64,000 nt of DNA from Oopsacas minuta (taxonomy: Eukaryota; Animalia; Porifera): NCBI GenBank assembly GCA_024704765.1, contig JAKMXF010000033.1, positions 892,847-956,846 on the forward strand, read 5' to 3'. The position numbers and the translations under genes were made by a program. Each line of letters begins with the position of its first letter. Position 1 is the first letter of the stretch. Below the pieces are notes generated by a model. It did no database searches. It worked only from the letters and a program-made list of their open reading frames with translations, and had not been told where the DNA came from. Positions 1 through 64,000 of this stretch are shown here, piece by piece.

Positions 1-2
1 TC

Positions 3-1424
3 AATGATACACAGGTTACTAATAGTCCATTCAATGTTAAGGTATTCGATCCATCAAAAGTAATAGCCTCAGGTCCTGGTATTGACGGGGTAGGAATTAG
101 GGTAAACCAACCAGCTGATGTATTCCTTGACACAACTAATGCTGGAGAAGGAGAATTCCAGTGTTGTGTTAAAGGACCTGATGAAGAGAGTGAATTCAAA
201 GTAAATCCAAATGGACACGATAATACGCTACAAGGCTCGTACGTTCCTAACAAACCATCCGAGTATAATGTGTCAGTTAAAATGGAAGGATACGAAATTC
301 CTCATTCTCCTTTTAAGGTAGTTATAAGCGACTCCCTCAAGCTAAGCGGTCCAGCTATCCAATACGCGTACGTAGACCAACCTACACACGTGGATGTGGA
401 TACATCTAATTCTGGAAACAGGACCCTCTCTGCTGAACTCGTGGATCCCAAAGGTAAAAAAATCCCTACTAAGATCTCAGCTACAAGCGAAACATCTCAG
501 GAAGTAGAATTTACACCTAGAGTCGGAGGACACCATAATCTAAACTTCATGTACGGTGGCTCTCCTCTACCTTATGACATTAGAGTACTGGATCTTAACA
601 AGGTTAAGGCTTATGGACCAGGCTTAGCAAACAAAGGAAATGTTGTTAATGAAGATACTGTATTCACAGTTGAAACTGGAGGTCTCATGTCAGAGGACTT
701 GACTATAGTCATTAAAAACAAATCGTCAGATGAGGAGGTAGCTCCAGAAATAAAGAAAACCGGAGAAGATAAGTTTGAAATTGCATACAAGCCTACTAAA
801 GCTGACCTTCATAACGTAGGTATCCGTCTCGTAGGGGTTGAAGTGTGTGAGAGTCCGTATGAGGTTGCTATCTGTGATCCATTAGCTATTAAAGCATATG
901 GACCAGGATTAGAAAAAGGCATCGAGAAAACCCCAACCGAGTTCTTCGTCGAATTATGTGAAGGTGGCGAGGGATCTCTAGCAGTAGCAATAGAGGGACC
1001 AGAAGAAACAGACTTGACAATTGAACGAGAGACCGATAGCTTATACAAGTTCAGTTATACACCAGAAAGAGCTGGGGTATATGACGTCAACATAACATTC
1101 TGTGACAAACCGATTAAGCAATCTCCTTTTGTGGTGCGTGTGAGTCGAGGGCCACCAGATGCTTCAAAGTGTATCCCACAAGACATCAATGAAACAGGCT
1201 TCTTCATGATTGATGCAAAGAATGCTGGAGGCAGTGGATTGCTGGAAGTAGGAGTCTCTGGGAACAATTATCCTTGTGACTTTGTATCTGTCAAACACAA
1301 TGGCGACTATACATTCAATATTAACTATGCACAGCCAGAACCTGGTGAGACAACCATCAGTGTGAAATGGCATGGAGAACATATCAAAGGAAGTCCTTTT
1401 AACATCATTACTGAAGCCAACTGA
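3..1424 (+). CDS. Filamin, C-terminal Ig-like repeats (5'-truncated by window edge)
   Basis: Frame open from base 3 (NDTQVTNSPFNVKVFDPSKVIASGPG...) into the 270..1424 ORF; repeated filamin motifs KAYGPGL, G.G.L.V.IEGP, Y.P...G.Y.V...F....I..SPF.V. Confidence 0.93.
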   Translation, partial: NDTQVTNSPFNVKVFDPSKVIASGPGIDGVGIRVNQPADVFLDTTNAGEGEFQCCVKGPDEESEFKVNPNGHDNTLQGSYVPNKPSEYNVSVKMEGYEIPHSPFKVVISDSLKLSGPAIQYAYVDQPTHVDVDTSNSGNRTLSAELVDPKGKKIPTKISATSETSQEVEFTPRVGGHHNLNFMYGGSPLPYDIRVLDLNKVKAYGPGLANKGNVVNEDTVFTVETGGLMSEDLTIVIKNKSSDEEVAPEIKKTGEDKFEIAYKPTKADLHNVGIRLVGVEVCESPYEVAICDPLAIKAYGPGLEKGIEKTPTEFFVELCEGGEGSLAVAIEGPEETDLTIERETDSLYKFSYTPERAGVYDVNITFCDKPIKQSPFVVRVSRGPPDASKCIPQDINETGFFMIDAKNAGGSGLLEVGVSGNNYPCDFVSVKHNGDYTFNINYAQPEPGETTISVKWHGEHIKGSPFNIITEAN

Positions 1425-2478
1425 TAGAGTTCAACAACCAAATATACATGTAGGAATAATGTATAGCTGTGCTTAAAATGTTTGTGTTGTGTTGTGTTAA
1501 TTAGTTTGTTAGATATAGACTGGCATTTTGTTAGAATGATTATTTAATAGTCATTTGAAGATTATTGTATGCAAAGATATTTGAACTTGGACAATTTTAC
1601 AATTTGGTGTAAATTTGTTCAACAGAATATGGTCGACGTTTCTGATAAAAAGCATCTCTTCACTTCCCGGACTCTGAATAGTAATTTCCCTACTCTTACA
1701 ATGCAGATTTATTTCAAGTAAAAAGCAAATACGTACAATAGTATGGAACTAAATAAAGTTGAAAGCAAACCTTCCTACATACGTGATGTAATAAAATCGC
1801 ATTCAACAATTTTTGTATGGGAAGAAATACAAAATACACTATGTAGCAAATTGATTTATGGTATGTCGACTTCAATCTCCGGGTAAGTAATTGTTAAGTT
1901 ACATAACACATTTTGTATAATAGGTAATATGTTCAGAGCAAAGTATGAATATTTTTCAATAGTAAAATATTCCTACTAGGCGCAGCGCTAAGTAGAAATT
2001 AATGCATAGTGAAATATAAATGGGTTCATTACAGGATCTGATTTAAATCTGGCCCTGGTTTATTGTCGAAATATCTTAGAAATTTATCCCATTAATATTT
2101 ACAATGCAATTTAACTCCTACTTTGCGCATTACAAGTGTATTAAATTATTGTTTGTATTTTTGTTGTTATACGTAATTCTACTAAATTGTCCTATTTAGT
2201 CAGGGTTACTTATTGTGAACCTTCACAGAAAAACATAAATAAGGATTCTTATAACATGTATAGTCTATATTCGTATCTATCAAGTTGAACTACTTCAATA
2301 AATCAGTGTTGCATCTGTCCATGTAAGGAGATACATAAGTAAATTGTATAGTTTAACCCATGTAGACAATCTACTTATACAAAGATGAACTATGTAATAA
2401 TTATATATTTTCTAATTTAGCAATAACAATATCAATAAGGTAAGTACTAATTGTAAAGCAATGATTGATTTGTTATTA

Positions 2479-3058
2479 CAGTAGAACTCGGATAGACGGA
2501 CCTGAATATTGAGAATTTTTGTAACCGCTCCTATCCCGTTAATTTGGTTAAGAATAGGCTAAACTTGTCTTGTTTGTCATAGTTGTTATATGTGAATGCA
2601 TTTCAACCCCAGTAAAAGGGCCAAATTTGAGAAATCTGGTAGTATGAAACTGCAAAAAATATTCGACCTCGCTTCCTTATTCGGGATTATCTCCAAAGAA
2701 TCTAACCAGGAGAAAGAGAATCGTAATAGCTTTCTTCTGACCCTATCTCCAGCCCTGTAGCTACTAAACTGACTAAACTGACGCAGTTACGAACGTTTCA
2801 TCAACAATATTACGAAAATACTTCACTTTACCAAGCTTAAACCAGCTTTGGTGCTACAGGGTTGCTGGAAGAAATCCCCGACGATTCTCTTTCACCCTGT
2901 TATGTTTAAAGGCCCATTTGGATCGGCTTTTTGGAGATAATCCCCGATTAAGACGTATTATGTCCTATATCCCAAAATATAGTAATAATACATTGTAATA
3001 GTATACCTAGTACTAATTTTTGTTCCCTGAGGGGGTACGTCTTATCCTAGTTCTACTG
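2479..3058. mobile_element. pogo/Tc1-type MITE with internal inverted repeat
   Basis: TA|CAGTAGAACTCGGATAGACG ... CGTCTTATCCTAGTTCTACTG|TA; internal GGGATTATCTCCAAA / TTTGGAGATAATCCC inverted pair. Confidence 0.75.
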
Positions 3059-3327
3059 TATGTAGAAAGGAATGTTAAAGTATGTTGTGTAACTGTGATA
3101 GCATTCCTACTGATTCTTGGATAGTAGAAATTTCATAGAGATTTTGATATACATGGTCCGTGTATACAAGAGTAGTAGACATATCACAGTAGTAACAGTG
3201 CCTATACTATCATATTTTGGATTGGTAGTTGAATTTGTTGGCATTATTGAGTATCTATGCACTAAAAGTTTATGATTACTCTCTTCATGTAAATAAATTA
3301 TATTCAGCACAGAATAGATTCTAAGAT

Positions 3328-4659
3328 ATGGCAACTAAGCAAACACCACCACCACCAATGACCCCCAAACCAAAATATAAACTACTACTATCTCCCGAGA
3401 TTGGAAGAAATTTGTGTAGAGTCAAAGACTCGGAAGTAAATAGTACCCAAGACATGTTGACATGGACCCAGTCATATCATGACTCTAAGATCACAGGAGT
3501 AAGTCGAAACGGATCAAATACCCTCAACAGGCCAGGGATTCAAGGATACGGAGAGGAATATCGAGGTTATAGGAGAGATATTCTAATTGAGGATTTGTCA
3601 GACAGAATGAATGTCTTTTTGGTCTGTAACCGTTGTAAGGGGATCATGAGAGACGCTTGTATGTCAACTGACGGGGAACAATTTTGTGAGTGTTGTAGAA
3701 AACAAGAATCATTATACTCGGAACAGTATGAACAGACTATCCCGAATGCACACGTGAGGAACACAGTCCTGTCACTTAAGTGCTCGTGTCCCTTGTTCGA
3801 ACGGGGTTGTAAATGGCTAGGAATACTAGAAAAATGTGAGAACCATCTTGATCTGTGTAGTCATGTTTATGAGAAATGCAAACTAGGATGTGGTATAGTG
3901 TTACAGCGTCATAAACTAAAAAGACATGTCTGTGAAAAACGCAAATTTCGTGAAACTCCTTGTCAGACAGATTTCAAAGTTAGTGATATGCCTCAGGAAG
4001 AATGTCCAAAAATGGCACTGACATGTGAACTGGGATGTGGCATGCTAATTTGTTGGGAGGATATGGCACGACACCTAAAGGAGGAATGTGAAGTAGGACT
4101 AATTAAGAGGAAAGAACTCAATCAACATTTGGAAGGGAAGAGAACTGAACACACAGATTTGAAACTCAGTGCTATGGAAGATAATGTTATGCAAAAGAGT
4201 GAACTGATTGTTAAACAGAATGAAATGATTGAACAAATGTCTCAACAATTTATATCACTATGTTCCATCACCAACACTTCAAATTTCGAATGGAGAATTG
4301 AAAACGTTCAAGGTATTGTATCAGGGGACTTACCACCATGTTCTCAACAATTTCAAGTTGCTGGTTTCGATTTCAATTTGAATTTTGTAAACAATGCTAT
4401 GATAAATATTCACTTCCCGAACCAGGAAATTAGAAAACTAGACTGGCCCTTTAAAGCGAAATTTAATATTCGTTTGATTTGTCATACTGATCTAGATGCG
4501 ACTTTGCAATATGAAAGTAGAATAATTGAAATAAAACAGAAAGAATGTATTAAATTTGGGTACTACAGTGCTGCTGTTATTCAAATCGATGCTGAATATG
4601 CAACTGATGAGCATTTTATCAGAGATGGGGGAATTGATTTTGAAATATTTGTAATTTAG
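3328..4659 (+). CDS. TRAF-like protein (degenerate RING, TRAF-type Zn fingers, coiled coil, divergent MATH-like C-terminus), copy 1
   Basis: CNRC...FCECC, CSCP...GCKW.G...CENHL..C, repeated C..GCG....R..L..H...C units, C-terminal WPFKAKF; 443 aa, no intron. Confidence 0.85.
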   Translation: MATKQTPPPPMTPKPKYKLLLSPEIGRNLCRVKDSEVNSTQDMLTWTQSYHDSKITGVSRNGSNTLNRPGIQGYGEEYRGYRRDILIEDLSDRMNVFLVCNRCKGIMRDACMSTDGEQFCECCRKQESLYSEQYEQTIPNAHVRNTVLSLKCSCPLFERGCKWLGILEKCENHLDLCSHVYEKCKLGCGIVLQRHKLKRHVCEKRKFRETPCQTDFKVSDMPQEECPKMALTCELGCGMLICWEDMARHLKEECEVGLIKRKELNQHLEGKRTEHTDLKLSAMEDNVMQKSELIVKQNEMIEQMSQQFISLCSITNTSNFEWRIENVQGIVSGDLPPCSQQFQVAGFDFNLNFVNNAMINIHFPNQEIRKLDWPFKAKFNIRLICHTDLDATLQYESRIIEIKQKECIKFGYYSAAVIQIDAEYATDEHFIRDGGIDFEIFVI

Positions 4660-4710
4660 TTGTTAATACTGAATTATTACTACACATATAAATCATTTTT
4701 GTAATTGTGA

Positions 4711-5176
4711 TCTATATTATTAAATTCAATAAATTGCTATTTTTGTCTGTCTGAATCAGATTTCACACTTCAAACAAATCATATGTAAATTTAATTGTTA
4801 TTCTTTTGAATAGTAAGCAAATAGTTGAAATGTTAAAATATAGGTAAAGACTTGCTCTTAACTGCTACAATGATGTAACAAAGTATGCTGAACCCGAATT
4901 TCGCATTTTCAATTTTCTTATATGGAACTTTATTGTTGTTTTTATGGATACATGTAGCATAGCAACACAGTGGAAATCGTGTATCGAGGTACAGACATAC
5001 TCTTAACGGCTGTATAAGGGTATTCGAGTGGCTGAATCCGAATTTCGCATTTCAAGTTTCTCATCTGATACATTTTGCTATTTTATATTATACTAATTTT
5101 GAGGCACCAAGTGCCGAGTTCCATGCAAACACAAAGTGTTTGCCAGCCACGCAGCGCGACAAGCGAATCGCACTAG
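4711..5176 (+). mobile_element. Non-autonomous Helitron-like element
   Basis: A|TCTATATTATTAAA start, CTAG|T end, GCAAACAC-AAA-GTGTTTGC hairpin at 5125-5143; internal sequence shared with copies at 7095, 17642, 29101, 39.2k, 62048. Confidence 0.7.
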
Positions 5177-5431
5177 TATCATATTAAGAGAATAAGATAT
5201 TTAACCATATCATTATTAAGCCAAAACGAGATTTTATCATCTCTACCTAAAGAGACAAGAGATTACATCAACTCAAAATAGAGAAATTACGATGTTGCGT
5301 TTCATAAGCCTAGAAATATGTATATGAGTAATTAATTCTTTAAATCTAGAAATTAATACTTAAGATTACTACAATTTTCAGGTACTATCCTCAATATATA
5401 ACAAGTACGAGCAATGAATTGATTAAAAGAA

Positions 5432-6997
5432 ATGGCAGCTAAATATGTAGAAAACCTTGAACCCGAGATAGCTGAATCTTTGTGCCGAGTCAGAAGAAAA
5501 GATGGAAAATTGGGCGGTTTTAGGAAAGACATTTTGGTTGAAAATATATCAGAGACAGAGATGGCTGCCTTGCTTTGCAACCGTTGCCAAGGAATCTTAA
5601 GAATGGCATGTTTTTCAGATAGCGGCGAGCATTTTTGTAAATGCTGTATGAAATTTCTGGAACCAACATATACGAACACAAAATTGAGGAAAATAATTTA
5701 TTCACTCAAAAGCTCGTGTCCTTTATACAATCGAGGCTGTCATCAGCTAGGAAAACTAGGAAAATGTGAGAAGCACATGGCTGTATGTGAATATGTTTAT
5801 GTGCAATGTGAAGTAGCCTGTGAAATAGTGTTACCACGTCATGAGCTCAAAATACATATGAGTGAAATTTGTGTACAACGTGATATTCCGTGCGAGTACT
5901 GTGATCAATATTTCAACGTGTATGGTATGATTTACCATTTGAATCAGTGTGACAAGATGCCACTAACATGCGAACAAAGATGTGGCACAGTGGTGTGTCG
6001 CGAGAATATGGCACAACACCTAGAAAATTGTTATCTTGTAGAAGAGGAATGTAAATTAGGCTGTGGAATAGTGTCACCACGTGATGAGCTTGAAATTCAT
6101 ACGAATCACGAGTGTATACAACGGGAAATAGGATGTGAGCATTGTGGAAAGAATTATAAAGTTTGTGACATGCCTAGCCATAATAAAGAGTGCACAAATA
6201 TGCCACTGCCATGTAAACAAAAATGTGGCTCAATTGTGCATCGCAAGGATATGAGAGAAAAGTGTCGTGATATGCCTAACCATCTGGTAAAGTATCAAAT
6301 CGAACCACTAAGATGTGAACAAGGATGTGGCATATTGGTGTGTCTTGAGGATATATCACGACACCTAGATGAGGAATGTGTAGAGAAGAAGGTAGAGTGT
6401 CCGTTCATAAAGTACAAGTGTGAAGTAGGACTAATCAAGAGGAAGGAACTCAATGTGCATTTGGAGGAGAAAAGGACTGAACACACAGAATTGAAACTCA
6501 GTGCTATGGAAGAGATGGTTATGGAACAGGACGAAATGATCAGAAAAATGTCTAGCCGTTTTACAACACTTTGTTCTATCACCAAAACCACTGAACTTAA
6601 ATGGAAAATTGAAAATGTAAGAGATATTCTATCCTGCAACAGTTTTTCAACTTCAACATCTCCAAAATATGAAGTTGCTGGATTCAAATTCAATTTCAAT
6701 TTATCAAGTTATGCCTCAATCAATATTCTTTTCCCAAGCCAGGAAACATCCAAATCTTCACCTGGTAAGCTAAACTGGCCCTTCAAAGCAAAATTTTTAT
6801 TTCGTATGATTTGCCATAACGACCCAAATGGCATATTGGAATATAGAAGCAATATAATTGAAATAAGGCAGGAAGATTGCAGTAAATATGAGTACATTAG
6901 TGATCCTATTGCTCAAATAAATGCTGAACATGCAACTAGTATGTACTATATGATAGACGGTGGTATTGATCTAGAAATATTTGTAATTTTACAATAA
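5432..6997 (+). CDS. TRAF-like protein, copy 2 (more Zn-finger repeats)
   Basis: Paralogous to 3328..4659 (shared CEVGLIKRKELN.HLE.KRTEHT.LKLSAME, WPFKAKF, DGGID.EIFVI); 521 aa. Confidence 0.85.
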   Translation: MAAKYVENLEPEIAESLCRVRRKDGKLGGFRKDILVENISETEMAALLCNRCQGILRMACFSDSGEHFCKCCMKFLEPTYTNTKLRKIIYSLKSSCPLYNRGCHQLGKLGKCEKHMAVCEYVYVQCEVACEIVLPRHELKIHMSEICVQRDIPCEYCDQYFNVYGMIYHLNQCDKMPLTCEQRCGTVVCRENMAQHLENCYLVEEECKLGCGIVSPRDELEIHTNHECIQREIGCEHCGKNYKVCDMPSHNKECTNMPLPCKQKCGSIVHRKDMREKCRDMPNHLVKYQIEPLRCEQGCGILVCLEDISRHLDEECVEKKVECPFIKYKCEVGLIKRKELNVHLEEKRTEHTELKLSAMEEMVMEQDEMIRKMSSRFTTLCSITKTTELKWKIENVRDILSCNSFSTSTSPKYEVAGFKFNFNLSSYASINILFPSQETSKSSPGKLNWPFKAKFLFRMICHNDPNGILEYRSNIIEIRQEDCSKYEYISDPIAQINAEHATSMYYMIDGGIDLEIFVILQ

Positions 6998-7094
6998 ACG
7001 AATATGTTTACTGGACTATACCATCAAAATATTATTTGTAAATATAAACAATATTTTTCTTATTTACTACTATAAAATTAGGCTATATATCTAA

Positions 7095-7550
7095 TCTATA
7101 TTTTTAAATCTCAATTGTTGTTTGTTTGTTTGTCCGTTGTCAAGGAAGGGATTTACGGTATGCAATTTTGAAATTGTAGCACAACTTTGTATTTATCGTG
7201 TTTATCAAGGAAGTAAAAGAATTCAATAAAACTTCACTAAAATATATCGAACTTGCTGAATCCGATTTTCACACTTTTGGATTAATCATATGCAAACTTA
7301 TTGTTGTTTTTATGAATACAAAGTAAACAAATTAGCAAAATCCCGAAATGTACGTAGATACTTGCCCTCAACGGCTACAATGGGGGTTGATCTTACAAAG
7401 TAATTCAATAATATGTATGCCATATACGTATATTTGTGAATACATTGTTCTAAATATATCTATATTATAGGAGCCGTCAATTTGGAGAATAATGGATATA
7501 TCGAGGCGGAATGCGCCGAGTTCATCGCGAAGCGACGAAACAAAGGCTCG
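7095..7550 (+). mobile_element. Non-autonomous Helitron-like element
   Basis: A|TCTATATTTTTAAATCTC start, (TGTT)n near 5' end, TCGC-GAA-GCGA hairpin, ends CTCG|T; highly similar to 29101..29667. Confidence 0.65.
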
Positions 7551-7563
7551 TATAATATAATAA

Positions 7564-7968
7564 ATGGCAGAAAAGTCGATTGGAGTTTATCCAGAATTAT
7601 TGATGTACGCAAACAACCACTCGTGCCTGAGATATGAAGGGAATTGTGTCGAGTTAGAATGTCGGTTGTAAAAGTACCCATGTCTATTCATGCGTAGTAA
7701 GGGGAAAGGTTGAACAAAGTCTCAGTCCTCCAAAACAAATCCATGGTGACTTAAAGATCCCTATTCCGACTCCGAGGGTAAACACTTAATCCGAACCGAA
7801 TCCCGTAACATTGTCGGGAATCAAAAATGTATTGTAGACAGAGGGGAAATTCTAGGTTATAAGAGAGATATTTTACTAGAAAATTAGTCACAGAGAGAGA
7901 GAGAAAGAAAGAGTGTGTGCATTCTTGCTATGTACCATTGTAAGGGGATCATGATAGAAGCTTGAAAA
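7564..7968 (+). pseudogene. TRAF-like copy 3, 5' fragment
   Basis: ATG GCA GAA AAG start; PEI*RELCRVR, GYKRDILLEN*, FLLC.(fs)CKGIMIEA match the N-termini of copies 1 and 2, with stops and frameshifts. Confidence 0.75.
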
Positions 7969-8149
7969 TTATGCCTCACTCTATTGAAATTCACTTCCAA
8001 ATATTATTATCAACCATCAACCTTTGGCATATTATAATAATCAAATATCATTGAAAAAACAATCATTGGAGGAAGTAGCCATAAATAGCCACTCAAAAAT
8101 CTCTGCCTACAGGGCATTTATATTTGAAAGTACAAATGGGGATGGGATG

Positions 8150-8185
8150 CACAGTGTGGCAAAATGGCCATAATGGGGAAATAGG
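8150..8185 (+). repeat. Left (3') terminal inverted repeat, long-spacer end
   Basis: CACAGTGTGGCAA-AATGGCCATA-ATGGGGAAATAGG. Confidence 0.9.
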
Positions 8186-8455
8186 TAAATGAATCTGTAT
8201 TATCGCCACAATTATACTTACATATACTAAATCGACACTGTAGATTTCAAAAATACCAATGATTATTTAGTAGCACGACTATAAACCTAGTTATGACGTA
8301 ATTACTGACATTTTCTAATTTTTAACACTTGTGGTTCATTAGTGAGGATATTATGAAAGTTGATAATACATGCATGTCATGGTCTCTATTCTGCTATTTG
8401 ATAACGTACAATTTAAAGACCCTTAATTATGTATGACTATTGGATATACTTATTA

Positions 8456-10588
8456 TCATAAATCATCTGATAGTATACTATTATATAATATCTCTTGGAG
8501 GCTATTTGCAACGTCTCTTTTCTTCTTTGCGTGCATCAAACGATTCTGTACTAAGATGGGGTCACTACAACATAACAACCTGACTAAAATATCTCTAACA
8601 TTATCAGTGAAAGAAGTTTTTCTTGCAAGATTCTCCCGATACCGCCTTACAAATTTATTGCAGGATTCTAAACATTCCTCAGAGAGATTCTGTAATCCCT
8701 TACCATTATTATAAGCACCTATTAACTGAAACGAATGGGCAAGTAACTTGTGCAAAGATGGAGTGATGCTTGCCCATGGGTACTCAATTAGAATAAATTC
8801 GTACGTTTCTTTGCACAATTCTTGCATTTTGTCACAGTTAATCAAGTCACCACTGTTGAGGAGTCTTAACAAAACAGATAGATTTGTCTGGATCTTCTCT
8901 AATGATATTTTATCTGAAGGATTAATGGAAGAAGTGGCCCACGTCAAAAAGTCTCTCTTATTTAAAAAGCAGTCTCGCGCAATGTTACCAGTGGTTGAAG
9001 TGCCGCCCTGGCTTGAAGGGATATCGACACTGAAATTACATCTTTCCTGGAGTATAGCTCGAACCCGTTTCATGGAAAAATTTACTTTCGAGTTTGATGG
9101 CGCCCATACCTTGTGTCCTGCATCAAGATGGTACATCAACAGCATGAACCACCTGAATACACAAAGGTAAGCATGCAAAGGAGATGCAGCTATAATATCG
9201 ATGTTAGAAGTTGGTTGATGCGTAATACCAACACGTTGATTTGATGGGAGTTTCAAGTAATCTTCTTCATCAACCTCTTCAAAAAGTTGCCGAGCGTCGC
9301 TAATTAGTCTGTTAATAGGGAAACCAGAATGGGCCCATTCTAAACTTTTAATTTGGCTATCCGTTGCAGTACACAGATGACAAGAAGCCCCACCAGCTCC
9401 ATCCAGCAATCCTGCCATCTTGGTATCAAAAAGGGAACGGACTATCTCGACCTGTGCATGGCCTCCAATAAGAGATAACCCATCCTGTATGATATGGTCT
9501 GTTTGAGGATTGACTATTGTATTCATGATAAGCTTTACACTAGAATAATCTTCTTTCAGAGCTATCAGTGCTACTGGCCTAAAGCAGAACGGAGAGTTGG
9601 GTGAGCTGTTATAGAACACGTCATTTCCAAGTGTGTCTGTAATTGATATTACTTTGAATCCGAACAAAATGAAAGTTTTTGTGCTTAATGCAGAATTGTT
9701 GCTTTGTTGGTTATAGGTTTGATGACAACCGGAGCCATCCAATCCATCAGATATCTTAATTTTGAGTGGGTAGTGTGAATCAGGAACTGGGTCTAATGTT
9801 GAAAGCAAGCGTTGAATGGTCAGACTAAGGATGGAATGATAAGAGACGCAAGTCCCAATTGACAATGCTTCGGGGTCTCTGACTATTCCCATTTCATTTA
9901 TTAGGCTTATTTCCCTACGATATTGCGAGACAAGTTTATAGGAAGGAAGCTTAACATCACCTTTGAGAATTCTTTTCAGATTCGTGTATTTACTCGCCCC
10001 AATTTCTAATCTGTCCAATATATAAGCACATTTAGAGATTTGTACTTTGTTCAATACACCGCTAAAAGATCCCTTATCAATTATTTCTCTGCACATGTCT
10101 GAAGTATCACGGTCATAGGATTTATTTGAGACTAATTCTAAAGCTAGAGCGAGTAGTTGTTTAGGCTCAATCTTTTCTCTCTCTGCTAAAAAGTCCACAT
10201 GCTCTAAAAGAACACCAAGTCTCGATCTGGAAGTCTTCATGTGACATTCGAGAATATGCTTCCGGGATTCAGTTACAATCTGTTCTGAAAAGTTTCGATT
10301 TTCAGAATCAGTGACTAAAGAAAATTCAGGATCAAGCGATATTCTCTTTCTTGGATTGGATATTGTTAGATGAGTAGAGTGGAAAATCATATTATCCCAT
10401 GTTTCAAGATCCTTCCTGCGGTAAGCCTCTCTGGATGTTAGAAGTGATTTAAATTTTAAATGAAGAGTAGCAGTTTCTTCTTCGGATAAATGGTTGTTCT
10501 CAATAAGTTTCCTAACAGAGACTGTAACACTTCTTCCATTCGAAATATACAAACTATATGCCTCATTGTTGGTGATTAGTACAGACAT
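8456..10588 (-). CDS. RAG1-like/Transib DDE transposase (~710 aa from first ATG at 10588)
   Basis: KISDGLDGSG (D600-equivalent region), FDTKM (D708), CHLC plus LHKLLAH (Zn site), GNIAR, SEECLESCNKFVRRYRE..ARK (E962); no stops. The ORF-track start at 10597 is a TTG. Confidence 0.92.
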   Translation of the reverse strand: MSVLITNNEAYSLYISNGRSVTVSVRKLIENNHLSEEETATLHLKFKSLLTSREAYRRKDLETWDNMIFHSTHLTISNPRKRISLDPEFSLVTDSENRNFSEQIVTESRKHILECHMKTSRSRLGVLLEHVDFLAEREKIEPKQLLALALELVSNKSYDRDTSDMCREIIDKGSFSGVLNKVQISKCAYILDRLEIGASKYTNLKRILKGDVKLPSYKLVSQYRREISLINEMGIVRDPEALSIGTCVSYHSILSLTIQRLLSTLDPVPDSHYPLKIKISDGLDGSGCHQTYNQQSNNSALSTKTFILFGFKVISITDTLGNDVFYNSSPNSPFCFRPVALIALKEDYSSVKLIMNTIVNPQTDHIIQDGLSLIGGHAQVEIVRSLFDTKMAGLLDGAGGASCHLCTATDSQIKSLEWAHSGFPINRLISDARQLFEEVDEEDYLKLPSNQRVGITHQPTSNIDIIAASPLHAYLCVFRWFMLLMYHLDAGHKVWAPSNSKVNFSMKRVRAILQERCNFSVDIPSSQGGTSTTGNIARDCFLNKRDFLTWATSSINPSDKISLEKIQTNLSVLLRLLNSGDLINCDKMQELCKETYEFILIEYPWASITPSLHKLLAHSFQLIGAYNNGKGLQNLSEECLESCNKFVRRYRENLARKTSFTDNVRDILVRLLCCSDPILVQNRLMHAKKKRDVANSLQEILYNSILSDDL

Positions 10589-11234
10589 GATCCGCAAAAG
10601 GGCTACTTTAACATAGAAACATTATGATATATGATTGTAGAGTATTGGAATAACTAATAACCAGCAAAATATAGAATTTTACTGAAAAAATTTAAAACGT
10701 ATGAAAAATATATTTTTCGGATTTTTGTCCGGTCCGGACAATGAATGACGTGATAAATTTTTGGGCAGCTTTTGGCAAGCCTGGAAAGTGATTAAATAGT
10801 TGACTAAATATAGTAACATTACTTATATATTAATAACGTTTTGTCAAATTTTGTCAAACAAGAGATGCTACACTTCAATCAATGAGAAAAAATTCCAAAT
10901 TATAACTTTGGGAGGGCCAAACTAGACACCCGGAAAAAAGTACAAATGAATATCTAGACTAACCTATCAATGATTAAATTGTTGTTACAATATAGATTTA
11001 TTATCAGAAGATGTTTTTCACTCTTATATTTAGTATTTACATCAAATATGATTACATACATTAGGGCATAGGAATTTGAGGTTTGAAAATATATATTTCT
11101 ATTATTAGAAACACATAACAAAGTTGTGCGTAGTTAGGATTCCTAACTGCTTCTAATGCTGCCAATGATATTTTCGTACTAATTGAACTATGGAGAATTC
11201 GAAAAATGCATTGAAATATGTTTTTTAAAATATG

Positions 11235-11261
11235 CCTATTTCCCCATATTGCCACACTGTG
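11235..11261 (-). repeat. Right (5') terminal inverted repeat, short-spacer end
   Basis: Reverse complement CACAGTGTGGCAA-T-ATGGGGAAATAGG. Confidence 0.9.
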
Positions 11262-11266
11262 GGATG

Positions 11267-11353
11267 ATTGCTAATTTATTCCGTTCCAGGAGGTTTGTCC
11301 GTTGTAGAGGGATTGTTCGCATCTCGGAGTGTCCGTTTTGGGAGATTCCACTG
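11267..11353 (-). mobile_element. One end of a pogo-type MITE next to the Transib insertion
   Basis: ...GGAGATTCCACTG|TA (rc TA|CAGTGGAATCTCC); same terminus at ~21603-21617. Confidence 0.55.
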
Positions 11354-11356
11354 TAG

Positions 11357-11715
11357 TATGCAAGAAAAAATATGTACGACGTGTGATACCATGTAACTAT
11401 TGCCACATAGCTTTCAGATGCCTAACCATCTTGAAGAGTATCAGTAAATTCCAATAAGATGTGAACTAGGATGTGCTATAGCTTACTATACACAAGGCCT
11501 CACAGTAACTTGGTCGCCGATTCCTGCAATAAAGATGCTACTTATAAAAGTGTTGAATCGGTGAATACATCCCTGGTCCTAAATTACAAGCTCTGTGAGA
11601 CCATATGTATAGTTGGCTATGGATGTGCCATACGTGTGTCTCGAGGACATGGAGCGACACCTTGAGAAGAAGGTAGAGTTGTCCGTTCATAAAGTACAAG
11701 TGTAGAGTAGGACTG
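11357..11715 (+). pseudogene. TRAF-like copy 3, 3' fragment
   Basis: RVIPCNYC, and GGATGTG..ATA....GTGTCTCGAGGACAT...CGACACCT..GAGAAGAAGGTAGAG.TGTCCGTTCATAAAGTACAAGTGT..AGTAGGACT, closely similar to copy 2 nt ~6325-6432, with frameshifts. Confidence 0.8.
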
Positions 11716-12194
11716 TTGTATGCTATTTCTATCACCATGTTATTCCAACTGTAATATTTACTAGCTAGAAATCAGTAGAATGCTATCACTGGTATAACAT
11801 ATTTTAAGTCACACAACACATTTTGTATAATAACTAATAGATTAGTGTTAAAACTGTGTTCAAAAAATATAATTGTTTGAAGTTAGCAGAGCAACAACTT
11901 CACACTTAACCACAAAATAATTATATTAATAATAATATATTAATCACTTCATTTGATATCACAATTTGGTTTGATATTCGAGATAACAAATTACAAAGAT
12001 CTTAAATACTAGATTGGTGCCATATACGTATGTAACCAATTACTCTCATCTCTAGGAAGTTCTCACAATGTCATAAGTACAGTTATTAAATAGTGGAGAC
12101 ACCATTAGAGGCCCAGGCTCATGACCATCACTATGACTAGTGACCACTGTTCACAGTGTTCGTAACATTAAGTAAGAAGCGAACATCAATACCC

Positions 12195-12260
12195 TAAAGC
12201 CCACCAGACACGATGCAACTTTGTTGTATGCAACAGTTGCATCGTGCATGGCGGGCTTTA
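12195..12260. repeat. 66-bp hairpin / mini-MITE
   Basis: TAAAGCCCACCAGACACGATGCAACT vs rc TAAAGCCCGCCATGCACGATGCAACT (23/26), 14-nt loop, TA at both ends. Confidence 0.75.
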
Positions 12261-12487
12261 AATCTTAGATAATGTATCTAAATTCCAACTCGGAGGCCAC
12301 TCAATGGGTCAGATTGATCACCAATGGTGACCCCCTACTTAACAGCTGTACTTATGATTTCGCGAGAATTTCCCATAGAAGATAGTAAATAGCTATATGG
12401 CATCAATCGAGTTTTTGTAATTTGTTATCGAGCAATATCAGACAACAGGTTAACATTAAAATATGCCTATAGTTATCACAGAAATTA

Positions 12488-13330
12488 TTAGTTATGTTTA
12501 GACTTTTTAACAAACTTATCAAAATGGAAGTCATCACTCGACTTATCTTGTCTATGTCTTTTCTTTTCTACATCCTTACCTAGCACTACTTCTTGTATGT
12601 CAGGGAGGACTGTACTTCTGTTCTTTTCTCTACTCCCCCCCTCTCCCATCTGCTGATGCTCACTGAAGTTGGTTGCTAGGTTAGTTGGAATGAGAGAACT
12701 CTCTCCCTCCTCTTGTCTCAGCTGTTCTCTAACCAGCTGACGTACTGCTTCCTCTGTAGCTTGAATATTCCTGAACTTCTCATCCACACCCAAATCATAC
12801 TCAGGTATACCAGACAGAATCTGGTTAGACAGCATTTCTTCAGAGCTTAACTTCTTACCAGATTGTAAACTCTCTGGTATAACATATAGCTCCTTCAGTT
12901 TATTCTCATAAGTGCTGCTAGTCTCTATAGGTGCATCGCACTTGTCTGAACTCCCAAACCGCTTGGACATCTCCTTGTCAATGTAATTGAGCATATTTAT
13001 GTCTTCATCTCTCTGTTTAGTCTCAGCAGCAAAGTCACTTGACATTTTCTTGCTGATATTATCTCCTTCTATGAAATCACTCGTAAGATCACTAAGCTCT
13101 ACCAGTCCCCCAGAGGAGAGCTTTAAGGTATCGCTTGGACCATTCTGCTGGAGAGGAACATTCACCTCTCCGAATGCTAGAGCTGTAGCATTGATTCCCT
13201 GAGGTCTGCTCCTGAGAGATTGCAACTTTCTACTCTCTTCTAGCTTACGATGAATATTCGAGATATCTTCTCCATCATCTACTGTATTGTCAGTCTTTCT
13301 GATGTTCTTAGGACGAGTTCTCCTTTTCAT
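12488..13330 (-). CDS. C9orf78: Splicing factor C9orf78 / HCA59 / Tls1 homolog
   Basis: F.AET..RDED..M..YI..E..KR, EEMLSNQILSGIPEYDLG.D.K..NI..TE.A, DD.H.DKF.K. Confidence 0.9.
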   Translation of the reverse strand: MKRRTRPKNIRKTDNTVDDGEDISNIHRKLEESRKLQSLRSRPQGINATALAFGEVNVPLQQNGPSDTLKLSSGGLVELSDLTSDFIEGDNISKKMSSDFAAETKQRDEDINMLNYIDKEMSKRFGSSDKCDAPIETSSTYENKLKELYVIPESLQSGKKLSSEEMLSNQILSGIPEYDLGVDEKFRNIQATEEAVRQLVREQLRQEEGESSLIPTNLATNFSEHQQMGEGGSREKNRSTVLPDIQEVVLGKDVEKKRHRQDKSSDDFHFDKFVKKSKHN

Positions 13331-13509
13331 TTTACCTCATTATTGCAATTCAACAAAGGAATTATCGAATTAATTAAGTCACTGAGAATACAAATACAAA
13401 AGTAAACTATTGCTACCAGGATAAATTAAAACACGTAACCATTTGAATAAAAAGATAGAATTGACGGAAATAGATCAAAACAGGCATAAGTCCACCTCAA
13501 GTACTGAGG

Positions 13510-14410
13510 TTCTTGTGTGACATAAAAGAACTCGAGGAGAGCATTGACCTTCTAGGAGAGATTACACAACACGTGATTAGTAGTAATCCATAACTACATA
13601 GCATTCCAACAGCCCTTTGTTGCTATTGGGAAAGAAGGATCAGCTCCTAGCGAGTTTAAAGGGCCTTGAGCAAGAGGTGTCAAAATTGAGCCAGAATCTG
13701 TACACATTTAAGTGGCAGAAAGGTACAACCGTGGTATCTAAATGTTTTCTCAGACCGGAGACCAGCTCAACCAATTTGGTGATCAACACTTGAAGGAGCC
13801 ATGGGTATTCTAATACATGAGGATAGCATTATGTTATGGACACAATCATAAGATATCACGCTATCCTCCTATTTAAGCTACCAGACCTAACAATGATAAA
13901 GCGAGTAGGTGAGGAAGGATCTGGTAGTAAAGAGTTCAATCATCCTAGACAAACCCGACATCTCTCCTAATCAACACATCTATGTGTCAGATGATAATAA
14001 CAGCAGAGACTCTAAATCCTGACAACTAATTTGGAATTCAAAGACTCGCTACGACACCAAACTATGACCGAACCTGTTGATGTAAAATTCTCAAACAATG
14101 AAATGTTTGATGAGCAGAAAAGACAACTCTGTGTATTCACGTGTTACTCTCACAGGCGAGAAATCCCGCTTCTTAGTTACCAGAGGTTATGGAATGTAGT
14201 TGGAGAAGCAATAATTATTCTTCTGTTTAGATGAAAACAATAATATTCTCTGAGCGACTGGTCAGCTGACAAAATTAAAGTATTCTCACAAGAAAGAGAC
14301 CTCCCATACATGATAGGACAGAGAGGACATGAAGCTGGAATGTTTGACTCCCATACGGCATTACAATACAAAACCCATTTGTGTTTCTGAAAACAATAAT
14401 TTCTGTTCAT
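13510..14410 (+). pseudogene. NHL-repeat (beta-propeller) protein pseudogene
   Basis: Frame-broken NHL motifs: FVAIGKEGSAPSEFKGP, FSQTGDQLNQFGDQHLKEPW, VGEEGSGSKEFNHPRQ.DISPNQHIYVSDDNNSR, SDWSADKIKVFSQ...IGQRGHEAGMF. Confidence 0.8.
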
Positions 14411-14463
14411 TTCGAATTAACCATATTATCTTCATAAACTTTAAATTCGCCATTAGCAAGCTA

Positions 14464-16542
14464 CAGTAAACATTGGATTTAACGACATCGGCTTTAACGA
14501 CAAATCGCTTATAACGACTCATTTTGCTTGCCCAGAATCTCGCAGCATTATTCTGCACACACCATACCTCGGGTATAACGACCTGTCAGATAACGACACA
14601 TTGAATTTAGCGACATATTTTCTATGCCTGCTCCATGCAAATCCAATTGGATATTACGACTTTTGGGCTGTCTATACTGTGGACTTAAGAAAAGTGTACT
14701 AGTGAATTATTAAGGTTTTAATAATTGATTTAATTATAAAACAATTATAATCTCCTTTTGAATCAACAGCACCTGACTTCTTACGAAAACGCTTATTAAA
14801 AGCTATTGTACGTACAATGTAATGTTAAAATTTAATCGTCATGGATTCGAGCGGACTTGGCAAAAGGAAGCGCTTTTCTTTTGCTGAAAAATACAAAATT
14901 TTGAAGGAGCTTGATGCAGGAGCTAAGCGACCATTCTTGGAGCAGAAACATGGCATTTCACATGGGACCCTAGCCGGCTTCTTGAAAGATCGGGCGATGA
15001 TTGAAACTTCCATCGCAAGTGCATCAAATCTTGTTTCGAAGAGCACAAAGCTGTCTCGATACCCGGAGATAGACACTGCACTGCTTGAGTGGTTTCGTTG
15101 TTTGAAGAGCACAGCTCCAGATGAGTCAGTCACCGGTCCCTTTCTTCTAGAAAAGTCGATATGCATCGCGGAGAAACTGAAAGTACGAAATGTGCCTGGC
15201 TACCTCGAACCTGTGTTCCTTGATCTGAACGGGATAGATCGTTGGAAGAAGCGCCATAACATCACCAGCCGTCAAATCTCGGGTGAGAGCCAATCAGCAG
15301 ATCACGCTGGTGCTGACAACTGGATATCAACGCAGCTGAAACTGATCAGAGAAGAGTTTGAAGACAGGGATATTTTCAATGGTGATGAGACTGAGCTATT
15401 CTGGAAGATGACACCAGACAGAACTTTGTCTTTCCGAGGAGACTTGTGCAAAGGAGGCAAGCGCTCCAAGGAACGCCTCACTGTATTGGTAGCAGCTAGT
15501 GCGCTTGGGGAGAGGTTTCCGCTACTGGTTATTGGAAAGAGTAAGCGCCCCCACTGTTTCTGAGGCGTCCTGAATCTTCCAGTGGAGTATGATGACAAGT
15601 GAGATTTTTGAGAAATGGCTAAGGAAGTTGAACAATTCTATGAGATTTGACGACAGGAAAATCGCCAAGATTCTTGACAACTTCTCAGGTCATCCGAACC
15701 TTAACTTGTCCCATATCAAGCTTTTCTTTCTCCCACCCAACACAACGTCTATGACTCAGCCCATGGACGCAGGTATAATCAAGAACCTCAAGCACCACTA
15801 CCGCCGGTTTCTTGTTAGGAAGCGTTTATTGGCAGTTGATTCTGAAACGGGGTTTAAGCTTGACTTGCTCCAGGCCTTGGACTGGCTAAAAATGTCCTGG
15901 GATAATGTCACCCCCACAACCATCAAGCATTGCTATCAGCATGTTGGGTTCAAGGATTTACCTGCCACTGAAGAAACCTCAGCACCTGACACATCAATTT
16001 GGAGCAGTGCTGAAGAAGCAGGGCTTGTTTCGGATGGCTTATCATTTGAGGACTTTGTTGCTCTGGATGATGGTGTTGCAATTGGACCTGGTGAAATGGT
16101 CTCTAAATTGACGATATCCTTAATAGTCTGCACCCTCCAAGTGATGACGATGTTGATATCGAAAATGACGACAATGAATATCCCCTCAATATCCATGTTC
16201 CGTCATTCGACACTGTTGTCTCATGCCTTGACACCGTTATGAAGTTCTTGCGCACCCTCCCATGCTCAGAGAAACAGATTCAGTCTGTCAGCGAACTTCA
16301 AAACTTCTTGGCTGAAAGTCAGCTGAGTCGATTGCAGTAGGCCTCAATAACTAGCTTTCCAAGTCAAACTAATCATATTCATGACATTATTATGACGTTA
16401 ATACAACAACATAGTATACTACATCGTATAACACGAATAAATATGGGTGTCATCCGGTATATAATGCATATATAAAGCTTCCTCGGATATAGCGACCTTT
16501 TTTGCCTGCCCAAACAAGTGTCGTTAAATCCAATGTTTACTG
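14464..16542 (+). mobile_element. Tigger/pogo DNA transposon, 2,079 bp, both ends intact
   Basis: Perfect 24-bp TIR CAGTAAACATTGGATTTAACGACA, TA TSDs, several subterminal TAACGAC repeats. Confidence 0.93.
14841..16340 (+). pseudogene. pogo transposase (CENP-B HTH + DDE_1), inactivated
   Basis: HTH, FNGDETELFW, LDNFSGH, QPMDAG; TGA at 15561-15563, frameshift near 15590, second frameshift near 16110, late TAG. Confidence 0.9.
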
Positions 16543-16929
16543 TATATACATTTTGCAAAACACTAATAAATATGATTAAACAGGCCAATCTACGTGTCCA
16601 CTCATCTTGTCGAAAGCCATACTGATGATGATATGATGTGTCAGCTCATTGATCCAAATGTTGTTGAGACAATAATAAATAGTCTGGAATGGAATGTTAT
16701 TCTATAAATATCAGGATTATAGTGTAACTCTCTGTAAACAATTCAATACAAATCCCTCTTATAAATACTATTTTAAATCTTTACATTTCATAATAAAAAG
16801 GGAAAATGAAATTTTAATCAACAATATTCAATGGAAGAAAGTTAATCTAAAGGATACATGTATGTTAAAGATAAAGACTCATGTGATTCTACTTACTGGC
16901 GCTGTGAGAAACGAGATTTATGCAATGGA

Positions 16930-17540
16930 CGTGTAACAACAGGCAGAGTTAGCGGATGAATTAAAAATCCATCTTCCACTCACACTCATTCTTCTGATAC
17001 TGAAGTGAAAAACTATTGGAGAGACATAATTATGATCTACTCCTACTGAGGAACCTACATAATCGAGAATTCTACCAAATATATTTCGATTCCTGCAGCA
17101 GTCAAACTTCCGTCTAAAAACAGTTTGTCTAAAATCGTGCGGCGTAAGAGGAGAGCTCCAGATGATGATTTCTTTGAGCATACTACTAGAGGACAACAAT
17201 TTTGATCTTTAATAACCCAGAATTGGATTTGATTGTGCTCAGCACCCAGGAAAATATTCAAATATTAACCAGGTACCCAAACTGGGTCTGTGATGGTACC
17301 TTCGATTCGGCGCCCATGTAATATCAATTGTATACCATCCATGCTTTGCTTAATGAAACCGTCACTATTCCATTGGTATTTTGAATTTCCAAATCTAAAC
17401 TGAGGTAGTGTATAAGGAAATATTCTCAATTCTTAAGGAGAATTATCCGATGCTCAATCCAGCTACAATAATGTTTGATTTGAAAGAGCTGCATTAAATG
17501 CATTTGCACAGGTTTTTTTCCTAATGCGGAGATTAAAAGA
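16930..17540 (+). pseudogene. Mutator (MULE) transposase remnant
   Basis: LPSKNSLSKIVRRKR, NWVCDGTFDSAP..YQLYTIHA, IPLVF, IMFD.ERAALNAF..VFPNAEIK across stops and frameshifts. Confidence 0.8.
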
Positions 17541-17641
17541 TTGGCTAGCACCCCAATCTATATGTTCTGGGTTGCTATTGGTAGTATTGACTAGTCATTG
17601 GGTTCTGAATGTCACAGACAAATATACGTATTTTTAACAAA

Positions 17642-17760
17642 TCTGTATTATTATAGTGCAATTGTTGTCTGTCTCTTTGTTCGTTGTCAAGGAAAGGATT
17701 TTTAGTATGCTATATTGGAATTGAATTTCGCAATTCTGTATGTATAATTGTATATCCAAT
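17642..17760 (+). mobile_element. 5' fragment of the Helitron-like family
   Basis: A|TCTGTATTATT...TTGTTGTCTGTC..TTCGTTGTCAAGGAAAGGATTT matches 7095 and 29101 copies. Confidence 0.55.
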
Positions 17761-18033
17761 GACGCGGCTATGAAGTGGCCTGTGGTCCTTGGCCTCCAAA
17801 ATTTAATGGATTAACTTTGAAAAATAATACCTACTAGCACAGTTTGTCTGTCAATTTAGTAATCACCCAAAGAGTGTGAAAATTCAATTCATACCCGAGG
17901 TGCAAATAATCTCCGACCAAAAATGCATATGTGTAAATGTGGTCCCAGCTATTCCTATTAGAATTAACCTGTGTATAATTGCCAATGAACCAAAGCAATA
18001 CATTTGTAAGAGTAAAATAAATATAAATATCCA

Positions 18034-19659
18034 TTACTCTAAATGATATCGTTGATAGAACTCTACAAATGGGCGACACTCAACAAAATGTGACATTACA
18101 TACTGCACGCTTACGGCATCAAGTGTATCAGGCTCCCAGTCAAGTCTGGTATTAATCTTATCTACCAACACACCCTTAACACCTACAAACACATCTCTGT
18201 TATTAAAATGGTTCACACAGAGATTACTCTCCATTCTTAGACATTCTTGTAAGGTCAGTTTAGCACCTAAGCTCAGGGCTCTGTGTGTTACCTTTAAGGC
18301 GGTAGGAGACATCTTGAGTAGTCTAGATTTAGTGTTCTTACTCCAGTCATCATCAAACTCACCCAGTTTATGTATCATATCTTCAATAGTAGGAGAGCTG
18401 AACACATAATCTATTTTAACCATATGACTATTAAAGCTTAGAGATTGTTTGTCAGATAAACATAATTGATGAACTACACTTTCCACTTCTTCACTGCTAC
18501 CAATTGAACTAAGCTTATCTTCTAACAACTCAATATTCTTATTGGGAATAAAATGAGTAGCTAAACCAGCAGCTAGCACATCTCTGCCTTTGAGTCTAGC
18601 TCCTGTAAGGCCTAGATACATGCCTAGATATCCAGGAAGTCTAGGAAGATAGAAAGTAGCTCCTACGTCAGGGAAGAACCCGATAGCTGTCTCAGGAAGA
18701 GAACACACTGTGGTATCAGATGTAATGCGGTATTCAGATTGATACGCTATGCCTATCCCACCTCCCATTGTTATACCGGACCAGAAAGAGATACAGGAGG
18801 TACGTAGTAGAGATAAGAGATGAACTAAATGAATTTGTTTGGATGAATTGACTCAAATATAGTAAAGTGAAACTTGCATAAACTAACACTTCTATAATCC
18901 GGCTGAGTTTATGATCTGAAATAGCTTCCGACAACACAAATTCATCTACATAATCCGACAATTACTAACAGCAAATTTTCAGTCCCAACGAGTGTCGGTT
19001 TATGCAGATTCCACTATATGAATAAGCACGTCACTCAATGAAATGAGAGTGAAGATTATTAACTAATCATTTTCTTTGTCAAAGTCTTGCTATAAATGTC
19101 CACAAAATGGTTAATTCCTTTATATCAGCGGTTCCCGACTTTTTCACCCATGGACTCCCAATACCAAATTTACACATTTTTTGGACCCCTATCATAGATA
19201 ATGCAATAAGACATTTCGAGATCCTATGGACTACCAATGCAATGGGTTCATGTAGACTTAACACAAACGTACAAATCTACGTAATCATTAACTAATGTTA
19301 CCTAAAGCATACTCCTTTGATATGTGCAATAAAGGCATGTTAGTTTCTAATATTCCTTCTTCTAATAATGCCTTCATATCCCCTCCTGCACAAAACACAT
19401 CTCTCTCTCTACCTCTAATTAGTATACACTTTATGGTAGGGTCTCTCTCCCATTCAATTAATTGAGGAATTATAATGTCAAACATTTCTATATTTAGTGC
19501 ATTCATTAGCTTAGGTCTGTATATGCTTAATATCCCACAAGATCCGATCTGTACTCTTGAAACAACTGGGATAGTATTGTTTGTATTGTGGGGCTCTGAT
19601 GTCATTAGTCTGATGTATGGGGTTAAAGATGAGACGCATCGTCTTAAACGAATTAACAT
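18034..19659 (-). CDS. HIBCH: 3-hydroxyisobutyryl-CoA hydrolase, two exons (19659-19302, 18824-18034)
   Basis: RPKLMNALN, FCAGGD, GITMGGG.G, PETAIGFFPDVG; GT..AG intron 19301-18825 (477 bp) joins ...EYAL-V-HLL... in frame; Arg-rich mitochondrial-type presequence. Confidence 0.9.
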
Positions 19660-20677
19660 TATTCCTAGCCAAATATTAAGTGTTGATATACTGATTTATG
19701 AGTAAATCATAGCATTTATTCTTATACGAAAGTATATATTACTTAATTTAACATCGAGGATCCAACCCTCAAGGGAATGAAAATTCAGTTAATTAATTCA
19801 ATTCCGAGACAAACTCACTTACATACAACCTTCAAGATCGTTATACACTTATACTCAATTGAAATTAAAATCAACAGCAAAAAATAACAATTCATGGCAA
19901 AAACTGCTTAAAGTTTAATTCACAACATGGTTACATGATTATTCAATTGGAATTTTAAGAATTTTTGAAATTGGAACTATAGATGAATTATTTCCATCGA
20001 AATTAACCTGTGTTTGAGCCTAAGATCTGATAGGGCAGAATTTCTCAATTGGTAAACCCTCACTCAAATCTGATAGGTCAATTCATTTGACACCTAGCTC
20101 AGAGAGTTTATGAGATATCGCTAAAGAAATAGAAAATCAAGCTAGATTAATCACAATCTATACACATGCCAATTTCAAGTTTGTAGCTCTTACCAATTCT
20201 TCAATCAACTTGAATAAAAACCATAAAAAAACCCGTCGAGATTTAATATATACGATAAGATAGCTACACAAATAACAATATTCAACCATATTGACTGATG
20301 ATAATGGCACTCGACATCGAGACAAGCAAAATAACCTGAAAGAAAATAATTTTAAAATTGCACTAAATAATATGATTAAGAAAGCAAAATGCAATAAGGT
20401 TATTATATTTAAATAGAATTATGCAGAAATAAGCGAGTGCAATGGGGCAAAAAACCACGATTTCGTCTGTATATTCATTATATCTATGATCTATGAGGTT
20501 TAGCATGTATAATTATCAAGACCTTGATAAATACATTCAAGAGTTATTAGAACTATTTCATGACATCCTTAAGTTTCATAGGAAACATAAACTAATTTCT
20601 TATTACAACTAAGAGGTAAACTAAATGTCTAGTAATACTACGCTAATGGAAATAAGTAACCTATCAAACTATTCAGT

Positions 20678-21172
20678 CTATAATTGTCCACAATCAGCGA
20701 TCAACACAGGTTTAGAAGTTTTTCCAGACTCACTTCCAACTTTCTCCATCTTCTTTAAGACTTCAAGCCCATCGATAACGTTCCCAAAGACAACATGTTT
20801 TCCATTCAACCAGCTAGTCTTATCGAGGGTTAGGAAGAACTGAGATCCGTTTGTGTTGACACCTGAGTTAGCCATGCTTAAGTCTCCAGCACCTAAATGT
20901 TTGAGAGTGAAGTTTTCATCCTTGAACTTCTCACCATAAATACTTTTCCCACCAGTTCCATCTCCATTAGTAAAATCACCTCCCTGACACATGAAATTGG
21001 GTATGATACGATGGAACTTTGATCCTTTGTAGCCAAATCCTTTCTCTCCTGTGCATAGAGCACGAAAATTCTCAGCTGTTTTTGGTACTACATCATCTCG
21101 TAATAGTATGGTGATCCTTTCAGCTTTTAGGCCACCAATTGCTATGTCCATGAAGCATTTTATACTGCCCAT
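20678..21172 (-). CDS. PPIA: Cyclophilin A-type peptidyl-prolyl isomerase
   Basis: [38 protein letters not shown]...[33 protein letters not shown]. Confidence 0.95.
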
Positions 21173-21265
21173 TACAACGCTAACAATATTGAAAATCTAT
21201 AAATACATAGGAGGCGCTGCATAAAGTCAAACTATGGTGTTGGCATTAGGTCGAATTTATAATGT

Positions 21266-21559
21266 ATGCATTAGGTCGAATTTTGATGTTGTCGATAGAT
21301 CGATATAGGAAAAATGGGTTTATAGAAACGAGGGCGTAATAGGACTTTTTATTGTATTAATTATAAACCGATACCATTGGGTGGGAAAGTTTGCAATATG
21401 GCGGGTCGTTGGGTTTTGGTTTTAAAACGTTTGTGCAGTTTTTTAGAAATTTAAGGAAGCATTCAGTGTTTATAAAATAAGAAATGGCCTTAAAAAAGAG
21501 ATATTTATAGCTAAAATAATTTTGATCTAACGACAACATCAAAATTCGACCTAATGCAT
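21266..21559. mobile_element. MITE-like element just upstream of PPIA
   Basis: 36-bp inverted arms ATGCATTAGGTCGAATTTTGATGTTGTCG(A/T)TAGATC at 21266-21301 and 21524-21559 (35/36). Confidence 0.7.
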
Positions 21560-21901
21560 GCGCCCCAATACATATTATTAATTAAGACAGGTATCGGATT
21601 ACGGAGATTCCACTGTAATATGAAATATCGATTTGGATTTGAATTGGCGAATGTATATGTATAACGGTTTGTGGTTACTAAGAAATGTATAATAATTGAA
21701 GTATACAACCTTGGGTGCCTCGGTTAAGGGAGATACCAAGTGCCTGGATCTTCGGGATCTCAGAGTTTCAACTTTATAATTGATAGATATGAAAGTATAA
21801 ACATTTAGAAGTAATATTGAAGTGTACGTAATTGATATATCCACTATATTCATCTATGACTATTATCAAGTGATTAGTGCATGTATCTGCTTGTATATCG
21901 T

Positions 21902-22618
21902 CTAAACAGGTACAATGCTAGTCTTTCCTTCCTCTGTGAATAGTTGTAAAAGTGATCCGTTCCCTGGCTTCTCAGCTCCATCCAATATCTTCTCCAAATA
22001 CTCAGCTATGAATAACAGAGGTGTCCATGTTGAAGTATCCGCACCAGACATAGCTTTACGGTTACCAGGAGTATCAAGCGTAACAGGTAGGATAGCAAAT
22101 ACCAGAGCTTTATCAGGCAGTCCTGTGTCTCCGCTAGAGAGACTGGCAACTAGCTGATGCACTGCAGCTTTAGCCAGACCGTATCCCATCATAAACGCAG
22201 TACCTTTGGTTGCAGGTTGTGCACCTGTTAGCTGCACTACTCCTCCCACTTTCAGGAACTTAGAAGCTATTCTAGCAGCTATCACACTAGACCACACGCT
22301 CTGCTTCACCATTAGATCCGCATTCTTCACCATATCGTGTGATGCAGCATTTCCTCCTGCCCAACCACCTGCTACACAGAATATTGCCTCTAACTTAGAG
22401 TCTCCGCATGCATCAGCAACTCCTTTCAAAGCTTCAGTCTCTTGCTCTACCCAGCTATCTGTTTGTTTCAAAGTTATGTTCTTATCTGCTTCTGTATTCT
22501 CAAACAAGTCAACTGATATCACAGAGAATTGTTTAGATTTGAAGTAGGTAACAAGACAAGAGCCTAGTGCTCCTTTACCACCATATATCAAGATGAGTTT
22601 GTTATCAGCTGTAGCCAT
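21902..22618 (-). CDS. QDPR: Dihydropteridine reductase
   Basis: LIYGGKGALGS, CVAGGWAGG, M.KQSVWSS, LTGA..A..GT..M.GYG.AKAAVHQL, LPVTLDTP.NRK.M..AD.S.WTPL; likely ATG at 22618. Confidence 0.95.
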   Translation of the reverse strand: MATADNKLILIYGGKGALGSCLVTYFKSKQFSVISVDLFENTEADKNITLKQTDSWVEQETEALKGVADACGDSKLEAIFCVAGGWAGGNAASHDMVKNADLMVKQSVWSSVIAARIASKFLKVGGVVQLTGAQPATKGTAFMMGYGLAKAAVHQLVASLSSGDTGLPDKALVFAILPVTLDTPGNRKAMSGADTSTWTPLLFIAEYLEKILDGAEKPGNGSLLQLFTEEGKTSIVPV

Positions 22619-23162
22619 ACTTAAGTAATACAATACAGTCAAATAGTATATCACGCCACCAAAGGCACTGACCAAAAGTGGCTGTTATGTACAGGTGGTC
22701 ACTATAAAGAGGTCGATTTCTATTGAAATAATCCCACGGGACTTTAGTTGGCGGTAATGTGCAGGCATAGCTTATTACAGGTGACCGTTATACATGTCCA
22801 TTGTAATAATAATAAATAAAAATTATAACTTTACAAGAATTGAGATCCAAAGCAGTTCAAGATTTTCCAAAATGTAAAGAATTCTTAAGACCGTTAATTT
22901 CGTGTATATACGTACGTTGGACAACGAACTGTTCCAATTAGTGAGGGTCTAATGTAGTGTTCCCAACCTTTTTGTTCCATGGCCCCCTATTCTATATTTT
23001 CTCTGGACCCATAGGGGGGCCGTGGATCCCAGCCTGGAACACTAGAATATATATAATATAGATAGCAATGTATATGCACGGATATATAAAAGGTCAGTAC
23101 AATAATTAAAAGAAGTGATATAATACTTGTTATATATATCAATGTACATACGTAAATAAATA

Positions 23163-23669
23163 TCAAAAGTCTACTTCATCTCCAGAATCCCAACCACTTT
23201 CCAATTTAACTCCCTTCTCAAAATCCATATCTATGTCATATTCGTAATCTTTATCGTTCTGACTTATCTTATTTTTCTCAAACAATATGTTCATCTTTTC
23301 TTTTTGTCTCTTCAAATCTAAATCATCAAGTAAATTTAAATCAAAATCAGGTGTATCTTCTACAATATATGTAGGAGTAGGAGTAGATGTTCTAGGAACT
23401 TCTGGTAGTCTTCTAGGTTTGTCATCTGCTAGTTCTCGTATAACCTTACCCACCAATCTTTGTATCTGAATACGAGATATTCTACTCAAGTAAATAGAAT
23501 GTCTAGGATTGTCGTAAAGATTCTCAACTACTTCTTCTGCATCAGAGCTGTAAGTGAGTTTTTTAAGAGGGATAGATCTCCTCTTTATCTTCTCCATTTT
23601 GTGGTCTTCATATATAAGCACCAGTGTAGGAGGGGTGTACTTTATTCCACATTTCTTTGGTGAGTACAT
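23163..23669 (-). CDS. CEP19: Centrosomal protein of 19 kDa
   Basis: KKCGI.Y.PP.LVLIYE, L..NPRH..YL, DLN.LDD..L...K..M..LFEKN, YDI..DF, SGWD. Confidence 0.88.
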   Translation of the reverse strand: MYSPKKCGIKYTPPTLVLIYEDHKMEKIKRRSIPLKKLTYSSDAEEVVENLYDNPRHSIYLSRISRIQIQRLVGKVIRELADDKPRRLPEVPRTSTPTPTYIVEDTPDFDLNLLDDLDLKRQKEKMNILFEKNKISQNDKDYEYDIDMDFEKGVKLESGWDSGDEVDF

Positions 23670-24054
23670 TCCTCAATTGAATATTTAGTGAGAGGAAATA
23701 CTAGTTTTACTGGTACCAGGAAAATCAATTATTAACGCCATCAAATAGCGTATATTTTGATCAATTGGACCGTTTGTGGTACACTGTACTAAGATTCAGA
23801 GGTAGACCAATAAATTTCAGGACAATTTCGGTGTCTAAATATAGAGTGAAGTAAACAGCAAATATAGCGCAATAGTAATTATAGTAGTCCGTATAAAAAT
23901 GAGATATAGAGATCGTAAATATAAATAATGTGAGGCAATGATTCATTTGTAAAATGCTAACGACAACCAATATCTGCATCTATGTCAGCATGCATCTATA
24001 CAGAATATGATATATAATTAAGTAAAACTTAAGAAATAGACTAATTTATGGAAG

Positions 24055-25044
24055 TTAAACATGTCCTACTTCCTTAAACGATTTAATTCTCTTGTTAGAC
24101 ATCTTCCTTATTAAAGGGTCCATTAATGCGAGTATGAATCCACTCCCGTAGTGGTAGAAATAAGTGAGACATAGAATTGGTTGATTGCTCATCCACACTT
24201 CATGCATATTGTTACCCATCGCAGTAACTGTAATGCTAGCACAATCTTTACTACTCATCCTATTCTGTGCGAGACTGCCTGTAGGAGAAACTCTTTTATC
24301 CATGGTACTCTTATCCCTGAATACTTCTTTAGGTGCATCCGTTTGAATCTGTCCAGGATGAATAATCGTAACTTTAATGTTGTGAGCTGTTGCCTCGTAT
24401 CTGAGAGTAGTAAAGTAACTCTGGAGTGCAGCTTTAGAAGCTCCGTATGCCGCCATTATAGTAGCCGGTATTCTTGCGGAGAGAGAACCTATTACACAAA
24501 TATGTCCTCTGTTATTCTTAATGAAGTGAGGGAGGATAGCTCGAGTTAAGCTCATAGGAGCAATCGTATTTAGCTGAAATAGCTGCTCAACAACTTCAAT
24601 GTCCATTTCTGAGATCAGACTTCTCTGAGACCTTCCAGCACACAGAACCACTCCATCAATCCGATCAACTTGTTCCAGCAGCCGTCTAACTACTTCAGTG
24701 TGTTCTGATAGGTCACTCATGTCAAATGGTACTATTACTGGTTTGTTAGGTACATTGCTTACTGTTTTATAATTTTCACAAGCTTTAGCTACATTGACCA
24801 GTTTATCATAGGTTCTAGCTGATAATATCAATTCACACTTAGCTGCAGCTAATTGATATACTATATCCTCTCCTATCCCTTGAGAACAACCTATTACCCA
24901 TATTCTCTGGCCAGCTAAGTTGCCTGATCCTCTCCCTACAAGAGAGTACAACCAGGAGTACAGGTCTTGTCTCCAACTTGAGAAACCGATAATCGCAAGG
25001 AAGGATACCACGGGAACAATTATGTAAATGAAAATGTATAACAT
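24055..25044 (-). CDS. DHRS7: Membrane-anchored short-chain dehydrogenase, DHRS7-like
   Basis: N-terminal hydrophobic anchor, WVIGCSQGIG, AGRSQRS, YGASK catalytic motif. Confidence 0.75.
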   Translation of the reverse strand: MLYIFIYIIVPVVSFLAIIGFSSWRQDLYSWLYSLVGRGSGNLAGQRIWVIGCSQGIGEDIVYQLAAAKCELILSARTYDKLVNVAKACENYKTVSNVPNKPVIVPFDMSDLSEHTEVVRRLLEQVDRIDGVVLCAGRSQRSLISEMDIEVVEQLFQLNTIAPMSLTRAILPHFIKNNRGHICVIGSLSARIPATIMAAYGASKAALQSYFTTLRYEATAHNIKVTIIHPGQIQTDAPKEVFRDKSTMDKRVSPTGSLAQNRMSSKDCASITVTAMGNNMHEVWMSNQPILCLTYFYHYGSGFILALMDPLIRKMSNKRIKSFKEVGHV

Positions 25045-25089
25045 TACTTTCTAGTGTTGAATTAGGATAATAGATTTGTAAAAAATGTC

Positions 25090-25470
25090 AACCGGCAGTG
25101 TAATAATTACAATGAATGCCGGTTATAAGAATATCGTCGGGAACTGGAGATAATGTTCTTATAACCGGTTTGTGGTATATTGTAGATGCCGATTATGAGA
25201 CCCTTCATTTAAACACAGTTGGATGAAGAAACCATATTAAAGAAAGTATTCTCATATCTACCATAAATGATGTCTATTCTACAAACATACTGGTAATGAG
25301 AATCAATTTTAGTACATCATTAAGAGTGTTCTTATAACTGGCATAATGTATATAGAGGTATATAGTAACCGTTATCTAGTATGATGTTCTTATAACCGGT
25401 AAAAATTCCATGGAGTAGAATACAAGTGAATCCGTAAGTCAAATTGTGGTTCTATATCCGGTATCTACTG
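25090..25470. mobile_element. pogo-type MITE with repeated TTCTTATAACCGG motifs
   Basis: Ends CCGGTATCTACTG|TA; at least four internal TTCTTATAAC(C/T)GG copies in both orientations; left end not located. Confidence 0.5.
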
Positions 25471-26026
25471 TATTATTAGTACAGGCAACTCCGCTTAATT
25501 CGGACAAATCTCCATTCAATTTAACTTAATGCTATATACTTTCTTTTGCGGTTACCTATATCTGATAGAATAATATAAATGAATACAATATTTTTGAAAA
25601 TACTCTCCATTACAATCTATGCACTTTCTCATTCGTGTAAACCACTTTTCCACTCTTGTTGGATATCGCTTTGCGAAAAGTTCCCCTTCAGCTCCTCATT
25701 AGTTAAAATCTCCTTCCACGTAATTGATCTTCGATCGTAGGTAACTACCTAATCGATCGTACACAGGAAAATCGGAGCATGTGGTGGGAATGGGACATTA
25801 CTTCCGCAAATAAAATATAGGTGTCGCACTTGCGCCACCTGTTTACGCCACTGGCGTAATATATGAGTTACGACACATAAGTATAAGAGTGATAAAAAAA
25901 CGGATTAGCATAAATTCGTGTACAGATAAATCTCTCTTAGCTGAACGAAAATCATATACAACATCTAAAATTTACAATTAGCAAAATACATACAAATAAA
26001 AATGATTGATAGAAATAGAAATGACT

Positions 26027-27268
26027 TCATTGGCCTGTAGTCTTCTCCTCACAAGCATAATCTATACTATCTCCATTATAAGTATAACCAAACAGTAAGT
26101 AATCGTCATAGAAGATTTTGTACAATTTCTTACGGAGGATCTGTGGAATATCGCGGAAATTATCATTACATTTCTCGCGTGTGGCTCTTCTAGGATAGTC
26201 TTGGAAATAAATAGGTTCATTTGATTGTTTGTTTTTCTGGAGATAATCAACCAAGAGTTGTGACTCTTCAATAACCAAATCATGATCTATAATGATGTCA
26301 AAATCTACAGCACAAGGATTACATATTGGAGTGGCTGGCCTCCAATGATGATCCAATGCATCCAAGTTACCCCTGTCAAGAAAGCTAGTCACATATATGA
26401 TTAACTCTAAAAAGGTAATGTGATAATGACCTGGAGGTAATTTGATTCTCTTTGCCTGTTTAGCAATTTCTTCTTTTGTGTTCTTGAACTTTTCTGTATA
26501 TTTGAAATATTGGGAATTATTACCATTCAAATAGATTAAAGAAATAATTTGCTTTGCGTGTATAGCCGCGAATTCATCATTACTTGGAATCCTAAATTTG
26601 CTATAATAGGCTGAGACAAGCCGTTCAAATGGATGTCTATAAATAAAGAACTTAGTGTATGTCTGCATGCGACGTGCTGTATCTAAGGTCTGATCTAAAT
26701 ACGTAGCTAAACACAATCTTTCCTTTACTTGATCGGGAAATGGTGGCTTTTCACCTATCATCAATCCAAATTTTTTTGTCCATGTAAAGGATGATGCTTT
26801 TGGTACCAAACAATTCACAACTTCATAATCGTCATTGAATCTAAACCGATATGTATCTTCCCCGAGAATGACAGTATAATTAGTTTCAGCAGATAATTTT
26901 TTACAGTTTTCTTTAATAGAATATTTACGATCCAAAAACTTAGGATACACTTGTGTCAAAGGGTGTGCACCTTTACCCTTCATAGTCTTAACGTATTGAT
27001 CTGTAAGGAATATTTGTCTGCGGTTGACATCAGGTTGTATCAATATTTCGTTATTCCAAGATTTTGTGTAATCTATCCAAGATGATGAACTGATGGAAGA
27101 AACGGCATAAGCTCCTTCTTCTTTGACTGATGAAGGAATTGAAATATCGATATTTATGGGATTAGAGAGGGAGCGTATAGATGCATATTTATTAATTAAT
27201 AAACAGAGGATTAGGAGAGATACGAGTGTCATCACAATATTTCTCCGTTTAGCGCGTCTTATGAACAT
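26027..27268 (-). CDS. Type II Golgi carbohydrate sulfotransferase (CHST8-14/HNK-1ST family)
   Basis: TM after MFIRRAKRR (likely ATG 27268); CLVPKASSFTW (5'-PAPS site), RHPFERLVSAY (3'-PAPS site), HWRP...CNPC, D..LFGY. Confidence 0.88.
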   Translation of the reverse strand: MFIRRAKRRNIVMTLVSLLILCLLINKYASIRSLSNPINIDISIPSSVKEEGAYAVSSISSSSWIDYTKSWNNEILIQPDVNRRQIFLTDQYVKTMKGKGAHPLTQVYPKFLDRKYSIKENCKKLSAETNYTVILGEDTYRFRFNDDYEVVNCLVPKASSFTWTKKFGLMIGEKPPFPDQVKERLCLATYLDQTLDTARRMQTYTKFFIYRHPFERLVSAYYSKFRIPSNDEFAAIHAKQIISLIYLNGNNSQYFKYTEKFKNTKEEIAKQAKRIKLPPGHYHITFLELIIYVTSFLDRGNLDALDHHWRPATPICNPCAVDFDIIIDHDLVIEESQLLVDYLQKNKQSNEPIYFQDYPRRATREKCNDNFRDIPQILRKKLYKIFYDDYLLFGYTYNGDSIDYACEEKTTGQ

Positions 27269-27432
27269 CTGTGTTTCTAGTTTATAAAGTAGAATTGTAA
27301 CACAATAGAACCTAGTTAATGATTGTAATAAACTACTACTTGGATGCATTAAATTCGTTATTTGATACGCAAATCAGAATGAAATAAGATAAGTAGTTTT
27401 CTAACCACCAACCTAAGAATAATGTCAATAAG

Positions 27433-27612
27433 CCCAGATTATGCCCGGGTATATTCTGGGCTAGAATATACCTGAGTACGAAGCTGGCTAACCCAGATTA
27501 TATCCCATTGGGTAAAATCTGTCCTAGCCCAGAATATACCCGTGTATATTCTGGCCCAGTTTAGATTTTAACCGGGTATATTCTTGTGAGGGTATAATCT
27601 GGTCTGTTACAC
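27433..27612. repeat. Palindrome-rich MITE-like repeat
   Basis: Perfect 18-bp inverted pair GGGTATATTCTGGGCTAG at 27447-27464 and 27524-27541; several CCAGATTAT / GGGTATATTC units. Confidence 0.55.
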
Positions 27613-27654
27613 CAGCAATTACTGTGTCGCAATGGTGCACTAAATAGTGATAAT

Positions 27655-27967
27655 CAGGGGTGTAATATAGGAGGAACGGGGGGAGAGGCGCTCCCTCACT
27701 TTAACTTGATTATTGTTATTTTATTATAACAAAGGTAGATTAAGTTTTCCGGAGTTACCCTTCTTTCGTACTCTAGTCAACTCGCTTAATGGGGTAACAT
27801 CTGCGCCCGAAGAAGGACAACATTATTTGGAAGTATTTTTAGTTTATATTACTCGTAATGTAGATTACATGTTTCGTTGATAGGAAAAAAGCTTTGTTTT
27901 GCCAATTTTTGCGTAATATATTCTTTTATAAGCGCTCCCCAAATAGAAATTTGAGCACTACACCCTG
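27655..27967. mobile_element. hAT-type MITE
   Basis: CAGGGGTGTA...TACACCCTG ends; degenerate 8-bp TSD GTGATAAT/GTGAACAT. Confidence 0.6.
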
Positions 27968-29100
27968 GTGAACATGTCAGCATAGTTGTCAGTCTCACGG
28001 ATCCAAAGTTTGATTCCTGTATTTGAACACTTAGTACATAGGTTTATTATTAACTTCTCATTGGATTCATAACGAAATAAACACTACTGCGACATAATGT
28101 AGGTAGATATCCTATTAGCCACATGCCCACATCCATTTCATTAAAATTAGCTACTAAATTCAACTGATCAGGACGAAATCTCACGGTTAGATTTTTACAA
28201 TAGTTAACAACTATATACCAGCTAACCATCCATGTATCCTTTCTAGCATAACTACTGTTTCCCACATTCATAATCCTAAATTAGTCATCATTTAGTGCAA
28301 ATTATGCACAGAATTACTCCTGAGCCAAGGCATATACTATAATACAGATAGGAAAGTAGCAGAGCAACGAATTAAAAAAAGAGGCAATAAATCTCATAGA
28401 AGTTAAATCAACCCTCAAAGTTTGTGACTTATTTAGTGTGAATTAGTTAAAACTAGCTAAAATGTTCAAATGGCCATCGTTCATCCTCGTTTAGGCGCAT
28501 TCAAATCATGACTTCAAATTTCACATAAATTCTCATCGAAAATTGAATTTTCATTCATAAATAACACTGTTAAACGCTGATTTTTCTTCTGTGTTGAATA
28601 GAGTTAATGTTATGTTATCAACTATACTGGGGGCATTGATCCCCTGCCCCCATAGTACGCCCCTGTTAGAAACCCCTATATTCAGTGGCGTAGACAGGGT
28701 GGCGCAAGTACAGTGGCGCCACCTGTTTAAACGTTGCGCTGGGTAATGTCATACCACCTGCCCAACCCCTGAGCCAGTAGTCTGCCAAGGCTGGCTATGC
28801 AACTGCCTATATTATATTTTCTTGAATAGACGTCCATATTGATAGTCAACCACACATTCTGTGGCCACCTTCCATTTTACAAGAGACAGCGATCCAAATT
28901 TAATGTTTTATATATCAGTGGATAAATATAGAATATATTGGGCCTCTTGTCCACCTAAAATTCTCATTCATATCCGTGCATTAGTAGGTATACCTCTAGG
29001 TGCTATGCTCCAAGTACGGACATATTATATTGCAAGCAGCCTATATTAAAGATTTTCAATTACGTACGACGAAGAGATTTAGCCCTAGGGCTCGTTCTTA

Positions 29101-29667
29101 TCTATATTATTAAATCTCAACTGTTATCTGTTTGTTTGTTGGTTTGTCCGTTGTCAAGGATAGGATTTATAGTATGCTATTTTGAAATTGTGGCATAACT
29201 ATGTATTTATTGTGTTTATCAAGGAATTAAATAGAATTCAATAAAACTTCACTATCTATATATATCGAACATGCTGAATCCGATTTTCACACTTTTTGGA
29301 TTAATCATATACAAATATATTGTTGGTTTTATGAATATAAAGTAAACAAATTACTAAAATCACATAATATACGTACAGGCTTGCTCTAAACGGCTATCCA
29401 GGGGTAAGTAAGTACGCTGAATACGAATTTCACAGTTTCAAGTTTCTCATATGTAAATTTATTGTTGTTTTTACGAATATAAAGTAAACAAATTTCAAAA
29501 TTGAGGTAGAATCATACTTTCAACGACTGTACTGGAGTAATAGTGTAGGCTTAATCTGAATATTGTAAACAACATCAATATTATTAAATCTCTATTGTTG
29601 TTTGTCTGTTGAATACCCCGAGGCGGATTGTGCCGAGTTCATCGCGAAGCAACGAGCCAAAGACTCG
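29101..29667 (+). mobile_element. Non-autonomous Helitron-like element
   Basis: A|TCTATATTATTAAATCTC...(TGTT)n...GCCGAGTTCATCGCGAAGC...CTCG|T; similar to 7095..7550. Confidence 0.65.
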
Positions 29668-29700
29668 TATATATGTAAATCCAAATTGTAGAACATAATC

Positions 29701-30411
29701 TCATGTGGATATAAAGATGTCTAAAATTTTGGGTGAAATATAAACTATAGCTAAAATCAAAATAACAACAATGAATATGAACATATTTCTAGATACACCC
29801 TTCACTCTTGACAGAGTCAACAACTTCTTATGAATTTCAACAGTTTGTTCAATAGTCTGTTCTCTGCTCTTGGAGTTGTTGATAACAAAGTCTGCCATCT
29901 TACACTTCACTTTCAGTGGCATCTGTGATCCAATTCTCTCATTAGCCTCTTGCTCACTAAGCTGGTTTCTTTCCATCAATCTAGTTCTCTGAGTATCTTC
30001 ATCACAATACACAACTACACATGCATTCATATAAGAGTATAGCTTACCACTTTCAAACAGGAGAGGAGAATCTAAAATTACATATTTCTTTCCTTTTAAG
30101 AAAGCAAGAAATGTCTGCCATAACATTGTCCTCTGTATATAAGGATGTGTAATATTGTTTAGTTTCAAGCGAGAGATAGGATCATTGAATATAATATCTC
30201 CCATAGCTTTCCTATCCAGGTGTCCATCTGAACACAGAACTACTGTACCGAATTGAGATACTATCTTTTTCAGAGCAGGCTTCCCAGGTTCCACGACCTC
30301 TCGTGCTATAAGATCTGCGTCTACGATAGTAACCTCTCCAAATCTAGCTAGACTGCTGCTAACAGTACTCTTTCCGGTAGCTATCCCTCCTGTCAGGCCG
30401 ACAATAATCAT
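29701..30411 (-). CDS. DCAKD: Dephospho-CoA kinase domain-containing protein
   Basis: IVGLTGGIATGKST P-loop, DADLIAR.VV.PG, LDR..MG.IIF, LN.ITHP.I, D.PLLFE, R...QMPL..K; C-terminal TM. Confidence 0.92.
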   Translation of the reverse strand: MIIVGLTGGIATGKSTVSSSLARFGEVTIVDADLIAREVVEPGKPALKKIVSQFGTVVLCSDGHLDRKAMGDIIFNDPISRLKLNNITHPYIQRTMLWQTFLAFLKGKKYVILDSPLLFESGKLYSYMNACVVVYCDEDTQRTRLMERNQLSEQEANERIGSQMPLKVKCKMADFVINNSKSREQTIEQTVEIHKKLLTLSRVKGVSRNMFIFIVVILILAIVYISPKILDIFIST

Positions 30412-30433
30412 TTCAAATTTTCTATAAAGAGGG

Positions 30434-30435
<2 letters not shown>

Positions 30436-30470
<35 letters not shown>
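30436..30470. repeat. (AT)n microsatellite
   Basis: Pure AT run ~25 bp upstream of the DCAKD ATG. Confidence 0.95.
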
Positions 30471-30471
<1 letters not shown>

Positions 30472-30594
30472 GTATAGAAATTGACAGGGAAAATATTGAT
30501 TCTTGCTTGAATGATGATAGATTAATTAATGGTATAGTATGGTTTAATAACGCTATACCGCGCCAGAATTGGCAAAAGTTTTTTGCTGGATCTG

Positions 30595-30708
30595 CAGGGT
30601 TGTCGTGGGAAAGGAATTTCAATTCCCATTCGTATTCCCATCCCATTCCCACAGGATTTCTGTGGGAATCCTATGGGAAATCCCATGGGAATTCTCACGG
30701 CAACCCTG
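30595..30708. mobile_element. Small hAT-like MITE
   Basis: CAGGGTTGTCGTGGGAA / TTCTCACGGCAACCCTG inverted ends; internal TGGGAA/TTCCCA motifs; no clear TSD. Confidence 0.55.
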
Positions 30709-30830
30709 TCAGGATTTGATCCGTTTGTGTGAAATGTTTCAAAAGTTGATTATTATTATTATTATATAAATTTTAGGATTGTGAAAAAACCTTGCAAGAA
30801 AATTCTTAATATCCTCCATTTACCTATCAT

Positions 30831-30930
30831 CATCAATATTCATCAATATTCATCAATATTCATCAATATTCATCAATATTCATCAATATTCATCAATATT
30901 CATCAATATTCATCAATATTCATCAATATT
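30831..30930. repeat. Perfect 10 x 10-bp tandem repeat (CATCAATATT)
   Basis: Ten identical units read directly. Confidence 0.97.
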
Positions 30931-31214
30931 CATCACCTATTTCAATATATAATCACCCATATTTCTAACAGTTTTAAAAATACTGGCAATTTTCTAAGTG
31001 AAAATTTGCCCAAAATATTTGTGTGAAAATTTTCAAAATCGATATTGTGTCATATTTTGAAAATTGTAAGTGATATATAGAAGAAGGGTATGTTCTTATT
31101 GTTAATGTTTTCTTTGGGGAAAATTTGAGAAAAAAATTTTGTTACGTAATTTAGAATCAAACGCTAATAGGAACACACCTTAGAAACCTCTAAGGTGGAT
31201 TTATAAATGAAGTA

Positions 31215-31506
31215 CAGTAGAACCTCCGAGATCCGGACAGTGTGGGACCGGAGGGTGCCCGGATCTCGGAAATATCATTAACTCCATGGTAGTTACAACC
31301 TATAATGTACATATGAGTTCCCTTAGGTATTCGAATTCTGTTATTAAGTTTACATACTGTACACAAACGTAATCCAATATGAAATATAGTAACTGAAGTC
31401 AACGTTAGTATGAGGAGAATTATATGAAATTGTGAAATTCTTTTGGACAGATATAAAATAAGGGTGCCCGGTTGGGGGAGGTGCCCGTATCTTGGAGGTT
31501 CGACTG
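31215..31506. mobile_element. pogo/Tigger-type MITE
   Basis: TA|CAGTAGAACCTCCGAGATCCGG ... CCGTATCTTGGAGGTTCGACTG|TA. Confidence 0.8.
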
Positions 31507-32134
31507 TATATATCTCGAAAATAAATTTTCATATCAATTTGCTCTTAAGTAATACAGTATAACTCGGAAAAGACGTACACTCAGTAAGAAGTACAATTTC
31601 TGATATCCAAAAAATTAATATCATTCATTATAATACAATACCTATTCGAATAATTTTAAGATTGCCTCATCATCAGAGATATCATATCAAAATGTTATAT
31701 CAGGGAATGGGAAATTGGGTGTATAGTACTGGATACTATACGTAATTAAGCTGATTTGGCCATAACATTAATGGTTGTCAAGCTATTGATGAATATTGGC
31801 AAAGATTTTATGTCCATGTTCACTACTATGACTCTGGAACGTGCGAATATCTCATGACAAATTTCGATATTTCGTTTGGAAACATTTTGAGATCCAATGG
31901 AGCATTTTGGGTAATAAAATTGTCTAGTAAGCAAACCTGGTGACGTAATTTCGTTCTGAAATTTTGTAGATATTGATTGTGTGTATAGTTAAATATTATT
32001 AATACATTTAGTCGGGCAATAGTGTACCATTTGAAACTAGTATTATAGGAAATAATAGGATTCCCTATATAAATTCATTGGTATGTATCGCTGTCCCTCG
32101 TCCCAAATTTCGATGGACTATCATTGCCTTAGTG

Positions 32135-32260
32135 CATTGGTTCTCAACCTGTTTTCTTCCGCGGACTTCTTTGGTCCATTTTATGGGGTCCGTGGACCCC
32201 CTGCCAATAAACATAACGAAAATATTTTTAGGGCCGCGGACCCCAGGTTGAGAACCACTG
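32135..32260. mobile_element. hAT (Buster-type) MITE, 126 bp
   Basis: CA(T/G)TGGTTCTCAACCTG TIRs; perfect 8-bp TSD CCTTAGTG with central TA. Confidence 0.9.
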
Positions 32261-33683
32261 CCTTAGTGTATAGAACAGGGCCGTAGCCAGAACGTAATGT
32301 CAGGGAGTGCTTGGGTATTTCAGGTGTTTATATCTATTTTTGCGGGCAAGACCACACAAAGTAACTTAGGGAGAAGGTAAAATTACAAAATTTATAAATA
32401 ATCAAGACACTCTGGCATTCCATATCTACGCTTAGTATTTGTGAACATTGAGACATTTCAAATGACTGACTAATCTATTTAAATCTCAATAAATCTAATA
32501 TATATACTATACGGAACCACAAACATGTGGTGATTATAGCCGTCATCAGATATAAAATGTAATAAACTGGAAGGATTTATTTTATGGTCATATAAAAACT
32601 ATAATGATAATTTCAATGGTCGCAGTAAAAGCATCATATAATTCAATGTATTTAGTAGTAAAAGGAATTACATAACTGTAATGTAGTTCCACTTATTAAA
32701 AATTTTTCTTAATTTAATATGTAAGAAATAATATCAAAGATAGTAAAGATCAATTTAGCTTATCAAAAAAGCTTTACGGGGATTTAATTCAATTACCGGT
32801 ATATTGTTTGAATTTTGTATTAGAAATTAGAATATATTCAATTGAATTTGAAATTTGAAATACCGCTCCCATACTTATAATTAGAGCAGGACATCCCTGC
32901 TTACTGCTATTCGGAACCATGGATTACTTGAAGTCCATTAAATTATAGTCAGTGGTATGGCATTATATAACGAAGGTAACGAATTAATCTTATGATAAAT
33001 CTATGAATTTGTAACTTCAGACTCTGAAAATCGGAATCTGCACACCCAATTACATGCTTTGAATTTACATAGAAAGGTGTGAAAATATGACTAATCACCA
33101 AAAAGGTGTGAAATATTCTCTTTAGAAAAAATTCATTAACCAATGTGCAAATATCCGACCCAGAATGTATATGTGTACCAATTTTCATGAGAATCGAACT
33201 GTTAGATGTCGCACGGGCACGGCGACCTACCTACGTACAAGGCACATCATCCATACCATTAGGGCATCTCCCTATAGGAGCTACATTAATAACTTTATAT
33301 ATATATATCATCAGCTAATACATAATATAAATAGAAGAAACCATTCCTCATATGGGTTAAAGACGCAAACATTTTTGGTTTAAAATTTAAATTAATCATA
33401 GCACGAGGATGCGGCATTGTCGCCATTATAATACAAATCTATGTAAATAACCAGAAAATATAATTTCTAAAGAAAAAGTAGAACCATTCCCATTCGTTTA
33501 GTCAGGTTACGCATAATACAATAGTAAACAGAAGTAAGAATAATCTGTCTTATTAAACAAACATAACAGCAAACAACGCAACTATGAGCAAGTTACTACA
33601 CATACAAATGCAGTCACAAGACGACTACCCTATAATATCGCTAATAATATATTGAAAAGAATGTGAGGAAGTTTCGTATTTGC

Positions 33684-36600
33684 TTAGGTTTTAGGAGAAG
33701 ATTTCTGCGCTTTTTGTTCGCTTGCCTCTCCCGACCCATCATCTGAGTGCGGAGAGTAAATCCCTGAGTACTCAGCTACCAGGGGCTTGTTAGGTCGACT
33801 GATAGATAGGTCTGTATTCTCTGAACTGGAATCTTCTGGCGTCTTAGTGGGGCTGACGTCACGAGGACTACGACCGGTGGGCGGAGGAGCCAATGAATTA
33901 TCTTTCTCTAGAGAAGAAGTAGGGGTATCACTTTGCTCCGACTTCTGAGGACCCTTATCGTATCCTGGAGGTGTGGATGGACGAGGGAAAGCAGTAGTCT
34001 CAATATTGTTAGAATCGGTAATATGATTATCCTTAAGTTCTGCTGGGAGAGCAGGGACTTTGAATTCGTGACGGATAGGAGGTGGATGGATTCTAGGAGG
34101 AGGAACTCTAAATTCGTGGGGCATGTTGGGTGGTCCTCTCATGTGTATAGGAGGAGGTATTCTAAACCGGTGGTCAGGATGTGGCAGTGAGGGAGGGCGC
34201 ATATTAGGAAAACGAGGCTGTCTGAATCTTGGGTCAATAGGACCTGGAGGTGGTGCTCTAAACTCTGGGCTAGGAGGGAACATGGGACGAGGGGGACGAT
34301 GAGGACGAGGGGGTGCGAAAAACGGAGGAGGATTATGGAACTGTTCAATCTCATTTTCACTTTGAGGACGGATATTTAGTCTGGGGTTATGACCGAATTC
34401 CTTGGGTAGGTACGGAAACGGACCAGTTGGTGGTACGGGATGTCTTTCAGGAGTGTTTACGTGTGGAGCAGTTAGTGTAGATATATTTCTTTCGTTAGCA
34501 TTGTTAATAGATTCAGTAGAATCAGTGCTAGCAGCTGGGGAGGAGGCTGTTATCATAGTATGGTCATTAAGTTGATTGACATCAGATGTTATAGGCATAT
34601 TAAGTAACACAGGAGTGTTAGAGGGCTGAGAATTTGGTATAGGAAGGGGTAGTAGTCCGACAGAAGGAGGACCAGGAAAACTAGACTGTGTAGGAGGTAT
34701 AATAGCAGCAGCTGATGGTGTAAGGGGTGGAGGAGGGAAGGTGGGGATCATTGGAGGGAGAGGCATGAAAATAGGAGGAATATTTGGGTTATACATTTTC
34801 TTCTCTGGTACAACCACTCCAGGAGGGAGGGTGTCTGGATCTAAAATGCCTCCTTCTTGTAACTCGCTCAGATCAATACCTTTATCAGTAACAATACTCC
34901 AAGGTAAATATGTTATCCCATGGGTAGAGTCCCAATGCTGCTTAAAGTTATCATCCTTAACACCCTTACCAGGAGCATACACTAGCTTAGAATTAATACC
35001 TCCTAACTTTATTTCACGCTCTACATTTACTAGCTTATCTGCAGATTCTCTTGTCTCCATTTCTACGTATGCACAACCACGAGAAGGAATCAAATCGAAT
35101 GAAACGATGGATCCAAACTCTTCGCATTTCTCTCTTATTATTCTCTCACTATTCGGAGCTACTTTCTTAACCTGCACCCAAATAGTAGATGATAGGACTG
35201 ATATACATTTCACCTTAGCGAGAGAAAAGGAATGCTTCTTCTCTTTATCATTCTCTTTCCTCAGATTAACTTTATGAATTTCCTGTAATTTCTCTCCTTC
35301 CTGCTCCTTGACTGAAGAGGAAAATTCAATGGTTTCTAGAGCTTTCCATTTGGAAGGAGGAGATTGATAAGATGACTCCGTGTCTTTAGTGATACGAGTA
35401 CGATCTCTCTCTTTGATTTCAGATTCTCTGCGCTTCCGTTTCTCACGAGGAGATCTGGATTTATCTCTCCTCTTATTTTTCTCCCTCCTCTCTATAGGGG
35501 AGTAGGAATTATGACGCTTACGACGTCGTTCTCTGTCTTTGTCTCGATCAGGACTTCTGGAGCGAGATCTATACCGTCTCCGCTCCTCGTATTCATAAGG
35601 GGGATCCTTTGAGTCTCTGCGGAATCTTTGTCTCTTCTTGTCTCTCTCTCTCGGTTCCGGGGGAGGAGACGGGGTGTTACGCCACCGAGAGAATGCTCCT
35701 CTTGGAGAGTCAGAATTATCACATATAGGAGAGCTAATGCGAGGACCAGAGGAGGAGTACACGTCTCTCTCTCGGGTATGATAGACATCCTTGGGAGGAT
35801 AGTCAGCACGATGGGCAGGGTAGTTGTCTTGCGGGACAGGAGGGCGAGTAGGCGGAACGAAGTCTGTGTGGGGATGAAATGGGTGACGAGGGGGAGGGAG
35901 AGAGAAGGGAGGTCTCTGTTGCTGGGGAGTTATGAATGGAGGAGGAGGAAATAAGTGACGGGAAGGGAGGCCAGGAGGCAGGGTCGGTAGCATGGGTCTA
36001 GGGAAGGCGTGCATAGGTAGACCAGGAGGAGGACGGAGAGAGGGGTCTATCCAGGGTAGTCTGACAGGAGGGATAGACTGGTTTGGAGGAGGATTCATGG
36101 GAATAACATTAGGGATAAAGGAAGGAGGACGAGTCCTCTCAGGAGATTGCTTAGAAGGTCCTAATTGTATCCGAGATATGGTGGGTATAGAATCTCCTAT
36201 CTTATCATCATGGATAGGATTAGGTTGTTGATTGGGGTGAATTGGCTGAGGAGGCTGAAAGGATGGTCTCATTGGCATAGGAAGCTGAGGGGAGACAGAA
36301 GTAGGAGAGGAAAAGCGGATTACATTACGCTCAGATAGCTTAGCTACTCTGTTGCGCTCTTGTGTAACTCTACGCTTCTGCTCTTCAATACGTTCATCTT
36401 CTCCCTGATCGTCTCCGTAATCGAAATCATCCAGAAAGGATCGAGTAGTGTCCTCAAAGATAGGAGGAGAGGGAGTACCTACATCCATGTCTACTCCCCC
36501 CTCGTCATCAGATATCTGTTCAATTCTCTCTTTATGAAGTAATTTCCCCGAATGACGACTCCTCTTCTCGGACCATGGATCGTGTGAAGATCTCTTGTGA

Positions 36601-37673
36601 GAGATTTTGTGTTCTCTCTCAAACTCTCTCAGATTTCTCTCCATACGTCGCTGCTGACTGTCAGAAGAAGGAACAGGAGGGGGAGGGGGTGGGGGTGGGG
36701 GCGGTACCCCAGTGGTTTGAACGTCATTTATATACTCGTGGTTCTGTGCGGTCTCTTGCTGCTCTAGGAACTGGTTGATGTGTTGGAGTTGGTGAGGCTT
36801 CAGCTTAGGTTTGAACTCCTGAGCAGGTTCTAGGTCTGCCATACTGCTGGAGTGAGCAGTACCAGATGCTGTACTACCTGTCAGACCCAGTACACTGCTA
36901 GCAGCCTCCTTAAGCTTCTCTAGAGTACTAGAGAGAGGTATAGACATACTAGCGTTAGCTGATATAGCAGGTGCTGTTATAGGTGTAACTATATTAGCGT
37001 TAGATAACAGAGATTGGAGTGATTGTATATTCTGCAATAAATTAGGGGATAGATTAGCAAGCTGTTGCTGAGCTTGTTGCTGCAGGAGAGCTTGTATGTG
37101 AGTCTGTTGTTGTTGTATTATAGCCACTGCATTTGCAGCTACTACTTCAGCAGCATTCATAGACGGATCATGTTTAGAACCACTTTTAGAGTTAGAGGAA
37201 TGACTACCAGGTCTAGGAGCTACCATGCCTAGCAGGGGTTGGATAACTGAGGGGGAGTATATGCCATTCTTTTGCCAGAGATTCAATACTCTGACTAGTT
37301 TTGGTATTTCAACCACTCTGCATTTGAGGAGGTTCTTGAATGTAGTTTGAATATTCTTTGAGAACCTAGGAGCAAATACATCTTTCTCATTAGGGAAATA
37401 GTGTCTGGATTGCCGCACGATGGAGTCCATGACATACAGCCCGGGGACTTTATACTCAGGTCTGCATTTCTGGATAAACTTCTCCACACAGTGCACTACG
37501 TGTTTATACATGCGGTGTGCCTTCATAGCGGATTTAGTAACAGAATTCATCTTTGCCTTTGAAACTGGTGGCTTCGTTTCACACATAGAATTCAGCTCAG
37601 AATTGAAACATTTTACTAATTCCATGCCTGACAATCCCTGATCATTCTCAATATCAAATTCTTCAGTTGCCAT
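33684..37673 (-). CDS. SR-related CTD-associated factor (SCAF4/SCAF8 family): CID, RS-rich region, RRM, Pro-rich tail
   Basis: KPP.SKAKM...TK.A.KA...YKHVV..VEKFI.KC.PEYK.PGLYV.DSIVRQSRH CID; RSRSRS; EEFG.I.S...IP.RGCAY RRM; likely ATG 37673; no intron in ~4 kb. Confidence 0.92.
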   Translation of the reverse strand: MATEEFDIENDQGLSGMELVKCFNSELNSMCETKPPVSKAKMNSVTKSAMKAHRMYKHVVHCVEKFIQKCRPEYKVPGLYVMDSIVRQSRHYFPNEKDVFAPRFSKNIQTTFKNLLKCRVVEIPKLVRVLNLWQKNGIYSPSVIQPLLGMVAPRPGSHSSNSKSGSKHDPSMNAAEVVAANAVAIIQQQQTHIQALLQQQAQQQLANLSPNLLQNIQSLQSLLSNANIVTPITAPAISANASMSIPLSSTLEKLKEAASSVLGLTGSTASGTAHSSSMADLEPAQEFKPKLKPHQLQHINQFLEQQETAQNHEYINDVQTTGVPPPPPPPPPPVPSSDSQQRRMERNLREFEREHKISHKRSSHDPWSEKRSRHSGKLLHKERIEQISDDEGGVDMDVGTPSPPIFEDTTRSFLDDFDYGDDQGEDERIEEQKRRVTQERNRVAKLSERNVIRFSSPTSVSPQLPMPMRPSFQPPQPIHPNQQPNPIHDDKIGDSIPTISRIQLGPSKQSPERTRPPSFIPNVIPMNPPPNQSIPPVRLPWIDPSLRPPPGLPMHAFPRPMLPTLPPGLPSRHLFPPPPFITPQQQRPPFSLPPPRHPFHPHTDFVPPTRPPVPQDNYPAHRADYPPKDVYHTRERDVYSSSGPRISSPICDNSDSPRGAFSRWRNTPSPPPEPRERDKKRQRFRRDSKDPPYEYEERRRYRSRSRSPDRDKDRERRRKRHNSYSPIERREKNKRRDKSRSPREKRKRRESEIKERDRTRITKDTESSYQSPPSKWKALETIEFSSSVKEQEGEKLQEIHKVNLRKENDKEKKHSFSLAKVKCISVLSSTIWVQVKKVAPNSERIIREKCEEFGSIVSFDLIPSRGCAYVEMETRESADKLVNVEREIKLGGINSKLVYAPGKGVKDDNFKQHWDSTHGITYLPWSIVTDKGIDLSELQEGGILDPDTLPPGVVVPEKKMYNPNIPPIFMPLPPMIPTFPPPPLTPSAAAIIPPTQSSFPGPPSVGLLPLPIPNSQPSNTPVLLNMPITSDVNQLNDHTMITASSPAASTDSTESINNANERNISTLTAPHVNTPERHPVPPTGPFPYLPKEFGHNPRLNIRPQSENEIEQFHNPPPFFAPPRPHRPPRPMFPPSPEFRAPPPGPIDPRFRQPRFPNMRPPSLPHPDHRFRIPPPIHMRGPPNMPHEFRVPPPRIHPPPIRHEFKVPALPAELKDNHITDSNNIETTAFPRPSTPPGYDKGPQKSEQSDTPTSSLEKDNSLAPPPTGRSPRDVSPTKTPEDSSSENTDLSISRPNKPLVAEYSGIYSPHSDDGSGEASEQKAQKSSPKT

Positions 37674-38536
37674 ATAGAAGTAGGTGATTATACAATATGA
37701 ATTACAGGCAAGAACCAAGGCTCTATTTATCTACGTAACTAGCAGATGTAGTGTAGTAACTCGCAATAGGTATAAAGAGTACACTATCAAAGTAACTTAC
37801 TGATGTTCCTCCGGGATAGAGCTGGAGATTACTCAAGCAGTGATCAAATATGTATAACTCCTTCTCTGAAATATATGCTAATGATTGATTGAATCACTTG
37901 TATTCACACAACACGACTAACTTATCCAGTAGTAAACAATCTGTGTTGACTTGATGATCCAATAGATCAGATTCTGAAACTGGAACTCAAAAATATTCTA
38001 AATTGATATGAAAGAGATACGTAAATAATGATATATTATAAATATCAGAAATTTTAACCAGATTAGTCGTTAACTGAGGCAAAGAAGCTGTGAGAATTAT
38101 GTCGCAGACATAACATTTGAAATACCCTAGATACGTATGAAGGAGGAGTATAAGACTTTCACAAACGAAACAGACACATTTTACCTTGGAAATCAGAGTA
38201 TTGTAGAATGACGATGAATTTTTTCTGACTTTTGATGTTGGTGGCCATCAATTTGTCAAATTTGTAGTTTAGTTATCTATATTCAGATCCGTAGGCACCG
38301 GTCCGGTTTGTCAGGTTTCAACCTGACCACTTTGGCCTGCAAATTTCCAATATGTCACAATCTGTCAGGTTGTACAGTTCAACCTGGCCACTTAGTCAGG
38401 TTATATACAGCGGCGTCGGAAGGAAAGATTATTACCGCGGCCCGCGGTTCATTAATAATATGTTCAAAAGTAAGGTTTACCCACCCATAAGGGAATTGTA
38501 AATACTTAATAGAAATGCATAGTTCTCTACCAAAGG

Positions 38537-39171
38537 GGTCTACCGTCATGTCTTAGGATGATAACATTGGAAACATTGGTAGGCCGTCAAAGCTGGAAAT
38601 TTAGCTATTTTCCTGGCCGATTCTTAGAAGGAATACTGAATATACAGTGGTACACCAATTTAGAATCCTTCCACTCGTCCCAATGTAACATATTGTTGTG
38701 ACGGTGGGGCCTTGCTCTATGAGCCTGGGTAGCCGTAGTCCCCCAAAATCATGATTTTGGATATACCCGTCAAAAAGATATACGTCATATTGCGTGATGG
38801 CCCAGGTCATTTGTCAATATTTAGTTAAAATTTCTTAGAAATATAATTTTCTATAGAAACAAGCCTAAGATATGCGAAATTTCTACGCTTTCAGTGGTAT
38901 TCAAATCAAATTTAGTTGCATTCCCCGAGGAAAAAGTTGCAAGAATTAAATCTTTTGAATACGAAATAATACCCAGCGTTTATATTATTGATGTTGAGAT
39001 CGATTGATCGATAATGAATTTCAAGGCAAATATTGACAAATACAGTATATCCGTATTTGATCTATTGAAGAATGGCGGCAATCGCGGCATTTCCAACGCC
39101 CCTATTTTATATAGCTTTACCTGTTTGCAGTATCCAACAGGACCACTTGTATTTTCATGGGTACGGCCCTG
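38537..39171. repeat. Dispersed repeat copy 1 (hAT-type end)
   Basis: Near-identical first ~150 bp and collinear remainder with 44588..45282; ends TACGGCCCTG (rc CAGGGCCGTA). Confidence 0.8.
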
Positions 39172-39204
39172 ATATTATTTTGTCTGTTTGCCCAGAATTA
39201 TTTT

Positions 39205-39578
39205 TGGACCCTAAGATGTCGCATAACTATGTATTTATCGTGTTTATACAGGAAGTAAACCTAATTGAATACAACTTCACTAAATATATTGAATATGCTG
39301 AATCTGAATTTCATACTTTGATTTAATCATATGTAAATTCTTTGTTGTTTTTATGAATATAAAGTAAAGTTCTTAAAGCATATGTAGAGAATTGCTCTTA
39401 ACAGCTATACATTGGTAATAAAGTACGCTATATTCAAGTTCACACATTTACATTTGTTTGATACTAAATTCATAAATTCACATTTTGTTATAGTTTAATT
39501 CGAGGTACGAAGTGCCGAGACCCGTGCCAACACGAAGTGTTGGCAAGCCGCGCAGAGCGAGCAAGCACAGCGTGCTCG
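39205..39578 (+). mobile_element. 5'-truncated Helitron-like copy
   Basis: Internal match to family; GCCAACAC-GAA-GTGTTGGC hairpin, ends CTCG|T; 3' end resembles 4711..5176. Confidence 0.6.
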
Positions 39579-41129
39579 TTTCTATAAATTCTCAAGAAAT
39601 TCCTGAACAACTTTTCCTTATTCTAATCGGAAGGACCATATATTGGCTAGATAACTACCTCCCTCTAGCGAAGAAAGGAGATTTGAAAATTAGAGAGGGA
39701 ATTTTTCTAAGAGTAATTACTTGAATTTTGCACAAAAGGAAACAAATTTTACAAATTGATTGCAATCAACTTGAAATGCCTTAACAAATGCCTGATCACC
39801 GTCGCGTTGTTCTAAAATATTCTGTGATCTTCAAGGTCAAATATGTGGTAATCGACAAATGCTAATTTTCCTCTTTGATAAAACTTTTACATTCTGTTAA
39901 ATAGTAGCCCTCAAAATTAATATTGTTCATTCGGCATTCGGAGTTGGTACCGAACAAATATTCATTGAAATGTATCGAAAGGGGCTATACAAGCCAGTAT
40001 GATAAATGAGGGATTCACAACGACTAAGTGATTTAGAATTTAGTAATCAATAAATACACCATTTTGAGTCTAAAGACAATTCCGTATATGGGATAAGTAT
40101 CCGGAAATTTCCGTAGAATCTCGGTATACACTAGCCAACATGTTAGGGAACGAATTGTGTCACTAACAAAAGTAAATAATAAGGGCTAAGTAATTGAACT
40201 TCATAGCAAGTTAGTATCCATGGTTATAATAATAGAGGTAGTAAACTGTCCCACAACAAAGCTAATTAGGACTTCAGTAGGTACACCCCCTTGAAATCGT
40301 GAGGTGTGATACACAGCCCCTGTTTGTACCCATGGACAAATAGGAAATTTTTTCAAAAATTAACAATTTCTATTACATATTCATTCGCGAAAGATTTATT
40401 GAATATTTATGTCTTCTAAACATGTGAGATCATTTCCCAAAATTATTGGTGCTATGCTCTAGTTGGATTAGAAGGGTTGGGATATTCGAAATTCGGATTA
40501 GCTACGGCCTAGTGTAGTCCTCTGTCTAGGAGTAGTGAAAGGGTCCGACCCCAAGACCATTGGCTACGGCGCTGATGATAGTTAAGCAAAATTAACAAAT
40601 TACACATTTGGATTTGGTATCATTTTAGATATTTCTTTATCAAATATTTGAGTACATTTTTAACCCAAAAATTTCGTTGTAACCTCTAGTGTACGAATTT
40701 GGGTCAGATACACTCCCCTAGATTGCGTGAAATGTATATACCCTCGGTTAGCACAATGGGCTCGGGTTAATTGGAACACTTCTCCTGGGCGGAATTTATA
40801 CCAGCACTATAATAACTGTTATGGAAATAGCGGTCTGAGTCAAAATATTATTGCATTGATAGGCCCACAACATCACAATATTCGTACTTAGAAACGTGAT
40901 ACCCGCATCTATCCTTATGATACGAAATTTATGTATGCAATAGTTGCAATGCTCAGCAAGCATATAATATATCAACAATTACGTGCATTACTCATGATAC
41001 GTATGACACCTGTAATATCAACATATAAGATTGAGAGATACAAACATAAAAAATAAAAATAGAATAAAAAGAAAATATACAAACCAGTTTAAAAGTAAAC
41101 TAAAATAACAAAATTATACATATTTTGAT

Positions 41130-42779
41130 TCATTTTGAGTTTTTGAGTTTATTAGCACCCTTTTCGGATAATTTAATCTCGTTATCTTTCTGAGAAAGCT
41201 CTTGATTAGAAGTAGCTATATTATTACCTGTCTGAGCAGTGCTAAGGGGTCTCGAGAAGCGAGGAGGAGGAGTTGAGGGTTGAGAGAGAGATTTAATTTT
41301 TACTCCTCCTCTTCTACTCAGAGTCACAGCCTTCTTACCGGTGTCAGGTTCTCCATTAGCTGCCTCCTCTACAGTCGAGGGTAATTGTCTCCATTGTGTA
41401 TGCCAGTTCTTCAATCGAGAGAAGAAACCTCCAGTAGCAGGACTAGCCTGGGGGTTAGACCGTATCTTCATGGACATGTATAGGTCTGAGTCTTCTCCGG
41501 ATTTAGGAGGACTAGACAGGTCTGTACTAGGAGTATCAATAGGTTTAGGATTAACACTTCCTGACATGTCTACATAGACAGAAGAACCTTCTAAATCATC
41601 TCTGAACTTTAACGTACAATAATCATGATCAACAGCTTCTGGTATTCGTGAGGAGGGCTCTATACATTCAGATGACTTAGTATCTTTCTTCATTGTCATG
41701 TAATCATTTTTGCGTTTCTGGAATATGGTAGAACGGAATATCCATTGAGCACATCCCCTACGACGATGAGTGATAGCATAAACAACTGCAACTATAACGA
41801 GAGAAAGAAGAGAGGTGAGGAGAAATGTTAAAATAATAGTTACACATATTACAAATATCTGTATATTGACGTCATCTAGCGACTTCTTGACGTTGATAGG
41901 GTTATTCTTCCCAGACATGTTTCCATCTACAGTAAACAGCTGTACCTCACTGATGGAGAAAGAATCAGAAATAATCTTGACTGTAACAAAGAGATAACTC
42001 CCAGAGCAACTACCTAAGTTAACAGATCCCAGAGTTTGTATTGTAATCTCACAATTCGCTAGCTCAGTATAAATCTCTGTTAAGGAATAAGTAGATGAGT
42101 CAGGAGATGATATAATGATTTGAGTTAGATTATAAATCGTATCTAAGCGGAATAAGAGGGATAGATTCTGATTATTAAATGAATCCCAAGTCACCACATC
42201 TCCAATCAGCTGATCTGTGAGTATACCAACACCTCCACTAACTACGTTATTGTGTACCAGACCTGTGTATTCATTATCTGGGGTTGAAGGTGCAGGGATG
42301 AGGTCATACTGCAGTATTTGTCGAGTGGGTACTTCTTCTAATTCTGCTTCACAGCCGTAGAGAGTAGAGCTTACTGTGACAGGAGATGAAGGAGCAATAT
42401 TAGAATCAAATACAATTGATAGAGTAAAAAATTGGGCAGAAACAGGTCCCAAATATAGGTTGAAACTAGTGTCATATGACCAATTGGATGAAATATAATG
42501 TTGTAAGAGAGTGTAGTGCAAACTAACTTCTTTGTCGAGATGGGAGAGAATGAGAGAAGAGATAGACCCACACCCTGATAGTGTATCACAAGATAAAGAG
42601 ATACCTGTTAGCGTTAGCGAGTTCATGGGGAGTGTTATATTGAAGAGGGAAGGTGACTTGTGTAGAGATGGGGAAGTAGCTGGTACCAACTGTGTGATGG
42701 TAATCAGAGGACTCTGACAGCAGAAGCAACAACTGGAGAGAGACAAGAGCAAGAATGATATGACCCTCGATGACGTCAT
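41130..42779 (-). CDS. Single-pass receptor with discoidin-domain-receptor-like ectodomain and Tyr-motif tail, no kinase
   Basis: Signal peptide; ...TLYGC end of discoidin fold; GGVGILTD..IG and FSISEVQLF as in DDR DS-like domain; TM IFVICV..VYAI; tail YMTM, YCTL, YVDM, YMSM. Confidence 0.7.
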   Translation of the reverse strand: MTSSRVISFLLLSLSSCCFCCQSPLITITQLVPATSPSLHKSPSLFNITLPMNSLTLTGISLSCDTLSGCGSISSLILSHLDKEVSLHYTLLQHYISSNWSYDTSFNLYLGPVSAQFFTLSIVFDSNIAPSSPVTVSSTLYGCEAELEEVPTRQILQYDLIPAPSTPDNEYTGLVHNNVVSGGVGILTDQLIGDVVTWDSFNNQNLSLLFRLDTIYNLTQIIISSPDSSTYSLTEIYTELANCEITIQTLGSVNLGSCSGSYLFVTVKIISDSFSISEVQLFTVDGNMSGKNNPINVKKSLDDVNIQIFVICVTIILTFLLTSLLSLVIVAVVYAITHRRRGCAQWIFRSTIFQKRKNDYMTMKKDTKSSECIEPSSRIPEAVDHDYCTLKFRDDLEGSSVYVDMSGSVNPKPIDTPSTDLSSPPKSGEDSDLYMSMKIRSNPQASPATGGFFSRLKNWHTQWRQLPSTVEEAANGEPDTGKKAVTLSRRGGVKIKSLSQPSTPPPRFSRPLSTAQTGNNIATSNQELSQKDNEIKLSEKGANKLKNSK

Positions 42780-43487
42780 TACTATACGTGTGCTAAAAAG
42801 ATAAATTTAATTATTATAACCGGACTGATTGATGTACCGTATCTATTTATTCAATTTATAGTGTCCTAAGACACGCAAGAGAACTAAAGGTTGTATAAAT
42901 CTATTTAGAATTAGGAATCATCAGAAATATACTAATACATATATTGATTGCTAATTCGCCACAAATTATAGAATAGAATAACGAATATAAGTAATGTATT
43001 CATATGATGCTTTTGGTGGATTAGTTCAAGAGATAATAAATAGTTTAAATCACAAAATCATTGTCTTGAGCAGAATTATGACTTTGCATATTAGATAAGT
43101 TTACATGTAATTAATTGTGTCCAGACTCCAGATTGTTTTGTGGTATGAAGTACTAGAACCTTATGACGCATTTGGAAAATTAGTATTTGGATCTGACCAA
43201 GATTGTTAGGCTTTGGACAAAATAACACCAATAATTATTACGTCGGCCGAGTAATGCACATGCTAACTCTCATGGGTTATGAGCAAGTCTCACTGGTTTT
43301 GGTTCATTAACTGTACATTTTGGTAGAGAAACTAATCTCACGGATTTGTGAAACTCCAGCTGGTATCTATGCTAAAGACTAATGAGTAATTCATGTCTAT
43401 CCAAATTCACCAATAATACTCACATTGCAAGAATAAGTGTAGTTATATTTATTTCTGGCTATGTAATGTTATAATAGCATACACATC

Positions 43488-43991
43488 CTATTGTGTAGAA
43501 GGGAAGTGTATCTGTTTTCTAAATGATTCAGCTCTAGACTGGAGTGTAGCTAGATGAGTAATGACAACCAGAGACTTTTGAAAGTTAGATCTAGCAGATC
43601 TAAGACTGTGAGGAGGTAATGCAGCAAACCAGCGGATAGGATCTGAAGCTGAAGATGTTTTAGATGATTGAGACTGTTTTGAATTCTTTGTTTCATTATT
43701 TGATTCTGATACTATTTTGTTCCCATGACCTATCTCCAAATCAAAGCTTATACTATCATCTACTTTCTCATAAGTTATCAGGGCTGTAGGTTCCATTACA
43801 TTATTGTAGCTGAGAGGACTAATAGCAGTCTGTCCTAACACCAGGCGAGTATGAGAAAGATTCTGAAACCCTTCATGCAACACAGATTCTAATTGCTGTT
43901 TGGAGACTGCTATTTCTTCCAATATAGCAAGATAATCCAGTGTTAATCTGTCTATTGACTCTAAAGTCGTGTCTGATCCAAGAGTAACCAT
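43488..43991 (-). CDS. CCDC115: V-ATPase assembly factor CCDC115/Vma22
   Basis: L....EG...L...R..LG N-terminal motif and DPIRWFAALPPHSLRSA...F. Confidence 0.85.
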   Translation of the reverse strand: MVTLGSDTTLESIDRLTLDYLAILEEIAVSKQQLESVLHEGFQNLSHTRLVLGQTAISPLSYNNVMEPTALITYEKVDDSISFDLEIGHGNKIVSESNNETKNSKQSQSSKTSSASDPIRWFAALPPHSLRSARSNFQKSLVVITHLATLQSRAESFRKQIHFPSTQ

Positions 43992-44587
43992 TGAAACAAA
44001 ATAATTAATAGCTAAATAGTGAATACAGATGTATAAGAAAGTGATTGAGATAATGGATTAAAGCTCAGGATGTAAAGAATAAAGCATACCCATAAAAAGC
44101 AATGTTGCAATTTAAAGCAACGACGCGTAGGACTCATTTGTGGGGCGTTCCGATATTTAGACTGTACCCCCTAAGTATGCAATTTATCAGATTGATTTGG
44201 AAAAATTCTCAATACAATCAATATTCGGAAACTCAGCGAATCTTTGATTTAACGGTTATAACCCATAGTTTCATGTGGTAGGCCAGGTGTTCATAGCTGC
44301 CGGTAAGACGCTCGGCATTCAATTATCATCAGCTAGTAAATAATTTCTATTAGGTTGTTCTTTTAATTTTGTATACGTATTTGATAACCTTTTCTCTATT
44401 CTATCTGTTACTATTAATATACTGTTAGGGTCGCTTATTGTGAACCCCACACGACCAAAAATATTGTTCATAGTAAAGAAACCCATTCAATCTCAAAAGT
44501 GAGCGCTTTCCAAAATCATGTGGAAACATTGTGTGACACACATTTGGAGCTTATCCGTGAGAGTGGTAGAAAATGTGTGAGACTCAC

Positions 44588-45282
44588 GGTCTACCGTCAT
44601 GTCTTAGGCTGATAACATTGGAAACATTGGTAGGCCGTCAAAGCTGGAAATTTAGCTATTTTCCTGGCCGATTCTTAGAAGAAATACTGAATATACAGTG
44701 GTACACCAATTTAGAATCCTTCCACTCATCCCAATTTAACCTATTATTGTGACAACAGTGGGGTCTTGCTCTAAGGCATCTCTCGATATTTAGTTAAAAT
44801 TTTGTAAAATAAATGTTCATATTTTTGGGTTAATTAAGTTATTTTATTTACTTCAGTTACATATGTATGAAATTTCAATATATTATATATTTATAATTAT
44901 TATGATTATATCTAGGATGTATGCGTAATTGTATTTGTAATATAATTTTCAAAATAAATAATTTCCGTAGAAACAAGCCTAAAATATGCGAAAATTAGAA
45001 TACGAAAATAATATCTAGCGTTTATATTATGATGTTGAGATTGATTAATCAATAATGAATTTCAAGGCAAATAATGAAAAGTACAGTCAGTATTTGATCT
45101 ACACAAGAATCTTTCACTAGTCATAAACATTAACAAGCGCAAGATAATAAAAGTTTCGGAATTTATTGCCGCGGCAATCGCGGAATTTCCGGCGCCCCTA
45201 TATTATATAGCTTTACCTGACCACTTGGTCTTGTTTTGCTGTATCCAACAGGACCACTTGTATTTTCATGGCTACGGCCCTG
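44588..45282. repeat. Dispersed repeat copy 2 (direct orientation to 38537..39171)
   Basis: GGTCTACCGTCATGTCTTAGG.TGATAACATTGG... through CATGGCTACGGCCCTG, with AT-rich insertion. Confidence 0.8.
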
Positions 45283-46802
45283 CCTAAAGGGAGTTGATGT
45301 GATGAAAAAACCGTTGTTCACTACCATAGAAGTTAAATTGAGATCTCTTTTCTTTTCTATATTTATTCTTTTCCAATTTGACTAAGTCTGCATATCGTAA
45401 TCATTTCGGACCCCATTGCCCATTAGTGGACAATTAGAGAGGAACCATTGTACCACATTTGTCTTTTATCCCCTCTTGGAATCATCAGTTGCGTTACCTT
45501 TCGCACAATACACAAAAGATGGTCAATAAGCACTTGGTAAATTGCTATGTGTAATTCTCGTTACTGGGAATGTGCCGTTGAAGTTCGCGTTTCCATTATC
45601 TCGGCTCACCATGATAGGGATTGCGTTGCCTGAATAGCCTCGAGCAGAGGTCCCCACAAGGTACGATGTACCTTGCCTTTGAGCGCTTTGGAAAATAACG
45701 TTATAACACAAGTCAATAAGGTCAGTTTCATCTGGAAAGAAAGTAGGAGTAATACTGTTTATCATTGTTGAAACAAGTTAATAGTGTGAGTAAAATTAGG
45801 TTGTAATAGTAAAGTTCGCTACTGGTACTATTAATTTCAGGAAAATACAAACAGATATTTATACTAGAGTTGCAGCGGTCCGGGTCTGGTCCTGATATGA
45901 TGCAACAGTAATTTATGCAACATCAGATCCTTAATAAAGGTTTTTCAATTAGTAATCTTATTCTAGTTGATATATACTTCTGATAACACATATATATTTC
46001 TAAGGTCCTCTTGTGTATACATAGTACGCACTAACGAAGCTCAACTGTGATGTTTGTTGATAGGCCTAAAATGGGTTTGAACATTACTCCATATCTTTTA
46101 GCGAAGAGTGATACTATTCTCTTTAATGGGATGGACAACTGAACTATTCGAGGAATGGGAAGCATTTCGCATGCGAAACTATGCTGATAACGTCCTTTAT
46201 TGCTATGGTAAGTACAATAAATTTAACAATTGCCAAAATTCCAGAATCTCTTAAAGTTACATTTATAATAACTTTTCGTAATTTTTTTCTTTATGTATTC
46301 CAAATTTCCAACATTCCATGATTTATCAATTATATTCTACATCAAGCAAATTCAAGTTCAATTACGTATTAGCATTTATCATATGAGATCAATTTCACTT
46401 TAGGCAATGAAATATATTGAGAAGAAGTTGTGTACATCAGAGCCTGGGATACAAGACCTTCATAATCTCACTGTGTCTGATCCTGTGATCGCACCAATTT
46501 CCGTTGAGTGGCAGAAAGAGAAATCTGCTCTCTGTTAGGATTGACATACCTTAAACCAACATATCAACACCTACCTGGCAGGCCAGAAATAAGAGAGTAT
46601 GAGCTATGGGAGAATTATGATATAGTAGGATAGCAGATGAAAACTGCCCCTTCATATGTCTCTCGAAAATTATTTGTGGTCGTGAGGATTACCATAAAAG
46701 GTTCGGGGGAGGGGAAATAACGAGATACATGGTCAGTGATGGAAAGGACGTTATTAGCTGGTATTTCGATGAGGTGATGAACACTACTCCAGCTGCAAGT
46801 CA

Positions 46803-47597
46803 TATGGATAAACTCCGACAGGTGTCAAATTCTCTCTGCGGTACTACTACACATAACTATTTCTAGTTGCTGGATGAACATTATAACAACAAATAGAAAT
46901 AGATATGTAGAGAGGAAGAAGAGAAGGGTTTGTCTTTTATTCAACTTTTCATAGCAAAGCACTTATAACTTTGAAAAGTAGGATAAAAGTCAAAACTATT
47001 TCATAACTGAAGCGATTATCTCCTATTTATACTTTTCAGGTTAGCTAGTTATGGTACAGTCCGATGGCAGAGTGGTAGAAATGAATACAAACTTAATCTC
47101 ATGAAAATATTTCAGGGCACTTACATAGCAACACAAAAAGTATAAATAGGAATCATTCAGATTGTGGAAACAACTCGATCAAGAATACAACTACAACTTC
47201 TACCAATCTCTTCTTCAACTCTCTTCTTCAAGTCTTTTCTCTTACTACTACAACAGACAACTCTAGAATAATGAGATTCTCAATGAACAGTGACAAGAAC
47301 TCCACAGTTGACGGAATGAATTCACAACTTGACGGGTAGGATATATTTCCTGATTCAAGATCTCTCCCTCCCTCCCTACAAGATCCCTACAGTAAAACTA
47401 TGTCTTTCTACAGAAATTTAGAATTAATTCCTACTCCAGTAGTTATTGTTAGATTGTATTCTTGATCGACAATTCTGACTGTACTTTATGATTACTAATT
47501 AAAGTTAAATTCCCTCTCCTCCTTATTTGTTTACCTGGGTATTATAGTAAATACATTGCTGCTTGAGTCAATTTTAATTAGTGATAATAATCAGAAT
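46803..47597 (+). repeat. Arm copy A (solo/truncated) of the foldback repeat
   Basis: Near-identical to 49852..50713 but stops ~47 bp earlier; 2 units of TCTCTTCTTCAAC. Confidence 0.9.
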
Positions 47598-48822
47598 CGT
47601 TTGTTTTTTGTTACCTTCATCATGTAAAATGTTCAATTTTAATTTACTTTCTTTCGGGTTATTATACCTCACTGTTTCCTGCCCTCTTCCACACATTAAG
47701 TGTGTCAAAAATTCCCGATTTTAGAGCAATTTTACGCTTACTTGTAACTTTTTTGTTGTCCCTAGAGTCCTAGACTACATAGACTTATTCGATCACCAGG
47801 AAGAGTTAGAATTTCATCTGCGAAGCATATAATGGATTTGTAATTGAATTTGGGGTTTTGCCTCATTTCTCGTGCATTTTGGGGCGAAAAAACAGATTTG
47901 GATATAATGGGAATTGCAACTATTCTATTCATGTTATTTATGGTCTCTCCCATATAGTGCAATAGATCCAATGGACACCCCAGCTGTCGTCCGTGGGCCA
48001 CCAATGGGTCCATTGACCCCAGGTTCCGCTGATGTAACGTATCATTGAATTCACAAGTCCTGTAATCGGCGGGGTCTGGTAATTTTCGTCACGATAGCAA
48101 TTGCTATCCTCTCACGCATACTATGATTGCGTATGATTTTAATGCATAAGAAAACACATACAAATACATTATTAAGTGCAACTAAACGAGATGAAGGATG
48201 GCCATTTGAACTTTTTAGCTAGTCTTGACTGATTTTGTATATTTTTACACTAAAAAAGTATTGGGGGTTAAAATAACTTTTATGATATTTATAAATCTAG
48301 CCTCTCTTCTTTATTCGCTGCTGGCCACTTTCCTCTCTATATTCAGGGGCGGCGCAAGGATTTGGCGAATGAGCCTGGCGACACAATTTTTTGGGGGCAT
48401 GTTCATTCGCCATTTCAATTAAATTACTCAACTCATTCCATATAACTGCAAGAACAATATGTCACTTGGTGCTTTGGATGAAAGCGGTTTATGCCAAATT
48501 GCCATCCAAAGATGTAGGTGAGTTGTTATAAATTAAAACTAGTAGCATAAGTAAAATAGACAAAGGTATTGACAGCAAACTCCGCTTAATTGGGACACCG
48601 GATAATCGGAAAACCGCAAATTTTGTCCCCCGTCCGGACAAGTATTATTTGTATTTTTCCAAATTTATGCATAGTCCTTTGGTCACAGAGTATACAATCC
48701 ACATTTTAATACTCTTATACGTAGTTGAAAAATTCAATATCTTTCTGCCACGAAAGTATGTGATGAGATAATTGTAAGGGGTGATCTTATTTTACTTATT
48801 AACTGGCCAATAAAATATAAAA

Positions 48823-49680
48823 ATGTCCAGCCGACAGACTAGTAGTGCAGCTCAGGATTATATATTTTTTTGTTATTTTCGGAGGGGGCACTCCCCTCAA
48901 CCACTGCGTAAATGCTGCAATGCACGGACCCGACAAGTAAGATATATCATTGATCGAGATGAACAATTGCGAATTTTAATGCATGTCACATTGATACAAT
49001 ATCTGGTCTTTTCGGGCTTAAACGAACACTTGCACGTATTCTTGAGAGGTTATTTGGGATTGGAGTCTTAAAAGATGTTCGCAAAATGGTAGGTTTGTAT
49101 ATATTGCTCAGAAATTAGGATTGGTAGTGCCTTTTTTGATATATGTAAAATTACTAAAGTATTCTATTAGGTTAGTAACTGGAATTTATTCCAGAAAGGA
49201 AACAATAAGATTTTATTGCAACTTCTACTAGTGGGAATCGTTGTTTACTTACCGTGAGTGATTATTTTTCCAAATGGGTTGAGCAATAGCTTTACTCACA
49301 AAAGCTGCTTCAAACATTGCCGACGCTATGCTTAAGGTAATCTTTGTTTTATACGTATATCGTAGATATGGAATAGCTTAATAGTAGCCAGTAACGCGAT
49401 TATTCATTTTGACCTTCTGAGGGTCTCTAGCTAGTAGGAATTGGACATGAAAGGTCATTTTCGATGATTAGCAACTATTCTAGGTTGTAACATTTCTTTA
49501 TATGAATTTATGTTTGTATATGCATTATCTAATACAGATATTCCTGAGTATGAGTCTACCAAGAATTACCACAATGGATCAGGGTACAGAGTTTCGTAAC
49601 CGACTCAATAAACGGTTGACAAATAGTATAGTATATGGGGATTAAACATAATCTTGCAATCGACGATATAACAACGTTCA
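48823..49680 (+). pseudogene. Intron-containing Gypsy-type integrase remnant (Ginger/GIN-like DNA transposase)
   Basis: DRDEQLRIL.ACHIDTISG.FGLKRTL.RI..R (H2C2 region), TSGNR.LLTVSDYFSKWVEAIAL..K.A..IADA, LPR.TT.DQGTEF.N.LNK; phase-0 GT-AG introns 49089-49170 and 49337-49537; no RT. Confidence 0.75.
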
Positions 49681-49851
49681 CTAAAGTAACAATTTCGTAA
49701 AAGAAAACACAACAAAATGTTATTACCGCATTAAATATTATCAAGATATGGAATAATTTAATTTGCTCAAATATAGCAATGAAAAAAAGATAAAGTATAC
49801 CGCTCGTTTAGGATACCATTATTATCATGAATCCATGCTATAGATGGGCCC

Positions 49852-52488
49852 TATGGATAAGCTCCGACAGGTGTCAAATTCTCTCTGCGGTACTACTACA
49901 CATAACTATTTCTAGTTGCTGGATGAACATTATAACAACAAATAGAAATAGATATGTAGAGAGGAAGAAGAGAAGGGTTTGTCTTTTATTCAACTTTTCA
50001 TAGCAAAGCACTTATAACTTTGAAAAGTAGGATAAAAGTCAAAACTATTTCATAACTGAAGCGATTATCTCCTATTTATACTTTTCAGGTTAGCTAGTTA
50101 TGGTACAGTCCGATGGCAGAGTGGTAGAAATGAATACAAACTTAATCTCATGAAAATATTCAGGGCACTTACATAGCAACACAAAAAGTATAAATAGGAA
50201 TCATTCAGATTGTGGAAACAACTCGATCAAGAATACAACTACAACTTCTACCAATCTCTTCTTCAACTCTCTTCTTCAACTCTCTTCTTCAACTCTTTTC
50301 TCTTACTACTACAACAGACAACTCTAGAATAATGAGATTCTCAATGAACAGTGACAAGAACTCCACAGTTGACGGAATGAATTCACAACTTGACGGGTAG
50401 GATGTATTTCCTGAATTCAAGATTTCAAGATCTCTCCCTCCCTCTCTACAAGATCCCTACAGTAAAACTATGTCTTTCTACAGAAATTTAGAATTAATTC
50501 CTACTCCAGTAGTTATTGTTAGATTGTATTCTTGATCGACAATTCTGACTGTACTTTATGATTACTAATTAAAGTTAAATTCCCTCTCCTCCTTATTTGT
50601 TTACCTGGGTATTATAGTAAATACATTGCTGCTTTGAGTCAATTTTAATTAGTGATAATAATCAGAATTGTAACTTTTCTATCCGATTATGGTGAGAATT
50701 TCGCAGTTTGCTTCACCCATCTCAAACCTTAAATTTCTCAAACAGAACTTGTTAAATAAATATTCCCTAGTTTTAATATTTCAACTCTGCTATCTGATTC
50801 CGTCAGCATTCTCTGACTTTTAATATGCGTAGCGAGCAGTTAACCGCGAATTAATCTATTATATTCCGATATTCTACATATTACAGATTTCTCTCAAGGC
50901 CAAATAATCACGAAAGTAGGTCGAGAATCACTCTTCACATGTCAGCGTCTCTCTAAAAATCCGAGTATTCATGATTGCACATTTTGGAGGAGAATATATT
51001 GATCCTGTACTAATTTGTGTCTAAAAATCGATACTTTGTATACTTCATGGCTGCTGAAAGGCACTATAACTTGCCCACACGCACTTAAATATACCCTGTC
51101 CCGAAATAGCTCTATTAAACGGAGTCTAAATATTGTATTAATAGAAAGAGTCCCTAACGGGGGACATATCGCCCAAGAGCCAATGTCCGGGGGTCTCACC
51201 CTACGTAACTTCTAGCAAGTTATTAGATCAATACCAGGTATATACTTGAAATTAGGATGGGTCTGGGTGAGATAACCTTATATTGAGGTTAAGATGCGAG
51301 CAAAGCGAGCCGAAATTTCAGAGTTTGCGATTAGAGCTAAACGCTTCAATGTATTATTAATTATATATAATGTTATAAATTCAATGTCATTTTTTCTATC
51401 ATTTTATGTTATCTGTGATTATGGAAATTGGGGATGGCTGCGGCACGAGTTTGTCAGGGTGGATTCCGCCCTATACCTATCCCGTTGCAACGTCCCTGAT
51501 CTGCTACTAACATGTTGACATCTGTAAGCTGTCGTTCAAACGTTCGTAAAGCTAAATTACAATTCCCTAGTACTGAATGTTTATGTGCTTCATTTCAAAG
51601 AGCTAACCAAGCAAGCAAACTGCGAAATTCTCACCATAATCGGATAGAAAAGTTACAATTCTGATTATTATCACTAATTAAAATTGACTCAAAGCAGCGA
51701 TGTATTTACTATAATACCCAGGTAAACAAATAAGGAGGAGAGGGAATTTAACTTTAATTAGTAATCATAAAGTACAGTCAGAATTGTCGATCAAGAATAC
51801 AATCTAACAATAACTACTGGAGTAGGAATTAATTCTAAATTTCTGTAGAAAGACATAGTTTTACTGTAGGGATCTTGTAGAGAGGGAGGGAGAGATCTTG
51901 AAATCTTGAATTCAGGAAATACATCCTACCCGTCAAGTTGTGAATTCATTCCGTCAACTGTGGAGTTCTTGTCACTGTTCATTGAGAATCTCATTATTCT
52001 AGAGTTGTCTGTTGTAGTAGTAAGAGAAAAGAGTTGAAGAAGAGAGTTGAAGAAGAGAGTTGAAGAAGTGAGTTGGAGAAGAGATTGGTAGAAGTTGTAG
52101 TTGTATTCTTGATCGAGTTGTTTCCACAATCTGAATGATTCCTATTTATACTTTTTGTGTTGCTATGTAAGTGCCCTGAAATATTTTCATGAGATTAAGT
52201 TTGTATTCATTTCTACCACTCTGCCATCGGACTGTACCATAACTAGCTAACCTGAAAAGTATAAATAGGAGATAATCGCTTCAGTTATGAAATAGTTTTG
52301 ACTTTTATCCTACTTTTCAAAGTTATAAGTGCTTTGCTATGAAAAGTTGAATAAAAGACAAACCCTTCTCTTCTTCCTCTCTACATATCTATTTCTATTT
52401 GTTGTTATAATGTTCATCCAGCAACTAGAAATAGTTATGTGTAGTAGTACCGCAGAGAGAATTTGACACCTGTCGGAGCTTATCCATA
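49852..52488. mobile_element. Foldback-like element: ~870-bp inverted arms (49852-50713, 51613-52488) around an 899-bp spacer
   Basis: Arms read as reverse complements from TATGGATAAGCTCC to GCAGTTTGCTT; TA at both outer ends; no transposase ORF. Confidence 0.85.
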
Positions 52489-54413
52489 TTTTATGAATAT
52501 AAGTAACTTTATTGATATCTCAAAATACTTAGAGACTTGTTGTTAACCGTAACAATGTACGCTAATTCAGATTCAGTTTTCCTATGTAAATTAATTATCG
52601 TTTTACGAAATAATGAGTGGAGCTAACCATGAATTGCTTAACATATATCTATATCTTAAGGGACGTCTGGGCCCTGGTGCTGTCCAAATTTAGGCCCCAT
52701 ATATGTCTTACATTGAACCGATCTCACAGTATTCAGAATCAAATTAACCCACAATACATAAACCTTATATAAACACACACTACAGAAACAACTTTCTACA
52801 TAGGCTTTTTGTGAGACATATTCTTTGTGAATTCATTGATATCGAATAACACAGCTAAGAGCGTTGAATTTTAGCCCGGTAAGTTTGTGAACACGAGTAA
52901 AATAAATGGACGACAGCGGTGTGTAAGACTCTCCGTTCCAAAAAATGCACTATTCGGATTGAAATTTGCATCTGCTTTTTTGCAGTGAGAGCTGCCCCTT
53001 TCGGCCCAGTATTCCCGCATTGATTTGTCTTCTCCCACAAACCAATATCATTGACGTACTGATTTAAATCTGTGCAAAAATTCAGCCTCCGTGACTGGAG
53101 CGCTAGCGCTGAAGTGTTCAGGTAAAGGTTCCTCTGTCATATCTGTATGCATGAACTCACGAATATCACTTTGTTCAGGTGGCTAAGATTGACATTCACC
53201 TCGAGCGCTAGATTTAGAAGGTGCGAATATCTTGTCCAACAAAGGCATCTTGAAGCATCGCAGCATCAGATGCTTTTTTGGCAGCAGCTACTAGCGGGTC
53301 CTTTCTGTTTGGCTCTTTGCGAATCTAGAAGAGAGATATTTCTACCGCCCTGGATGCAGTATTGCCTAAAAGCATTTATATATATGATTTCTTTATTGCA
53401 GAAGCAGTGCATTTAGCATGAATAAATGTACAGTATTACATTTTTGTAGTACATCAAACTTTACACCAATAAAACTTTAACTATTCTCGAGTTATAATTG
53501 AATATTCATAAAAATTTGTCATCCATAGTCTCTAGTCACTCAACAACGAGCCAAGACAGCTAACTTTTGTATGACTTTTTATACTGGAACAACCTCTTAT
53601 GCACAAATGCAAATGTATTTGTCATTAAAGTCTCACTTGTCATGCTATACAGCCTATTCTTCATCCCCCGACAATAGGTCCTTCTGGACTATATATGGCG
53701 GTATGGATCGTCCCCTCGACCTCTGCAGTGTAATGAACCTCCCAATAATTCTAATAAAGAAGAAGTAAGGGACTAGTTCTACAAACTGGTGTATTGCGCT
53801 TGCTCTTGTTGTTAACTATTTATCTTCATCCATTACTAAGGCAGAGACAACGTTTTTGGTTAGGGGGGCTGGGGTGTTGAATGACTTTAAATTGACCAAA
53901 GAACAAATCGTTATCAATTTGAATTAATAGGAATCGCTGCTGTAGTCATATTTCGCACCTTGCTTGCTTTCTAGGTTTAATATATAACTCTAGGTCGCTG
54001 CGGGACAGCTTAGTGTTCCAGGTTAGCTTAAGTGTTAAATTAAACAGCTAAATTTTATAGTGATATTGGTTGCTATGCGACAGGATATACTCTGCACTAC
54101 GTGCGTCGAATCACAGAATAGTTAAAATTTTAAGATTTTTTTATCCATGGCCCATCCAAATTACATTCAATGGCCTTCTGTGGTGACACTGAAGATGCGA
54201 TGTCGCTTTAGGTTAGTAATCTCGGCACTTCGTGCCTCAGGGTATTAAGAAATTCTGAATTTTTTGATATTTTTAAACAGTCATGACGTAATAATCCTAT
54301 GATGAGTTAACTTTTGGCCAGAATCATGACGTCAGGAATTGTGTCACAATGAGGGGTACCTGTGATTCAAATTTCCTGTAATTAATGCGAACCTTATAAT
54401 TGCTTATTAGATT

Positions 54414-56597
54414 CTAATATTTCAATATCTGGACTATAATTGATGCTGATATCCTTAAATTTTCTCTGAAGTCAAGTCGCCTGCGGTGTTTTGACCTAAG
54501 AAAATTTGCTGAAGAAAACGTTTTCTCACAAAAATATGTTGTTGGAAATGGAAGCAAAAGCAATCTTTCAGCTTTTTTGAAAAGATTTGGTGCTACCCCC
54601 TTCACTAAAAACCAGAACTTAGTTTTGTTAGCACGAGAATATTTAGCTTTTGCCTCCTCATTTGCCTGTAAATATAACAACTCCTCTACTAGTATGTTGC
54701 CTAAGTCCATCATATCTTTCAGTGACATATCCATCGGGGTTAGCAGGTATTTAGGGATTTATGGAACGTCCGAAAAGATATTGGAAAATTAGTAACTAGA
54801 TTCATCAAATGTTCTTCGACAAGGGGAATAAATTTAACTTCAAGATGTGGTGAAGGAGAAAGAATTGCTTCTACACGTGGGAACATGTTCCATTGGTTGC
54901 TCAGTATGCGTAAACGAAAGAATTTCAACTTATTTTGAAATGTAGTCACATTTTCTATAGCCGCTTGAAGAAAAATCCCATCTCCCTGCAACCTAAGATT
55001 ACTCAGGTTATAGTAAGAGAAGATTTCGTAAGATAAGCTCATTTCAGTTTGAAATAGATCGATGAAAACTCTTCTGTCTTGAAGAAATGTTTCTGATCTA
55101 GAAATTCACATAACTGATCATAAATAGAATATACTTGTTCAAGAGCTTTTCCTCTACTAAGCCAGCGAACTTCTGTGTGGAACAGGAGGACGCCGTGTTC
55201 TGCTTCCGAATCTTCACAGTTTTCTTAATATACGTTCGTTCAAGGGACCTGATTTGACAAAGTTCACAACTTTGTTGATATGGTTAAGTGTTTCATGAAG
55301 TTCAGGCTGGGGATCTTGGCAGCTAACGTCTCTTTATGAAGCATGCAATGGATAAAACTGCACTGCGGAACTTCCCTTTTAAAACATCCCTAGAATCCAG
55401 CATCTCTACTAGTCATATTTCGAGCTCCATCTGTACTAACACTAACAACTTGGCTTAAACTAATCTGAGGTGAGTCAAAATAGGATCTAACCATCTTGAA
55501 AATATCTTGTCCAGTGCAACGACATTCAAACTAATCAACGAAAAGTAATTCTTCCTTTATGCAATCGTTATCGATGAAACGCATACAGACAATAAGAGTA
55601 GATTCTGCTCCATATGTTGACTCATCTAATTGACTGCTGATAGGAATATCCTTTATAAGCCGAACCAATTTATCTTCTAAATTCTGTGAAATTTGACTAA
55701 TCTTCCTTTTTACTGTATCATTAGATAACGGGATTTTGTTTAGTTTCTCAGCTGCCGCACTTCCCAGAACATACTTGGCACAAGCCAACAGTGAAGGCTT
55801 GATTAGAGTTTCTGCATCTCTATGAGGTTTTTTAAGCTTTGTGATTAGAAAAGATACTTCATAGGATGCCAAAATACATTTCAAATCGGTAGACTGAGTG
55901 AAGAGAGAAAAAGATTTCTGTTGATTCAAATAAACCTTCTTTTTCTACGAAAAGTACTCTATTGGCTGCCCCACCTCTGTGGGATGTTTTGAAAATGGAT
56001 GCGCTTTTAAGTGATGAGGCCTCATAGAATCATTCGCCAAGCATACATGATAGGTCAAGCAAAGAGGTTTAATTCGTCTGGACTAGAAATGAATCCAAAC
56101 TGCAGATAATAGGAATCATAATGTCGAATTCTGCGTTTTGCATTTGGTTCGGATATAATCTTCTGATTGTATAATAAAGTCTTTTAATGATAGGATTGAA
56201 ATTAATTAATGTAGATACAGTTCTATGATATATTTATGTAGATTGTAAAATGAAAATTGTATCGATCAATAAGATGCGATATTATTCACATTATTGGAGT
56301 TCACATATCGATTACGTATTCACAATCGAATACATAGTATTTATTGTCATACAAAAGCAATTTATATTTCTCAGATGCATGCCATCTTTTCGAACCCTTA
56401 CATTGTAAGGCTTACAAAGTATTAACAATAATTATATCTGAGTACTAACTTTATCGACGTATAATGCAAATGGGTTTTTAAAGAGCGAGGAGCCTCCTTT
56501 GACTAAATTATTTACGCACACCCCAGGTATAGATGGTTCTCTCCGAATATGTATCGCCCCTCTTCGGTATTGCCATCCCCCTGGTTGAGAATCATTG
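54414..56597 (-). mobile_element. Degraded hAT (Buster/Charlie, ZBED5/FAM200-like) transposon
   Basis: SMRP.HLK, KKPH..AETLIKP, IPLSNDTV.R.I, QLDEST, LLPFPTTY.CEK.FS; terminus rc CAATGATTCTCAACCAGGGG at 56597; many stops and frameshifts. Confidence 0.85.
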
Positions 56598-56696
56598 CCT
56601 TAGCTAAGCCAATGGCACTTACATAATATTCAGTTCAAATTCGGAGATTAACAGGAATGATTCCAAATTCGTAGACAGTATATAGAAACATGAGCA

Positions 56697-56880
56697 CAGT
56701 GGAACCTACATAAACCGACTCCTGTAATATTCCGGAAGGCCTCTATAAACCGACTCCTGTAATATTCCGGAAGGCCTCTATAATCCGACAGTGTTTTTGA
56801 TCTGAAATAGCTTCAGACAATACAAATTCACCTGTATAATCCGACACTACTTTCATGTCCTAACGAGTGTCAGTATAGGC
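56697..56880. mobile_element. pogo-type MITE with a 2 x 35-bp tandem duplication (56711-56780)
   Basis: CAGTGGAACCTACATAAACCGAC start; remainder matches the segment at ~18893-19015 inside the HIBCH intron. Confidence 0.6.
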
Positions 56881-57430
56881 AGTTGGATATACACACACTA
56901 TTTAATTAAAGCTCAGTCGTTCTTTAAGAAGGTACACTAGTTAATATAGGGTAGATCCAACTCGAATATTGCGTGAAATACGCTGGAACATAGTCTACTA
57001 AATATAAGGCCTAACTGTAATACTACCAGGTATGCAGTTAGAGCCGCATTAAGGCATAGAGCTTCGAGTTTTTGGCGAAGCGACGAGCGCTCATAAGTGA
57101 CTAAATTTAATGCTCTCAAATCAATACATCCCAAGGAAAGAAATTTCCAAAATTGATAACTACTGTATGTATTGGAATTTGATATAAGGAAGGGTGACTG
57201 TATTAATAGGTAAATTAATATCTTCATAATTTGTGGCAAGAATAAAGAGGGCAACTAAAAAGCAACCGAGAATTGGTTGTTGTTAGAAGTTTTGAAGCTA
57301 CCTAACGAGTCAATTTAGCCAAGTGAGTAATGCCTACCAAATTACCAATTATTTCACCATTACTAATACCATAAATATTATTCGAAAGCAGAATATCAAT
57401 AATGAATGAATATAGTATTTATTGGAACAT

Positions 57431-59803
57431 TCAAAGTCCTTTGAAGTGAGAGTTTCTTTTTGTCTTACAGAATTTCACTTTTTTGCCATCTCTCAGTATC
57501 ACACAAGCTACACCCATACCTAGACCAAATATTGTCGCAGTAATTACAGTAACAGCATGCTCTACCTCTTTTAGCAAGGGAACATTAATAACGAATACTT
57601 GAAATTGTGTTCTAAACGAACAATAGGTCCAGTCCGTATCAGATTCTAGTTCTGATTCGAAGTGGAATAATCCACCTCCAAGGAAACTTATAGAATGATC
57701 GCTGCTCGTATTTGAGTATATATAATCTGTACGATTGTTGACCTCATTAAGGGTGAATGGAATTGAGAGAGTTCGCAACACTAGTCCTCCTTCCCAGGTT
57801 ATAGCAGGCTGTATATGCAGTGGATGATGGTAATGATGAGTCCGAGCTCTTTCTTTACATTCACTGAGACTGACCTCCTCTGATTCTTTCATCTTCTTAG
57901 TGCAGTTACACTCCTTCCTTGTGTTAGAATTATGACACAATTCAATCAATGGTGGTACCCCCTTATGATGTAGATTAGGTTGTATTCCAAGTTCTGGATG
58001 GTAATTATAAATATGGGTGCTAGTATGTACACTAGTACCGTGAGTAGAAGGAGGTCTGTAGTTGGGAGGAAGATCAGTAAACTGAAAGGAACCAGAAGAT
58101 GACAAGAGATTGAATTTGTGTTGTTGAGGACATGCGACTATAATATCAAGTGATTGCTGATGAGAAGGTAAACTGGTAACACATTTGGGTATAACTTTAA
58201 TGTGCGATTGACCAACAGGTTTGTAATCAATTGATACATCTCTATGAGTTCGATTAATATTTGAATATTGTGAATGTTTCAAAAGTGCTGGACCATATTG
58301 ATAAACTTCTAGAATAGTATTCTGATGTACAAACAATGACCTATGGATTACTATTCTAATATTTGTAGTTTCCCATTTATCAAGGGTTAATGGAGATGGC
58401 AGATATGATGGAATGAATTCTATCTTTGAGACGACACAGCTAGAGTTATTATTAGCCATAATATATGAGAATGTGTTATTTAGTATAGTGAATGGCTGAC
58501 CCCATGTGTCTAGGAAAATATATCCATCTAGGATAGTATAACTTGTGTTAGTCACAGTCAAAGAGTTGGAAAAATAAATACTAGTTTCTGTTGTATATAA
58601 AATACATGCATCTCTTTGAAAACGAAGAGATGTAATGTTTGAGAGATGAATAGGTTTAAATCCAATTGCTAGGTAATCAGATGTGTAGAGTATATCTCTA
58701 CTGGTGGCTAATGTTGCAAATGAGAACGGATTCGTATTAAACTGAGAAATAAATTCACCTTCAAATGTCCATAAATCATTTATGATTTCTGAAATTCCTA
58801 AGTTGTTTGAGAGCAAATTTAGAGAAATAACTTTTGATTCTGTTACAGAGGAGATCAATACAAGGATAATATTCTGCTTTAGTTCAGCAGCTAGAATTTG
58901 AAATGACGTATTTGGAAGAGTCAAATTGAAATATAATCGAAAATGCGATGTAATATTATGCAGCGTAATGATGGAACTCTCATTAAAGAAGATAACAATA
59001 TTACTGTCTGAGAGAATAAACGTAAAATCAAACTCTAAATTTATGACTGAGATACCATCTCTGCTCAGCAAATATAGGTTCTGACTACTTCGGAGAATCA
59101 TAGAGAATTCATCTGGTTGCTGAATATCATTAATGGACCCACATGAATCATCACTCACAAGTTCACATATGTCAATTTGGTAAGCTCTCGAGAACAGAGG
59201 TGGAACAAACACATTTAGCTTATCATTATCAATATTGAACAAGACTTCAGGAATAAGAGAGTATTGAAATGCTGGAATTAATAATTTAGCTGAATAAGAT
59301 TGGTTAAAGTTATGTGCTTGTCGATAGAATATAGGGTCATGCGAGATTATCCAAATTATAAATATATCTGATTCAAATTCAGTTGATAATCTAAGAAAAT
59401 ATCTACAGCCTTCCAATAGGTGCATTGGTAAGATGATAGAACCATGATCATAACTGAGGGGTGACTCTATTGTCAAATTATAATTAACAGTCTCGTTGAA
59501 CAATAATCCATTCCAACTGGTATTGCAGGGATAATCTGAATTATTACAATTGGAATAGAATATCAGAGTTAGGTCTTGTGAATTGTCTATCGTATCATAA
59601 CTAATAGCAAATATTCTATCTACCCTATTCTTGAGTGAAGTGTTTTGCGAGGAATACAACGTCAATAGGTGAGATTTTGTGATAAATGATAATACAGTAA
59701 GTATAACAATAAAGCTACAAATAGTCATTACAAATGGAACATACAATGCAGTGAAATTTGCAATGGAATTAATAATTTCTGATAATATTACATATAGTGA
59801 CAT
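57431..59803 (-). CDS. CATSPERB: CatSper auxiliary subunit beta-like
   Basis: LPPNYRPPS..G, R.ECNCT...K.S..V..S.C.E, L.EVN.R, LFHF, C....FQ.FV...PL, then C-terminal TM, as recalled for CATSPERB; 790 aa, no intron. Confidence 0.8.
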   Translation of the reverse strand: MSLYVILSEIINSIANFTALYVPFVMTICSFIVILTVLSFITKSHLLTLYSSQNTSLKNRVDRIFAISYDTIDNSQDLTLIFYSNCNNSDYPCNTSWNGLLFNETVNYNLTIESPLSYDHGSIILPMHLLEGCRYFLRLSTEFESDIFIIWIISHDPIFYRQAHNFNQSYSAKLLIPAFQYSLIPEVLFNIDNDKLNVFVPPLFSRAYQIDICELVSDDSCGSINDIQQPDEFSMILRSSQNLYLLSRDGISVINLEFDFTFILSDSNIVIFFNESSIITLHNITSHFRLYFNLTLPNTSFQILAAELKQNIILVLISSVTESKVISLNLLSNNLGISEIINDLWTFEGEFISQFNTNPFSFATLATSRDILYTSDYLAIGFKPIHLSNITSLRFQRDACILYTTETSIYFSNSLTVTNTSYTILDGYIFLDTWGQPFTILNNTFSYIMANNNSSCVVSKIEFIPSYLPSPLTLDKWETTNIRIVIHRSLFVHQNTILEVYQYGPALLKHSQYSNINRTHRDVSIDYKPVGQSHIKVIPKCVTSLPSHQQSLDIIVACPQQHKFNLLSSSGSFQFTDLPPNYRPPSTHGTSVHTSTHIYNYHPELGIQPNLHHKGVPPLIELCHNSNTRKECNCTKKMKESEEVSLSECKERARTHHYHHPLHIQPAITWEGGLVLRTLSIPFTLNEVNNRTDYIYSNTSSDHSISFLGGGLFHFESELESDTDWTYCSFRTQFQVFVINVPLLKEVEHAVTVITATIFGLGMGVACVILRDGKKVKFCKTKRNSHFKGL

Positions 59804-60389
59804 ATTTCATACATTTGACACTCAAGGAATTCTTTCAAAATTTTATTAGCCAAAATTGTAATGATAGAAACGCGCCGGCGCGTTGTTATCTGCTCACTTC
59901 AAGAAGTGAGGACTAACTATAACTGATATACAAACTGGTTATAGTATTATACTATTCGCATAACCAGATAATAGGACACTAATTATGATCGACTGCTGAG
60001 TTTGTATCCCAATACCGTACACGGAATACTTGGCTACCAAATATCAACTATTCGCCAAATACAGCCTCTACAAGTAATACTCAGTTAGAACAAATATATC
60101 GCATCGCTGATATTCAATTCATAGTTTTGTTTATTAATACATATTGCAGCAAATATATCTAGTTTTCTAATAAAACAAATCTTGCATTCAGCTATTAAAG
60201 GTACTAAGGTAGATAGCCCATCAGAGCAGCAAGATAAAGTTGTAATAAATTGTAAGAATTTCATCACTAGTGATTCTGTCAAGCCAAATTTGGTCCCCCA
60301 GACAAGTTTTGGCGGGCTATAACTGGTCCGGGGGGAAAAATTTAGCAGCCAAAATCTGTCATTTTTCTCAACTATTAGACGCAGGGATC

Positions 60390-60735
60390 TGAACTCTTGC
60401 GTCTAGCATGATCCGCCTCGGGGTCGGACACTTTTGGCACACCTTGGTTTCTGACGGGCGCGGGTGTATCTTGGCGCGTTACTGGCAGAGCATATGGCAT
60501 TTTTATCGAATTAGCTAACGAACTGGGCGTTACTTTGTCCTGTCTGTCATTAATCTTCACTGTTGGACACAAGGATTTGAAATCTTACTTGGATTCGTGT
60601 CCAGCGTGGTCCGCCCTCGGTTGATGGACATTTTTGGCCCCCCTTTTAGTTGCTGACAGGTGTATTTTGAAGCGTTCCTGACAGAGATATGGCTTTGTTA
60701 TCGAATTATCTAATGAACCCTGCATTACCTTGCCA
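60390..60735. repeat. Diverged two-unit ~200-bp tandem duplication
   Basis: TCCGCC.....GGACA.TTTTGGC....GGTGTAT.TTG..GCGTT.CTG.CAGAG.ATATGGC.TT.TTATCGAATTA.CTAA.GAAC occurs at ~60412 and ~60611. Confidence 0.7.
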
Positions 60736-60922
60736 GTATCTCTTTCCATATTTTGGAGTTTTCATAATTTTTTTGATGAATTCACTCTACTCTCTAAAGA
60801 ACTCTAGGCTGGACCAATTTTGACTAAGGTAGGACAATTATTTCCTGACAATTCTACTCATTCCAGGTAATATATTTATAAACTTGGTAACAACAGTCTT
60901 GATCATTAGATATTATGATAAA

Positions 60923-62032
60923 TCAATCAAATTTAAATATAACTAGCGGTTTTTCAGCTATAGAATGATATTGAATACAATTTGAAGATAAATACTGTTT
61001 AATACGGAGGATTTTTAATCCGCATTCATGTTTCATACATCCTAATTGTTCTTTATCAAGATGAATGTCATCATTAGAACTCAATATCATAGCAGTAATA
61101 GGTGGAGATATAACTGTATTAATAAAACATGATATATTTGCTAGAAGGGAGGGTGGGGCTGGCATAACTTGATGTTTGTATTCCTTTGTCTCATCTCTCA
61201 TTTCGGTCGTATAAGCAGAATCTAGCTGACGCCAAAAGTGGTTAATTTTCGAAAAGACAGTTCTAAGCATGTTTATAGCAAATATTTGATTATTCGAGTT
61301 TATACAAAATGCTTCAATAAGATGTTTGGATTGCAGATAATGCAAGTCTACAAGTCTAAGTTCTTTTCTGAAACGTTTAACAGTCAAATCCTCGCTAATT
61401 AGAACATTTCTGCTATCTGTATGCAGTAAGAGAAGTTCGTTACGTATATTAAGTTCTACGATAGAGGATAATTCCCGTAATACTCCGCGTATTCGTGAGA
61501 ATTCAGACTTGAGGTAGGGTAGCGTTTGATTGATATGGAGGGACTTAACAGGGAGAGTGGAAACGAATTGCACTGGTGGATAAAATGTTATTAAATCGAG
61601 AGACAAATCTTCATCATATTGCTGGAATAGATCTCCTGTTCTGTATTGTAAGAGGTATTTAGAGAGATACATAAATATATTGCTTCTTTCCAAAATCCAA
61701 CCAAATACAAGTAATAACCCAGTTGATGTTGAGGTTAAGCTTTCATTGAGTTTTGAGATTGGGAAGTAGTACTTGAATAGAAATATTTTGAGAAATATTA
61801 GTTTGATAGAAATAGTAGAAACCCTTATCTTGTTGTGAATAAATTCAGTATAGATGTTTCCAGTATTCTGCAATCTTTCAAATAAGAAAATATATTCACA
61901 AATGAAACTCAAGAAAGATTCGTATGATTCTTGACTACTGAGATCTCTAAGTCGTTCTGGTTGTATTTTGAATTTTTTAGAAAAACATTGTAATAGCTTG
62001 TGGAATATTCCGAGGGGCGGGGGTGTGGACAT
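60923..62032 (-). CDS. Uncharacterised protein, possibly TEDC1-like (tubulin epsilon/delta complex)
   Basis: Long intact ORF from ATG 62032; LLLVFGWILER resembles the TEDC1 ELLLALSWLL motif; assignment weak. Confidence 0.45.
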   Translation of the reverse strand: MSTPPPLGIFHKLLQCFSKKFKIQPERLRDLSSQESYESFLSFICEYIFLFERLQNTGNIYTEFIHNKIRVSTISIKLIFLKIFLFKYYFPISKLNESLTSTSTGLLLVFGWILERSNIFMYLSKYLLQYRTGDLFQQYDEDLSLDLITFYPPVQFVSTLPVKSLHINQTLPYLKSEFSRIRGVLRELSSIVELNIRNELLLLHTDSRNVLISEDLTVKRFRKELRLVDLHYLQSKHLIEAFCINSNNQIFAINMLRTVFSKINHFWRQLDSAYTTEMRDETKEYKHQVMPAPPSLLANISCFINTVISPPITAMILSSNDDIHLDKEQLGCMKHECGLKILRIKQYLSSNCIQYHSIAEKPLVIFKFD

Positions 62033-62047
62033 CAATAATGTAAACAA

Positions 62048-62310
62048 TCTATATTATCAAATTGCTATTGTTGTCTGTTTATCCGTTGTCAAGCAAAATT
62101 TTTAGGGAATGTTGTATTGAATTCGAATTTCTCAATTCCGAGATGTCGCATCACTATGCATTTGTCGTGTTTACCAAGAAAGTAAGCATAATTCAATACT
62201 TAAACTTGAGTAAATAAATCGAATGATGCGAATAAGAATTTCAGACTTTTGGATTAATCATATGTAAACTTATTTGTTGTCGTATGAATACAAAGTCAAC
62301 ATATGATTGA
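62048..62310 (+). mobile_element. Helitron-like copy (5' part)
   Basis: A|TCTATATTATC...TTGTTGTCTGTTTATCCGTTGTCAAG, TTTTGGATTAATCATATGTAAACTT as in other copies. Confidence 0.55.
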
Positions 62311-63631
62311 AATCTAAAATACCTAGAAACCAGCTCTGAAATTTCAAAAATTGCTATGTCATGCACTGAGGCGGCGCGAGGTTGGGGCCAGGTGCCCCAC
62401 CTCATTAATATTAATTTAAGTACACCACAGTTTAATTACCTATTGACTGGCTAGCGGCGCCACTGGTCATGAAGCAGTCATTCTGGCCTTTGGAGGCCGC
62501 AATACGTAGCGTTACTATGGTTTTGCTAGGTCGTCCTTTTTTCAAAGTGAGAGAGCTTCACCCTCTCAGTTGATGGAAATTGCTTCCCAAGTCAAAATCA
62601 AAAAGTAACTCCGTACTTCCTATACTTATAGCAAATTCATTCGAAAAAATCCTGGTTGATTAAAAATTCGAAAAGCGTTCATTGAAATTCACCCATTTTG
62701 AAATTAGAAACTAAAATTTAGCCATTTATAATTGTTTGAATTTTTGACGTAAAATGATAGTTAGGTGTGAAAATTAATTCAAATTAAATACAACAGACAG
62801 TATTCTAATGTTAAAAACTGGGAAAAATTTACAGGTTTTTGAAAATTCATTCTTTCAATGAGCCCAATTTCAGTAACAAATAACAACAATACATTTCTGA
62901 TAAAATTCTAAGACAATGAAAATAAATTTTGACAATTTCTCAAGTAGTCCATGGTTTCGAGTAGTAGTAAGGCCTTATATACGAAAGTCACAACCATACA
63001 CATACTTTTATCAGGTCAATTGAGGCATTTATTAGTAGTATTGATGTAGGTACAACATACAATTTTAGAATTAGATAATTCATGTTTTTAGCAGACCATA
63101 AAACATACCTATGAAAGTATAAAATATTTTTAGTGTACTATAATATTTGATCTCAAATTTTATAAGACTAACCTCAATTTGGACGGTGACATATATACGT
63201 ACTTGTATATATGTACAAGGCCGGACCAAATCACAGAAATATTAAGTCCTGGCGGAAAGAATCGGCCTGAATTATTAATATTTCGTGGTAGGTCATAGGG
63301 TGATGCTTCGATATTCCATCTTCAATGCTTGTGGAGATCTTCATATGCCTAATGAGAGTTGTTAAGTGAAAATGATTTGTAGTGATTTAATTATACTATA
63401 TTACGACGTATTAATTGTTTGTGTCGTTACACTTTTGTCTGGCTTTATTTACTTTACTTAAATTCTAGCGATGTGGAGGGTTGATTGTAACCTTGTAAGC
63501 TCCTGAGTTGAGATAGCTGTAACAAAAATCTGTTCCCAATTTAGAGGTTACAACAGAATAGTTTAATATTCAGTTCAACCGATTATTTAGCTAATTGTTG
63601 ATATTCAGGATTCACAATCGAAATCGAATAT

Positions 63632-63715
63632 TATCAGTATCAGTATCAGTATCAGTATCAGTATTAGTATTAGTATTAGTATTAGTATTAGTATTAGTAT
63701 TAGTATCAGTATTAG
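63632..63715. repeat. Compound hexamer microsatellite (TATCAG)n(TATTAG)n
   Basis: Read directly; explains the VSVSVLVLV ORF at 63595. Confidence 0.95.
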
Positions 63716-64000
63716 ATATGCATATATGGCAGTTATTTACGAATACTGAAATCCGGTTCGACGGTTACACCCATGATCATAGTCAATATATGTACTATTT
63801 TCATATATTAGATTTTATGTCTCAGTCGTCAGGTTTAGAACATTTCCATTCAAGATACGTACACCGTGTATTGAGACCTGTTGTATGATATTTTGAGGCA
63901 CTGTATTATAGTACCATGGATATTCAATATCTATAATATTTTGAGGCAGTTGGAATCCATAGAAATTTGTGCGATTAATTTAGTTCCAGTTTGACTTGAT

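Follow-up and report, generated by a model that had tools for sequence, protein, structure and literature searches.

The locus described here, in a 64-kb window from the genome of Oopsacas minuta (the window being the whole stretch of DNA analyzed, to whose positions all coordinates refer), raises the question of whether a sponge carries an ancestral-type RAG transposon or a member of a known transposon group, and whether the element is still mobile. RAG1 is accepted to be related to the Transib transposases and probably descends from them. To our knowledge, biochemical and structural work has covered a single Transib transposase, that of a moth, in which most of the NBD and of the long ZnC2 segment is missing. 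An earlier note made from the DNA letters had proposed that, if the host were an early-branching animal such as a sponge, the element would be a candidate ancestral-type RAG transposon. That premise is correct, since O. minuta is a hexactinellid sponge. The element, however, is an intact copy of a Transib transposon and belongs to an already described kind rather than to a novel type of RAG transposon. We assign a probability of about 0.88 to the reading that positions 8150 to 11261 are a copy of an autonomous Transib family that was very recently amplified in O. minuta and may still be active.

The element spans 3,112 bp (8150 to 11261) and has CACAGTG at each terminus, seen at 8150 and at 11261. 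It is flanked by the perfect 5-bp duplication GGATG (8145 to 8149 and 11262 to 11266), so that both of these claims of the earlier note are borne out. GGATG is also present twice in tandem on the left side (8140 to 8149), which leaves the duplication call unaffected. Named relative to the transposase open reading frame (ORF), the 3′ terminal inverted repeat is the long form (8150 to 8185, plus strand; sequence and repeat analysis) and comprises the terminal box CACAGTGTGGCAA (8150 to 8162), a 10-nt spacer AATGGCCATA (8163 to 8172), and the inner box ATGGGGAAATAGG (8173 to 8185). The 5′ terminal inverted repeat is the short form (11235 to 11261, minus strand), with its terminal box at 11249 to 11261, a 1-nt spacer at 11248, and its inner box at 11235 to 11247; the right terminus, ...TTGCCACACTGTG, ends at 11261 with GGATG directly after it. 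Both ends therefore combine a 13-nt terminal box with a 13-nt inner box, separated by 1 nt in one case versus 10 nt in the other. An 18-nt terminal pattern has two exact occurrences in the 64-kb window, versus 0.04 expected by chance, and the edges were reproduced by alignment of nine other copies, to within a few chance-matching flank bases. The remaining noncoding parts are 270 bp on the 3′ side (8186 to 8455, minus strand) and 646 bp on the 5′ side (10589 to 11234, minus strand), the latter presumably the site of the promoter and 5′ untranslated region. An Rfam scan of the window gave zero matches.

The sole long ORF in the element (8456 to 10597, minus strand) encodes 713 aa when started at TTG and 710 aa from the ATG at 10588 (8456 to 10588, with the stop codon at 8456 to 8458). 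It is a single, uninterrupted exon, in agreement with the ∼710-aa ORF reported earlier. The transposase contains the motifs DGLDGSG (residues 281 to 287), FDTKM (387 to 391), CHLC (403 to 406), LHKLLAH (612 to 618), and EECLESCNK (637 to 645). By alignment, the residues encoded on the minus strand by the codons at 9737 to 9739 (D284), 9425 to 9427 (D388), and 8666 to 8668 (E641) correspond to RAG1 D600, D708, and E962. Likewise, C403 and C406 of CHLC (9371 to 9382, minus strand) and H613 and H618 of LHKLLAH (8735 to 8752, minus strand) correspond to the RAG1 zinc ligands C727/C730 and H937/H942. The earlier note had held that the DDE residues and a C2/H2 zinc site were kept, and had named misalignment of the catalytic residues with RAG1 as grounds for refutation; the alignment bears out the first statement and shows no such misalignment. 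All seven residues are invariant in 26 proteins, down to 21% identity. Compared with the family consensus, the window protein has only two private changes, E234G and I485M. Annotation of the protein is sparse: a local Pfam scan of the ORF returned no family at an E value of ≤1, precomputed tables hold only a weak PF26100 match for the transposase, and UniProt labels the family protein as a RAG1 RNase H domain protein.

The AlphaFold model of the transposase (pLDDT 84) superposes on HzTransib with a Z score of 33.3 and a root mean square deviation of 2.6 Å over 467 residues, on the mouse RAG1 core (459 to 1008) with a Z score of 31.7 over 486 residues, and on mouse RAG1 391 to 1008, which includes the NBD, with a Z score of about 30. 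In the VIA-align alignment, model residues 104 to 688 map to mouse RAG1 391 to 1008. Residues 1 to 73 of the model form a small helical domain and residues 74 to 95 are disordered. Structure superposition and profile alignment both place an NBD-like helical domain at residues 104 to 178 (10055 to 10279, minus strand). The alignment of the family profile to RAG1 begins at the GGRPRQH segment, and at the position of the RAG1 GRPR motif, the family consensus reads RK and the copy in the window SRKH. A "mosaic" origin of the NBD-like segment was considered and rejected because NBD equivalents have been reported in both Transib subgroups (PMC9435367). Farther along the protein, profile positions 407 to 454 lack a HzTransib counterpart and are collinear with BbRAG1L. 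The span from C406 to H472 covers 67 residues, within the 63 to 80 found in relatives, versus about 33 in HzTransib. This long ZnC2 segment probably corresponds to the α11-α12 (RAG2-binding) region.

Several lines of evidence bear on the class of the element. Among solved structures, the best match by sequence is HzTransib (E value of 1e−26 from the single sequence), and the family profile scores 157 bits against HzTransib, versus 68 for BbRAG1L and 62 for RAG1. These scores and the aligned catalytic and zinc residues uphold the earlier assignment to the Transib type. The features by which Transibs are recognized are present: a single gene encoding a RAG1-core homolog of ∼700 aa, the D/D/E and C2/H2 residues, 5-bp duplications, and a CAC heptamer. 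The asymmetric repeats and retained long ZnC2 segment are those of Transib Subgroup I, although the CTT1 tail of that subgroup is absent; the resemblance to Subgroup I is judged from profile scores, structure, and feature lengths. Searches with a profile of distant relatives and with the closest nonsponge representative reached neither HzTransib nor RAG1L nor RAG1, and the only new name they returned was a krill (Meganyctiphanes) protein.

Two other identities for the locus were weighed against the Transib assignment. A RAG-like (ProtoRAG/RAGL-type) transposon in a sponge, or a direct ancestral form of one, might be suspected from the heptamer identical to the RSS consensus, the 5-bp duplication, the asymmetric ends, and the resemblance of the NBD-like domain and the long ZnC2 segment to RAG1 and RAG1L. 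Yet there is no second gene within the 3,112 bp, where all other ORFs of at least 80 aa run antisense to the transposase ORF and overlap it; no RAG2-like gene (kelch with or without PHD) lies between the terminal repeats; and no RAG1-type N-terminal RING or zinc finger region is detectable by Pfam. The element is classed as a Transib and not as ProtoRAG/RAGL because it has no RAG2-like gene. The profile scores also favor HzTransib over BbRAG1L and RAG1, and every RAG-like feature, namely, the RSS-type heptamer, asymmetric ends, NBD-like region, and long ZnC2 segment, is already published for Transibs (PMC1131882, PMC9435367). We therefore consider a RAGL-type element very improbable, its gene content effectively refuting it. 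The earlier comparison with ProtoRAG as an ancestral-type RAG transposon is not supported; the note's own caveat, that nesting among described Transib families with the same ends would lower the novelty and not the identity of the element, is the one that applies here. Still more improbable is a domesticated RAG1-like host gene. The intact ORF with conserved catalytic residues and the UniProt name would suit such a gene, but it is refuted by the copy structure: no fewer than 10 near-identical copies lie at unrelated loci, with the same repeats and differing 5-bp duplications.

These copies also date the family. Nine further full-length copies are 99.6 to 99.9% identical across the same 3,112 bp, every one at a different site, and the ten copies, including that in the window, differ from the consensus at 1 to 8 of 3,112 positions (0.03 to 0.26%). 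CACAGTG is present at both ends of every copy except one (L003, with CGCAGTG at its 5′ end), and the long-end repeat (8150 to 8185) is unchanged in 9/9 of the other copies. Perfect 5-bp duplications, no two alike, flank 9/10 copies (CATCC, AAGTA, CTTTA, GGCCG, CATTA, ATTAG, CTTGG, TGTGG, and TAGAG), or 8/9 when the window copy is set aside. The different sites and different duplications indicate that the family moved very recently. The earlier note had called the element young and proposed a search for other copies with distinct duplications, which the ten loci supply; it had also proposed a search for empty sites, and none was found with rejoined flanks in the window and the fetched loci. At 90% identity, 33 annotated O. 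minuta proteins cluster together, with one identical 710-aa sequence, equal to the family consensus protein, encoded at 5 loci and other members 143 to 662 aa long. Since the nine loci were retrieved via intact 710-aa proteins, the intactness of their ORFs is partly a selection effect. In contigs from the source sample, coverage of the element is far deeper than that of unique flanks, and one contig represents an internally deleted derivative in which 8197 is joined to 10824. Such derivatives are typical of live cut-and-paste families.

The family may still be active today. It is possible, though the less probable reading, that the family burst recently and is now silent or dead, or that the window copy is inactive, the intact ORFs reflecting youth. 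The ORF changes (9 nonsynonymous versus 5 synonymous) are compatible with neutral decay after insertion, the window protein carries its two private substitutions, and no evidence of transcription and no empty or polymorphic site came from the fragmented source-sample contigs, which may derive from either RNA or DNA. Against silence stand the identical consensus protein at five loci, the divergence of copies from the consensus by merely 0.03 to 0.26%, and the internally deleted derivative. A recent entry into O. minuta by horizontal transfer appears unlikely, more so than silencing. The burst of copies in O. minuta is star-like, sequencing runs from two other organisms (B and C) contain copies 90 to 95% identical, one contig from these runs begins exactly at the terminal repeat, and massive transfer among Transibs has been inferred (Tao 2022; PMC9435367). 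Organisms B and C may, however, be close relatives of O. minuta, and this genome also holds numerous divergent Transib families (35 to 51% identity) from the same sponge clade, which fits a long residence. Recent amplification of a possibly still active family remains the preferred reading.

Judged from its homologs HzTransib and RAG1, the 710-aa transposase, a DDE enzyme, would dimerize and bind both ends via the CACAGTG-containing terminal box, with the inner box probably bound by the NBD-like domain. Cleavage would start with a nick at the heptamer border and leave the flanking DNA closed as a hairpin; the excised element would be inserted with a 5-bp stagger. Function may also require one short and one long end. 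More tentatively, and with odds somewhat below those of a silenced family, the element could be an active, RAG2-independent Transib in which the NBD reads the inner box and enforces short/long pairing, a 9-bp analog of the 12/23 rule. If so, the family would provide a live model of how the ancestor of the V(D)J recombinase recognized asymmetric signals before RAG2, and one from among the earliest-branching animal lineages. The current picture of RAG origins is unchanged by the sponge family. With an apparently intact consensus protein that has an NBD-like region and long ZnC2 segment, and with short, well-defined asymmetric ends, it would make a convenient system in which to ask whether asymmetric ends and NBD-type recognition are older than RAG2. 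No description of Transib in sponges was found in the literature that could be searched, and Porifera are not named as hosts by Tao 2022 (PMC9435367); the present family appears to be the first explicit record of a recently mobile Transib in that phylum.

Comparison with known systems places these properties in context. HzTransib of Helicoverpa zea (PDB 6pqn, 6pqx, and related entries), the best match in both sequence and structure, shares the single gene, CAC-heptamer ends, 5-bp duplication, and DDE and zinc residues at only 21 to 23% identity. At its N terminus, the sponge protein is about 180 residues longer, a stretch that includes the NBD-like domain and is mostly missing from HzTransib (PMC4840297); the distance from CxxC to the following conserved His is also greater in the sponge protein (67 versus about 33 residues). 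Vertebrate RAG1 core with its 12/23 RSS and amphioxus ProtoRAG (BbRAG1L/2L) show the same NBD-to-CTD fold (Z score of about 30), catalytic triad, zinc site, heptamer, and 5-bp stagger, with a sequence identity of 16 to 18%. Insect Transibs with 12/23-like ends (Drosophila Transib5 and Anopheles Transib2/N1-N3) likewise have a heptamer and an inner conserved box at unequal spacing (Kapitonov and Jurka 2005). The sponge heptamer is CACAGTG, the RSS consensus, whereas the insect Transib consensus is CACAATG. The two spacings differ by 9 bp in the sponge and by about 11 bp in the insects, and the sponge inner box is GGGGAAATAGG-like rather than an A-tract nonamer. The AanRAGL element of Aureococcus, with a 13-bp terminal and an about 10-bp inner element and 4/13-bp spacers (PMC9435367), has the same 9-bp spacer difference, although it carries a RAG2-like gene that the sponge element lacks. 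The asymmetric repeats, long ZnC2 segment, and NBD-like region are shared with Subgroup I Transibs of the ctenophore and Hydra Transib-9 type (PMC9435367). The duplications of the window family are 44% G+C versus 36% for the window (n = 9) and not clearly GC-rich; GC-rich duplications have been reported for other Transibs (PMC1131882).

The 9-bp asymmetry, the same in all copies of the window family, recurs in two other sponge families, L010 (46% amino acid identity; duplication GTCAG) and L012 (39% amino acid identity), and families that keep it form a natural comparative series. In L013, the asymmetry is about 10 bp and the alignment less clean; in L011, terminal inverted repeats were looked for and none were found. 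Three related families likewise carry CACAGTG at each end, and the duplications GTCAG and AAGTT occur among related families. A C-terminal CxxCGxxGHx(n)C tail, similar to the CTT1 tail of Subgroup I, is carried by sister sponge families and by about half of the distant relatives, and this CCHC (CTT1-type) tail has been lost in the window family.

The element occupies positions 8150-11261 of the window (3112 bp), with CACAGTGTGGCAA as its first 13 nt and the reverse complement of CACAGTGTGGCAA as its last 13. A duplicated GGATG target site, read from the window, flanks it on the left (8145-8149) and right (11262-11266). The 18-nt terminal pattern matched twice in the 64 kb, at the element ends only, with 0.04 matches expected by chance. 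The sole substantial ORF (8456-10597, minus strand) encodes a transposase of 713 aa from a TTG, or 710 aa from the ATG at 10588; two shorter plus-strand ORFs overlapping it were discarded as mechanical artefacts. Rereading the window bore out the anatomy described in the earlier note: the GGATG duplication, the shared terminal sequence, the long ORF, and the transposase motifs, which lie at residues 281-287, 387-391, 403-406, 612-618, and 637-645. The element's neighbours are ordinary genes of the sponge: on one side a TRAF-type zinc-finger gene (5432-6997), on the other a Hep_59 gene (12488-13330).

By sequence, the closest solved structure is the Helicoverpa zea Transib transposase (HzTransib; E 1e-26). 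A family profile built from 21 sponge-type relatives scored 157 bits against HzTransib, 68 bits against amphioxus BbRAG1L, and 62 bits against mouse RAG1, and residue equivalences were taken from these profile alignments. D284 (LDGSG in the sponge protein, CDGMG in RAG1), D388 (FDTK, YDEK), and E641 (LESCNK, NESGNK) align with RAG1 D600, D708, and E962, an alignment on which the earlier note had staked its reading. The zinc ligands C403 and C406 correspond to RAG1 C727 and C730, and H613 and H618 to H937 and H942. None of these seven residues varies among 26 aligned proteins, down to 21% identity. The position of the RAG1 GRPR motif is held by RK in the family consensus and SRKH in the window copy.

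The AlphaFold model (mean pLDDT, 84) superposes on HzTransib over model residues 179-710 (Z 33.3; rmsd 2.6 Å over 467 residues), on mouse RAG1 459-1008 over residues 179-687 (Z 31.7; 2.7 Å over 486 residues), and on the mouse RAG1 core with its NBD (391-1008) over residues 104-688 (Z about 30). From these superpositions, the predicted layout comprises a small N-terminal helical domain (residues 1-73), a disordered linker (74-95), an NBD-like domain (about 104-178), a RAG1-type DDBD/PreR/RNase H/ZnC2/ZnH2/CTD core, and a short C-terminal helix.

The window ORF matches, at ∼99.7% identity, a cluster of 33 proteins annotated in the hexactinellid sponge Oopsacas minuta (GCA_024704765.1). An identical 710-aa protein is encoded at five loci spread over four contigs. 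All nine additional loci that were fetched align to exactly window positions 8150-11261 at 99.6-99.9% identity, with unrelated flanks; these loci were picked via intact proteins, so the intactness of their ORFs is partly a selection effect, and other members of the cluster are truncated. The search for further copies with different duplications, proposed in the earlier note, yielded perfect 5-bp duplications at eight of the nine loci (AAGTA, CTTTA, GGCCG, CATTA, ATTAG, CTTGG, TGTGG, and TAGAG) and an imperfect pair at L007. Together with that of the window (CATCC in ORF orientation), all nine perfect duplications differ. At 44% G+C against 36% for the window, these nine duplications, a very small sample, do not clearly show the strong bias towards GC that has been reported in other Transibs (PMC1131882) and in RAG.

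The ten copies differ from the family consensus at one to eight positions (0.03-0.26%), the window copy at three (0.10%), and the window protein carries two substitutions, E234G and I485M, both away from the active site. The differences are mostly singletons, a pattern that would be expected of a recent burst. In the copy at L003, the 5′ heptamer (L003:2328-2334) reads CGCAGTG, with A changed to G at position 2, next to a still perfect GGCCG duplication. Because the heptamer depends critically on its CAC, here changed to CGC, this copy is probably immobile. Contigs of the source-sample runs match the unique flanks perfectly, at a depth far below that of the element. One contig, in run X1, joins 8197 to 10824, skipping 2626 bp, and represents an internally deleted, non-autonomous derivative of ∼486 bp with both ends kept. 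The family has transposed very recently, since five loci encode an identical protein, copies lie within 0.03-0.26% of the consensus, and a deleted derivative exists. The youth proposed in the earlier note is therefore upheld, whereas present-day activity is only plausible. No empty or polymorphic site was found in the window, the fetched loci, or the sequencing-run contigs.

The earlier note had proposed, should the host be an early-branching animal such as a sponge, a candidate ancestral-type RAG transposon from outside the deuterostome ProtoRAG cases. We rejected a ProtoRAG/RAGL transposon: the element contains no RAG2-like gene, for which its non-coding parts of 646 and 270 bp leave no room, and a Pfam scan of the ORF found no RAG1-type N-terminal zinc-finger region. 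A domesticated host gene was rejected on the structure of the copies. The Transib transposon instead matches an already described kind in every defining feature tested.

Both ends consist of two 13-nt boxes. In ORF orientation, the 5′ end reads CACAGTGTGGCAA, a 1-nt spacer (T), and ATGGGGAAATAGG; the 3′ end, as its reverse complement, reads CACAGTGTGGCAA, the 10-nt spacer AATGGCCATA, and ATGGGGAAATAGG. This arrangement is common to all ten copies. The same single 9-bp indel between conserved terminal and inner boxes occurs in L010, from a sponge-associated assembly (46% protein identity; duplication GTCAG), and in L012, a second O. minuta family (39% protein identity), and a fourth family, L013 (duplication AAGTT), has an asymmetry of about 10 bp. 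The spacing is kept while the sequences diverge, which argues that the asymmetry is functional. Asymmetric ends are not new in kind among Transibs: 12/23-like ends were described by Kapitonov and Jurka 2005 (PMC1131882; see also PMC8355894), and end asymmetry is reported for every Subgroup I Transib (Tao et al. 2022, PMC9435367). The same paper gives the Aureococcus RAGL element a bipartite 4/13-bp plan, again a difference of 9 bp.

The sponge transposase differs from HzTransib in three respects. It keeps the NBD region, most of which HzTransib lacks (PMC4840297). Its segment from CxxC to the next conserved histidine spans 67 residues (63-80 in its relatives) against about 33, and profile positions 407-454, which HzTransib does not match, are collinear with BbRAG1L. 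Finally, in many sister families the protein closes with a CxxCGxxGHx(n)C tail that is gone from the window's family. The defining traits of Subgroup I are asymmetry of the TIRs, retention of the alpha11-alpha12 region, and a CTT1 tail, and NBD equivalents occur in both Transib subgroups (Tao et al. 2022, PMC9435367); judged by these features, the sponge clade resembles Subgroup I. Outside sponges, the closest representatives share only about 24% identity, one of their relatives being from krill. At least 10 further O. minuta gene models (P0013, P0015, P0024, P0043, P0049, P0051, P0053, P0054, P0237, and P0239) are 35-51% identical to the transposase; the Transibs of O. minuta therefore fall into several divergent families rather than a single one.

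A literature search limited to full-text papers found none that describes Transibs in sponges. The O. minuta genome paper pools "Other (Mirage, P-element, Transib)" in its RepeatMasker table (1,552 elements, 1.22% of the genome) and does not discuss these elements beyond that row. The element is of value mainly as a well-preserved representative, convenient for experiments, from an early-branching animal. Copies 90-95% identical over window 8150-10700 were found in coded organisms B and C (runs X5 and X6), one contig beginning exactly at the TIR; either the hosts are related or the family could have been transferred horizontally.

Diverse DNA transposons abound in the compact O. minuta genome. 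Flanks of other copies hold further transposase genes (L006:5397-8030, L004:6516-7239, L007:745-1634, and L009:1427-1852) of THAP9/P-element-like (877 aa), FAM200/ZBED5-like, Tc3-type HTH, and KDZ types. A weak match to a Tc5/pogo-type HTH, under the Pfam cut-off, marks a 240-aa ORF at window 14841-15563 as a possible further transposon remnant. A distinct, very high-copy repeat (7200-7700; summed contig depth of about 346,000 in X1 versus about 300 for unique flank) lies close upstream of the insertion, and its first 170 bp are plentiful in B and C as well. Directly right of the element, a ∼78-bp repeat (11278-11355), extremely abundant in the B and C runs (depth of about 100,000 in X6) and loose-ended on either side, has a 79%-identical copy in the L003 flank (6702-6786), and may be a MITE or SINE common to these hosts. 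Window 29417-29670 and the element flank at L008:6795-7048 have an unrelated 255-bp repeat in common, at 83% identity.
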